This document shows positions 1 through 64,000 of a stretch of DNA of 64,000 bases, piece after piece. The DNA is taken from assembly GCA_964016885.1 (NCBI GenBank), contig OZ024741.1, positions 386,136,001 through 386,200,000 on the forward strand. Reading direction: 5' to 3'. The translations under genes were made by a program, and so were the position numbers. Source of the DNA: Eledone cirrhosa (taxonomy: Eukaryota). The number at the start of each line of letters is the position of its first letter. The first letter of the stretch is position 1. The notes under the pieces were generated by a model. It worked only from the letters and a program-made list of their open reading frames with translations, searched no databases and was not told the DNA's origin.

Positions 1-3000
1 GTTATAGTTGTTGTTGTAATAGTTATAGTTGTTGTTGTAGTAGTTATAGTTGTTGTAGTAGTTATAGTTGTTGTTGTAATAGTTATAGTTGTTGTTGTGG
101 TAGTTATAGTTGTTGTTGTGTTAGTTATAGTTGTTGTTGCAGTAGTTATAGTTGTTGTTTAATAGTTATAGTTGTTGTTGTAATAGTTATAGTTGTTGTT
201 GTAATAGTTATAGTTGTTGTTGTAGTAGTTATAATTGTTGTAGTAGTTATAGTTGTTGTTGTAATAGTTATAGTTGTTGTTGTGGTAGTTATAGTTGTTG
301 TTGTGTTAGTTATAGTTGTTGTTTAATAGTTATAGTTGTTGTTGTAATAGTTATAGTTGTTGTTGTAGTAGTTATAGTTGTTGTTGTAGTAGTTATAGTT
401 GTTGTTGTGGTAGTTATAGTTGTTGTTGTAGTAGTTATAGTTGTTGTTGTGGTAGTTATAGTTGTTGTTGTGGTAGTTATAGTTGTTGTTGTAGTAGTTA
501 TAGTTGTTGTTGTGGTAGTTATAGTTGTTGTTGTGGTAGTTATAGTTGTTGTTTAATAGTTATAGTTGTTTGTGTTGTAGTTATAGTTGTTGTTGTAATA
601 GTTATAGTTTTGATGTAGTAGTTATAGTTGTTGTTGTGGTAGTTATAGTTGTTGTTGTAGTAGTTATAGTTGTTGTTGTGGTAGTTATAGTTGTTGTTGT
701 GGTAGTTATAGTTGTTGTTTAATAGTTATAGTTGTTTGTGTTGTAGTTATAGTTGTTGATGTAGTAGTTATAGTTGTTGTTGTAGTAGTTATAGTTGTTG
801 TTGTGGTAGTTATAGTTGTTGTTGTGGTAGTTATAGTTGTTGTTATAGTAGTTATAGTTGTTGTTGTGGTAGTTATAGTTGTTGCAGTAGTTATAGTTGT
901 TGTTGTAGTTATAGTTGTTGTTGTGGTAGTTATAGTTGTTGTTGCAGTTGTTATAGTTGTTGTTGTGGTAGTTATAGTTGTTGTTGTAGTAGTTATAGTT
1001 GTTGTTGTGGTAGTTATAGTTGTCGTTGTGGTAGTTATAGTTGTTGTTGTAGTAGTTATAGTTGTTGCAGTAGTTATAGTTGTTGTTGTGGTAGTTATAG
1101 ATGTTGTTGTGGTAGTTTTAGTTGTTGTTGTGGTAGTTATAGTTGTTGTTGTGGTAGTTACAATTGTTGCAGTAGTTATAGTTGTTGTTGTGGTAGTTAT
1201 AGTTGTTGTTGTAGTAGTTATAGTTGTTGTTGTGGTAGTTATAGTTGTTGTTGTAGTAGTTATAGTTGTTGTTGTGGTAGTTATAGTTGTTGTTGTGGTA
1301 GTTATAGTTGTTGTTGTGGTAGTTATAGTTGTTGTTGTATTAGTTATAGTTGTTGTTGTGGTAGTTATATTTGTTGTTGTGGTAGTTATAGTTGTTGTTG
1401 TAGTAGTTATAGTTGTTGTTGTGGTAGTTATAGTTGTTGTTGTAGTAGTTATAGTTGTTGTTGTGGTAGTTATAGTTGTTGTTGTGGTAGTTATAGTTGT
1501 TGTTGTGGTAGTTATATTTGTTGTTGTGGTAGTTATAGTTGTTGTTGTGGTAGTTATAGTTGTTGTTGTAGTAGTTATAGTTGTTGTTGTGGTAGTTATA
1601 GTTGTTGTTGTGGTAGTTATAGTTGTTGTTGCGGTAGTTATAGTTGTTGTTGTAGTAGTGATAGTTGTTGTTGTAGTAGTTATAGTTGTTGTTGTGGTAG
1701 TTATAGTTGTTGTTGTGGTAGTTATAATTTTTGTTGTAGTAGTTATAGTTGTTGTTGTGGTAGTTATAGTTGTCGTTGTAGTAGTTATAGTTGTTGTTGT
1801 GGTAGTTATAGTTGTTGTTGTAGTAGTTATAGTTGTTGTTGTATTAGTTATAATTGTTGTTGTAGTAGTTATAGTTGTTGTTGTGGTAGTTATAATTGTT
1901 GTTGTAGTAGTTATAGTTGTTGTTGTGGTAGTTATAGTTGTTGTTGTTGTAGTTATAGTTGTTGTTGCAGTAGTTATAGTTGTTGTTGTAGTAGTTATAG
2001 TTGTTGTTGTAGTAGTTATAGTTGTTGTTGTGGTAGTTATAGTTGTTGTTGTAGTAGTTATAGTTGTTGTTGTGGTAGTTATAGTTGTTGTTGTATTAGT
2101 TATAGTTGTGGTTGTGGTAGTTATAGTTGTTGTTGTAGTAGTTATAGTTGTTGTTGTAGTAGTTATAGTTGTTGTTGTTGTAGTTATAGTTGTTTTTGTG
2201 GTAGTTGTAGTTGTTGTTGTAGTAGTTATAGTTGTTGTTGTGGTAGTTATAGTTGTTGTTTTTGTAGTTATAGTTGTTGCTGTGGTAGTTATAGTTGTTG
2301 TTGTAGTAGTTATAGTTGTTGTTGTGGTAGTTATAGTTGTTGTTCTGGTAGTTATAGTTCTTGTTTAATAGTTATAGTTGTTGTTGTGGTAGTTATAGTT
2401 GTTGCAGTAGTTATAGTTGTTGTTGTAGTTATAGTTGTTGTTGTGGTAGTTATAGTTGTTGTTGTGGTAGTTATAGTTGTTGTTGTAGTAGTTATAGTTG
2501 TTGTCGTAGTAGTTATAGTTGTTGTTGTGGTAGTTATAGTTGTTGTTGTAGTAGTTATAGTTGTTGTTGTGGTAGTTATAGTTGTTGTTGTGGTAGTTAT
2601 AGTTGTTGTTGTGGTAGTTATAGTTGTTGTTGTATTAGTTATAGTTGTTGTTGTGGTAGTTATATTTGTTGTTGTGGTAGTTATAGTTGTTGTTGTAGTA
2701 GTTATAGTTGTTGTTGTGGTAGTTATAGTTGTTGTTGTGGTAGTTATAGTTGTTGTTGTGGTAGTTATAGTTGTTGTTGTAGTAGTTATAGTTGTTGTTG
2801 TGGTAGTTATAGTTGTTGTTGTGGTAGTTATAGTTGCTGTTGTGGTAGTTTTAGTTGTTGTTGTGGTAGTTATAGTTGTTGTTGTAGTAGTTATAGTTGT
2901 TGTTGTGGTAGTTATAATTGTTGTTGTGGTAGTTATAGTTGCTGTTGTGGTAGTTATATTTGTTGTTGTGGTAGTTATAGTTGTTGTTGTAGTAGTTATA

Positions 3001-6000
3001 GTTGTTGTTGTGGTAGTTATAGTTGTTGTTGTAGTAGTTATAGTTGTTGTTGTGGTAGTTATAGGTGTTGTTGTAGTAGTTATAGTTGTTGTTGTGGTAG
3101 TTATAGTTGTTGTGGTAGTTATAGTTGCTGTTGTGGTAGTTTTAGTTGTTGTTGTGGTAGTTATAGTTGTTGTTGTAGTAGTTATAGTTGTTGTTGTGGT
3201 AGTTATAGTTGTTGTTGTGGTAGTTATAGTTGTTGTTGTGGTAGTTATATTTGTTGTTGTGGTAGTTATAGTTGTTGTTGTGGTAGTTATAGTTGTTGTT
3301 GTAGTAGTTATAGTTGTTGTTGTAGTTATAGTTGTTGTTGTGGTAGTTATAGTTGTTGTTGCGGTAGTTATAGTTGTTGTTGTAGTAGTGATAGTTGTTG
3401 TTGTAGTAGTTATAGTTGTTGTTGTGGTAGTTATAGTTGTTGTTGTGGTAGTTATAGTTGTTGTTGTAGTAGTTATAGTTGTTGTTGTAGTAGTTATAGT
3501 TGTTGTTGTGGTAGTTATAGTTGTTGTTGTGGTAGTTATAGTTGTTGTTGTGGTAGTTATAGTTTTTGTTGTGGTAGTTATAGTTGTTGTTGCAGTAGTT
3601 ATAGTTGTTGTTGTATTAGTTATAGTTGTTTTTGTGGTAGTTATAGTTGTTGTTGTGGTAGTTATAGTTGTTGTTGTGGTAGTTATAGGTGTTGTTGTTG
3701 TAGTTATAGTTGTTGTTGTGGTAGTTATAGTTGTTGTTGTGGTAGTTATAGGTGTTGTTGTTGTAGTTATAGTTGTTGTTGCAGTAGTTATAGTTGTTGT
3801 TGTATTAGTTATAGTTGTTTTTGTGGTAGTTATAGTTGTTGTTGTGGTAGTTATAGTTGTTGTTGTGGTAGTTATAGGTGTTGTTGTTGTAGTTATAGTT
3901 GTTGTTGTAGTAGTTATAGTTGTTGTTGTGGTAGTTATAGTTGTTGTTGTAGTAGTTATAGTTGTTGTTGTAGTAGTTATAGTTGTTGTTGTGGTAGTTA
4001 TAGTTGTTGTTGTAGTAGTTATAGTTGTTGTTGTGGTAGTTATAGTTGTTGTTGCAGTAGTTATAGTTGTTGTTGTAGTAGTTATAGTTGTTGTTGTAGT
4101 AGTTATAGTTGTTGTTGTGGTAGTTATAGTTGTTGTAGTAGTTATAGTTGTTGTTGTAATAGTTATAGTTGTTGTTGTGGTAGTTATAGTTGTTGTAGTA
4201 GTTATAGTTGTTGTTGTAATAGTTATAGTTGTTGTTGTGGTAGTTATAGTTGTTGTTGTGTTAGTTATAGTTGTTGTAGTAGTTATAGTTGTTGTTTAAT
4301 AGTTATAGTTGTTGTTGTAATAGTTATAGTTGTTGTTGTAATAGTTATAGTTGTTGTTGTAGTAGTTATAGTTGTTGTAGTAGTTATAGTTGTTGTTGTA
4401 ATAGTTATAGTTGTTGTTGTGGTAGTTATAGTTGTTGTTGTGTTAGTTATAGTTGTTGTTGCAGTAGTTATAGTTGTTGTTTAATAGTTATAGTTGTTGT
4501 TGTAATAGTTATAGTTGTTGTTGTAATAGTTATAGTTGTTGTTGTAGTAGTTATAATTGTTGTAGTAGTTATAGTTGTTGTTGTAATAGTTATAGTTGTT
4601 GTTGTGGTAGTTATAGTTGTTGTTGTGTTAGTTATAGTTGTTGTTTAATAGTTATAGTTGTTGTTGTAATAGTTATAGTTGTTGTTGTAGTAGTTATAGT
4701 TGTTGTTGTAGTAGTTATAGTTGTTGTTGTGGTAGTTATAGTTGTTGTTGTAGTAGTTATAGTTGTTGTTGTGGTAGTTATAGTTGTTGTTGTGGTAGTT
4801 ATAGTTGTTGTTGTAGTAGTTATAGTTGTTGTTGTGGTAGTTATAGTTGTTGTTGTGGTAGTTATAGTTGTTGTTTAATAGTTATAGTTGTTTGTGTTGT
4901 AGTTATAGTTGTTGTTGTAATAGTTATAGTTGTTGTTGTAGTAGTTATAGTTGTTGTTGTGGTAGTTATAGTTGTTGTTGTAGTAGTTATAGTTGTTGTT
5001 GTGGTAGTTATAGTTGTTGTTGTGGTAGTTATAGTTGTTGTTTAATAGTTATAGTTGTTTGTGTTGTAGTTATAGTTGTTGATGTAGTAGTTATAGTTGT
5101 TGTTGTAGTAGTTATAGTTGTCGTTGTGGTAGTTATAGTTGTTGTTGTGGTAGTTATAGTTGTTGTTATAGTAGTTATAGTTGTTGTTGTGGTAGTTATA
5201 GGTGTTGTTGTAGTAGTTATAGTTGTTGTTGTGGTAGTTATAGTTGTTGTGGTAGTTATAGTTGCTGTTGTGGTAGTTTTAGTTGTTGTTGTGGTAGTTA
5301 TAGTTGTTGTTGTAGTAGTTATAGTTGTTGTTGTGGTAGTTATAGTTGTTGTTGTGGTAGTTATAGTTGTTGTTGTGGTAGTTATATTTGTTGTTGTGGT
5401 AGTTATAGTTGTTGTTGTGGTAGTTATAGTTGTTGTTGTAGTAGTTATAGTTGTTGTTGTAGTTATAGTTGTTGTTGTGGTAGTTATAGTTGTTGTTGCG
5501 GTAGTTATAGTTGTTGTTGTAGTAGTGATAGTTGTTGTTGTAGTAGTTATAGTTGTTGTTGTGGTAGTTATAGTTGTTGTTGTGGTAGTTATAGTTGTTG
5601 TTGTAGTAGTTATAGTTGTTGTTGTAGTAGTTATAGTTGTTGTTGTGGTAGTTATAGTTGTTGTTGTGGTAGTTATAGTTGTTGTTGTGGTAGTTATAGT
5701 TTTTGTTGTGGTAGTTATAGTTGTTGTTGCAGTAGTTATAGTTGTTGTTGTATTAGTTATAGTTGTTTTTGTGGTAGTTATAGTTGTTGTTGTGGTAGTT
5801 ATAGTTGTTGTTGTGGTAGTTATAGGTGTTGTTGTTGTAGTTATAGTTGTTGTTGTGGTAGTTATAGTTGTTGTTGTGGTAGTTATAGGTGTTGTTGTTG
5901 TAGTTATAGTTGTTGTTGCAGTAGTTATAGTTGTTGTTGTATTAGTTATAGTTGTTTTTGTGGTAGTTATAGTTGTTGTTGTGGTAGTTATAGTTGTTGT

Positions 6001-9000
6001 TGTGGTAGTTATAGGTGTTGTTGTTGTAGTTATAGTTGTTGTTGTAGTAGTTATAGTTGTTGTTGTGGTAGTTATAGTTGTTGTTGTAGTAGTTATAGTT
6101 GTTGTTGTAGTAGTTATAGTTGTTGTTGTGGAAGTTATAGTTGTTGTTGTAGTAGTTATAGTTGTTGTTGTGGTAGTTATAGTTGTTGTTGCAGTAGTTA
6201 TAGTTGTTGTTGTAGTAGTTATAGTTGTTGTTGTAGTAGTTATAGTTGTTGTTGTGGTAGTTATAGTTGTTGTAGTAGTTATAGTTGTTGTTGTAATAGT
6301 TATAGTTGTTGTTGTGGTAGTTATAGTTGTTGTAGTAGTTATAGTTGTTGTTGTAATAGTTATAGTTGTTGTTGTGGTAGTTATAGTTGTTGTTGTGTTA
6401 GTTATAGTTGTTGTAGTAGTTATAGTTGTTGTTTAATAGTTATAGTTGTTGTTGTAATAGTTATAGTTGTTGTTGTAATAGTTATAGTTGTTGTTGTAGT
6501 AGTTATAGTTGTTGTAGTAGTTATAGTTGTTGTTGTAATAGTTATAGTTGTTGTTGTGGTAGTTATAGTTGTTGTTGTGTTAGTTATAGTTGTTGTTGCA
6601 GTAGTTATAGTTGTTGTTTAATAGTTATAGTTGTTGTTGTAATAGTTATAGTTGTTGTTGTAATAGTTATAGTTGTTGTTGTAGTAGTTATAATTGTTGT
6701 AGTAGTTATAGTTGTTGTTGTAATAGTTATAGTTGTTGTTGTGGTAGTTATAGTTGTTGTTGTGTTAGTTATAGTTGTTGTTTAATAGTTATAGTTGTTG
6801 TTGTAATAGTTATAGTTGTTGTTGTAGTAGTTATAGTTGTTGTTGTAGTAGTTATAGTTGTTGTTGTGGTAGTTATAGTTGTTGTTGTAGTAGTTATAGT
6901 TGTTGTTGTGGTAGTTATAGTTGTTGTTGTGGTAGTTATAGTTGTTGTTGTAGTAGTTATAGTTGTTGTTGTGGTAGTTATAGTTGTTGTTGTGGTAGTT
7001 ATAGTTGTTGTTTAATAGTTATAGTTGTTTGTGTTGTAGTTATAGTTGTTGTTGTAATAGTTATAGTTGTTGTTGTAGTAGTTATAGTTGTTGTTGTGGT
7101 AGTTATAGTTGTTGTTGTAGTAGTTATAGTTGTTGTTGTGGTAGTTATAGTTGTTGTTGTGGTAGTTATAGTTGTTGTTTAATAGTTATAGTTGTTTGTG
7201 TTGTAGTTATAGTTGTTGATGTAGTAGTTATAGTTGTTGTTGTAGTAGTTATAGTTGTCGTTGTGGTAGTTATAGTTGTTGTTGTGGTAGTTATAGTTGT
7301 TGTTATAGTAGTTATAGTTGTTGTTGTGGTAGTTATAGTTGTTGCAGTAGTTATAGTTTTTGTTGTAGTTATAGTTGTTGTTGTGGTAGTTATAGTTGTT
7401 GTTGCAGCAGTTATAGTTGTTGTTGTGGTAGTTATAGTTGTTGTTGTAGTAGTTATAGTTGTTGTTGTGGTAGTTATAGTTGTTGTTGTGGTAGTTATAG
7501 TTGTTGTTGTAGTAGTTATTGTTGTTGCAGTAGTTATAGTTGTTGTTGTGGTAGTTATAGATGTTGTTGTGGTAGTTTTAGTTGTTGTTGTGGTAGTTAT
7601 AGTTGTTGTTGTGGTAGTTACAGTTGTTGCAGTAGTTATAGTTGTTGTTGTGGTAGTTATAGTTGTTGTTGTAGTAGTTATAGTTGTTGTTGTGGTAGTT
7701 ATAGTTGTTGTTGTAGTAGTTATAGTTGTTGTTGTGGTAGTTATAGTTGTTGTTGTGGTAGTTATAGTTGTTGTTGTGGTAGTTATAGTTGTTGTTGTAT
7801 TAGTTATAGTTGTTGTTGTGGTAGTTATATTTGTTGTTGTGGTAGTTATAGTTGTTGTTGTAGTAGTTATAGTTGTTGTTTTGGAAGTTATAGTTGTTGT
7901 TGTAGTAGTTATAGTTGTTGTTGTGGTAGTTATAGTTGTTGTTGTTGTAGTTATAGTTGTTGTTGTGGTAGTTATATTTGTTGTTGTGGTAGTTATAGTT
8001 GTTGTTGTGGTAGTTATAGTTGTTGTTGTAGTAGTTATAGTTGTTGTTGTGGTAGTTATAGTTGTTGTTGTGGTAGTTATAGTTGTTGTTGCGGTAGTTA
8101 TAGTTGTTGTTGTAGTAGTGATAGTTGTTGTTGTAGTAGTTATAGTTGTTGTTGTGGTAGTTATAGTTGTTGTTGTGGTAGTTATAGTTGTTGTTGTAGT
8201 AGTTATAGTTGTTGTTGTGGTAGTTATAGTTGTCGTTGTAGTAGTTATAGTTGTTGTTGTGGTAGTTATAGTTGTTGTTGTAGTAGTTATAGTTGTTGTT
8301 GTATTAGTTATAATTGTTGTTGTAGTAGTTATAGTTGTTGTTGTGGTAGTTATAATTGTTGTTGTAGTAGTTATAGTTGTTATTGTGGTAGTTATAGTTG
8401 TTGTTGTAGTAGTTATAGTTGTTGTTGCAGTAGTTATAGTTGTTGTTGTAGTAGTTATAGTTGTTGTTGTAGTAGTTATAGTTGTTGTTGTGGTAGTTAT
8501 AGTTGTTGTTGTAGTAGTTATAGTTGTTGTTGTGGTAGTTATAGTGGTTGTTGTATTAGTTATAATTGTGGTTGTGGTAGTTATAGTTGTTGTTGTAGTA
8601 GTTATAGTTGTTGTTGTAGTAGTTATAGTTGTTGTTGTTGTAGTTATAGTTGTTTTTGTGGTAGTTGTAGTTGTTGTTGTAGTAGTTATAGTTGTTGTTG
8701 TGGTAGTTATAGTTGTTGTTTTTGTAGTTATAGTTGTTGCTGTGGTAGTTATAGTTGTTGTTGTAGTAGTTATAGTTGTTGTTGTGGTAGTTATAGTTGT
8801 TGTTCTGGTAGTTATAGTTCTTGTTTAATAGTTAAAGTTGTTGTTGTGGTAGTTATAGTTGTTGCAGTAGTTATAGTTGTTGTTGTAGTTATAGTTGTTG
8901 TTGTGGTAGTTATAGTTGTTGTTGTGGTAGTTATAGTTGTTGTTGTAGTAGTTATAGTTGTTGTTGTTGTAGTTATAGTTGTTGTTGTTGTAGTTATAGT

Positions 9001-12000
9001 TGTTGTTGTAATAGTTATAGTTGTTGTTGTAGTAGTTATAGTTGTTGTTGTGGTAGTTATAGCTGTTGCAGTAGTTATAGTTGTTGTTGTAGTTATAGTT
9101 GTTGTTGTGGTAGTTATAGTTGTTGTTGCAGTAGTTATAGTTGTTGTTGTGGTACTTATAGTTGTTGTTGTAGTAGTTATAGTTGTTGTTGTGGTAGTTA
9201 TAGTTGTTGTTGTGGTAGTTATAGTTGTTGTTGTGGTAGTTATAGATGTTGTTGTGGTAGTTATAGTTGTTGTTGTGGTAGTTATAGATGTTGTTGTGGT
9301 AGTTATAGTTGTTGTTGTGGTAGTTATAGTTGTTGTTGTGGTAGTTACACTTGTTGCAGTATTTATAGTTGTTGTTGTGGTAGTTATAGTTGTTGTTGTG
9401 GTAGTTACTGTTGTTGCAGTAGTTATAGTTGTTGTTGTGGTAGTTATAGTTGTTGTTGTAGTAGTTATAGTTGTTGTTGTGGTAGTTATAGTTGTTGTTG
9501 TGGTAGTTATAGTTGTTGCAGTAATTATAGTTGTTGTTGTGGTAGTTATAGATGTTGTTGTGGTAGTTATAGTTGTTGTTGTGGTAGTTATAGTTGTTGT
9601 TGTGGTAGTTACAGTTGTTGCAGTAGTTATAGTTGTCGTTGTGGTAGTTATAGATGTTGTTGTGGTAGTTATAGTTGTTGTTGTGGTAGTTATAGTTGTT
9701 GTTGTAGTAGTTATAGTTGTTGTTGTGGTAGTTATAGTTGTTGTTGTGGTAGTTATAGTTGTTGTTGTAGTAGTTATAGTTGTTGCAGTAGTTATAGTTG
9801 TTGTTGTGGTAGTTATAGATGTTGTGGTAGTTATAGTTGTTGTTGTGGTAGTTATAGTTGTTGTTGTGGTAGTTACAGTTGTTGCAGTAGTTATAGTTGT
9901 TGTTGTGGTAGTTATAGTTGTTGTTGTGGTAGTTATAGTTTTTGTTGTGGTAGTTATAGTTGTTGTTGCAGTAGTTATAGTTGTTGTTGTATTAGTTATA
10001 GTTGTTTTTGTGGTAGTTATAGTTGTTGTTGTGGTAGTTATAGGTGTTGTTGTTGTAGTTATAGTTGTTGTTGTGGTAGTTATAGTTGTTGTTGTAGTAG
10101 TTATAGTTGTTGTTGTGGTAGTTATAGTTGTTGTTGTGGTAGTTATAGTTGTTGTTGTGGTAGTTACAGTTGTTGCAGTAGTTATAGTTGTTGTTGTGGT
10201 AGTTATAGTTGTTGTTGTGGTAGTTATAGTTTTTGTTGTGGTAGTTATAGTTGTTGTTGCAGTAGTTATAGTTGTTGTTGTATTAGTTATAGTTGTTTTT
10301 GTGGTAGTTATAGTTGTTGTTGTGGTAGTTATAGTTGTTGTTGTGGTAGTTATAGGTGTTGTTGTTGTAGTTATAGTTGTTGTTGTCGTAGTTATAGTTG
10401 TTGTTGTAGTAGTTATAGTTGTTGTTGTAGTAGTTATAGTTGTTGTTGTGGTAGTTATAGTTGTTGTTGTAGTAGTTATAGTTGTTGTTGTGGTAGTTAT
10501 AGTTGTTGTTGCAGTAGTTATAGTTGTTGTTGTAGTAGTTATAGTTGTTGTTGTAGTAGTTATAGTTGTTGTTGTGGTAGTTATAGTTGTTGTAGTAGTT
10601 ATAGTTGTTGTTGTAATAGTTATAGTTGTTGTTGTGGTAGTTATAGTTGTTGTAGTAGTTATAGTTGTTGTTGTAATAGTTATAGTTGTTGTTGTGGTAG
10701 TTATAGTTGTTGTTGTGTTAGTTATAGTTGTTGTTGTAGTAGTTATAGTTGTTGTTTAATAGTTATAGTTGTTGTTGTAATAGTTATAGTTGTTGTTGTA
10801 ATAGTTATAGTTGTTGTTGTAGTAGTTATAGTTGTTGTAGTAGTTATAGTTGTTGTTGTAATAGTTATAGTTGTTGTTGTGGTAGTTATAGTTGTTGTTG
10901 TGTTAGTTATAGTTGTTGTTTAATAGTTATAGTTGTTGTTGTAATAGTTATAGTTGTTGTTGTAGTAGTTATAGTTGTTGTTGTAGTAGTTATAGTTGTT
11001 GTTGTGGTAGTTATAGTTGTTGTTGTAGTAGTTATAGTTGTTGTTGTGGTAGTTATAGTTGTTGTTGTGGTAGTTATAGTTGTTGTTGTAGTAGTTATAG
11101 TTGTTGTTGTGGTAGTTATAGTTGTTGTTGTGGTAGTTATAGTTGTTGTTTAATAGTTATAGTTGTTTGTGTTGTAGTTATAGTTGTTGTTGTAATAGTT
11201 ATAGTTGTTGTTGTAGTAGTTATAGTTGTTGTTGTGGTAGTTATAGTTGTTGTTGTAGTAGTTATAGTTGTTGTTGTGGTAGTTATAGTTGTTGTTGTGG
11301 TAGTTATAGTTGTTGTTTAATAGTTATAGTTGTTTGTGTTGTAGTTATAGTTGTTGATGTAGTAGTTATAGTTGTTGTTGTAGTAGTTATAGTTGTTGTT
11401 GTGGTAGTTATAGTTGTTGTTGTGGTAGTTATAGTTGTTGTTATAGTAGTTATAGTTGTTGTTGTGGTAGTTATAGTTGTTGCAGTAGTTATAGTTGTTG
11501 TTGTAGTTATAGTTGTTGTTGTGGTAGTTATAGTTGTTGTTGCAGTAGTTATAGTTGTTGTTGTGGTAGTTATAGTTGTTGTTGTAGTAGTTATAGTTGT
11601 TGTTGTGGTAGTTATAGTTGTTGTTGTGGTAGTTGTAGTTGTTGTTGTAGTAGTTATAGTTGTTGCAGTAGTTATAGTTGTTGTTGTGGTAGTTATAGAT
11701 GTTGTTGTGGTAGTTTTAGTTGTTGTTGTGGTAGTTATAGTTGTTGTTGTGGTAGTTACAGTTGTTGCAGTAGTTATAGTTGTTGTTGTGGTAGTTATAG
11801 TTGTTGTTGTAGTAGTTATAGTTGTTGTTGTGGTAGTTATAGTTGTTGTTGTAGTAGTTATAGTTGTTGTTGTGGTAGTTATAGTTGTTGTTGTGGTAGT
11901 TATAGTTGTTGTTGTGGTAGTTATAGTTGTTGTTGTATTAGTTATAGTTGTTGTTGTGGTAGTTATATTTGTTGTTGTGGTAGTTATAGTTGTTGTTGTA

Positions 12001-15000
12001 GTAGTTATAGTTGTTGTTTTGGAAGTTATAGTTGTTGTTGTAGTAGTTATAGTTGTTGTTGTGGTAGTTATAGTTGTTGTTGTTGTAGTTATAGTTGTTG
12101 TTGTGGTAGTTATATTTGTTGTTGTGGTAGTTATAGTTGTTGTTGTGGTAGTTATAGTTGTTGTTGTAGTAGTTATAGTTGTTGTTGTGGTAGTTATAGT
12201 TGTTGTTGCGGTAGTTATAGTTGTTGTTGTGGTAGTGATAGTTGTTGTTGTAGTAGTTATAGTTGTTGTTGTGGTAGTTATAGTTGTTGTTGTGGTAGTT
12301 ATAGTTGTTGTTGTAGTAGTTATAGTTGTTGTTGTGGTAGTTATAGTTGTCGTTGTAGTAGTTATAGTTGTTGTTGTGGTAGTTATAGTTGTTGTTGTAG
12401 TAGTTATAGTTGTTGTTGTATTAGTTATAATTGTTGTTGTAGTAGTTATAGTTGTTGTTGTGGTAGTTATAATTGTTGTTGTAGTAGTTATAGTTGTTAT
12501 TGTGGTAGTTATAGTTGTTGTTGTAGTAGTTATAGTTGTTGTTGCAGTAGTTATAGTTGTTGTTGTAGTAGTTATAGTTGTTGTTGTAGTAGTTATAGTT
12601 GTTGTTGTGGTAGTTATAGTTGTTGTTGTAGTAGTTATAGTTGTTGTTGTGGTAGTTATAGTTGTTGTTGTATTAGTTATAGTTGTGGTTGTGGTAGTTA
12701 TAGTTGTTGTTGTAGTAGTTATAGTTGTTGTTGTAGTAGTTATAGTTGTTGTTGTTGTAGTTATAGTTGTTTTTGTGGTAGTTGTAGTTGTTGTTGTAGT
12801 AGTTATAGTTGTTGTTGTGGTAGTTATAGTTGTTGTTTTTGTAGTTATAGTTGTTGCTGTGGTAGTTATAGTTGTTGTTGTAGTAGTTATAGTTGTTGTT
12901 GTGGTAGTTATAGTTGTTGTTCTGGTAGTTATAGTTCTTGTTTAATAGTTAAAGTTGTTGTTGTGGTAGTTATAGTTGTTGTTGTGGTAGTTATAGTTGT
13001 TGTTGTGGTAGTTATAGTTGTTGTTGTAGTTATAGTTGTTGTTGTAGTAGTTATAGTTGTTGTTGTGGTAGTTATAGCTGTTGCAGTAGTTATAGTTGTT
13101 GTTGTATTAGTTATAGTTGTTGTTGTGGTAGTTATAGTTGTTGTTGTGGTAGTTATAGTTGTTGTTGTGGTAGTTATAGTTGTTGTTGTTGTAGTTATAG
13201 TTGTTGTTGTGGTAGTTATAGTTGTTGTTGTAGTAGTTATAGTTGTTGTTGTAGTAGTTATAGTTGTTGTTGTGGTAGTTATAGTTGTTGTTGTAGTAGT
13301 TATAGTTGTTGTTGTGGTAGTTATAGTTGTTGTTGCAGTAGTTATAGTTGTTGTTGTAGTAGTTATAGTTGTTGTTGTAGTAGTTATAGTTGTTGTTGTG
13401 GTAGTTATAGTTGTTGTAGTAGTTATAGTTGTTGTTGTAATAGTTATAGTTGTTGTTGTGGTAGTTATAGTTGTTGTAGTAGTTATAGTTGTTGTTGTAA
13501 TAGTTATAGTTGTTGTTGTGGTAGTTATAGTTGTTGTTGTGTTAGTTATAGTTGTTGTTGTAGTAGTTATAGTTGTTGTTTAATAGTTATAGTTGTTGTT
13601 GTAATAGTTATAGTTGTTGTTGTAATAGTTATAGTTGTTGTTGTAGTAGTTATAGTTGTTGTAGTAGTTATAGTTGTTGTTGTAATAGTTATAGTTGTTG
13701 TTGTGGTAGTTATAGTTGTTGTTGTGTTAGTTATAGTTGTTGTTGCAGTAGTTATAGTTGTTGTTTAATAGTTATAGTTGTTGTTGTAATAGTTATAGTT
13801 GTTGTTGTAATAGTTATAGTTGTTGTTGTAGTAGTTATAATTGTTGTAGTAGTTATAGTTGTTGTTGTAATAGTTATAGTTGTTGTTGTGGTAGTTATAG
13901 TTGTTGTTGTGTTAGTTATAGTTGTTGTTTAATAGTTATAGTTGTTGTTGTAATAGTTATAGTTGTTGTTGTAGTAGTTATAGTTGTTGTTGTAGTAGTT
14001 ATAGTTGTTGTTGTGGTAGTTATAGTTGTTGTTGTAGTAGTTATAGTTGTTGTTGTGGTAGTTATAGTTGTTGTTGTGGTAGTTATAGTTGTTGTTGTAG
14101 TAGTTATAGTTGTTGTTGTGGTAGTTATAGTTGTTGTTGTGGTAGTTATAGTTGTTGTTTAATAGTTATAGTTGTTTGTGTTGTAGTTATAGTTGTTGTT
14201 GTAATAGTTATAGTTGTTGATGTAGTAGTTATAGTTGTTGTTGTGGTAGTTATAGTTGTTGTTGTAGTAGTTATAGTTGTTGTTGTGGTAGTTATAGTTG
14301 TTGTTGTGGTAGTTATAGTTGTTGTTTAATAGTTATAGTTGTTTGTGTTGTAGTTATAGTTGTTGATGTAGTAGTTATAGTTGTTGTTGTAGTAGTTATA
14401 GTTGTTGTTGTGGTAGTTATAGTTGTTGTTGTGGTAGTTATAGTTGTTGTTATAGTAGTTATAGTTGTTGTTGTGGTAGTTATAGTTGTTGCAGTAGTTA
14501 TAGTTGTTGTTGTAGTTATAGTTGTTGTTGTGGTAGTTATAGTTGTTGTTGCAGTAGTTATAGTTGTTGTTGTGGTAGTTATAGTTGTTGTTGTAGTAGT
14601 TATAGTTGTTGTTGTGGTAGTTATAGTTGTCGTTGTGGTAGTTATAGTTGTTGTTGTAGTAGTTATAGTTGTTGCAGTAGTTATAGTTGTTGTTGTGGTA
14701 GTTATAGATGTTGTTGTGGTAGTTTTAGTTGTTGTTGTGGTAGTTATAGTTGTTGTTGTGGTAGTTACAATTGTTGCAGTAGTTATAGTTGTTGTTGTGG
14801 TAGTTATAGTTGTTGTTGTAGTAGTTATAGTTGTTGTTGTGGTAGTTATAGTTGTTGTTGTAGTAGTTATAGTTGTTGTTGTGGTAGTTATAGTTGTTGT
14901 TGTGGTAGTTATAGTTGTTGTTGTGGTAGTTATAGTTGTTGTTGTATTAGTTATAGTTGTTGTTGTGGTAGTTATATTTGTTGTTGTGGTAGTTATAGTT

Positions 15001-18000
15001 GTTGTTGTAGTAGTTATAGTTGTTGTTGTGGTAGTTATAGTTGTTGTTGTAGTAGTTATAGTTGTTGTTGTGGTAGTTATAGTTGTTGTTGTGGTAGTTA
15101 TAGTTGTTGTTGTGGTAGTTATATTTGTTGTTGTGGTAGTTATAGTTGTTGTTGTGGTAGTTATAGTTGTTGTTGTAGTAGTTATAGTTGTTGTTGTGGT
15201 AGTTATAGTTGTTGTTGTGGTAGTTATAGTTGTTGTTGCGGTAGTTATAGTTGTTGTTGTAGTAGTGATAGTTGTTGTTGTAGTAGTTATAGTTGTTGTT
15301 GTGGTAGTTATAGTTGTTGTTGTGGTAGTTATAATTTTTGTTGTAGTAGTTATAGTTGTTGTTGTGGTAGTTATAGTTGTCGTTGTAGTAGTTATAGTTG
15401 TTGTTGTGGTAGTTATAGTTGTTGTTGTAGTAGTTATAGTTGTTGTTGTATTAGTTATAATTGTTGTTGTAGTAGTTATAGTTGTTGTTGTGGTAGTTAT
15501 AATTGTTGTTGTAGTAGTTATAGTTGTTGTTGTGGTAGTTATAGTTGTTGTTGTTGTAGTTATAGTTGTTGTTGCAGTAGTTATAGTTGTTGTTGTAGTA
15601 GTTATAGTTGTTGTTGTAGTAGTTATAGTTGTTGTTGTGGTAGTTATAGTTGTTGTTGTAGTAGTTATAGTTGTTGTTGTGGTAGTTATAGTTGTTGTTG
15701 TATTAGTTATAGTTGTGGTTGTGGTAGTTATAGTTGTTGTTGTAGTAGTTATAGTTGTTGTTGTAGTAGTTATAGTTGTTGTTGTTGTAGTTATAGTTGT
15801 TTTTGTGGTAGTTGTAGTTGTTGTTGTAGTAGTTATAGTTGTTGTTGTGGTAGTTATAGTTGTTGTTTTTGTAGTTATAGTTGTTGCTGTGGTAGTTATA
15901 GTTGTTGTTGTAGTAGTTATAGTTGTTGTTGTGGTAGTTATAGTTGTTGTTCTGGTAGTTATAGTTCTTGTTTAATAGTTATAGTTGTTGTTGTGGTAGT
16001 TATAGTTGTTGCAGTAGTTATAGTTGTTGTTGTAGTTATAGTTGTTGTTGTGGTAGTTATAGTTGTTGTTGTGGTAGTTATAGTTGTTGTTGTAGTAGTT
16101 ATAGTTGTTGTCGTAGTAGTTATAGTTGTTGTTGTGGTAGTTATAGTTGTTGTTGTAGTAGTTATAGTTGTTGTTGTGGTAGTTATAGTTGTTGTTGTGG
16201 TAGTTATAGTTGTTGTTGTGGTAGTTATAGTTGTTGTTGTATTAGTTATAGTTGTTGTTGTGGTAGTTATATTTGTTGTTGTGGTAGTTATAGTTGTTGT
16301 TGTAGTAGTTATAGTTGTTGTTGTGGTAGTTATAGTTGTTGTTGTGGTAGTTATAGTTGTTGTTGTGGTAGTTATAGTTGTTGTTGTAGTAGTTATAGTT
16401 GTTGTTGTGGTAGTTATAGTTGCTGTTGTGGTAGTTATAGTTGCTGTTGTGGTAGTTTTAGTTGTTGTTGTGGTAGTTATAGTTGTTGTTGTAGTAGTTA
16501 TAGTTGTTGTTGTGGTAGTTATAATTGTTGTTGTGGTAGTTATAGTTGCTGTTGTGGTAGTTATATTTGTTGTTGTGGTAGTTATAGTTGTTGTTGTAGT
16601 AGTTATAGTTGTTGTTGTGGTAGTTATAGTTGTTGTTGTAGTAGTTATAGTTGTTGTTGTGGTAGTTATAGGTGTTGTTGTAGTAGTTATAGTTGTTGTT
16701 GTGGTAGTTATAGTTGTTGTGGTAGTTATAGTTGCTGTTGTGGTAGTTTTAGTTGTTGTTGTGGTAGTTATAGTTGTTGTTGTAGTAGTTATAGTTGTTG
16801 TTGTGGTAGTTATAGTTGTTGTTGTGGTAGTTATAGTTGTTGTTGTGGTAGTTATATTTGTTGTTGTGGTAGTTATAGTTGTTGTTGTGGTAGTTATAGT
16901 TGTTGTTGTAGTAGTTATAGTTGTTGTTGTAGTTATAGTTGTTGTTGTGGTAGTTATAGTTGTTGTTGCGGTAGTTATAGTTGTTGTTGTAGTAGTGATA
17001 GTTGTTGTTGTAGTAGTTATAGTTGTTGTTGTGGTAGTTATAGTTGTTGTTGTGGTAGTTATAGTTGTTGTTGTAGTAGTTATAGTTGTTGTTGTAGTAG
17101 TTATAGTTGTTGTTGTGGTAGTTATAGTTGTTGTTGTGGTAGTTATAGTTGTTGTTGTGGTAGTTATAGTTTTTGTTGTGGTAGTTATAGTTGTTGTTGC
17201 AGTAGTTATAGTTGTTGTTGTATTAGTTATAGTTGTTTTTGTGGTAGTTATAGTTGTTGTTGTGGTAGTTATAGTTGTTGTTGTGGTAGTTATAGGTGTT
17301 GTTGTTGTAGTTATAGTTGTTGTTGTGGTAGTTATAGTTGTTGTTGTGGTAGTTATAGGTGTTGTTGTTGTAGTTATAGTTGTTGTTGCAGTAGTTATAG
17401 TTGTTGTTGTATTAGTTATAGTTGTTTTTGTGGTAGTTATAGTTGTTGTTGTGGTAGTTATAGTTGTTGTTGTGGTAGTTATAGGTGTTGTTGTTGTAGT
17501 TATAGTTGTTGTTGTAGTAGTTATAGTTGTTGTTGTGGTAGTTATAGTTGTTGTTGTAGTAGTTATAGTTGTTGTTGTAGTAGTTATAGTTGTTGTTGTG
17601 GTAGTTATAGTTGTTGTTGTAGTAGTTATAGTTGTTGTTGTGGTAGTTATAGTTGTTGTTGCAGTAGTTATAGTTGTTGTTGTAGTAGTTATAGTTGTTG
17701 TTGTAGTAGTTATAGTTGTTGTTGTGGTAGTTATAGTTGTTGTAGTAGTTATAGTTGTTGTTGTAATAGTTATAGTTGTTGTTGTGGTAGTTATAGTTGT
17801 TGTAGTAGTTATAGTTGTTGTTGTAATAGTTATAGTTGTTGTTGTGGTAGTTATAGTTGTTGTTGTGTTAGTTATAGTTGTTGTAGTAGTTATAGTTGTT
17901 GTTTAATAGTTATAGTTGTTGTTGTAATAGTTATAGTTGTTGTTGTAATAGTTATAGTTGTTGTTGTAGTAGTTATAGTTGTTGTAGTAGTTATAGTTGT

Positions 18001-21000
18001 TGTTGTAATAGTTATAGTTGTTGTTGTGGTAGTTATAGTTGTTGTTGTGTTAGTTATAGTTGTTGTTGCAGTAGTTATAGTTGTTGTTTAATAGTTATAG
18101 TTGTTGTTGTAATAGTTATAGTTGTTGTTGTAATAGTTATAGTTGTTGTTGTAGTAGTTATAATTGTTGTAGTAGTTATAGTTGTTGTTGTAATAGTTAT
18201 AGTTGTTGTTGTGGTAGTTATAGTTGTTGTTGTGTTAGTTATAGTTGTTGTTTAATAGTTATAGTTGTTGTTGTAATAGTTATAGTTGTTGTTGTAGTAG
18301 TTATAGTTGTTGTTGTAGTAGTTATAGTTGTTGTTGTGGTAGTTATAGTTGTTGTTGTAGTAGTTATAGTTGTTGTTGTGGTAGTTATAGTTGTTGTTGT
18401 GGTAGTTATAGTTGTTGTTGTAGTAGTTATAGTTGTTGTTGTGGTAGTTATAGTTGTTGTTGTGGTAGTTATAGTTGTTGTTTAATAGTTATAGTTGTTT
18501 GTGTTGTAGTTATAGTTGTTGTTGTAATAGTTATAGTTGTTGTTGTAGTAGTTATAGTTGTTGTTGTGGTAGTTATAGTTGTTGTTGTAGTAGTTATAGT
18601 TGTTGTTGTGGTAGTTATAGTTGTTGTTGTGGTAGTTATAGTTGTTGTTTAATAGTTATAGTTGTTTGTGTTGTAGTTATAGTTGTTGATGTAGTAGTTA
18701 TAGTTGTTGTTGTAGTAGTTATAGTTGTCGTTGTGGTAGTTATAGTTGTTGTTGTGGTAGTTATAGTTGTTGTTATAGTAGTTATAGTTGTTGTTGTGGT
18801 AGTTATAGTTGTTGCAGTAGTTATAGTTGTTGTTGTAGTTATAGTTGTTGTTGTGGTAGTTATAGTTGTTGTTGCAGCAGTTATAGTTGTTGTTGTGGTA
18901 GTTATAGTTGTTGTTGTAGTAGTTATAGTTGTTGTTGTGGTAGTTATAGTTGTTGTTGTGGTAGTTATAGTTGTTGTTGTAGTAGTTATTGTTGTTGCAG
19001 TAGTTATAGTTGTTGTTGTGGTAGTTATAGATGTTGTTGTGGTAGTTTTAGTTGTTGTTGTGGTAGTTATAGTTGTTGTTGTGGTAGTTACAGTTGTTGC
19101 AGTAGTTATAGTTGTTGTTGTGGTAGTTATAGTTGTTGTTGTAGTAGTTATAGTTGTTGTTGTGGTAGTTATAGTTGTTGTTGTAGTAGTTATAGTTGTT
19201 GTTGTGGTAGTTATAGTTGTTGTTGTGGTAGTTATAGTTGTTGTTGTGGTAGTTATAGTTGTTGTTGTATTAGTTATAGTTGTTGTTGTGGTAGTTATAT
19301 TTGTTGTTGTGGTAGTTATAGTTGTTGTTGTAGTAGTTATAGTTGTTGTTTTGGAAGTTATAGTTGTTGTTGTAGTAGTTATAGTTGTTGTTGTGGTAGT
19401 TATAGTTGTTGTTGTTGTAGTTATAGTTGTTGTTGTGGTAGTTATATTTGTTGTTGTGGTAGTTATAGTTGTTGTTGTGGTAGTTATAGTTGTTGTTGTA
19501 GTAGTTATAGTTGTTGTTGTGGTAGTTATAGTTGTTGTTGTGGTAGTTATAGTTGTTGTTGCGGTAGTTATAGTTGTTGTTGTAGTAGTGATAGTTGTTG
19601 TTGTAGTAGTTATAGTTGTTGTTGTGGTAGTTATAGTTGTTGTTGTGGTAGTTATAGTTGTTGTTGTAGTAGTTATAGTTGTTGTTGTGGTAGTTATAGT
19701 TGTCGTTGTAGTAGTTATAGTTGTTGTTGTGGTAGTTATAGTTGTTGTTGTAGTAGTTATAGTTGTTGTTGTATTAGTTATAATTGTTGTTGTAGTAGTT
19801 ATAGTTGTTGTTGTGGTAGTTATAATTGTTGTTGTAGTAGTTATAGTTGTTATTGTGGTAGTTATAGTTGTTGTTGTAGTAGTTATAGTTGTTGTTGCAG
19901 TAGTTATAGTTGTTGTTGTAGTAGTTATAGTTGTTGTTGTAGTAGTTATAGTTGTTGTTGTGGTAGTTATAGTTGTTGTTGTAGTAGTTATAGTTGTTGT
20001 TGTGGTAGTTATAGTGGTTGTTGTATTAGTTATAATTGTGGTTGTGGTAGTTATAGTTGTTGTTGTAGTAGTTATAGTTGTTGTTGTAGTAGTTATAGTT
20101 GTTGTTGTTGTAGTTATAGTTGTTTTTGTGGTAGTTGTAGTTGTTGTTGTAGTAGTTATAGTTGTTGTTGTGGTAGTTATAGTTGTTGTTTTTGTAGTTA
20201 TAGTTGTTGCTGTGGTAGTTATAGTTGTTGTTGTAGTAGTTATAGTTGTTGTTGTGGTAGTTATAGTTGTTGTTCTGGTAGTTATAGTTCTTGTTTAATA
20301 GTTAAAGTTGTTGTTGTGGTAGTTATAGTTGTTGCAGTAGTTATAGTTGTTGTTGTAGTTATAGTTGTTGTTGTGGTAGTTATAGTTGTTGTTGTGGTAG
20401 TTATAGTTGTTGTTGTAGTAGTTATAGTTGTTGTTGTTGTAGTTATAGTTGTTGTTGTTGTAGTTATAGTTGTTGTTGTAATAGTTATAGTTGTTGTTGT
20501 AGTAGTTATAGTTGTTGTTGTGGTAGTTATAGCTGTTGCAGTAGTTATAGTTGTTGTTGTAGTTATAGTTGTTGTTGTGGTAGTTATAGTTGTTGTTGCA
20601 GTAGTTATAGTTGTTGTTGTGGTACTTATAGTTGTTGTTGTAGTAGTTATAGTTGTTGTTGTGGTAGTTATAGTTGTTGTTGTGGTAGTTATAGTTGTTG
20701 TTGTGGTAGTTATAGATGTTGTTGTGGTAGTTATAGTTGTTGTTGTGGTAGTTATAGATGTTGTTGTGGTAGTTATAGTTGTTGTTGTGGTAGTTATAGT
20801 TGTTGTTGTGGTAGTTACACTTGTTGCAGTATTTATAGTTGTTGTTGTGGTAGTTATAGTTGCTGTTGTGGTAGTTACTGTTGTTGCAGTAGTTATAGTT
20901 GTTGTTGTGGTAGTTATAGTTGTTGTTGTAGTAGTTATAGTTGTTGTTGTGGTAGTTATAGTTGTTGTTGTGGTAGTTATAGTTGTTGCAGTAATTATAG

Positions 21001-24000
21001 TTGTTGTTGTGGTAGTTATAGATGTTGTTGTGGTAGTTATATTTGTTGTTGTGGTAGTTATAGTTGTTGTTGTGGTAGTTACAGTTGTTGCAGTAGTTAT
21101 AGTTGTCGTTGTGGTAGTTATAGATGTTGTTGTGGTAGTTATAGTTGTTGTTGTGGTAGTTATAGTTGTTGTTGTAGTAGTTATAGTTGTTGTTGTGGTA
21201 GTTATAGTTGTTGTTGTGGTAGTTATAGTTGTTGTTGTAGTAGTTATAGTTGTTGCAGTAGTTATAGTTGTTGTTGTGGTAGTTATAGATGTTGTGGTAG
21301 TTATAGTTGTTGTTGTGGTAGTTATAGTTGTTGTTGTGGTAGTTACAGTTGTTGCAGTAGTTATAGTTGTTGTTGTGGTAGTTATAGTTGTTGTTGTGGT
21401 AGTTATAGTTTTTGTTGTGGTAGTTATAGTTGTTGTTGCAGTAGTTATAGTTGTTGTTGTATTAGTTATAGTTGTTTTTGTGGTAGTTATAGTTGTTGTT
21501 GTGGTAGTTATAGGTGTTGTTGTTGTAGTTATAGTTGTTGTTGTGGTAGTTATAGTTGTTGTTGTAGTAGTTATAGTTGTTGTTGTGGTAGTTATAGTTG
21601 TTGTTGTGGTAGTTATAGTTGTTGTTGTGGTAGTTACAGTTGTTGCAGTAGTTATAGTTGTTGTTGTGGTAGTTATAGTTGTTGTTGTGGTAGTTATAGT
21701 TTTTGTTGTGGTAGTTATAGTTGTTGTTGCAGTAGTTATAGTTGTTGTTGTATTAGTTATAGTTGTTTTTGTGGTAGTTATAGTTGTTGTTGTGGTAGTT
21801 ATAGTTGTTGTTGTGGTAGTTATAGGTGTTGTTGTTGTAGTTATAGTTGTTGTTGTGGTAGTTATAGTTGTTGTTGTAGTAGTTATAGTTGTTGTTGTAG
21901 TAGTTATAGTTGTTGTTGTGGTAGTTATAGTTGTTGTTGTAGTAGTTATAGTTGTTGTTGTGGTAGTTATAGTTGTTGTTGCAGTAGTTATAGTTGTTGT
22001 TGTAGTAGTTATAGTTGTTGTTGTAGTAGTTATAGTTGTTGTTGTGGTAGTTATAGTTGTTGTAGTAGTTATAGTTGTTGTTGTAATAGTTATAGTTGTT
22101 GTTGTGGTAGTTATAGTTGTTGTAGTAGTTATAGTTGTTGTTGTAATAGTTATAGTTGTTGTTGTGGTAGTTATAGTTGTTGTTGTGTTAGTTATAGTTG
22201 TTGTTGTAGTAGTTATAGTTGTTGTTTAATAGTTATAGTTGTTGTTGTAATAGTTATAGTTGTTGTTGTAATAGTTATAGTTGTTGTTGTAGTAGTTATA
22301 GTTGTTGTAGTAGTTATAGTTGTTGTTGTAATAGTTATAGTTGTTGTTGTGGTAGTTATAGTTGTTGTTGTGTTAGTTATAGTTGTTGTTTAATAGTTAT
22401 AGTTGTTGTTGTAATAGTTATAGTTGTTGTTGTAGTAGTTATAGTTGTTGTTGTAGTAGTTATAGTTGTTGTTGTGGTAGTTATAGTTGTTGTTGTAGTA
22501 GTTATAGTTGTTGTTGTGGTAGTTATAGTTGTTGTTGTGGTAGTTATAGTTGTTGTTGTAGTAGTTATAGTTGTTGTTGTGGTAGTTATAGTTGTTGTTG
22601 TGGTAGTTATAGTTGTTGTTTAATAGTTATAGTTGTTTGTGTTGTAGTTATAGTTGTTGTTGTAATAGTTATAGTTGTTGTTGTAGTAGTTATAGTTGTT
22701 GTTGTGGTAGTTATAGTTGTTGTTGTAGTAGTTATAGTTGTTGTTGTGGTAGTTATAGTTGTTGTTGTGGTAGTTATAGTTGTTGTTTAATAGTTATAGT
22801 TGTTTGTGTTGTAGTTATAGTTGTTGATGTAGTAGTTATAGTTGTTGTTGTAGTAGTTATAGTTGTTGTTGTGGTAGTTATAGTTGTTGTTGTGGTAGTT
22901 ATAGTTGTTGTTATAGTAGTTATAGTTGTTGTTGTGGTAGTTATAGTTGTTGCAGTAGTTATAGTTGTTGTTGTAGTTATAGTTGTTGTTGTGGTAGTTA
23001 TAGTTGTTGTTGCAGTAGTTATAGTTGTTGTTGTGGTAGTTATAGTTGTTGTTGTAGTAGTTATAGTTGTTGTTGTGGTAGTTATAGTTGTTGTTGTGGT
23101 AGTTGTAGTTGTTGTTGTAGTAGTTATAGTTGTTGCAGTAGTTATAGTTGTTGTTGTGGTAGTTATAGATGTTGTTGTGGTAGTTTTAGTTGTTGTTGTG
23201 GTAGTTATAGTTGTTGTTGTGGTAGTTACAGTTGTTGCAGTAGTTATAGTTGTTGTTGTGGTAGTTATAGTTGTTGTTGTAGTAGTTATAGTTGTTGTTG
23301 TGGTAGTTATAGTTGTTGTTGTAGTAGTTATAGTTGTTGTTGTGGTAGTTATAGTTGTTGTTGTGGTAGTTATAGTTGTTGTTGTGGTAGTTATAGTTGT
23401 TGTTGTATTAGTTATAGTTGTTGTTGTGGTAGTTATATTTGTTGTTGTGGTAGTTATAGTTGTTGTTGTAGTAGTTATAGTTGTTGTTTTGGAAGTTATA
23501 GTTGTTGTTGTAGTAGTTATAGTTGTTGTTGTGGTAGTTATAGTTGTTGTTGTTGTAGTTATAGTTGTTGTTGTGGTAGTTATATTTGTTGTTGTGGTAG
23601 TTATAGTTGTTGTTGTGGTAGTTATAGTTGTTGTTGTAGTAGTTATAGTTGTTGTTGTGGTAGTTATAGTTGTTGTTGCGGTAGTTATAGTTGTTGTTGT
23701 GGTAGTGATAGTTGTTGTTGTAGTAGTTATAGTTGTTGTTGTGGTAGTTATAGTTGTTGTTGTGGTAGTTATAGTTGTTGTTGTAGTAGTTATAGTTGTT
23801 GTTGTGGTAGTTATAGTTGTCGTTGTAGTAGTTATAGTTGTTGTTGTGGTAGTTATAGTTGTTGTTGTAGTAGTTATAGTTGTTGTTGTATTAGTTATAA
23901 TTGTTGTTGTAGTAGTTATAGTTGTTGTTGTGGTAGTTATAATTGTTGTTGTAGTAGTTATAGTTGTTATTGTGGTAGTTATAGTTGTTGTTGTAGTAGT

Positions 24001-27000
24001 TATAGTTGTTGTTGCAGTAGTTATAGTTGTTGTTGTAGTAGTTATAGTTGTTGTTGTAGTAGTTATAGTTGTTGTTGTGGTAGTTATAGTTGTTGTTGTA
24101 GTAGTTATAGTTGTTGTTGTGGTAGTTATAGTTGTTGTTGTATTAGTTATAGTTGTGGTTGTGGTAGTTATAGTTGTTGTTGTAGTAGTTATAGTTGTTG
24201 TTGTAGTAGTTATAGTTGTTGTTGTTGTAGTTATAGTTGTTTTTGTGGTAGTTGTAGTTGTTGTTGTAGTAGTTATAGTTGTTGTTGTGGTAGTTATAGT
24301 TGTTGTTTTTGTAGTTATAGTTGTTGCTGTGGTAGTTATAGTTGTTGTTGTAGTAGTTATAGTTGTTGTTGTGGTAGTTATAGTTGTTGTTCTGGTAGTT
24401 ATAGTTCTTGTTTAATAGTTAAAGTTGTTGTTGTGGTAGTTATAGTTGTTGCAGTAGTTATAGTTGTTGTTGTAGTTATAGTTGTTGTTGTGGTAGTTAT
24501 AGTTGTTGTTGTGGTAGTTATAGTTGTTGTTGTGGTAGTTATAGTTGTTGTTGTAGTTATAGTTGTTGTTGTAGTAGTTATAGTTGTTGTTGTGGTAGTT
24601 ATAGCTGTTGCAGTAGTTATAGTTGTTGTTGTAGTTATAGTTGTTGTTGTGGTAGTTATAGTTGTTGTTGCAGTAGTTATAGTTGTTGTTGTGGTAGTTA
24701 TAGTTGTTGTTGTAGTAGTTATAGTTGTTGTTGTGGTAGTTATAGTTGTTGTTGTGGTAGTTATAGTTGTTGTTGTGGTAGTTATAGATGTTGTTGTGGT
24801 AGTTATAGTTGTTGTTGTGGTAGTTATAGATGTTGTTGTGGTAGTTATAGTTGTTGTTGTGGTAGTTATAGTTGTTGTTGTGGTAGTTACACTTGTTGCA
24901 GTATTTATAGTTGTTGTTGTGGTAGTTATAGTTGTTGTTGTGGTAGTTACAGTTGTTGCAGTAGTTATAGTTGTTGTTGTGGTAGTTATAGTTGTTGTTG
25001 TAGTAGTTATAGTTGTTGTTGTGGTAGTTATAGTTGTTGTTGTGGTAGTTATAGTTGTTGCAGTAATTATAGTTGTTGTTGTGGTAGTTATAGATGTTGT
25101 TGTGGTAGTTATAGTTGTTGTTGTGGTAGTTATAGTTGTTGTTGTGGTAGTTACAGTTGTTGCAGTAGTTATAGTTGTTGTTGTGGTAGTTATAGATGTT
25201 GTTGTGGTAGTTATAGTTGTTGTTGTGGTAGTTATAGTTGTTGTTGTAGTAGTTATAGTTGTTGTTGTGGTAGTTATAGTTGTTGTTGTGGTAGTTATAG
25301 TTGTTGTTGTAGTAGTTATAGTTGTTGCAGTAGTTATAGTTGTTGTTGTGGTAGTTATAGATGTTGTGGTAGTTATAGTTGTTGTTGTGGTAGATATAGT
25401 TGTTGTTGTGGTAGTTACAGTTGTTGCAGTAGTTATAGTTGTTGTTGTAGTAGTTATAGTTGTTGTTGTGGTAGTTATAGTTGTTGTTGTAGTAGTTATA
25501 GTTGTTGTTGTGGTAGTTATAGTTGTTGTTGTAGTAGTTATAGTTGTTGTTGTGGTAGTTATAGTTGTTGTTGTGGTAGTTATAGTTGTTGTTGTAGTAG
25601 TTATAGAGTTTGTTGTGGTAGTTATAGTTGTTGTTGTGGTAGTTATAGTTGTTGTTGTGGTAGTTATAGTTGTTGTTGTAGTAGTTATAGTTGTTGTTGT
25701 GGTAGTTATAGTTGCTGTTGTGGTAGTTATAGTTGTTGTTGTGGTAGTTATAGTTGTTGTTGTGGTAGTTATAGTTGTTGTTGTATTAGTTATAGTTGTT
25801 GTTGTGGTAGTTATATTTGTTGTTGTGGTAGTTATAGTTGTTGTTGTAGTAGTTATAGTTGTTGTTGTGGTAGTTATAGTTGTTGTTGTAGTAGTTATAG
25901 TTGTTGTTGTGGTAGTTATAGTTGTTGTTGTGGTAGTTATAGTTGTTGTTGTGGTAGTTATATTTGTTGTTGTGGTAGTTATAGTTGTTGTTGTAGTAGT
26001 TATAGTTGTTGTTGTGGTAGTTATAGTTGTCGTTGTAGTAGTTATAGTTGTTGTTGTGGTAGTTATAGTTGTTGTTGTAGTAGTTATAGTTGTTGTATTA
26101 GTTATAATTGTTGTTGTAGTAGTTATAGTTGTTGTTGTGGTAGTTATAATTGTTGTTGTAGTAGTTATAGTTGTTGTTGTGGTCGTTATAGTTGTTGTTG
26201 TAGTAGTTATAGTTGTTGTTGCAGTAGTTATAGTTGTTGTTGTAGTAGTTATAGTTGTTGTTGTAGTAGTTATAGTTGTTGTTGTGGTAGTTATAGTTGT
26301 TGTTGTAGTAGTTATAGTTGTTGTGGTGGTAGTTATAGTTGTTGTTGTATTAGTTATAGTTGTGGTTGTGGTAGTTATAGTTGTTGTTGTAGTAGTTATA
26401 GTTGTTGTTGTAGTAGTTATAGTTGTTGTTGTTGTAGTTATAGTTGTTTTTGTGGTAGTTGTAGTTGTTGTTGTAGTAGTTATAGTTGTTGTTGTGGTAG
26501 TTATAGTTGTTGTTTTTGTAGTTATAGTTGTTGCTGTGGTAGTTATAGTTGTTGTTGTAGTAGTTATAGTTGTTGTTGTAGTAGTTATAGTTGTTGTGGT
26601 AGTTATAGTTCTTGTTTAATAGTTATAGTTGTTGTTGTGGTAGTTATAGTTGTTGCAGTAGTTATAGTTGTTGTTGTAGTTATAGTTGTTGTTGTGGTAG
26701 TTATAGTTGTTGTTGTGGTAGTTATAGTTGTTGTTGTAGTAGTTATAGTTGTTGTTGTTGTAGTTATAGTTGTTGTTGTGGTAGTTATAGTTGTTGTTGT
26801 AGTTATAGTTGTTGTTGTAGTAGTTATAGTTGTTGTTGTGGTAGTTATAGCTGTTGCAGTAGTTATAGTTGTTGTTGTAGTTATAGTTGTTGTTGTGGTA
26901 GTTATAGTTGTTGTTGCAGTAGTTATAGTTGTTGTTGTGGTAGTTATAGTTGTTGTTGTAGTAGTTATAGTTGTTGTTGTGGAAGTTATAGTTGTTGTTG

Positions 27001-30000
27001 TGGTAGTTATAGTTGTTGTTGTGGAAGTTATAGTTGTTGTTGTAGTAGTTATAGTTGTTGTTGTGGTAGTTATAGTTGTTGTTGTGGTAGTTATAGATGT
27101 TGTTGTGGTAGTTATAGTTGTTGTTGTGGTAGTTATAGTTGTTGTTGTGGAAGTTATAGTTGTTGTTGTAGTAGTTATAATTGTTGTTGTGGTAGTTATA
27201 GTTGTTGTTGTGGTAGTTATAGATGTTGTTGTGGTAGTTATAGTTGTTGTTGTGGTAGTTATAGATGTTGTTGTGGTAGTTATAGTTGTTGTTGTGGTAG
27301 TTATAGTTGTTGTTGTGGTAGTTACAGTTGTTGCAGTATTTATAGTTGTTGTTGTGGTAGTTATAGTTGTTGTTGTGGTAGTTACAGTTGTTGCAGTAGT
27401 TATAGTTGTTGTTGTGGTAGTTATAGTTGTTGTTGTAGTAGTTATAGTTGTTGTTGTGGTAGTTATAGTTGTTGTTGTGGTAGTTATAGTTGTTGCAGTA
27501 ATTATAGTTGTTGTTGTGGTAGTTATAGATGTTGTTGTGGTAGTTATAGTTGTTGTTGTGGTAGTTATAGTTGTTGTTGTGGTAGTTACAGTTGTTGCAG
27601 TAGTTATAGTTGTTGTTGTGGTAGTTATAGATGTTGTTGTGGTAGTTATAGTTGTTGTTGTGGTAGTTATAGTTGTTGTTGTGGTAGTTACAGTTGTTGC
27701 AGTAGTTATAGTTGTTGTTGTGGTAGTTATAGTTGTTGTTGTGGTAGTTACAGTTGTTGCAGTAGTTATAGTTGTTGTTGTGGTAGTTATAGATGTTGTT
27801 GTGGTAGTTATAGTTGTTGTTGTGGTAGTTATAGTTGTTGTGGTAGTTACAGTTGTTGCAGTAGTTATAGTTGTTGTTGTGCTAGTTATAGTTGTTGTTG
27901 TGGTAGTTACAGTTGTTGCAGTAGTTATAGTTGTTGTTGTGGTAGTTATAGATGTTGTTGTGGTAGTTATAGTTGTTGTTGTGGTAGTTATAGTTGTTGT
28001 TGTGGTAGTTACAGTTGTTGCAGTAGTTATAGTTGTTGTTGTGGTAGTTATAGTTGTTGTTGTGGTAGTTACAGTTGTTGCAGTAGTTATAGTTGTTGTT
28101 GTGGTAGTTATAGATGTTGTTGTGGTAGTTATAGTTGTTGTTGTGGTAGTTATAGTTGTTGTGGTAGTTACAGTTGTTGCAGTAGTTATAGTTGTTGTTG
28201 TGGTAGTTATAGATGTTGTTGTGGTAGTTATAGTTGTTGTTGTGGTAGTTATAGTTGTTGTTGTGGTAGTTACAGTTGTTGCAGTAGTTATAGTTGTTGT
28301 TGTGGTAGTTATAGTTGTTGTTGTAGTAGTTATAGTTGTTGTTGTGGTAGTTATAGTTGTTGTTGTAGTAGTTATAGTTGTTGTTGTGGTAGTTATAGTT
28401 GTTGTTGTAGTAGTTATAGTTGTTGTTGTGGTAGTTATAGTTGTTGTTGTGGTAGTTATAGTTGTTGTTGTAGTAGTTATAGTTGTTGTTGTGGTAGTTA
28501 TAGTTGTTGTTGTGGTAGTTATAGTTGTTGTTGTGGTAGTTATAGTTGTTGTTGTAGTAGTTATAGTTGTTGTTGTGGTAGTTATAGTTGCTGTTGTGGT
28601 AGTTATAGTTGTTGTTGTGGTAGTTATAGTTGTTGTTGTGGTAGTTATAGTTGTTGTTGTATTAGTTATAGTTGTTGTTGTGGTAGTTATATTTGTTGTT
28701 GTGGTAGTTATAGTTGTTGTTGTAGTAGTTATAGTTGTTGTTGTGGTAGTTATAGTTGTTGTTGTAGTAGTTATAGTTGTTGTTGTGGTAGTTATAGTTG
28801 TTGTTGTGGTAGTTATAGTTGTTGTTGTGGTAGTTATATTTGTTGTTGTGGTAGTTATAGTTGTTGTTGTAGTAGTTATAGTTGTTGTTGTGGTAGTTAT
28901 AGTTGTTGTTGTAGTAGTTATAGTTGTTGTTGTGGTAGTTATAGTTGTTGTTGTAGTAGTTATAGTTGTTGTTGTATTAGTTATAATTGTTGTTGTAGTA
29001 GTTATAGTTGTTGTTGTGGTAGTTATAATTGTTGTTGTAGTAGTTATAGTTGTTGTTGTGGTCGTTATAGTTGTTGTTGTAGTAGTTATAGTTGTTGTTG
29101 CAGTAGTTATAGTTGTTGTTGTAGTAGTTATAGTTGTTGTTGTAGTAGTTATAGTTGTTGTTGTGGTAGTTATAGTTGTTGTTGTAGTAGTTATAGTTGT
29201 TGTTGTGGTAGTTATAGTTGTTGTTGTATTAGTTATAGTTGTGGTTGTGGTAGTTATAGTTGTTGTTGTAGTAGTTATAGTTGTTGTTGTAGTAGTTATA
29301 GTTGTTGTTGTTGTAGTTATAGTTGTTTTTGTGGTAGTTGTAGTTGTTGTTGTAGTAGTTATAGTTGTTGTTGTGGTAGTTATAGTTGTTGTTTTTGAAG
29401 TTATAGTTGTTGCTGTGGTAGTTATAGTTGTTGTTGTAGTAGTTATAGTTGTTGTTGTGGTAGTTATAGTTGTTGTTGTGGTAGTTATAGTTGTTGTTTA
29501 ATAGTTATAGTGTTTGTTGTGGTAGTTATAGTTGTTGCAGTAGTTATAGTTGTTGTTGTAGTTATAGTTGTTGTTGTGGTAGTTATAGTTGTTGTTGTGG
29601 TAGTTATAGTTGTTGTTGTAGTAGTTATAGTTGTTGTTGTTGTAGTTATAGTTGTTGTTGTGGTAGTTATAGTTGTTGTTGTAGTTATAGTTGTTGTTGT
29701 AGTAGTTATAGTTGTTGTTGTGGTAGTTATAGCTGTTGCTGTACTTATAGTTGTTGTTGTAGTTATAGTTGTTGTTGTGGTAGTTATAGTTGTTGTTGCA
29801 GAAGTTATAGTTGTTGTTGTGGTAGTTATAGTTGTTGTTGTAGTAGTTATAGTTGTTGTTGTGGTAGTTATAGATGTTGTTGTGGTAGTTATAGTTGTTG
29901 TTGTGGTAGTTATAGTTGTTGTTGTGGTAGTTACAGTTGTTGCAGTAGTTATAGTTGTTGTTGTGGTAGTTATAGTTCTTGTTGTGGTAGTTACAGTTGT

Positions 30001-33000
30001 TGCAGTAGTTATAGTTGTTGTTGTGGTAGTTATAGTTGTTGTTGTAGTAGTTATAGTTGTTGTTGTGGTAGTTATAGTTGTTGTTGTGGTAGTTATAGTT
30101 GTTGCAGTAGTTATAGTTGTTGTTGTGGTAGTTATAGATGTTGTTGTGGTAGTTATAGTTGTTGTTGCGGTAGTTATAGTTGTTGTTGTGGTAGTTACAG
30201 TTGTTGCAGTAGTTATAGTTGTTGTTGTGGTAGTTATAGATGTTGTTGTGGTAGTTATAGTTGTTGTTGTGGTAGTTATAGTTGTTGTTGTGGTAGTTAC
30301 AGTTGTTGCAGTAGTTATAGTTGTTGTTGTAGTAGTTATAGTTGTTGTTGTGGTAGTTACAGTTGTTGCAGTAGTTATAGTTGTTGTTGTGGTAGTTATA
30401 GATGTTGTTGTGGTAGTTATAGTTGTTGTTGTGGTAGTTATAGTTGTTGTTGTGGTAGTTACAGTTGTTGCAGTAGTTATAGTTGTTGTTGTGGTAGTTA
30501 TAGTTGTTGTTGTGGTAGTTACAGTTGTTGCAGTAGTTATAGTTGTTGTTGTGGTAGTTATAATTGTTGTTGTAGTAGTTATAGTTGTTGTTGTGGTAGT
30601 TATAGTTGTTGTTGTGGTAGTTATAGTTGTTGTTGTAGTAGTTATAGTTGTTGCAGTAGTTATAGTTGTTGTTGTGGTAGTTATAGATGTTGTTGTGGTA
30701 GTTATAGTTGTTGTTGTGGTAGTTACAGTTGTTGCAGTAGTTATAGTTGTTGTTGTGGTAGTTATAGTTGTTGTTGTAGTAGTTATAGTTGTTGTTGTGG
30801 TAGTTATAGTTGTTGTTGTAGTAGTTATAGTTGTTGTTGTGGTAGTTATAGTTGTTGTTGTAGTAGTTATAGTTGTTGTTGTGGTAGTTATAGTTGTTGT
30901 TGTGGTAGTTATAGTTGTTGTTGTAGTAGTTATAGTTGTTGTTGTGGTAGTTATAGTTGTTGTTGTGGTAGTTATAGTTGTTGTTGTGGTAGTTATAGTT
31001 GTTGTTGTAGTAGTTATAGTTGTTGTTGTGGTAGTTATAGTTGCTGTTGTGGTAGTTTTAGTTGTTGTTGTGGTAGTTATAGTTGTTGTTGTAGTAGTTA
31101 TAGTTGTTGTTGTGGTAGTTATAGTTGTTGTTGTGGTAGTTATAGTTGTTGTTGTGGTAGTTATAGTTGTTGTTGTGGTAGTTATAGTTGTTGTTGTGGT
31201 AGTTATAGTTGTTGTTGTAGTAGTTATAGTTGTTGTTGTGGTAGTTATAGTTGTTGTTGTGGTAGTTATAGTTGTTGTTGTGGTAGTTATAGTTGTTGTT
31301 GTAGTAGTTATAGTTGTTGTTGTGGTAGTTATAGTTGCTGTTGTGGTAGTTATAGTTGTTGTTGTGGTAGTTATAGTTGTTGTTGTGGTAGTTATAGTTG
31401 TTGTTGTATTAGTTATAGTTGTTGTTGTGGTAGTTATATTTGTTGTTGTGGTAGTTATAGTTGTTGTTGTAGTAGTTATAGTTGTTGTTGTGGTAGTTAT
31501 AGTTGTTGTTGTAGTAGTTATAGTTGTTGTTGTGGTAGTTATAGTTGTTGTTGTGGTAGTTATAGTTGTTGTTGTGGTAGTTATATTTGTTGTTGTGGTA
31601 GTTATAGTTGTTGTTGTAGTAGTTATAGTTGTTGTTGTGGTAGTTATAGTTGTTGTTGTAGTAGTTATAGTTGTTGTTGTGGTAGTTATAGTTGTTGTTG
31701 TAGTAGTTATAGTTGTTGTTGTATTAGTTATAATTGTTGTTGTAGTAGTTATAGTTGTTGTTGTGGTAGTTATAATTGTTGTTGTAGTAGTTATAGTTGT
31801 TGTTGTGGTCGTTATAGTTGTTGTTGTAGTAGTTATAGTTGTTGTTGCAGTAGTTATAGTTGTTGTTGTAGTAGTTATAGTTGTTGTTGTAGTAGTTATA
31901 GTTGTTGTTGTGGTAGTTATAGTTGTTGTTGTAGTAGTTATAGTTGTTGTTGTGGTAGTTATAGTTGTTGTTGTATTAGTTATAGTTGTGGTTGTGGTAG
32001 TTATAGTTGTTGTTGTAGTAGTTATAGTTGTTGTTGTAGTAGTTATAGTTGTTGTTGTTGTAGTTATAGTTGTTTTTGTGGTAGTTGTAGTTGTTGTTGT
32101 AGTAGTTATAGTTGTTGTTGTGGTAGTTATAGTTGTTGTTTTTGAAGTTATAGTTGTTGCTGTGGTAGTTATAGTTGTTGTTGTAGTAGTTATAGTTGTT
32201 GTTGTGGTAGTTATAGTTGTTGTTGTGGTAGTTATAGTTGTTGTTTAATAGTTATAGTGTTTGTTGTGGTAGTTATAGTTGTTGCAGTAGTTATAGTTGT
32301 TGTTGTAGTTATAGTTGTTGTTGTGGTAGTTATAGTTGTTGTTGTGGTAGTTATAGTTGTTGTTGTAGTAGTTATAGTTGTTGTTGTTGTAGTTATAGTT
32401 GTTGTTGTGGTAGTTATAGTTGTTGTTGTAGTTATAGTTGTTGTTGTAGTAGTTATAGTTGTTGTTGTGGTAGTTATAGCTGTTGCTGTACTTATAGTTG
32501 TTGTTGTAGTTATAGTTGTTGTTGTGGTAGTTATAGTTGTTGTTGCAGAAGTTATAGTTGTTGTTGTGGTAGTTATAGTTGTTGTTGTAGTAGTTATAGT
32601 TGTTGTTGTGGTAGTTATAGATGTTGTTGTGGTAGTTATAGTTGTTGTTGTGGTAGTTATAGTTGTTGTTGTGGTAGTTACAGTTGTTGCAGTAGTTATA
32701 GTTGTTGTTGTGGTAGTTATAGTTCTTGTTGTGGTAGTTACAGTTGTTGCAGTAGTTATAGTTGTTGTTGTGGTAGTTATAGTTGTTGTTGTAGTAGTTA
32801 TAGTTGTTGTTGTGGTAGTTATAGTTGTTGTTGTGGTAGTTATAGTTGTTGCAGTAGTTATAGTTGTTGTTGTGGTAGTTATAGATGTTGTTGTGGTAGT
32901 TATAGTTGTTGTTGCGGTAGTTATAGTTGTTGTTGTGGTAGTTACAGTTGTTGCAGTAGTTATAGTTGTTGTTGTGGTAGTTATAGATGTTGTTGTGGTA

Positions 33001-36000
33001 GTTATAGTTGTTGTTGTGGTAGTTATAGTTGTTGTTGTGGTAGTTACAGTTGTTGCAGTAGTTATAGTTGTTGTTGTAGTAGTTATAGTTGTTGTTGTGG
33101 TAGTTACAGTTGTTGCAGTAGTTATAGTTGTTGTTGTGGTAGTTATAGATGTTGTTGTGGTAGTTATAGTTGTTGTTGTGGTAGTTATAGTTGTTGTTGT
33201 GGTAGTTACAGTTGTTGCAGTAGTTATAGTTGTTGTTGTGGTAGTTATAGTTGTTGTTGTGGTAGTTACAGTTGTTGCAGTAGTTATAGTTGTTGTTGTG
33301 GTAGTTATAATTGTTGTTGTAGTAGTTATAGTTGTTGTTGTGGTAGTTATAGTTGTTGTTGTGGTAGTTATAGTTGTTGTTGTAGTAGTTATAGTTGTTG
33401 CAGTAGTTATAGTTGTTGTTGTGGTAGTTATAGATGTTGTTGTGGTAGTTATAGTTGTTGTTGTGGTAGTTACAGTTGTTGCAGTAGTTATAGTTGTTGT
33501 TGTGGTAGTTATAGTTGTTGTTGTAGTAGTTATAGTTGTTGTTGTGGTAGTTATAGTTGTTGTTGTAGTAGTTATAGTTGTTGTTGTGGTAGTTATAGTT
33601 GTTGTTGTAGTAGTTATAGTTGTTGTTGTGGTAGTTATAGTTGTTGTTGTGGTAGTTATAGTTGTTGTTGTAGTAGTTATAGTTGTTGTTGTGGTAGTTA
33701 TAGTTGTTGTTGTGGTAGTTATAGTTGTTGTTGTGGTAGTTATAGTTGTTGTTGTAGTAGTTATAGTTGTTGTTGTGGTAGTTATAGTTGCTGTTGTGGT
33801 AGTTTTAGTTGTTGTTGTGGTAGTTATAGTTGTTGTTGTAGTAGTTATAGTTGTTGTTGTGGTAGTTATAGTTGTTGTTGTGGTAGTTATAGTTGTTGTT
33901 GTGGTAGTTATATTTGTTGTTGTGGTAGTTATAGTTGTTGTTGTGGTAGTTATAGTTGTTGTTGTAGTAGTTATAGTTGTTGTTGTGGTAGTTATAGTTG
34001 TTGTTGTGGTAGTTATAGTTGTTGTTGCGGTAGTTATAGTTGTTGTTGTAGTAGTGATAGTTGTTGTTGTAGTAGTTATAGTTGTTGTTGTGGTAGTTAT
34101 AGTTGTTGTTGTGGTAGTTATAGTTGTTGTTGTAGTAGTTATAGTTGTTGTTGTGGTAGTTATAGTTGTTGTTGTAGTAGTTATAGTTGTTGTTGTGGTA
34201 GTTATAGTTGTCGTTGTAGTAGTTATAGTTGTTGTTGCAGTAGTTATAGTTGTTGTTGTAGTAGTTATAGTTGTTGTTGTAGTAGTTATAGTTGTTGTTG
34301 TGGTAGTTATAGTTGTTGTTGTAGTAGTTATAGTTGTTGTTGTGGTAGTTATAGTTGTTATTGTATTAGTTATAGTTGTGGTTGTGGTAGTTATAGTTGT
34401 TGTTGTAGTAGTTATAGTTGTTGTTGTAGTAGTTATAGTTGTTGTTGTTGTAGTTATAGTTGTTTTTGTGGTAGTTATAGTTGTTGTTGTAGTAGTTATA
34501 GTTGTTGTTGTGGTAGTCATAGTTGTTGTTGCAGTAGTTATAGTTGTTGTTGTAGTAGTTATAGTTGTTGTTGTGATAGTTATAGTTGTCGTTGTAGTAG
34601 TTATAGTTGTTGTTGTAGTAGTTATAGTTGTTGTTGTAGTAGTTATAGTTGTTGTTGGTGTAGTTATAGTTGTTGTTGTAGTAGTTATAGTTGTTGTAGT
34701 AGTTATAGTTGTTGTTGTAATAGTTATAGTTGTTGTTGTGTTAGTTATAGTTGTTGTTGTGGTAGTTATAGTTGTTGTTGTAGTATATATAGTTGTTGTT
34801 GTAGTAGTTATAGTTGTTGTTGTGGTAGTTATAGTTGTTGTTGTAGTATATATAGTTGTTGTTGTAGTAGTTATAGTTGTTGTTGGTGTAGTTATAGTTG
34901 TTGTTGTAGTAGTTATAGTTGTTGTTGTAGTTATAGTTGTGGTTGTGGTAGTTATAGTTGTTGTTGTAGTAGTTATAGTTGTTGTTGTAGTAGTTATTGT
35001 TGTTGTGGTAGTTATAGTTGTTGTTGTAGTAGTTATAGTTGTTGTTGTGTTAGTTATAGTTGTTGTTGTGGTAGTTATAGTTGTTGTTGTGGTAGTTATA
35101 GTTGTTGTTGTAGTAGTTATAGTTGTTGTTGTAGTATATATAGTTGTTGTTGTAGTAGTTATAGTTGTTGTTGTAGTAGTTATAGTTGTTGTTGTAGTAG
35201 TTATAGTTGTTGTTGTAGTAGTTATAGTTGTTGTAGTAGTAGTTATAGTTGTTGTTGTAGTAGTTATAGTTGTTGTTGTAGTATATATAGTTGTTGTTGT
35301 AGTAGTTATAGTTGTTGTTGTGGCAGTTATAGTTGTTGTTGTAGTATATATAGTTGTTGTTGTAGTAGTTATAGTTGTTGTTGTGGTAGTTATAGTTGTT
35401 GTTGTAGTAGTTATAGTTGTTGTTGTGGTAGTTATAGTTGTTGTTGTAGTATATATAGTTGTTGTTGTAGTAGTTAGAGTTGTTGTTGTGGTAGTTATAG
35501 TTGTTGTTGTAGTAGATATAGTTGTTGTTGTGGTAGTTATAGTTGCTGTTGTAGTATATATAGTTGTTGTTGTAGTAGTTATAGTTGTTGTTGTAGTAGT
35601 TATAGTTGTTGTTGTAGTAGTTATAGTTGTTGTTGTGGTAGTTATAGTTGTTGTTGTAGTAGTTATAGTTGTTGTTGTAGTAGTTATAGTTGTTGTTGTG
35701 GTAGTTATAGTTGTTGTTGTAGTAGTTATAGTTGTTGTTGTAGTAGTTATAGTTTTTGTTGTGGTAGTTATAGTTGTTGTTGTAGTAGTTATAGTTGTTG
35801 TTGTGGTAGGTAGTTATAGTTGTTGTTGTAGTAGTTGTAGTTGTTGTTGTGGTAGTTATAGTTGTTGTTGTAGTAGTTATAGTTGTTGTTGTAGTAGTTA
35901 TAGTTGTTGCTGTGGTAGTTATAGTTGTTGTTGTGGTAGTTATAGTTGTTGTTGTAGTAGTTATAGTTGTTGTTGTGCTAGTTATAGTTGTTGTTGTGGT

Positions 36001-39000
36001 AGTTATAGTTGTTGTTGTAGTAGTTGTTGTTGTGGTAGTTATAGTTGTTGTTGTGGTAGTTGTTGTTGTGGTAGTTATAGTTGTCGTTGTGGTAGTTTTT
36101 GTTGTGGTAGTTATAGTTGTTGTTGTGGTAGTTATAGTTGTTGTTGTAGTAGTTATAGTTGTTGTTGTGGTAGTTATAGTTTTTGTTGTAGTAGTTATAG
36201 TTGTTGTTGTAGTAGTTGTTGTTGTTGTAGTTATAGTTGTTGTGGTAGTTATAGTTGTTGTGGTAGTTATAGTTGTTATTGTGGTAGTTATAGTTGTTGT
36301 GGTAGTAGTTATAGTTGTTGTTGTGGTAGTTATAGTTGTTGTTGTGGTAGTTGTTGTTGTTGTTGTAGTAGTTATAGTTGTTGTGGTAGTTATAGTTGTT
36401 GTTGTAGTAGTTATAGTTGTTGTTGTGGTAGTTATAGTTGTTGTTGTGGTAGTTATAGTTGTTGTTGTGGTAGTTATAGTTGTTGTTGTAGTAGTTATAG
36501 TTGTTGTTGTAGTAGTTATAGTTGTTGTTGTAGTAGTTATAGTTGTTGTTGTAGTAGTTATAGTTGTTGTTGTGGTAGTTATAGTTGTTGTTGTAGTAGT
36601 TATAGTTGTTGTTGTAGTAGTTATAGTTGTTGTGGTAGTTATAGTTGTTGTTGTAGTAGTTATAGTTGTTGTTGTGGTAGTTATAGTTGTTGTTGTTGTA
36701 GTTATAGTTGTTGTTGTGGTAGTTATAGTTGTTGTTGTAGTAGTTATAGTTGTTGTTGTAGTAGTTATAGTTGTTGTTGTAGTAGTTATAGTTGTTGTTG
36801 GGCTAGTTATAGTTGTTGTTGTTGTAGTTATAGTTGTTGTTGTAGTAGTTATAGTTGTTGTTGTAGTAGTTATAGTTGTTGTTGTAGTAGTTATAGTTGT
36901 TGTTGTAGTAGTTATAGTTGTTGTTGTGCTAGTTATAGTTGTTGTTGTGGTAGTTATAGTTGTTGTTGTGGTAGTTTTAGTTGTTGTTGTGGTAGTTATA
37001 GTTGCTGTTGTAGTAGTTATAGTTGTTGTTGTGGTAGTTATAGTTGTTGTTGTGCTAGTTATAGTTGTTGTTGTGGTAGTTATAGTTGTTGTTGTAGTAG
37101 TTATAGTTGTTGTTGTGGTAGTTATAGTTGTTGTTGTAGTAGTTATAGTTGTTGTTGTGGTAGTTATAGTTGTTGTTGTGGTAGTTATAGTTGTTGTTGT
37201 GGTAGTTATAGTTGTTGTTGTAGTAGTCATAGTTGTTGTTGTGGTAGTTATAGTTGTTGTTGTGGTAGTTATAGTTGTTGTTGTAGTAGTTATAGTTGTT
37301 GTTGTAGTAGTTATAGTTGTTGTTGTGGTAGTTATAGTTGTTGTTGTGGTAGTTATAGTTGTTGTTGTAGTAGTTATAGTTGTTGTTGTAGTAGTTATAG
37401 TTGTTGTTGTGCTAGTTATAGTTGTTGTTGTGGTAGTTATAGTTGTTGTTGTAGTAGTTATAGTTGTTGTTGTGGTAGTTATAGTTGTTGTTGTGGTAGT
37501 TATAGTTGTTGTTGTAGTAGTTATAGTTGTTGTTGTAGTAGTTATAGTTGTTGTAGTAGTAGTTATAGTTGTTGTTGTGCTAGTTATAGTTTTTGTTGTA
37601 GTAGTTATAGTTGTTGTTGTGCTAGTTATAGTTGTTGTTGTGGTAGTTATAGTTGTTGTTGTAGTAGTTATAGTTGTTGTTGTGGTAGTTATAGTTGTTG
37701 TTGTGGTAGTTATAGTTGTTGTTGTAGTAGTTATAGTTGTTGTTGTAGTAGTTATAGTTGTTGTTGTAGTAGTTATAGTTGTTGTTGCAGTAGTTATAGT
37801 TGTTGTTGTAGTAGTTATAGTTGTTGTTGTAGTAGTTATAGTTGTTGTTGTGCTAGTTATAGTTGTTGTTGTGGTAGTTATAGTTGTTGTTGTAGTAGTT
37901 ATAGTTGTTGTTGTAGTAGTTATAGTTGTTGTTGTGGTAGTTATAGTTGTTGTTGTAGTAGTTATAGTTGTTGTTGTAGTAGTTATAGTTGTTGTTGTAG
38001 TAGTTATAGTTGTTGTTGTGGTAGTTATAGTTGTTGTTGTGGTAGTTATAGTTGTTGTTGTAGTAGTCATAGTTGTTGTTGTAGTAGTTATAGTTGTTGT
38101 TGTGGTAGTTATAGTTGTTGTTGTGGTAGTTATAGTTGTTGTTGTAGTAGTTATAGTTGTTGTTGTAGTAGTTATAGTTGTTGTTGTGGTAGTTATAGTT
38201 GTTGTTGTGGTAGTTATAATTGTTGTTGTGGTAGTTATAGTTGTTGTTGTAGTAGTTATAGTTGTTGTTGTAGTAGTTATAGTTGTTGTTGTAGTAGTTA
38301 TAGTTGTTGTTGTAGTAGTTATAGTTGTTGTTGTAGTAGTTATAGTTGTTGTTGTAGTAGTTATAGTTGTTGTTGTGCTAGTTATAGTTGTTGTTGTGGT
38401 AGTTATAGTTGTTGTTGTAGTAGTTATAGTTGTTGTTGTAGTAGTTATAGTTGTTGTTGTGGTAGTTATAGTTGTTGTTGTAGTAGTTATAGTTGTTGTT
38501 GTAGTAGTTATAGTTGTTGTTGTGGTAGTTATAGTTGTTGTTGTAGTAGTTATAGTTGTTGTTGTGGTAGTTATAGTTGTTGTTGTGGTAGTTATAGTTG
38601 TTGTTGTAGTAGTTATAGTTGTTGTTGTGGTAGTTATAGTTGTTGTTGTAGTAGTTATAGTTGTTGTTGTGGTAGTTATAGTTGTTGTTGTGGTAGTTAT
38701 AGTTGTTGTTGTATTAGTTATAGTTGTTGTTGTGGTAGTTATAGTTGTTTTTGTAGTAGTTATAGTCGTTGTTGTAGTAGTTATAGTTGTTATTGTGGTA
38801 GTTATACTTGTTGTTGTAGTAGTTATAGTTGTTGTTGTGGTAGTTATAGTTGTTGTTGTAGTAGTTATAGTTGTTGTTGTGGTAGTTATAGTTGTTGTTG
38901 TAGTAGTTATAGTTGTTGTTGTGGTAGTTATAGTTGTTGTTGTGGTAGTTATAGTTGTTGTTGTAGTAGTTATAGTTGTTGTTGTGGTAGTTATAGTTGT

Positions 39001-42000
39001 TGTTGTAGTAGTTATAGTCGTTGTTGTAGTAGTTATAGTTGTTGTTGTGGTAGTTATAGTTGTTGTTTTAGTAGTTATAGTTGTTGTTGTGGTAGTTATA
39101 GTTGTTGTTGTGGTAGTTATAGTTGTTGTTGTAGTAGTTATAGTTGTTGTTGTGGTAGTTATAGTTGTTGTTGTAGTAGTTATAGTCGTTGTTGTGGTAG
39201 TTATAGTTGTTGTTGTAGTAGTTATAGTTGTTGTTGTAGTAGTTATAGTTGTTGTTGTGGTAGTTATAGTTGTTGTTGTGGTAGTTATAGTTGTTGTTGT
39301 AGTAGTTATAGTTGTTGTTGTAGTAGTTATAGTTGTTGTTGTGCTAGTTATAGTTGTTGTTGTGGTAGTTATAGTTGTTGTTGTAGTAGTTATAGTTGTT
39401 GTTGTGGTAGTTATAGTTGTTGTTGTGGTAGTTATAGTTGTTGTTGTAGTAGTTATAGTTGTTGTTGTAGTAGTTATAGTTGTTGTAGTAGTAGTTATAG
39501 TTGTTGTTGTGCTAGTTATAGTTTTTGTTGTAGTAGTTATAGTTGTTGTTGTGCTAGTTATAGTTGTTGTTGTGGTAGTTATAGTTGTTGTTGTAGTAGT
39601 TATAGTTGTTGTTGTGGTAGTTATAGTTGTTGTTGTGGTAGTTATAGTTGTTGTTGTAGTAGTTATAGTTGTTGTTGTAGTAGTTATAGTTGTTGTTGTA
39701 GTAGTTATAGTTGTTGTTGCAGTAGTTATAGTTGTTGTTGTAGTAGTTATAGTTGTTGTTGTAGTAGTTATAGTTGTTGTTGTGCTAGTTATAGTTGTTG
39801 TTGTGGTAGTTATAGTTGTTGTTGTAGTAGTTATAGTTGTTGTTGTAGTAGTTATAGTTGTTGTTGTGGTAGTTATAGTTGTTGTTGTAGTAGTTATAGT
39901 TGTTGTTGTAGTAGTTATAGTTGTTGTTGTAGTAGTTATAGTTGTTGTTGTGGTAGTTATAGTTGTTGTTGTGGTAGTTATAGTTGTTGTTGTAGTAGTC
40001 ATAGTTGTTGTTGTAGTAGTTATAGTTGTTGTTGTGGTAGTTATAGTTGTTGTTGTGGTAGTTATAGTTGTTGTTGTAGTAGTTATAGTTGTTGTTGTAG
40101 TAGTTATAGTTGTTGTTGTGGTAGTTATAGTTGTTGTTGTGGTAGTTATAATTGTTGTTGTGGTAGTTATAGTTGTTGTTGTAGTAGTTATAGTTGTTGT
40201 TGTAGTAGTTATAGTTGTTGTTGTAGTAGTTATAGTTGTTGTTGTAGTAGTTATAGTTGTTGTTGTAGTAGTTATAGTTGTTGTTGTAGTAGTTATAGTT
40301 GTTGTTGTGCTAGTTATAGTTGTTGTTGTGGTAGTTATAGTTGTTGTTGTAGTAGTTATAGTTGTTGTTGTAGTAGTTATAGTTGTTGTTGTGGTAGTTA
40401 TAGTTGTTGTTGTAGTAGTTATAGTTGTTGTTGTAGTAGTTATAGTTGTTGTTGTGGTAGTTATAGTTGTTGTTGTAGTAGTTATAGTTGTTGTTGTGGT
40501 AGTTATAGTTGTTGTTGTGGTAGTTATAGTTGTTGTTGTAGTAGTTATAGTTGTTGTTGTGGTAGTTATAGTTGTTGTTGTAGTAGTTATAGTTGTTGTT
40601 GTGGTAGTTATAGTTGTTGTTGTGGTAGTTATAGTTGTTGTTGTATTAGTTATAGTTGTTGTTGTGGTAGTTATAGTTGTTGTTGTAGTAGTTATAGTCG
40701 TTGTTGTAGTAGTTATAGTTGTTATTGTGGTAGTTATACTTGTTGTTGTAGTAGTTATAGTTGTTGTTGTGGTAGTTATAGTTGTTGTTGTAGTAGTTAT
40801 AGTTGTTGTTGTGGTAGTTATAGTTGTTGTTGTAGTAGTTATAGTTGTTGTTGTGGTAGTTATAGTTGTTGTTGTGGTAGTTATAGTTGTTGTTGTAGTA
40901 GTTATAGTTGTTGTTGTGGTAGTTATAGTTGTTGTTGTAGTAGTTATAGTCGTTGTTGTAGTAGTTATAGTTGTTGTTGTGGTAGTTATAGTTGTTGTTT
41001 TAGTAGTTATAGTTGTTGTTGTGGTAGTTATAGTTGTTGTTGTGGTAGTTATAGTTGTTGTTGTAGTAGTTATAGTTGTTGTTGTGGTAGTTATAGTTGT
41101 TGTTGTAGTAGTTATAGTCGTTGTTGTAGTAGTTATAGTTGTTGTTGTGGTAGTTATACTTGTTGTTGTAGTAGTTATAGTTGTTGTTGTGGTAGTTATA
41201 GTTGTTGTTGTAGTAGCTATAGTTGTTGTTGTGGTAGTTATAGTTGTTGTTGTTGTAGTTATAGTTGTTGTTGTGGTAGTTATAGTTGTTGTTGTAGTAG
41301 TTATGGTTGTTGTTGTGGTAGTTATAGTTGTTGTTGTGGTAGTTATAGTTGTTGTTGTAGTAGTTATAGTCGTTGTTGTAGTAGTTATAGTTGTTGTTGT
41401 GGTAGTTATAGTTGTTGTTGTTGTAGTTATAGTTGTTGTTGTAGTAGTTATAGTTGTTGTTGTGGTAGTTGTAGTTGTTGTTGTAGTAGTTATAGTTGTT
41501 GTTGTGGTAGTTATAGTTGTTGTTTTAGTAGTTATAGTTGTTGTTGTAGTAGTTATAGTTGTTGTTGTAGTAGTTATAGTTGTTGTGGTAGTTATAGTTG
41601 TTGCTCTAGTAGTTATAGTTGTTGTTGTGGTAGTTATAGTTGTTGTTGTGGTAGTTATAGTTGTTGTTGTAGTAGTTATAGTTGTTGTTGTGGTAGTTAT
41701 AGTTGTTGTTGTAGTAGTTATAGTTGTTGTTGTGGTAGTTATAGTTGATGTTGTAGTAGTTATAGTTGTTGTTGTGGTAGTTATAGTTGTTGTTGTAGTA
41801 GTTATAGTTGTTGTTGTGGTAGTTATAGTTGTTGTTGTAGTAGTTATAGTTGTTGTTGTAGTAGTTATAGTTGTTGTTGTGGTAGTTATAGTTGTTGTTG
41901 TTGTAGTTATAGTTGTTGTTGTAGTAGTTGTTGTTGTTGTAGTAGTTATAGTTGTTGTTGTGGTAGTTATAGTTGTTGTTGTGGTAGTTATAGTTGTTGC

Positions 42001-43047
42001 TGTAGTAGTTATAGTTGTTGTTGTGGTAGTTATAGTTGTTGTTGTAGTAGTTATAGTTGTTGTTGTGGTAGTTATAGTTGTTGTTGCAGTAGTTATAGTT
42101 GTTGTTGTAGTAGTTATAGTTGTTGTTGTAGTAGTTATAGTTGTTGTTGTGGTAGTTATAGTTGTTGTTGTAGTAGTTATAGTTGTTGTTGTGGTAGTTA
42201 TAGTTGTTGTTGTAGTAGTTATAGTTGTTGTTGTAGTAGTTATAGTTGTTGTTGTGGTAGTTATAGTTGTTGTTGTGGTAGTTATAGTTGTTGTTGTTGT
42301 AGTTATAGTTGTTGTTGTGGTAGTTATAGTTGTTGTTGTAGTAGTTATAGTTGTTGTTGTAGTAGTTAGTTGTTGTTGTAGTAGTTATAGTTGTTGTTGT
42401 GGTAGTTATAGTTGTTGTTGTAGTAGTTATAGTTGTTGTTGTAGTAGTTAGTTGTTGTTGTAGTAGTTATAGTTGTTGTTGTAGTAGTTATAGTTGTTGT
42501 TGTGGTAGTTATAGTTGTTGTTGTAGTAGTTATAGTTGTTGTTGTAGTAGTTATAGTTGTTGTTGTAGTAGTTATAGTTGTTGTGGTAGTTATAGTTGTT
42601 GTTGTAGTAGTTATAATTGTTGTTGTAGTAGTTATAGTTATTGTTGTGGTAGTTATAGTTGTTGTTGTAGTAGTTATAGTTGTTGTTGTAGTAGTTATAG
42701 TTGTTGTTGTAGTAGTTATATTTGTTGTTGTAGTAGTTATAGTTGTTGTTGCGGTAGTTATAGTTGTTGTTGTAGTAGTTATAGTTGTTGTGGTAGTTAT
42801 AGTTGTTGTTGTAGTAGTTATAGTTGTTGTTGTGGTAGTTATAGTTGTTGTTGTGGTAGTTATAGTTGTTGTTGTGGTAGTTATAGTTGTTGTTGTAGTA
42901 GTTATAGTTGTTGTTGTAGTAGTTATAGTTGTTGTTGTAGTAGTTATAGTTGTAGTTGTAGTAGTTATAATTGTTGTTGTAGTAGTTATAGTTGTTGTTG
43001 TGGTAGTTATAGTTGTTGTTGTAGTAGTTATAGTTGTTGTTGTGGTA
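1..43047. repeat. Giant tandem satellite/minisatellite, 21-bp unit GTTATAGTTGTTGTTGTRGTA (about 2,000 units), truncated by the left window edge
   Basis: Unit is read directly throughout. R alternates A/G. 18-bp (minus one GTT) and 20-bp (GTTATAGTTGTTGTTTAATA) variants occur. The plus strand has almost no C. Confidence 0.99.
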
Positions 43048-43220
43048 GTGATGGTGGTGGTGGTGGTGGTGGTGTTAGTGGTGTATGTGGTGGTGATAGT
43101 GTTGGTGGTATTGGTGACCATCGTGGGGACAGTGGTGATGGTAGTGTTGGTGGTGGTAGTCATGATGGTGGTGGTGGTGTTGGCGGTGCCCATAGTTGTT
43201 GTTGTAGTTGCTGTTGTTGT
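43048..43220 (-). repeat. Degenerate GGT/GTT-rich edge of the array; Thr-rich reading frame on the minus strand
   Basis: The minus strand reads TTTATTTTMGTANTTTTIMTTTTNTTITVPTMVTNTT..., in frame with the first ~600 bp of the array (ORF 42366-43193). Confidence 0.6.
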
Positions 43221-43567
43221 CTGGGAAGAAATGGCTGCTATATTTTCCTGTTGACACTAACTTCTACGATACCAAATTTCCTTTCACTATGTTGATTTCA
43301 AAACCACCTAGCATTTTAAAATAATGCCAGATTCTTTAACGGTGGTGTCCGAAGATAAGAACCATTGTTTCATACCATTTCAAATGTGCAGTAACTAGAT
43401 GCAGTAGTGGTATCTATTAGTGCATTTTTTTTTAGTATCAGCTGCAACCAACTGAAGAACAAATTTGTTTTGCTCTGATAGCACTGCTGTTGACTCTATC
43501 AACGTCATGCCATCACTCAAAGCTTGTTTGGTCTGATGCTGATGTACTGTGTCATGCCAATGTGCTC

Positions 43568-43728
43568 TGTGTGTGTGTGTGTAAGCATGCATGTACTTGT
43601 GAGTATGCATGTTTTATATATATATACATATGTATACATACATATATACATATATGCGTGTTTATGTATACACACACATTCACTCAAACACACACACACA
43701 CATATGTATATATATATATATTTACACT

Positions 43729-43801
<73 letters not shown>

Positions 43802-43822
43802 ATATATATCATCATCATCATC
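43568..43822. repeat. Compound (TG)n/(TA)n/(CA)n/(CAT)n microsatellite
   Basis: Directly visible di- and trinucleotide runs. Confidence 0.95.
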
Positions 43823-44540
43823 ACCGTTTCCATAATCCATTCTTCCACGCTACCATGGGTGAGACAAGTTGTTCTGTTGTGGGCAATGCTAGGTCAGGTG
43901 ACCATACCTTGCTTATACAGAACTGATTTTGGCTTGGTTTCTAGAGCTGGATGTCCTTGCCAACGCCAACCTCATTTACAGTGAGTACCATTGTCATTTT
44001 AATATCTGTTTCCTTGCTTGTAGGGGTATAGACGAAGTCTCTACTGAAGCAAAACCGCTGATCTCCCAAGCAATCCAGGGATCTCTGCCTCGCTTATGTA
44101 CGGTCTCATGTTCTTTTGAGCGCTCAGGGCATGTTGTCATACCTTTGACACAACTGAGGGTCCTCCCAACACTTTGTTTGACAAGATTTCTATGGCTGGA
44201 TGCTCTTCTCATCACTAACCACTTTACAGTGTATACTGGGTGCATTTATCGCATAAATCACTAACACTAGGGAGGTTGTCATGCCATTCACATAAGTAGA
44301 GTGTCCTCTTGACACTTTGTCTGGCAAGTTTTCTATGGCTAGATGCCCTTCCTATGACCAACCACTTTACAGCATGTACTGGGTGTATAGATCACCAACA
44401 CTAGGGTGGCTGTCTTGTTCCTTCAGTCGTTAGCAGAGGTTGTCATACTTTTGACACAACTGATGGTCCCACCAACTCTTTGTTTAGCAAGATTTCTATG
44501 GCTGGAAGCCCTTCCTATCACCAACCACTTCACAGGGAGT
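43810..44540 (-). mobile_element. Degenerate non-LTR/SINE 3'-tail fragments with a tandemly repeated motif
   Basis: Begins with (CAT)n. The motif TTCTATGGCTGGATGC..CTT...AACCACTTTACAG recurs at ~43940, 44190, 44330 and 44495. It is the reverse complement of the motif in the RTE 3' UTR at ~61445-61500. Confidence 0.55.
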
Positions 44541-44915
44541 GGCAGGCTGTTGCTGCCAGGAATGATGTGTGTGTGTGTGGGGGGGGGGGGGTCAGCTGCC
44601 AGGATTGCATGTGTGTATGGGGGGTCAGCTGCCAGGAATGCATGTGTGTGTGTGTGTGTGAGTGGGGGAGATGTAGTAGTGAGTTGAGAAGAACTGTTAG
44701 GGAGTGATAGTGGAAGTGAGGAACATACACACACCCACACACATATGCAAAAGGCAAACAGAAATAACAAAGCAAACGACACAGTACAATGAAGAAATAT
44801 ATTATTAGTTTTACGCTTAGTGGCAAAAAACTGGTAGGTTATATCCATAGTAAGTAGAGCACTCAGTCCAAAGGACGTTTCGGTAGAGATTTAGGTCGAC
44901 AACAAATGGAACTAA

Positions 44916-44940
44916 CTCTCTCTCTCTCTATATATAAATA

Positions 44941-44992
<52 letters not shown>
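44916..44992. repeat. (CT)n/(TG)n/(TA)n microsatellite
   Basis: Direct reading. Confidence 0.9.
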
Positions 44993-44993
<1 letters not shown>

Positions 44994-45286
44994 CTTATAG
45001 CATTTTAAAGGATCCGTCGAGCTGCCGATCATTGAGTCGGGTAGGATCGATACAGATCGAACCTTGAGCTGATCAGTGGTGAAACGCGCGTCACCTACAA
45101 ATAAATGTAATGAAGGAGTAACCAATCGTCCTTGTTATCCTTTCAATATATTACACTCTGTATAGCTCTACACCTCATCACAGAAGTGAACCTAAACATT
45201 GAGTGCTCTCCCAGGTGAACCTGCAGTAACTCCAAGTTACACCCCCTGGATATATATATATACTTAGCATGGCAATAACGTCCTTA

Positions 45287-45287
<1 letters not shown>

Positions 45288-45335
<48 letters not shown>
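45288..45335. repeat. (AAT)16 tract at the 3' end of Tx1-like element 1
   Basis: Direct reading. Confidence 0.95.
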
Positions 45336-45337
<2 letters not shown>

Positions 45338-45584
45338 TTTCATTTATTGGCCACAAGGGCCGACATATAGGGGACAATACAAAAGACTGGGACAGTGGGG
45401 TTTTACAGAAAAGTAACAATAACAAAGTAACAATAAAGTAACAATAAAATTACAACAAGAAAAAATTCCCCAATAGGGGGGATGACCACCTAGGGTTTGC
45501 TCAGGTACCCCACCAGTCCTGAACGACCCGACGCTTCGAGAGCACCCTGGAAGGGCACCCCCTCTCCTCTTCAAATTTACCTAC

Positions 45585-48500
45585 CTACAGCCGCATGACC
45601 AGAGTAGGCCCACTCACACGGGCCATTCTCGCCACATTCACCCACCTTTCAGCAAATGTACTGGGGAGCAGCACTTCTTTCTCCACCCTCACCTTCCTTT
45701 CCAAGTGAAACTTGAAAAAGTTGATGAGGGATTGGCCGAAGAGAAAAGTGTCTGTCTTCAGTCCTTTCAACCTCGTCCACCATCCAACCTCTTTCGCTAC
45801 TGCCACCAGACAGAAGAAAATTGCCTGCCCTTCCTGGCCAAAAGAAGGCCGCGGGTCGATCTTCACTATGGACTCGGCTGATAGCCGGATCCGTTCTACA
45901 CGCGACAGTAGCTGTTCAACATAACTCCACAAGTCAGTAATGCACGGACACTGGACGAGTGCGTGCAGAACGGTTTCGTCGCTCTGCGCGCATCTTGGGC
46001 AGGGCCGTCTGACAGCACTTCCGTGCCTATAGAGTTTATCTCGAACCGGCAGTGCCCCCCGGTAGCACTGCCAAGCGAGGGATTTTTGGAAATTATCCAT
46101 CGTCCCCGGCTCAAAAGTCCTCCGGTACAGACTGGTTAGTTCGACTTCGTTGACTCCCAGAGCCTCTCCGAGTGCATCGTCGCACTTGCCCGCCACTAAT
46201 CTTCTATAGAACTCGAGAGTGGAAGTTCCACTGACCGCATTGCCTGCCTGGTAGAGGGCAGTGAGTGCCTGGCAACATTCCAGATGCCAGTCACCCAGTC
46301 TCGGTCTCTTCTTGACCCAGGACTGCAACTCAGTCAAAGAAACGAGCTGCAGAAAGGCCCGTCTGACAAACGGCGACCACACCTGTTCACCGTTTAGGCA
46401 GAATATCTGGAGATGCCGCAGCCTCAGCGCGTGCCTGCGCATCATTAGCCATGGCATGCCCAGCCCTCCACGTAGAGGGTGCTGGCAGCAGATGGACCGC
46501 CTCACCAGCGGAACCTGACCCCTCCACAAGAATTAGAAGAGGAGCCGCTCCAAGATGGCGAAGCGCAAATGGGGGCAAGGTACGACAGTCAGACGGTAGT
46601 AGATGACGGACGCGATGTACACGTTCGCCACCTCCGCCCGACCTTTTAGTGATAGCTTCATCCCAGCCCATTTCTGGGTGAGAGGTGATTACCCTGCCCA
46701 TCACCTCGTCCCAATTCTTATCCACCTGGAGGTCTGGCCCGAACCAAACCCCTAGCAACTTTACCGGTCCGTCCGTCCAGTGCCTAACGACGCTGTTGGA
46801 CGGCATGGGCTTGCCTCTCCAGGTGCCGAGTTGCAAGCCTACTGACTTTTCCGGGTTAAGTTTTGCTCCCGTCAACCTTTCATATTCCTCCAATAAGTTG
46901 CTGACCACCTCGATTTCTGAGGTGTCTGACACCATCACGGTGATGTCGTCCGCATAAGCCAACACAGCCTTTCCGCGTCCCGGTTCGAGTGAGATGCCCT
47001 GCAACAGCTCCAGCTTCAGCAGTAAAGGCTCAAGAGTCAATACGTACAGAAGGGAGGAGAGAGGGCACCCTTGACGGACCGATCGGGAGATCTGAAACGG
47101 TTCCGAGAGGTGGCCATTAATTTTGACCATCGAGCAGGTGCCGCTGTGCATTGCAGCGATCCAGCTTCTGAAGACGGGGCCGAAGCCAGCCGCCTTGAGG
47201 ACAGCCTCCAGGTACCGATGGTCGACCCTATCGAATGCTTTCGATTGATCTAAATTGATCAGAGCCCCACCGAAGCCAGGTTTACACCCTACCCTCTCTA
47301 TGATGTATCGCATTAGGTGGAGGTTGTCGTGTATGGATCTGGTTGGGATTTCGCAAGTTTGCACCTCCCCAACCAAATCCCTGACGACAAGCGCCAACCT
47401 CTTCGCTAACACCCTGGCCAAAATCTTAAACTCTGTGTTGAGCAGAGTTATGGGCCTGAAATTGTCTAATGTGTCCCTCTTGTTCTCGTCTTTCCTTATC
47501 AGCGTCACTACGCCCCGGCTCACAGAACTGGGAATACTCCCGTTTTGCTGCCAGTTGCAGTAGAAGGCTTCGAGGAGATTGGAGAACAAGTCTGGCATAT
47601 TTACTTAAAGCTCGTAGGGCAGACTATCCAAACCGGGTGACTTGCGCCTCATGCAGCCTACAAGGGCATCCTGAATCTCGGCTCAAGTAATTGGCCTTTC
47701 GCAGCGCCCAGCGTCAGCCGTCGAGAGTTGCGGCAAGCCATCGAGGTAGGGACTAAAGTCCGCCACCATCTCTGACCCGCCACTTCCCCTGAACAACCGG
47801 GCAAAATGTTGGCGAAAGGCCTCACACTTCCGCTTGGAATCGCTCAGCTCCTGCCCGTCTCGGTCCGTCAAAGACCGAATCGTGGTTTTATTACCACGCT
47901 GCGCCTCTGCCACGCGGGCCCATCGAACAGCTTTGGTTCCCTCGTTTCTCAGAGCACGCGCCTTAGCTCTGACAATGCAACCTTCATGTTTCGCATTGAA
48001 GAAATGGTCTAATGCCATTCTCGCCGCTAGCACGTCAGTTGCAATGCCACTACTAATAGCCTCGTCTAACTTATCTACCAACTCCCCCATCCTTTCTATT
48101 TTTCTCTAATGCTACTTCTTTGCTAAACTCTATCGACATTACTCTAATCTCTCTTTTGAGAGCCCCCCACCATCTATTGTTGACGACTCCCCCTGTCAAC
48201 TTTTTCTTAACTAAATTGTTGACCTGGTCCCTGTAAGCCTTACGTGCCGGAAATGACATGTTTAGCTTCCAGTAACCAGGTCCTAACCTACGCGTCTTAT
48301 CTAGGTCGACCATACAGATCACAAACTTGTGATCTGAATAGGCTACCGTTTCAAAACGTGGAGAGCTTACACTATTTCTGTCTATTTTCCTAATGAATAT
48401 CCTGTCTATATACGATCTAGATGACCCTATGCGGTTAGCCCAGGTCCACACTGGCGCATTAGGGAAATCTAGTCAGTACCTGTCAGACAGTTGGAACTGG

Positions 48501-49008
48501 CTGATCAGGTTCTTGAGGCTTTTGCACCCCCGCTCCTATCGGATACTCCCACACAGTCCCAGCGTGCATCCAAGATGCCGTTCCAGTCCCCCGCTAACAG
48601 TAAAGGGCGAGACGTACCCAGAAAGGCTTCCAGGCGTCTAAAGAAATCCGGCCGTCCTGCCCCAGTAGGAGCATAGACGACCACCAGTCTAAAGGCACCA
48701 CCTTCATTATTGTTCTCGTCCAGGACCACCAACTTCCCGTCCGGGTCCCGGAAGATCGACCTTACCTCGAGATCCAGGCCTTTCTTAAACAGCACTGCCA
48801 CCCCACCTCCCATTCCCGGCCGGCTAACAGATGCAAAGATCTGATAGTCGTCGAAAATGGGGCCTAGTGCGCGCGTGTCGGAAATCCTGGTCTCGCTGAC
48901 TGCAATTACATCCATTTCTATAGACCTGAGGTCGTTGAGCAGGTGACCCTGCTTCCAGGACGATCCCAGGCCTCGAACATTTAAACATCCTACTCTTAAT
49001 ACGGCCAT
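45585..49008 (-). pseudogene. Element 1 ORF2: APE endonuclease-reverse transcriptase, with frameshifts and stops
   Basis: APE motifs LNVRGL, SETR, YAP, GDWN, IDRIF, SDH, then GPGYWKLN. RT motifs FRPITLLN, LDQSKAFDRV, RQGCPLS, YADD, LLGVWF. C-terminal CPRC..ETVLHALVQC. Split over ORFs 48505-49008, 48071-48451, 47683-48090, 46387-47598 and 45585-46529. Confidence 0.93.
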
Positions 49009-49039
49009 GTTGGCAGGTTAAACAGAGAGAGAGGAAGGT

Positions 49040-50988
49040 TTACTTACCTTCCGGGCTCTTGTGAAGGTCGGGTTGTTCGACCTCCATAGTTGGTGGGGTT
49101 TCTTTTGGGAACCGCTTTAAAAGTCTTGAAGTGGGTTTTACATTCGGGGTTCTCACGTCCCGAGGAAAGCTGTCTCGTATTTCTTTGAATATGTCGAGCG
49201 ACATTCGCACCAGAACCAAATCTTCCGGCACGCGAAATGTGCTCGATTTAAAAATTTCCCCCTCTTTTTGTATATTTTCACTTCGTGCTATGAGGGCCAT
49301 CAGTTCCTTGTTGGCCCTCCTGACGAGCACGATGTTTTGTATGTTTTGTTGGTGTGATTTTATTTGTTTGCGTGGTTGTGGTGGTGATGGTTTTGGTGGT
49401 GTTTCGGTTGTATCTGTGTTTGTTGTGAGTGCGGTGTCTGTGGTTTCAGATGTTTGTGTGTATATTTGTTCTTGCGTCTGTTTCGGTTGTTTGCGTTGGG
49501 GGATTCTGGCGATGGTGATGGTGATGGTGGTGTTGATGTTGGTGTTATTGGAGAGATGTTTGCGTGGGTGGTGTCTGCGTTTTTTATTGTGGGTGCTTTT
49601 GTGCTTTGTTGAGTTTTTTTTTTTTTTGTGTTTCCTTTTTTGTATTTTGGATTTCCCTCAACTTCACTACTGGTAGATGAGGGGTCTGTGTCTGTAAGTG
49701 TGTCTGTATGTATGTTTAAGGTTTTATTGGTGTGTGTATTTTGGGGGGGGAGGGGGAATATGACAGCTTTCCTAGTTTCTACCATGGGTGGTCAATGTTG
49801 GTGGTGGTCTTTCTATTGGTGTTGTTGTTGGTGGTTTTGTCGGTGCTGGTGTTGGTTGTGGTCCTCGCCCCGGCGTCGGCAGCAGTGGAGCCTTTCGACC
49901 CCTTGCCTCTTTCAGCAGTTGAGGGCAGAAGGCTCACAAATGGGTTTTTTCCCCACAAACAAAACACTGCGGCCTTTTGCCTTCGGTCATAATATGAATG
50001 ACTGTCCCATTCTGAAGGCGGATGTGGTCCGGGATTGTCTTCACATTCTCCAGCTCAACCCCGGACCAGTCCTCTCTGGCCGTTCTGGTCACTTCTATAG
50101 GGACGGTATCCGTCCCCTCCACAATCACACATCCCAGAAGCCACCACATGTCAAGTCCTGGTGGGATTCTGTGAATGCGGAGACGGGCCGTTCTTTTTCC
50201 CATGTGGGAGGGGTACATCATGACCTTGCTGGTTTTGCAAGGAGTCATGGCGTGTTTCATAGCGAGGGCTTCAGACTTGAACAACACCGAAATGGTGCCG
50301 TACTGTCTGCCCCTCTCTATGTACTGGGTGTCTTCTCTGATGCACCTCAGCGCGACTTCGACATCTTCTTGTGGGATTAACGCTGCCCTTTTGGTTTGTG
50401 CTGAGATGCATCTATAATGCACCGTTCTACGCTCCACTGCCTCAATAACTTCTACCGGGACAGTTAAGTTGGCCCAGGTTTGCTCTTGCTTGATGAGCTT
50501 CCATGCCTGGGCCAACTTTTCATCTTTGTTTGAGAGGTCCATGTTGAAGCATGGCCAGTTTTTTGCTGCTGCCGCAGCGAAAGTGGTCTTGTTTTCGTTG
50601 GGGGTGTTGTTGTTAGCACTGTCGCTGTTATTATTGTTGTCTTTGCTGCCACCGTTGTTCTCGGTGCAGTTGGTATTGTTGCTGTTGGTGTTGTCGCTAT
50701 TTGTTTTCATGTTAGTGGTGTTGATATTGCTGTTGTATTTGTTATTTTTTTTTTGTTATCTGTATTTTCGTTGTAGCTGTTACTGTCATTTTTTTTCAAA
50801 TTAGAGTTCTTATTGGTATCATTGGTGTCTTTGTTTACCTTGTTTGTGGTGGTGTTTGTGTTATCAATGTGTGTTAATTTCGCTGTAGCACTCCTCTCAA
50901 CTTCTACGTCGTTGTCGCACGACAGCAGACATATCGCTGGGGGGCGTGGCTCAGCTATGTTTTTTTTTCTTCGTAAATTTTTTAACAT
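49040..50988 (-). pseudogene. Element 1 ORF1 (gag-like nucleic-acid-binding protein), disrupted
   Basis: Asn/Thr-rich N-terminus, a core homologous to element 2 (RGRQYGTISVLF), a CX2CX4HX4C knuckle CFVCGEKTHL*AFC at 49925-49966 with an internal TGA, and a Pro/Thr-rich C-terminus. Confidence 0.8.
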
Positions 50989-51164
50989 GTAAAAAAAAGT
51001 TCAAATATTTGGGCCAAAAGGCCCAAATATTATACTTTCCCCTTCACGGGGCAAAGTCTAAGGGCTTATATCCCTTACACAACGAGAAATATTTAACAAC
51101 AAATAATTTAAACAGGCAAATAAAGCGATTTACTGTGAGCGAGCAAAATACGTCCGCTTAGACC

Positions 51165-51182
51165 AATAATAATAATAATAAT
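51165..51182. repeat. (AAT)6 junction between the two Tx1-like elements
   Basis: Direct reading. Confidence 0.95.
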
Positions 51183-51424
51183 GATTTCTTTATTAACCAC
51201 AAGGGTTTACATAAAGTAGACATTAAGGTCAGTACAGGACAATACAGGACGGTACAAATGGGCATTTCTGCGTGTAAAAAAACAGAGGATGTAATAAAAA
51301 AATAACAACGAAAAACTCCCCAATAGGGGGGAGACTTCCGAGGGACATTTGTGGAGAAAGCCTATTAAAAGGCCACAGTGACCCTGACCACCAGCGCAAG
51401 TGCCCTCTCCCAGTTTTCCACCTT

Positions 51425-54400
51425 TAATTTACAGATACATACTCGGGCCATTCTTGCTTCTCTCACCCATCTTTCAACAAAATGCTGGGAAGAGAGCACT
51501 TCCCTCTCTACCCTGATTTTCCTTTTCAAATGAAATTTGAAAAAGTTAATCAGGGCATCACCGTCTTCAGCTCTTTCAAACGTGTCCACCATACTATCTC
51601 TTTCGCCATGGCCACCAGACAGATAAAAACTGCCTGCCCTTCCCGGCTAAAGGAAGAGGGCGGTGCAATCCTACGATGGACTCAGCTGATAGCTGGATCC
51701 GTCCTACACATGACAGCAGGTGTTCGACATAAACCCACAAGTCAGCAATGCTCGGACACTGGACGAGTGCGTGCAGGACGGTTTCGTCGCTCTGTGCGCA
51801 TCTCCATGCCTGTAGAGTTAATCCCGAACTGGCAAAGCTCCTCGGTAGCACTGCCAGGCCAGGGATTTCTGGAAGTTGTCCATAGGCCCCGGCCCGAAAG
51901 TCCTTCCGTAGAGATTGGCTAGTTGATTTTCGTCGACGCCTAGAGTTTCTCCAAGTACGTCGTCGCTCTTCCCCTCCACTAATCCTCTATAGAACGCCAA
52001 GGTGGAGTTTCCACCGATCACATTGCCCGATTGGTCGAGGGCTGTGAGCGCCTGAAGACATTCCAGTGTCCAAGTGCTCCCTCTCGGTCTTCGCTTGACC
52101 CAGGACTGCAGCTCCGTCAAGGATACGAGCTAGGGAAAGACGTGTCTAGCAAACGGCGACCACACCTGATCACCGTCGAGGAAGAGGTAGAGATGTCGTA
52201 GCCTGAGCGTGTGTCTGCGCATCATCAGCAGCGGCATGCCCAGCCCTCTACGTAGCGAGTGTTGACAGCAGATGGACCGCCTGACCATCGGAGCGCATCC
52301 CTTCCACAAAAAGCGAAAGAGCAAACGCTCCAGCGCAGTCAGGCGGGGCTTAAGACAAGGTACGACGGTCAGACGGTAGTAGATGACGGACGCAATGTAC
52401 GCGTTAGCCACCTCCGCTCGACCTTTCAGGGATAGCTTCCTCTCCGCCCATTTCTGGGTGAGAGAAGCCACCCTGCTCGTCACCTCGTCCCAGTTTTTGT
52501 CCGTCTGGAGGTCCGGACCGAACCAGACCCCTAGCAATTTAACCGTCCGTCCGTCCAGCGCCCGACGACGCTGTTGGACGGCATGGACCTGCCTCTCCAG
52601 GTGCCGAGCTGCAGGCCCACTGACTTTTCCTGGTTGATCATTGCTCCTGTCACCGCTTCGTATTCTCTTAGTGTAGTGCCGATTGCCTCGATGTGTTTGG
52701 CGTTCGACACCACTACGGTGACATCGTCCGCATATGCTGACACGGATCATCCGCATCCTAGTTCGCGCGGGACCCCCCTCAACGTCTCCAGTTTGTGCAG
52801 TAATGGCTCGAGAGTCAATACGTACAAGAGGGACGAGAGGGGACATCCTCGACGGACCGAGCGCATGATGTTGAACGGTTCCGAAAGGTGACCGTTCACT
52901 CTCACCACATAGCAGATGTCGCTGTGCATGGCAGCGATCCAGCCTCTGAAGACGGGCCCAAAGCCAGCCGCCCTCAGGACTGCCGCTAGGTAATAATGGT
53001 CGACCCTATCGAAAGCTTTCGACTGATCTAAATTGATCAAGGACCCACCCATGCCAGGTTCCCTAGCTACCCTCTCTACGATGTATCGCATGAGGTGGAG
53101 GTTGTCGGGAATGGCGCATGTCTGCGCCTCTCCCACCAGACCACCAACGACAAGCGCCAACCTCTTTGCTAGCACCTTGGCCAAAATCTTGAACTCTGTG
53201 TTTAGCAGAGTTATGGGCCTGAAATTATCTATGTTATTCCCCTTGTTCGGATCCTTTCTCAGCAGCGCCACAGCTCCTCGGCTCACAGAGCTGGGAATTC
53301 TCCCGTCCTGTTGCCAATTACAGTAGACATCCGCCAAGAGGCCTCCGAACAAGTCTGGCATCTGAACGTAAAGTTCATAGGGCAGACCATCCAAACCAGG
53401 CGATTTACCCCTTGTGCAGCCAGTCATTGCCTCCCGTACTTCAGCGGCTGTTATCGGTTTTTCGCAACACTCCGCCTCAGTGGCTGAGAGCTGCGGCAGT
53501 CCGTCAAAGTAGACACTAAAGTCCATCCCTCGATCTGGCCCGCCGCTGCTCCCGAACAGCTGTGCGAAATGTCGCTGAAAAGCTTCACACATTTACCCGG
53601 GATCGAGTAGCATGTGCCCGTCGTGGTTCACCAAAGACCGGATCGTCGCTTTGTTGCCACGACGCGCCTCCGCCACTCGGGCCCATTGAACGGCTTTTGT
53701 CCCCTCGTGTCTGAGAGCACGCACCCTAGCTCTGACAACGCAGCCTTCGTGCTTTGCATTGAAGAATTGGTCAAGGGCCAATTTCGCCGCAAGTACGTCT
53801 GTCGCGATGCCTTTCCTAAGCGCCTCGTCTAATTTTCTAACTAGTTCTCCCTTTGCTCTATTTTTTTTCTCTATTGCTAAAGCCTTACTAAACCTAATGG
53901 ACTCTATTCTAATCGCTCTTTTCAGAGCAAACCATCACTTGTTGTTGACGATGGCCCCCGTCAACGCCCGCTTAACTAGTTCGCTAATCCGGTCTCTGTA
54001 GGCCTTGCGCGCTGGTAAGGACGCGTTTAGCTTCCAGTAGCCGGGTCCTCGTCTATGAAGCCTATCTAAGTCAAGCACACATATCACGAATTTGTGGTCC
54101 GTGTAGCTGACTATCTTGAATTGTGGACAGCCTATGCTAGACCTTTCTATTTCCCTACAAAATACTCTATCTAGATATGATCTGGATGACCCTATGCGAT
54201 TTGTCCAAGTCCACATTGGCACATTCGGGAAATCCAATCGGTACCTGTCAGACAGTTCAAAACGCCTGAGCAGGTTGGTGAGGCTCTTACACCCTCCTCC
54301 CCTATCCGCTAATCCCACACAGTCCCAGCGTGCATCTAAGATCCCGTTCCAGTCGCCCACTAACACTAAAGAGCGGGACGTTCCAAGAAAGGTCTCCAGA

Positions 54401-54775
54401 CGCCGGAAGAAATCAGGCCGCCCTGCTCCTGTCGGGGCATAGACGGCCACTAGCCTGAAAGCTTGCCCGTCTCCGCTGGTCACGTCTAACACCACCAACT
54501 TACCTTCTGGTTCCAGGAAGATGGCCCGTATGGCGAGATCCAAACCTCTCCGAAAAAGAACAGCAACTCCTCCCCCCCGATCCAGGACGGCTGGGAGATG
54601 CGTACACATCGTAGCCGCCGAAGATCGGTGCGAAGGCCCATGCCTCGGAGATTCTGGTCTCGCTGATGGCCACTACATCTATGTTTAGTGACCTGAGGTC
54701 GTTTAGCAGGTGGCCCTGCTTCCATGACGACCCCAAGCCACGCGCATTTATGCTGCCTATTCTGAGGGAGGTCAT
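51425..54775 (-). pseudogene. Element 2 ORF2: APE-RT, with frameshifts and small deletions (3' boundary approximate)
   Basis: MTSLRIGSINARGL, SETR, YAP, GDWN, TDHKFV, KSPGLDGLPYE, FRPITLLN, LDQSKAFDRV, GCPLS, AYADD, CAQSDETVLHALVQC. Confidence 0.92.
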
Positions 54776-54809
54776 GTTGAAATGGAGTGGAAAAGATGGG
54801 AAAGACCAC

Positions 54810-56737
54810 TCACCTTACTTCTCGTAGAGGAAGGATGGTTTCTCCATCCTTTTCACTGCTTGTGGCCTCCTCAGGAAGGATGTCCTTATAAATCCTCCTG
54901 GAGAGTGATTGTCGGAAGTCTCCGATGACTTTGGGGAATTTTTGTTTTAGTGTCGTGTACGTTTTCTGTGTGATGCGAGTGATTTGTATGTGTGGAGGCG
55001 GTGTGAACTTTGGGGTTGTTGTGTAGTCTTTTTCTGTGATGCTGGTGTTGTGTTGGATGTAGTGTAATAATTGGGTGTTGTTCAAATTTAATGCTGTGTA
55101 GTGTGTATCGTTTTGGTTGTTTTGTTTTGTTTGCGTTTGTTGTGGGTTTGTTTCTGTTTCGCTTTTTGGTGACTTTTGTGGTGTTGGAGATGGTGGTGTT
55201 GGGGTTAATGATGGTGATGGTGTTGGTGTTTGTGGTGATGGGGTTGGTGATGCTGGTGTGGATGGTGGCATATCTGTCCTAACTTTTTTGTTTGATAGTT
55301 TATTTGTTTCCCTCTGTATTTTGTTTTTGGAGGGGGTGGGAAGAGAATGTTTTCTTTTTTGGTTTCTTTTTTTCTTTTTTCCTGATACCGTTTCCCACTC
55401 CTCATCGTCACAATCTGTCTCCAGTTGTGATAGGCCGGGGAGTGGAAAATCCTCCACAGGCGTTGGTTTTGGTTGTGGCGTGGTGGATGGTGTAGGCGCT
55501 GGTGCTAGTTCTGGCGCGTTGGGTGGTGTTGGTGTTGGTTTTGCTACTGTTGCTGGGGTTGTTGCTGTTACAGTTGCTTCTGTTGTTGCTGCTACAATTG
55601 TTGCTGCCATCTCTGCTGCTGGTGGTGTTGATGGTTGAGTCACTGGGGTGGGTAAGAGAGGTGGCCTCAACCTTTTAACCTGAGGGCAGAAAGCCCTTGG
55701 ATGGGTTCCTTCACCACAAATGACACACCTAGGCCTTCTGCCCTCTACGATTACGGTGAGGTGGCTGCCGTCAGTGAGGTCTATTACCTCTGGGATCTCC
55801 TCAATGCTTTTTTTGGTCCACTTGGATCAGGAGCTCCATCCCAGATCCGGACCAGTTCTCCTGCTTTTCTTTCGCTATTTCGATTATCTTGGTGTTGGCT
55901 TCGATGCCGGCGAGGACGGCAGCTATTAGCCAGGGAATTTCGATGGCCGGTGGAACGTGCGTCACCTTGATCTTCACGAGTCTCTGGCTACAATAGCTTG
56001 GGACGAGTGTGAAGTCGTCACTTCTTAATGTGGCCATGGAGTGTTCTCTGGCCTCCTGTGGTGTTTCAAAGAACACGTCCACGGTTCCATATTTCTGCCC
56101 ACGTCTGATGTGGGTTTTTTTTTGCCCACACATGTCCCAAAGCTTTTTGGATTTGGGACTCGGATGCCCGTTCCACTTGGCGCGATTTTATGCTAATCGT
56201 CCGATAAGACACGGTGCATAGGCGCCGATGCTCCATTTTATTAGGGGGGAGGCTGACCCTGTAACCATCTTTCTTTACCATTTGTTTGGCTTCTTCTAAT
56301 TCCTCTTGAGTTACCTGGAATGCTTCGCACTGTTTTGCTACTCTGGCAAAACTCAGGGTGGTTTTCTTAATTTCATTGTTGCTGTTGGTGTTGGTGTTAT
56401 CGTTATTTTTGTTATTGTTAATTTTAGTTTCAGTTGTGGTGGTGGTGGCGTCAGTGGTGTTCGGTGTGGAAGAGTTCATTTTGGTTGAATTCATTTCGAT
56501 ATCACGAGTTAATTTATTTTTTTCTTTTGTTTCTGTTGTCGCTGTGATGGTGGTGGGGGTGGCGGCTTTAACACCTGCAGTCATTGGTAATGGCGGGAAA
56601 TGAATGTCTGCCTGAGACAAATTTAAAATATTGCTACTGCTTATATTTTTAGTGTTGGCAAACGTAGTAATATTTACAATGGTGGTGTCGGTGTGAGGTG
56701 TTAGTTTGTGAGGAAGGTGTGACTCTGAGTCGGCCAT
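54810..56737 (-). pseudogene. Element 2 ORF1 (gag-like), frameshifted
   Basis: Thr/Asn-rich N-terminus, RGQKYGTVDVFF core, intact knuckle CVICGEGTHPRAFC at 55686-55727, Pro-rich region and a basic patch KKKKRNQKRK. Confidence 0.8.
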
Positions 56738-56956
56738 GATTTTTCAAAGAAATTTTTTTTTTGTTTGATAATTATAAAAAGTTTAAATTTTGGGCTCAAG
56801 GCCCCAATCTTTTTGAGTGTCCTTTTCAGAAATCAATGTATGTGCACTTATATACAGTTAACAATAAACATTTTTCATAAATGGCAATTTTAAACAACTG
56901 AAAATAAAAAAACCTTTGCGGAGCTCACGATGATACGATTTACTATGTAGGTCGCC

Positions 56957-56974
56957 AATAATAATAATAATAAT
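56957..56974. repeat. (AAT)6 tract at the 5' end of element 2
   Basis: Direct reading. Confidence 0.95.
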
Positions 56975-57121
56975 GAAATTATTGTGTACAGTGCTCAGGT
57001 GCACTACAACTCATCAAAGGTGCATGTATAGTACATAGAATAATGTACAAATGTCAGAAAAGTGAACAGTGTATGAGCCATGATATACATGTGAAAATGC
57101 ACAACATATTGAAACTAAAAT

Positions 57122-57568
57122 TTATTTATTCTGCGAAACATAATCTCCATTGAATTCAATAACATCTTTACAGTGCTTATGCAAAACATTTAACTCTTTC
57201 TGGAACTGTTCATTCGGCAATCGTTGAAATCAGTGCAACGATTCATCCACAACTTTTCTTTGTTTATTCCATTTCTCTGTTTATCCCAGTAATATGTGCA
57301 ATGCAACACAATGATTGTTTTGGTTCTGCATCAATGACACTTTGAATGGGTGAATAGTGGTTGTGCAAGGATGGCCAGAATGAGGAACATCAATAAGTGA
57401 TGAGCTACTGCCATTTTTGAATTGTTTCACCCAATGATAAATGGTTGAATTCGCTGGAACATTGTTAATTCCACTCTCCTTTAATTGTGCAATAATATTC
57501 GTTGCTCATTTGCCTCGTTTCCATTCAATGAAAACGTATGCTCTAAAATTTTCTTGACTTAAATCCAT
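57122..57568 (-). mobile_element. Internally deleted mariner transposase remnant
   Basis: Manual translation gives MDLSQENFRAYVFIEWKRG..., then VPANSTIYHWVKQFKNGSSSSLIDVPHSGHP (mariner HTH and RSGRP-like linker), joined to C-terminal ...HCKDVIEFNGDYVSQNK*. The catalytic core is absent. Confidence 0.75.
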
Positions 57569-57804
57569 TCGATGCGTATAACTCACAACAATGACAACAA
57601 AATAATCATGCATAGGCCTGTGACAAAATAGAGCATTCATACAGAATATCTCACGTGTACAACAAAGTTCAAATTCCAACTACATTTAACATTGTCACAT
57701 TCTTGCTTATACATTTTTGGTTTGGTTTCTACAGCTGGATTCCCTTCCTTACTTGAACCATTATCATTATATAGAATGTAGTGGGAGCATTTTAACATGC
57801 TACC

Positions 57805-57993
57805 ATGTACTTACAAAGAAAAATTGCAACATATTACACTGCACACCACAAAAGAAAGCTTGATAGGAAAATACTTGCCAACACTACATTCATACTAAAG
57901 GGTATTCCCTACAAAAATAGACAATTAATTATAGAAGCATTTCTCATAATACAACATAATGCTAAAATAAACATGCAGACAACATACACATGA
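57805..57993 (+). mobile_element. Possible Penelope-like GIY-YIG endonuclease C-terminal remnant
   Basis: HH...KIL...RQLIIEAFLIIQHNAKINMQ resembles the EA..I....P.LN motif of PLE endonucleases. Short and degenerate. Confidence 0.45.
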
Positions 57994-58035
57994 CTTAAAT
58001 AAGACAGTTATAATATATACATATGACAATCTATA

Positions 58036-58466
58036 CTGGTGGCTGTTGAAGTGTTGGCTGTAGTTGTGACCTTTATAATGTGGTGTTGGCTTTAGTTGTG
58101 TAGTAGTGGCTGTCATAATGTAGTGTTGGCTGTAGTGGTGGTTGTTATAGAGTAGTGTTGGCTGTAGTTGTGTAGTTGTGGTTGTTATAGTGTAGTGTTG
58201 GCTGTAGTGGTGGCTGTTATAGTGTAGTGTTGGCTTTAGTTGTGTAGTAGTGGCTGTCATACTGTAGTGTTGGCTGTAGTGGTGGTTGTTATAGAGTAGT
58301 GTTGGCTGTAGTTGTGTAGTGGTGGTTGTTATAGTGTAGTGTTGACTGTAGTTGTGGCTGTTATAGAGTAGTGTTGGCTGTAGTTGTGTAGTGGTGGTTG
58401 TTATAGTGTATTGTTGACTGTAGTTGTGTAGTGGTTGTTGTTATAGTGTAGTGTTGGCTGTAGTCG
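58036..58466. repeat. GT-rich minisatellite of alternating 32- and 40-bp monomers (72-bp dimer)
   Basis: The GTGTTGRC anchor recurs at 58051, 58083, 58123, 58155, 58195, 58227, 58267, 58299, 58339 and 58371. Confidence 0.9.
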
Positions 58467-58844
58467 TTTAATGGTGGTAACTATATTTACAACAGTTAAA
58501 TTAATTTAATGATGCTTTCATTAACCATTCCTTTACTAATATTATATATTAACGAGAATAAAGGGCAGTGGATTGGCAGAATTGTTAGAGCATTGGACAT
58601 ATCCCATCGAAGTAAATTTTGCCTTTCATCCTTGTCATGTACTAGGATCAATATAATTGACTTTCCCTTCCCCTCAAACTGCTAAATTATATATGGAAAT
58701 GACTGACAACTTCCCAGACCTCATGTGCTTATCATATGCGGTGGAATTTGTTAAATCAGACCAAAGAATCAATGTTTCCATTGGTCTTTTCGTTGCTGAT
58801 ACTATCAACCAGTCACACCACCTAGCAAAAAGAGCAACATGAAA

Positions 58845-58950
58845 TAAGTTTTTTGATCAAGGACATAATGCGTCGCTTGGTTCAGGAATTGAACTCGCAA
58901 CCTCACAATAGCGAATCCAATTCCTTAACCACTAAATCATGCACCTTCAC
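58845..58950 (-). mobile_element. tRNA-derived SINE head fragment
   Basis: The minus strand has A-box-like TGATTTAGTGG and B-box-like AGTTCAATTCC with SINE-like spacing. Confidence 0.55.
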
Positions 58951-58984
58951 ACATGTCTAAATTAGAAATAATTAATTAATTGTT

Positions 58985-59185
58985 TCTATTTTGGCACAAG
59001 GCCATCAATCTGAAGGGAAGGAGGGAAAGTCAATTATATCAACCGCAGTGCATTACTGGTACTCTATTTTATTGACTCTGTAAGGATGAAAGCCAGGTGG
59101 AATTTAAGCTCAGAATGTAAAGAGCCGTAACTATATGCTGCAAAGCATGTTGCCTGATGCAATAACAACTCTACCAATCAGCTAC
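58985..59185 (-). mobile_element. Degenerate SINE-like fragment
   Basis: Recognised by resemblance to common invertebrate SINE bodies; a related plus-strand head lies at ~58562-58600. Not verified by search. Confidence 0.35.
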
Positions 59186-59292
59186 TCTAATTAACGAGAA
59201 CACTACATTTACTCTTTTTGTTGTCTTAACCATCACTGTCTTCCTCCTGTTTATTTCAGCCTCTCTCTCTCTTCTTGACAACGGTATTAGAC

Positions 59293-60110
59293 ATGAGCAA
59301 GGTACTATTACGACGGCCACGTCTGCCGACTCGGAAGCCTGTAGTGGTTTACTTGACGAAAAATAATTCGAAACCTGGGGTGAAAGAACAGACCATCTCT
59401 GAATTTGCGAAGTACAAAAAACTGCCTCCACTCAGCTCTCTTCATAATGAAACAGAAAATCAACAAGTAAAAGAAAAGCAGTTACCCAGCCTTTCTAATA
59501 ATGAAGTTGAGCAGAAATTGCAAAAGTTTAAAGTAAGAGTGAAGAAATTAGAATTGGAGGAAGATTTTGACAATAGCTATAAGAAAGAACTAAAATCAAA
59601 GTCCATAAGTGATTCTGGCATTTGTAAACAGATCCCCAGTCTAATTTCCAGTTGTAATGGAGCAATGGCAAGTAGCTCTTTGCTAGCCAAACTACACGAG
59701 GAAGAAAGCAAGATACCGGAATTGATGGTTCCTGGGATCAATGCACTTATTTTACAAACATCACAAATGTCGAAGGTACCAGTTGAAAAAGCAAAATCTA
59801 TTGTTTATTCTCGAAACACTTATAAAAAAATTACTCAGCTCCTTGTTGAGAAATATATGAAACATACTATAGATCAAGAAAGAGCTCACGTAGTTCGAAT
59901 CCCAACTGAATATCTTGGTGAATATCATAGACGTGTACCACAGAGACAGCTGATTATTGAAATAGCTGCAATTCTTAAAGAACATATTAAAGAAGCTATG
60001 AATATCAACATGCAGACTGTTTTTCAATCAGTGCCTAAATACCAGTTTGGATCAAAGGAAAAACCAATCACTGAAATTATCCTTTATCAGAAGCCTGAAG
60101 ATAAAGAAAA
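59293..60110 (+). CDS. Probable first coding exon of an unidentified host gene
   Basis: Uninterrupted, non-repetitive ORF 59275-60150 with ATG at 59293. Upstream acceptor TTCCTCCTGTTTATTTCAG (AG at 59258-59259). Candidate donor AA|GTACGT at 60111. No transposon motifs recognised. Confidence 0.65.
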
Positions 60111-60310
60111 GTACGTAGAGTTTCCGTTTTATTTGTCTTACCAACAATGAAAGTGGACAATATGTTATAGTTTAATCCTTTAGTTGAGTTGATCGAAACT
60201 GTTACAATTATGATCATTCATTTTATTTGTATATTGAGGTTTACATTGTCCAACATGTTCTGTTTTATCTTGAGATGGTATAATGTGATTTGAGAGAACT
60301 TTAGCTGCTA

Positions 60311-60447
60311 CTAGACCACCCGTGACCCATTGGGTCACATTCACTTAAATATATTTGTTAAAAATCATGTTTACTTAAAAATAATTTTTAAATAATTAAA
60401 ATATACACAGACATGTATATAATGTGAAATGAAATTGGAAGGCCCAT
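60311..60447 (-). mobile_element. Helitron-like 3' terminal fragment, copy 1
   Basis: Hairpin GTGACCCA-T-TGGGTCAC (60322-60338) lies 7 nt from a terminal CTAG followed by T on the minus strand. A second copy is at 62984-63120. Confidence 0.6.
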
Positions 60448-60479
60448 GTATATATATGTGTGTGTGTATATATATGTGT

Positions 60480-61615
60480 ATGACTCCATTTTATGTCCCA
60501 AATGCAAAGTATGGGTGCATAAAAGATGTAGTGGGATCACAGGTAAGCTAACTAAGAATATAGATTTTATATATGGCCGGTGCTCTGGTGCAATAAGTAG
60601 CAGCAAGTGCCCACAAAATACTAGCTGATTCCATTGCACAGATGGTTCTATAGAAATAGTGGACACCTTCAGTGACAAAATCAGCAGTGGTGGAGGGTGC
60701 TCTGAAAGTACAGTAGCTAGAGTCAGAACTGGATGGAAAAAGTTCAGAGAGCTTATACCACTATTAGCTGCTAAAGGGTTCTCTCTAAAAATGAAAGGCA
60801 GGCTGTATGATGCCTGTATATGAACAGCAATGTTACATGGCAGTGAGACCTGGGCATTGTGTGCAGAGGATATACATAGAATGGAGAGGAAGGAAGCTTG
60901 CATGCTCCGTTGGATGTGTAATAGTAATATACGTGAACGGCAAAGCATAAAGGAACTAAGGGAAAAATTAAAAATAAGAGGGATCAGATGTTGTTTACTC
61001 GAGAGAAGACTACGTTGGTACGGTCACGTGATGCGCATGAAAGACGACAGCTGTATAAAAAAGTGCAGGGCAATAAAAATAGACGGTAGCCACGAAGTAG
61101 GCAGACCCAGAAAAACCTGGGACGACTTGATAAATTCCGACCTCACACACTTACACCTCTCCAAGACAATGTCACTGGACCGAGATCTTTGGCGCTACAC
61201 AGTAATACAGAAGACCCGCCTTGCCTAAGTACAAAGTGAAACCTACTACAGTCAGTAGGCACCTCTAACAAAAATACACCCCCGTCCCACTACCCCCACC
61301 CCATCCACACCACCCCTTTCAATGTAAAGTTATGTTGGTACCACAACATCCAGTCCGAAACAAATGAGGTCGTGTAGGTGTCACGACAAAACACACAGTC
61401 CACGCTGTAATGTGGTCGTGTAGGTAACACGGCAAAAACCTCCCAGTACACACTGTAAACGTGGTTGGTGTTAGGAAGGGCATCCAGCCGTAGAAAACCC
61501 GCCAGACAGTCCTATACGAGCAAGACAACCAATCTTGCCTCAAGTGGGAAAACTCCCGTCCAAACCCATGCAAGCGTGGAAGATGGACGTTAAACGATGA
61601 TGATGAGGATGATGT
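60480..61615 (+). mobile_element. 5'-truncated RTE-clade LINE: end of ORF, 3' UTR and (GAT)n tail
   Basis: CPKCKVWVHKRC, MLHGSETWAL, RRLRWYGHVMR and GRPRKTW motifs, with stops. Ends GGACGTTAAACGATGATGATG. Confidence 0.85.
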
Positions 61616-61782
61616 GGGTATCTGTGACCTATATACATTGGTCACAGACACACACACATATACACACACACACAAGTACACATACACGCCCCCCCCCCCC
61701 ACACACACATATGTATATATATATACATTTCCTTTTTGAATTTGTTTTGCAAGATTTCTTATCTGTAAATGTGTTTCAACAG

Positions 61783-62212
61783 ATATTGTTATACTTTGGG
61801 AGAGTCATGCTGCCAATAAAAACACATGCACCTGTTTTGTTTTCACTTTAATTTATTATCAATTTCCGGTTGGTTGGTTTGATAACCGGATGGTTGGTTA
61901 TATATTATCAAACCTCTTTTGTCACACATTCTGAGACATCCTCAGTAACTAAGTTTTTATTTTGTGTCTCTCCTTTGTTCTGTCCTTCACCATCTTGTTT
62001 TTGTGTGTAGGAAACACAAAATAAAAACCTAGTCACTGAGGAGGTCACAGAATATGTGACGAAAGAGCTTTGACAATATATAAAAAAAACCATCCAGTTA
62101 TCAAACCAACCAATCAAGGAACTAACCGGAAATTTATAATAAACTGAAGGGAAAACGAGCAGGTGCATGCGTTTTTATTGGCAGCATGACCCCCCCAAAG
62201 TATAACAATATA
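61783..62212. repeat. Fold-back element: ~190-bp imperfect inverted repeats around a ~40-bp spacer (possibly Penelope-derived)
   Basis: The left arm TATTGTTATACTTTGGGAGAGTCATGCTGCCAATAAAA... matches the reverse complement of the right arm ...TTTTATTGGCAGCATGACCCCCCAAAGTATAACAATA. Confidence 0.85.
62032..62074 (+). ncRNA. Minimal type I hammerhead-ribozyme-like motif
   Basis: GTCA-CTGAGGA-G-GTCACA/GAATA/TGTGAC-GAAA-GAGC-TT-TGAC contains the core boxes, a 6-bp stem II, a 4-bp stem I and a very short stem III. Confidence 0.5.
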
Positions 62213-62268
62213 TATATACAGACACACACACATATATAAATATACACACTTAGAAACCCTTCATGATA

Positions 62269-62480
62269 CATCATCATCATCATCATTTTACGTCTACTTT
62301 TCCCTGCTTGCAAAGGTGGGACAGGAACTGATTCTGGCTTGATTTCTACAGCTGGATGCCCTTCCTAACACCAACCTCATTTACAGTGAGTGCTGGGTGC
62401 TTTTTTTCTGTGGCGCCTACACGTCCACTTTACAGTGTGGGCTGGGTGCTTTTTTGCCGTGGCACCTCCATGACCACTTT
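62269..62480 (-). mobile_element. RTE/SINE-type 3' tail fragment
   Basis: (CAT)n followed by TTTCTACAGCTGGATGCCCTTCCTAAC, the reverse complement of the RTE 3' UTR motif at ~61470. Confidence 0.6.
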
Positions 62481-62983
62481 GCAGTGGAATGATAGGGACC
62501 CCAGTCCTATCATCTCATTTCTACAGCTGAGTAAACTGGAACAATGTGAAATAAAGTGTCTTGCTCAAGGAAACAACACATCACATATGACTTAATATTC
62601 AGCCATCAGATATGAGATAGATACAGTAATATTGTATTCGATTTTTTGAAGTCATTTGTTATAATTTCATTCAACAACACCACCAGCTTTCTCTCTCTTA
62701 CATTTTCTTTCTTTGTCTCCCCCCTCTCTCTCTCTATGTCTCTCTTTCAATCTACTCCCTCACAACCACTATCTTTTTCTCTCTATCTTTCTTTCTATTT
62801 ATGAAGGTACCCGGTAAAACCCTGTTTCTCAGGAACCCATGTTCCAATTTACGTGAAACTTGTTTTATTCCATTTGTATTCCCATTTCAGGGGCAACTTC
62901 CTTTCCAAGTATCTTCCCAGTATGTGCCGTTTTGGCTGTATTACATTACAGACAAGACACAATCACAGATTTTTTGTAGTATA

Positions 62984-63116
62984 CTAGACCACCTGTGACC
63001 GGTTGGGTCATGTTCATTTAAAAATATTGTTTTAAAATCATGTTCACATAAAGATAATTTTTAAATAATCAAAATATACACAGATATGTATATAATGTAA
63101 AATGAAATTGGAAGGC

Positions 63117-63120
<4 letters not shown>
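62984..63120 (-). mobile_element. Helitron-like 3' terminal fragment, copy 2
   Basis: Closely similar to 60311-60447 (offset 2,673 bp); CTAG plus an imperfect hairpin. Confidence 0.55.
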
Positions 63121-63181
<61 letters not shown>

Positions 63182-63198
63182 GGTGTGTGTGTGTATAC

Positions 63199-63241
<43 letters not shown>

Positions 63242-63262
63242 ATTGTGTATATATATATATAT
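63119..63262. repeat. (TA)n/(TG)n microsatellite
   Basis: Direct reading. Confidence 0.95.
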
Positions 63263-64000
63263 ATTGTTAACCAGGTAATACTAGAAGGTGTCATACCAAA
63301 AGATTGGTGCAGTAGCATCATTGTCAACTGCTACAAAGGTAAAGGTGATGCACTCGATAGAGGAAACTATAGAGGTATAAAGCTGATGGACCAGGTCATG
63401 AAAGTAACAGAAAGAGTTATAGCACAGTTGATTAGGGACCGGGTGAAACTATATGAGATGCAATTTGGGTTTGTACCAGGAAGAGGTACCACTGATGCCC
63501 TCTTCCTTGTGAGGCAGTTACAGGAAAAGTACCTAGCTAAAAGTAAGCCACTCTACCTAGCATTCGTCGATCTCGAGAAAGCCTTTGACAGAGTTCCACG
63601 TGCTGTAATCTGGTGGGCTCTTAGAAAACTAGGAGTAGATGAATGGCTTGTGAAAGCTGTACAAGCCATGTATAGGGGAGCAGTCAGCAAAGTTAGGATT
63701 AGCAATGAGTATAGCGAGGAATTTAGCGTACAGGTTGGTGTCCACCAGGGCTCTGTTCTTAGCCCTCTCCTGTTCATCATAGTCCTGCAGGCAATAACGG
63801 AGGAGTTTAAGACCGGATGCCCATGGGAACTCCTGTATGCTGATGACCTCGCACTTATAGCTGAATCTATGGTAGAACTAGAGAAGAAATTCCAAACTTG
63901 GAAGCAGGGTCTAGAAAGAAAGGGTCTCAAAGTCAACATGACAAAGACTAAGGTCCTTGTAAGTAGACGAGAAAACAGAACCCAGATCCTCTCAGGGAAA
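63263..64000 (+). mobile_element. 5'-truncated RTE-clade LINE reverse transcriptase; frame open to the window end
   Basis: Manual translation: IPKDW..YKGKGD..NYRGIKL..QFGFVPGRGTTDA..FVDLEKAFDRVP..GVHQGSVLSPLLF..LYADDL..KVNMTKTK, with no stop seen. Confidence 0.92.

Follow-up and report, generated by a model that had tools for sequence, protein, structure and literature searches.

(ATT)n-targeting L1-group LINEs in Eledone cirrhosa share a conserved 5' splice-site motif between ORF1 and ORF2

The ORF1 and ORF2 proteins of LINEs are thought to be expressed from one bicistronic RNA, for which splicing is mainly a liability (PMC5860796). Splice sites are present within L1-group RNA in human L1 as well, where the SpORF2 (PMC2896524) and SpIRE (PMC5860796) events take out parts of the 5' UTR or ORF1, yield RNAs that carry ORF2 only or are dead ends, and have left copies in the genome; in the elements described here, by contrast, the donor lies at the end of ORF1, is kept across families, and spliced copies were not found for the junctions tried. 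The plant Ty1/copia element EVD of Arabidopsis has a conserved donor from which a short gag mRNA is made by splicing (PMC5580714). EVD resembles the present elements in having a conserved U1-type donor at the boundary of structural and enzymatic genes, which in EVD sets the product ratio and blocks premature termination; however, it is an LTR element with one ORF, and its short intron and early termination have been shown experimentally (PMC5580714), whereas here the element is a two-ORF LINE, for which an intron of ~3.5 kb ending at one of several candidate acceptors is predicted. The half-L1 elements HAL1 are ORF1-only derivatives of the L1 group, comparable to the ORF1-only RNA proposed here, but they form genomic non-autonomous families (PMC5753468), and none with a junction at the donor was found here. 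Kibi and Koshi, microsatellite targeters of the Tx1 clade, are also APE-RT LINEs inserting into simple repeats, with a target other than the (ATT)n found here, and the available text of their description mentions no conserved donor (PMC4494074). Introns and head-to-tail arrays also occur in the non-LTR element TART of Drosophila, although its introns, unlike the one considered here, sit in antisense RNA (PMC1636488).

The window, that is, the whole 64-kb stretch of DNA analysed, carries two full-length but decayed Tx1-like LINEs of the L1 group, all features of which lie on the reverse strand: element 1 of family 1 (45336..51164) and element 2 of family 2 (51183..56956), with 483 and 1,303 exact copies of their donor regions in the genome, respectively. 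An (ATT)n target repeat lies 5' of element 2 (56957..56974), a second is common to both, as the tail of element 2 and the target of element 1 (51165..51182), and an (ATT)16 tail or target lies 3' of element 1 (45288..45335). (ATT)n preceded every 5' end found, 17/17 in one set and 15/15 in family 2; such a target preference is common, not universal, in the Tx1 clade, and the Tx1-like label used here is a provisional one based on architecture. Membership of the L1 group agrees with the domains of ORF2 in one family (L094), where PF03372, PF00078 and PF13966 scored above cut-off, pieces of them being present in the window, with the best PDB match of ORF2, human L1 ORF2p (E 4e-52; R2, 3e-23), and with a separate upstream ORF1 of 450-690 aa, in which zf-CCHC was above cut-off in L150, below it in L080 and L077, and absent from L009. 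Stops and frameshifts disrupt both window copies. In element 1, ORF1 (49040..50710) ends in E-G-K-stop and is separated from ORF2 (45585..49008; APE endonuclease, RT and zf-RVT) by an AG-free, pyrimidine-rich spacer (49009..49039); AATAAA lies at 45343..45348, and folding of the 3' UTR gave a z of -1.15. In element 2, ORF1 (54810..56737) has TGA in place of the family stop TAA at 54812-54810, an AG-free, pyrimidine-rich spacer follows (54776..54807), and ORF2 (51429..54775; APE endonuclease and RT) ends in TAA at 51431-51429, ahead of AATAAA at 51189..51194.

As originally predicted, a 5' splice-site motif is found at the end of each ORF1: AAG|GTAAGT in element 1 (49042..49050, GT at 49047-49046, codon phase 1) and AAG|GTGAGT in element 2 (54808..54816, GT at 54813-54812, codon phase 2), the G at 54811 being private to the window copy of a family that carries GTAAGT. 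AGGTRAGT has three matches in the whole 64 kb, namely these two donors and a site within ORF2 at 54503, and the background elsewhere in element bodies is 0.0044 matches per 80 nt; the donor at the ORF1 end is thus more than chance. Its conservation across families, proposed as a check, proved strong: a site of the type [A/C]G|GTA[A/G]GT is found at the end of ORF1 in 15/15 family representatives of this 3-Gb genome, in three codon phases and at ORF2 DNA identities down to ~63%. In these representatives G-1, G+1, T+2, A+3 and T+6 are invariant (15/15), G+5 is present in 14/15, +4 is A or G and the flanks are variable, positions -1 to +2 having been built into the search expression and -2, +5 and +6 not. 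Listings that were not selected for a donor match (another survey skipped donor-less elements) had the motif ahead of the ORF2 start in 30/32 rows, the remaining two being one-base variants, and in 22/24 rows, with T|GTAAGT and CAG|GTAATT as exceptions. As a control, 24/119 fourfold synonymous ORF2 sites were invariant over 14 families, L082 being left out of this count and of the tree. Phase 1 is used by family 1 and the L087 family, phase 2 by family 2 and phase 0 by the L080 family.

The same AAG|GTAAGT was found in a distant lineage from another source, with ~40% ORF2 protein identity to the families of this genome, where it lies outside any codon, 1 nt past the ORF1 stop and 13 nt ahead of the ORF2 ATG, in 72/72 occurrences counted in overlapping loci. 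The donor was absent from one family of that lineage (L174) and from more remote relatives (0/10), and a search of viral contigs for relatives found none. Among distant ORF1 proteins of the same type that reach the C-terminus, 2/3 end in EGKS or QGK, the imprint of a phase-1 donor. Because the site is kept in all three phases while few synonymous sites are invariant, and because a lineage at ~40% identity has it again where no codon covers it, selection probably acts on it at the RNA level, as a site for U1; a 5' splice site that fits the U1 consensus and is kept by selection corresponds to that of a U2-type intron. A motif unrelated to U1, acting as a termination or reinitiation signal or inherited by accident, could be imagined from the stop codon that phase-2 families have inside the motif, and from the L080 family, whose ORF2 has no ATG (A-TAG overlap), so that coupling signals would be expected near the motif. 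We nevertheless consider this highly improbable, since the motif is kept regardless of where ORF1 stops, be it within the motif, downstream, 12 codons downstream or upstream, and its sole variation is A/G at +4, a change that U1 pairing tolerates.

The acceptors are far less uniform. According to the original prediction, U-rich 3'-UTR CAGs were the designed acceptors of both elements, and splicing to them would excise ORF2 exactly, giving ORF1 a new C-terminus. Both CAGs are present (45389-45387 in element 1, 51270-51268 in element 2), the two new tails translate as claimed, and the intervals, estimated at ~3.5-3.7 kb, measure 3,661 and 3,546 nt; they overrun the ORF2 stops by ~200 and ~160 nt, respectively, so the excision is not exact. 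The AG-free tract before each CAG, described as long in both, measures 103 nt in element 1 but 48 nt in element 2. Ranked with an approximate splice matrix that is generic rather than host-specific, acceptor 1 is weak (49th of 275 AGs), and sister families do not keep it: L079 and L085 have CTG at the homologous position, and the L004 3' end has GTG. Acceptor 2 is the top-scoring AG of its element (1st of 267), has its AG in 16/16 copies matched and is shared by family 2, L072 and L082, but reads CAC in the sister family L081/L087. The two acceptors lie at non-homologous positions, and an AG after the 3' hairpin is missing in 4/14 families, a count that leaves out L084, whose copy has no poly(A) signal. 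As shared acceptors the CAGs therefore fail, and acceptor 2 stands as a strong site of its own branch, family 2 being also the one with TAA instead of TAG at the ORF2 stop. With no genomic junction found either, the prediction in its exact form has a very low probability; because the CAG acceptors are not a shared design, the new C-termini are unlikely to be general, although the element 2 junction is still plausible for its own branch.

A rival acceptor to these CAGs is ORF2's own stop, TAG|G (45585..45587 in element 1), which could also be the remnant of a second donor (AG|GTAGGT). The stop reads TAG in 13/15 representatives, with purine-rich sequence downstream of it; its AG ranks 30th of 275 in element 1, averages -0.7 across families and is absent from family 2. 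When the donor is joined to the ORF2 stop, 9/13 families read in their own phase meet a new stop no more than 3 codons on, against 5/26 in the other phases. The 9/13 amounts to about two independent changes: an early phase-1 stop is present in family 2 too, although that family is phase 2, and TAG|GTRA by itself yields a phase-2 stop. The families of this genome have no strong acceptor in common; of the AG columns in their alignment, the best averages 1.8 bits and lies inside ORF2. In the distant lineage, a pyrimidine-tract TAG in the 3' UTR ranks 1st or 2nd of ~260 AGs in 6/7 subfamily copies, and the copies inspected (8/8, L174 included) have a second donor-like site past the end of ORF2.

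Genomic copies spliced at any junction tried, the two predicted ones included, numbered 0 in family 1 and 0 in family 2, against 483 and 1,303 unspliced copies, and none was found for the junctions tried in other families, for which there are no unspliced denominators. The search patterns sampled part of the possible acceptors (one excluded base and a trailing filter); exact patterns were run where the trailing filter could hide the predicted junction, the ORF2-stop junction of L090 and L087 being left out. Five apparent matches (three and two) were chance 14-15-mers, and another (G000:C5:103262778) was a 26-nt patch inside another repeat. In contigs of four runs of unrecorded kind, none of the joints listed over 44800-57500 (15 of 1,223) falls at either donor. 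Run X4 alone gave 3 joints over 48450-49360, none at the donor, and none of its loose ends listed in that interval (6 of 20) lies there. A 576-nt sister-family contig of this run (depth 21.4) crosses the donor unspliced and a 558-nt ORF1-side contig (depth 191.4) stops at 49062, a pattern that is a lead only, as contig depth cannot rank gene parts and the kind of run is not on record. Searches with ORF1 proteins returned no transcript-derived alternative C-terminus.

A donor that is fixed while no acceptor is, together with the missing spliced copies, would also suit a site that binds U1 snRNP and is rarely spliced, guarding the full-length RNA from premature cleavage and polyadenylation or controlling its nuclear retention. 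U1 plays such a role in Arabidopsis EVD (PMC5580714), and the second donor-like site past the ORF2 stop in the distant lineage points the same way. However, the density of A[A/T]TAAA drops from 1.87 per kb in ORF1, upstream of the donor, to a low 0.39 per kb in ORF2, downstream of it, which leaves little for U1 to guard, and the distant lineage retains a strong 3'-UTR acceptor; we regard this explanation as rather unlikely. The missing copies would also be accounted for if the donor were spliced either to acceptors inside ORF2, with transcripts that terminate early as they do in EVD, or to sequence past the element; such a product would lack the 3' end and never be copied. AGs at offsets of ~120, 452, 567 and 1877 from the donor are kept in 14-16 of 16 representatives, but with modest scores and within conserved codons, and poly(A) signals are few in ORF2, all of which makes such splicing improbable. 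A mini-intron of 39-66 nt that begins at the donor and ends with an AG in ORF2 codon 4-5 would fuse ORF1 and ORF2 in frame in phase-2 families (via xAG|A) and in family 1 (via AGAG|T). This barely credible reading was rejected as largely refuted: the L087 (phase 1) and L080 (phase 0) families have no nearby in-frame AG, the length is very short and variable, and the fused RNA, which would retrotranspose in cis, was seen in 0/45 family-2 matches.

The most likely use of the donor is an ORF1-only spliced mRNA, and splicing that removes ORF2 from a conserved donor to a drifting 3'-end acceptor is the explanation we favour, tentatively and at slightly below an even chance. Both window elements are decayed copies of (ATT)n-targeting L1-group LINEs whose lineage keeps a nearly perfect 5' splice site where ORF1 gives way to ORF2. 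U1 snRNP would bind this site, and some of the transcripts would lose ORF2 by splicing to an acceptor close to the 3' end, with the unspliced RNA left for the translation of ORF2 and for retrotransposition. The acceptor itself may not be fixed: in the distant lineage it could be the strong 3'-UTR TAG, in most of the families here probably the TAG|G that ends ORF2, and in family 2 perhaps the CAG at 51268..51270. With its junction at the stop codon, the spliced RNA would be spared nonsense-mediated decay. L1-group ORF2p acts in cis, so that a spliced RNA, being without ORF2, would rarely be copied. In human L1, splicing reduces mobility (PMC5860796), a cost that, by analogy, may count against ORF2-removing splicing here. 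A wider form of the favoured explanation, possible but on balance unlikely, is a lineage-wide expression strategy resembling that of retroviruses and copia: in distant hosts, a donor at each ORF end and a common 3' acceptor would give two spliced products, an mRNA for ORF1 alone and a bicistronic one that is trimmed, with the unspliced RNA alone being copied; in most families here, the intron would run from the ORF1 stop to the ORF2 stop and leave the C-terminal end of the ORF1 protein nearly unchanged (R-stop to R-stop; EGK-stop to EGR-stop).

No report of a conserved donor at the ORF1 end of LINEs was found in the literature searched, and either ORF2-removing splicing or U1 dependence would be new for LINEs in the searchable literature. 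The donor has been kept through three reading-frame shifts and to ~40% ORF2 identity, and the lineage would therefore depend on the spliceosome or on U1. These elements have also placed thousands of strong donors in the genome (10,786 ORF2-start matches), which bears on the exonisation of host genes.

The window holds two decayed minus-strand LINEs, both full-length with broken ORFs (element 2 at 56956-51183 and element 1 at 51164-45336), arranged head to tail with (ATT)6 between them in a genome of 2,996 Mb. Their ORF2 contains APE endonuclease, RT, and zf-RVT domains, with human L1 ORF2p as the nearest solved structure, and their genome-wide families (families 1 and 2) both target (ATT)n, as observed at 17/17 and 15/15 of the 5' ends found among 20 copies examined each. 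The "Tx1-like" label fits this architecture, on which it rests rather than on RT phylogeny; target preferences of Tx1 elements have been published (PMC4494074). Families insert in one another's (ATT)n or (ATCT)n tails, giving mixed head-to-tail arrays with a spacing of about 5.7-5.9 kb (window 51165-51182; loci L094-L100). Mosaic copies also occur, such as L004, with a 3' end from a sister family, and L043, L048, and L072, the L072-type copies joining a family-2 ORF2 to an ORF1 end of another kind. Elsewhere in the window, a G/T-skewed 21-bp satellite of at least 43 kb fills positions 1 to about 43,050, its long poly-Thr/Val frames not being evidence of genes; a 72/144-bp minisatellite lies upstream of element 2 (58050-58478), and a 285-aa ORF on the plus strand (59293-60150) has no Pfam match.

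The original prediction described an intron running from a donor at the ORF1 end to a CAG in the 3' UTR, removing ORF2 exactly and giving an ORF1-only mRNA. Its four splice motifs (two donors and two acceptors) are present where it placed them, the GTGAGT of the second donor being private to the window copy, with GTAAGT in family 2. Across the genome, 10,786 sites matched a degenerate pattern for the start of ORF2; in an unfiltered set of 32 loci (the first 30 matches and two others), 30 carry (A/C)G^GTA(A/G)GT (^, splice site) 40-54 nt upstream of the ORF2 start, and the remaining two carry variants one base off. The donor was also found in 22/24 loci chosen for diversity, the others reading T^GTAAGT and CAG^GTAATT, and the main branches share 63-73% ORF2 DNA identity with each other. 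Over 15 family representatives, G-1, G+1, T+2, A+3, and T+6 are invariant (-1 to +2 being built into the search expression used for them), G+5 is present in 14/15, +4 is A or G, and the flanking bases are variable. As a control, 24/119 fourfold-degenerate ORF2 sites are invariant in 14 of these families, and the motif occurs elsewhere in the elements at 0.0044 per 80 nt.

In most families, the donor falls in codon phase 2 (R-stop). Family 1, L079, and L087 have it in phase 1 (GK-stop), and the L080 family has it in phase 0, with an ORF1 that continues 12 codons past it; the exceptions are a few single copies with private frameshifts. Since it is kept in three phases, a protein or stop-codon constraint is not the explanation. 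These comparisons show a U1-consensus site maintained independently of coding, and retention of the motif for non-U1 causes seems very improbable. The ORF2 ATG is absent in one family (L080, at 4060-4076, L076, L088, L096, and L098), though the ORF2 frames are long and open; in this family, an ATA overlaps the ORF1 TAG (A-TAG), which suggests that reinitiation may be AUG-independent.

While the donor half of the model is strongly supported by conservation at the ORF1 end across related families, the half concerning acceptors and spliced copies is not supported. Excision of ORF2 would not be exact, the proposed intervals running about 200 nt (element 1) and 160 nt (element 2) beyond the ORF2 stops. 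Scored with a generic rather than host-derived matrix, the acceptor at 45389-45387 ranks 49 of 275 AGs in element 1, and that at 51270-51268 ranks 1 of 267 in element 2. A shared acceptor design does not hold, as the two CAGs are non-homologous in position (alignment judged by eye) and are lost in sister families, being replaced by CTG in those of element 1 and by CAC in the sister of element 2. No AG lies between the 3' hairpin and AATAAA in 4/14 families, five more have merely GAG, or TAG 7 nt ahead of AATAAA, after the hairpin, and no conserved strong acceptor was found across the whole aligned element bodies. The U-rich 3'-UTR tract is more simply read as a putative poly(A) upstream element, and we consider use of the exact donor-CAG pair highly doubtful. 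Our preferred reading, held tentatively at a little under even chance, is that the donor would splice to a 3'-end acceptor that shifts between families, taking out ORF2. Binding of U1 at the donor without splicing is unlikely but credible, and splicing to acceptors inside ORF2 or beyond the element is rather improbable.

The precisely spliced, non-autonomous copies that had been proposed were not recovered, with 0 genomic junctions against 483 unspliced copies in family 1, 0 against 1,303 in family 2, and 0 spliced genomic copies for the junction patterns tried in further families of this genome. This absence excludes a non-autonomous spliced family and also an ORF1-ORF2 fusion intron; we give a mini-intron at the ORF1/ORF2 boundary hardly any credence. 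An ORF1-only mRNA would lack ORF2p in cis and for that reason would be compatible with the lack of genomic junctions. A 26-nt patch identical in sequence to the family-2 ORF1 end, ending AAG^GT, lies within another repeat (L197:3270-3296; G000:C5:103262770) and looks like a templated insertion.

The ORF2 stop codon itself is a candidate alternative acceptor, being TAG in 13/15 representatives, in most cases with G and then a purine-rich stretch behind it. A junction between the donor and this stop would leave the ORF1 end almost as is and would bring a stop within 3 codons in 9/13 families in their own phase versus 5/26 in other phases, a count with about two independent changes behind it; an early own-phase stop follows in 5/5 non-phase-2 families. 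However, the AG at the ORF2 stop has a mean score of -0.7 bits, the stop of family 2 is TAA, and TAG^GTRA at this place may be a second donor in decay.

Distant relatives (about 40% ORF2 identity) form tandem arrays, loci L138-L176, in CAXXMW01, whose GTDB title is that of an uncultured Arenicella MAG but which contains intact eukaryote-type LINE arrays, which are evidently host DNA contaminating the MAG. Their donor follows the ORF1 stop (GAG TAA G^GTAAGT), with the ORF2 ATG 13 nt further, and is unspliced in 72/72 occurrences (overlapping loci). It is absent from one family of this record, L174, the only donor-less one, in which a TAATG-like stop/start overlap is located at about 1020-1034, and it was found in 0/10 more remote relatives with upstream sequence. 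Of three distant ORF1 proteins belonging to the type found in this genome, two have EGKS or QGK as their C-terminus. The ORF1-end donor is old. A second donor lies soon after the ORF2 stop in 8/8 distant-lineage copies inspected, followed about 240 nt later by a pyrimidine-tract TAG that ranks 1-2 of about 260 AGs in 6/7; the second donor and strong 3'-UTR acceptor are at about 8483 and 8730 in L150, and at about 4535 and 4675 in L174. Their splicing is predicted to remove a 140-240-nt 3'-UTR intron, even in L174 without an ORF1-end donor.

In plant copia, a conserved donor is described as serving the gag mRNA and countering premature termination (PMC5580714). The splicing products described for human L1 are ORF2-only or dead-end RNAs (PMC2896524; PMC5860796), and HAL1 is described as DNA with ORF1 only (PMC5753468). 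A repeat annotation of Octopus vulgaris gives 13 recently active L1-Tx1 families, and "splic" is absent from its main text (PMC13282606). Among the papers searched, a scope that excludes the majority of subscription articles, Repbase reports, and supplementary files, titles and abstract openings revealed no description of a donor conserved at the end of LINE ORF1. The ORF1-end donor is a real and probably not previously reported feature of these elements.
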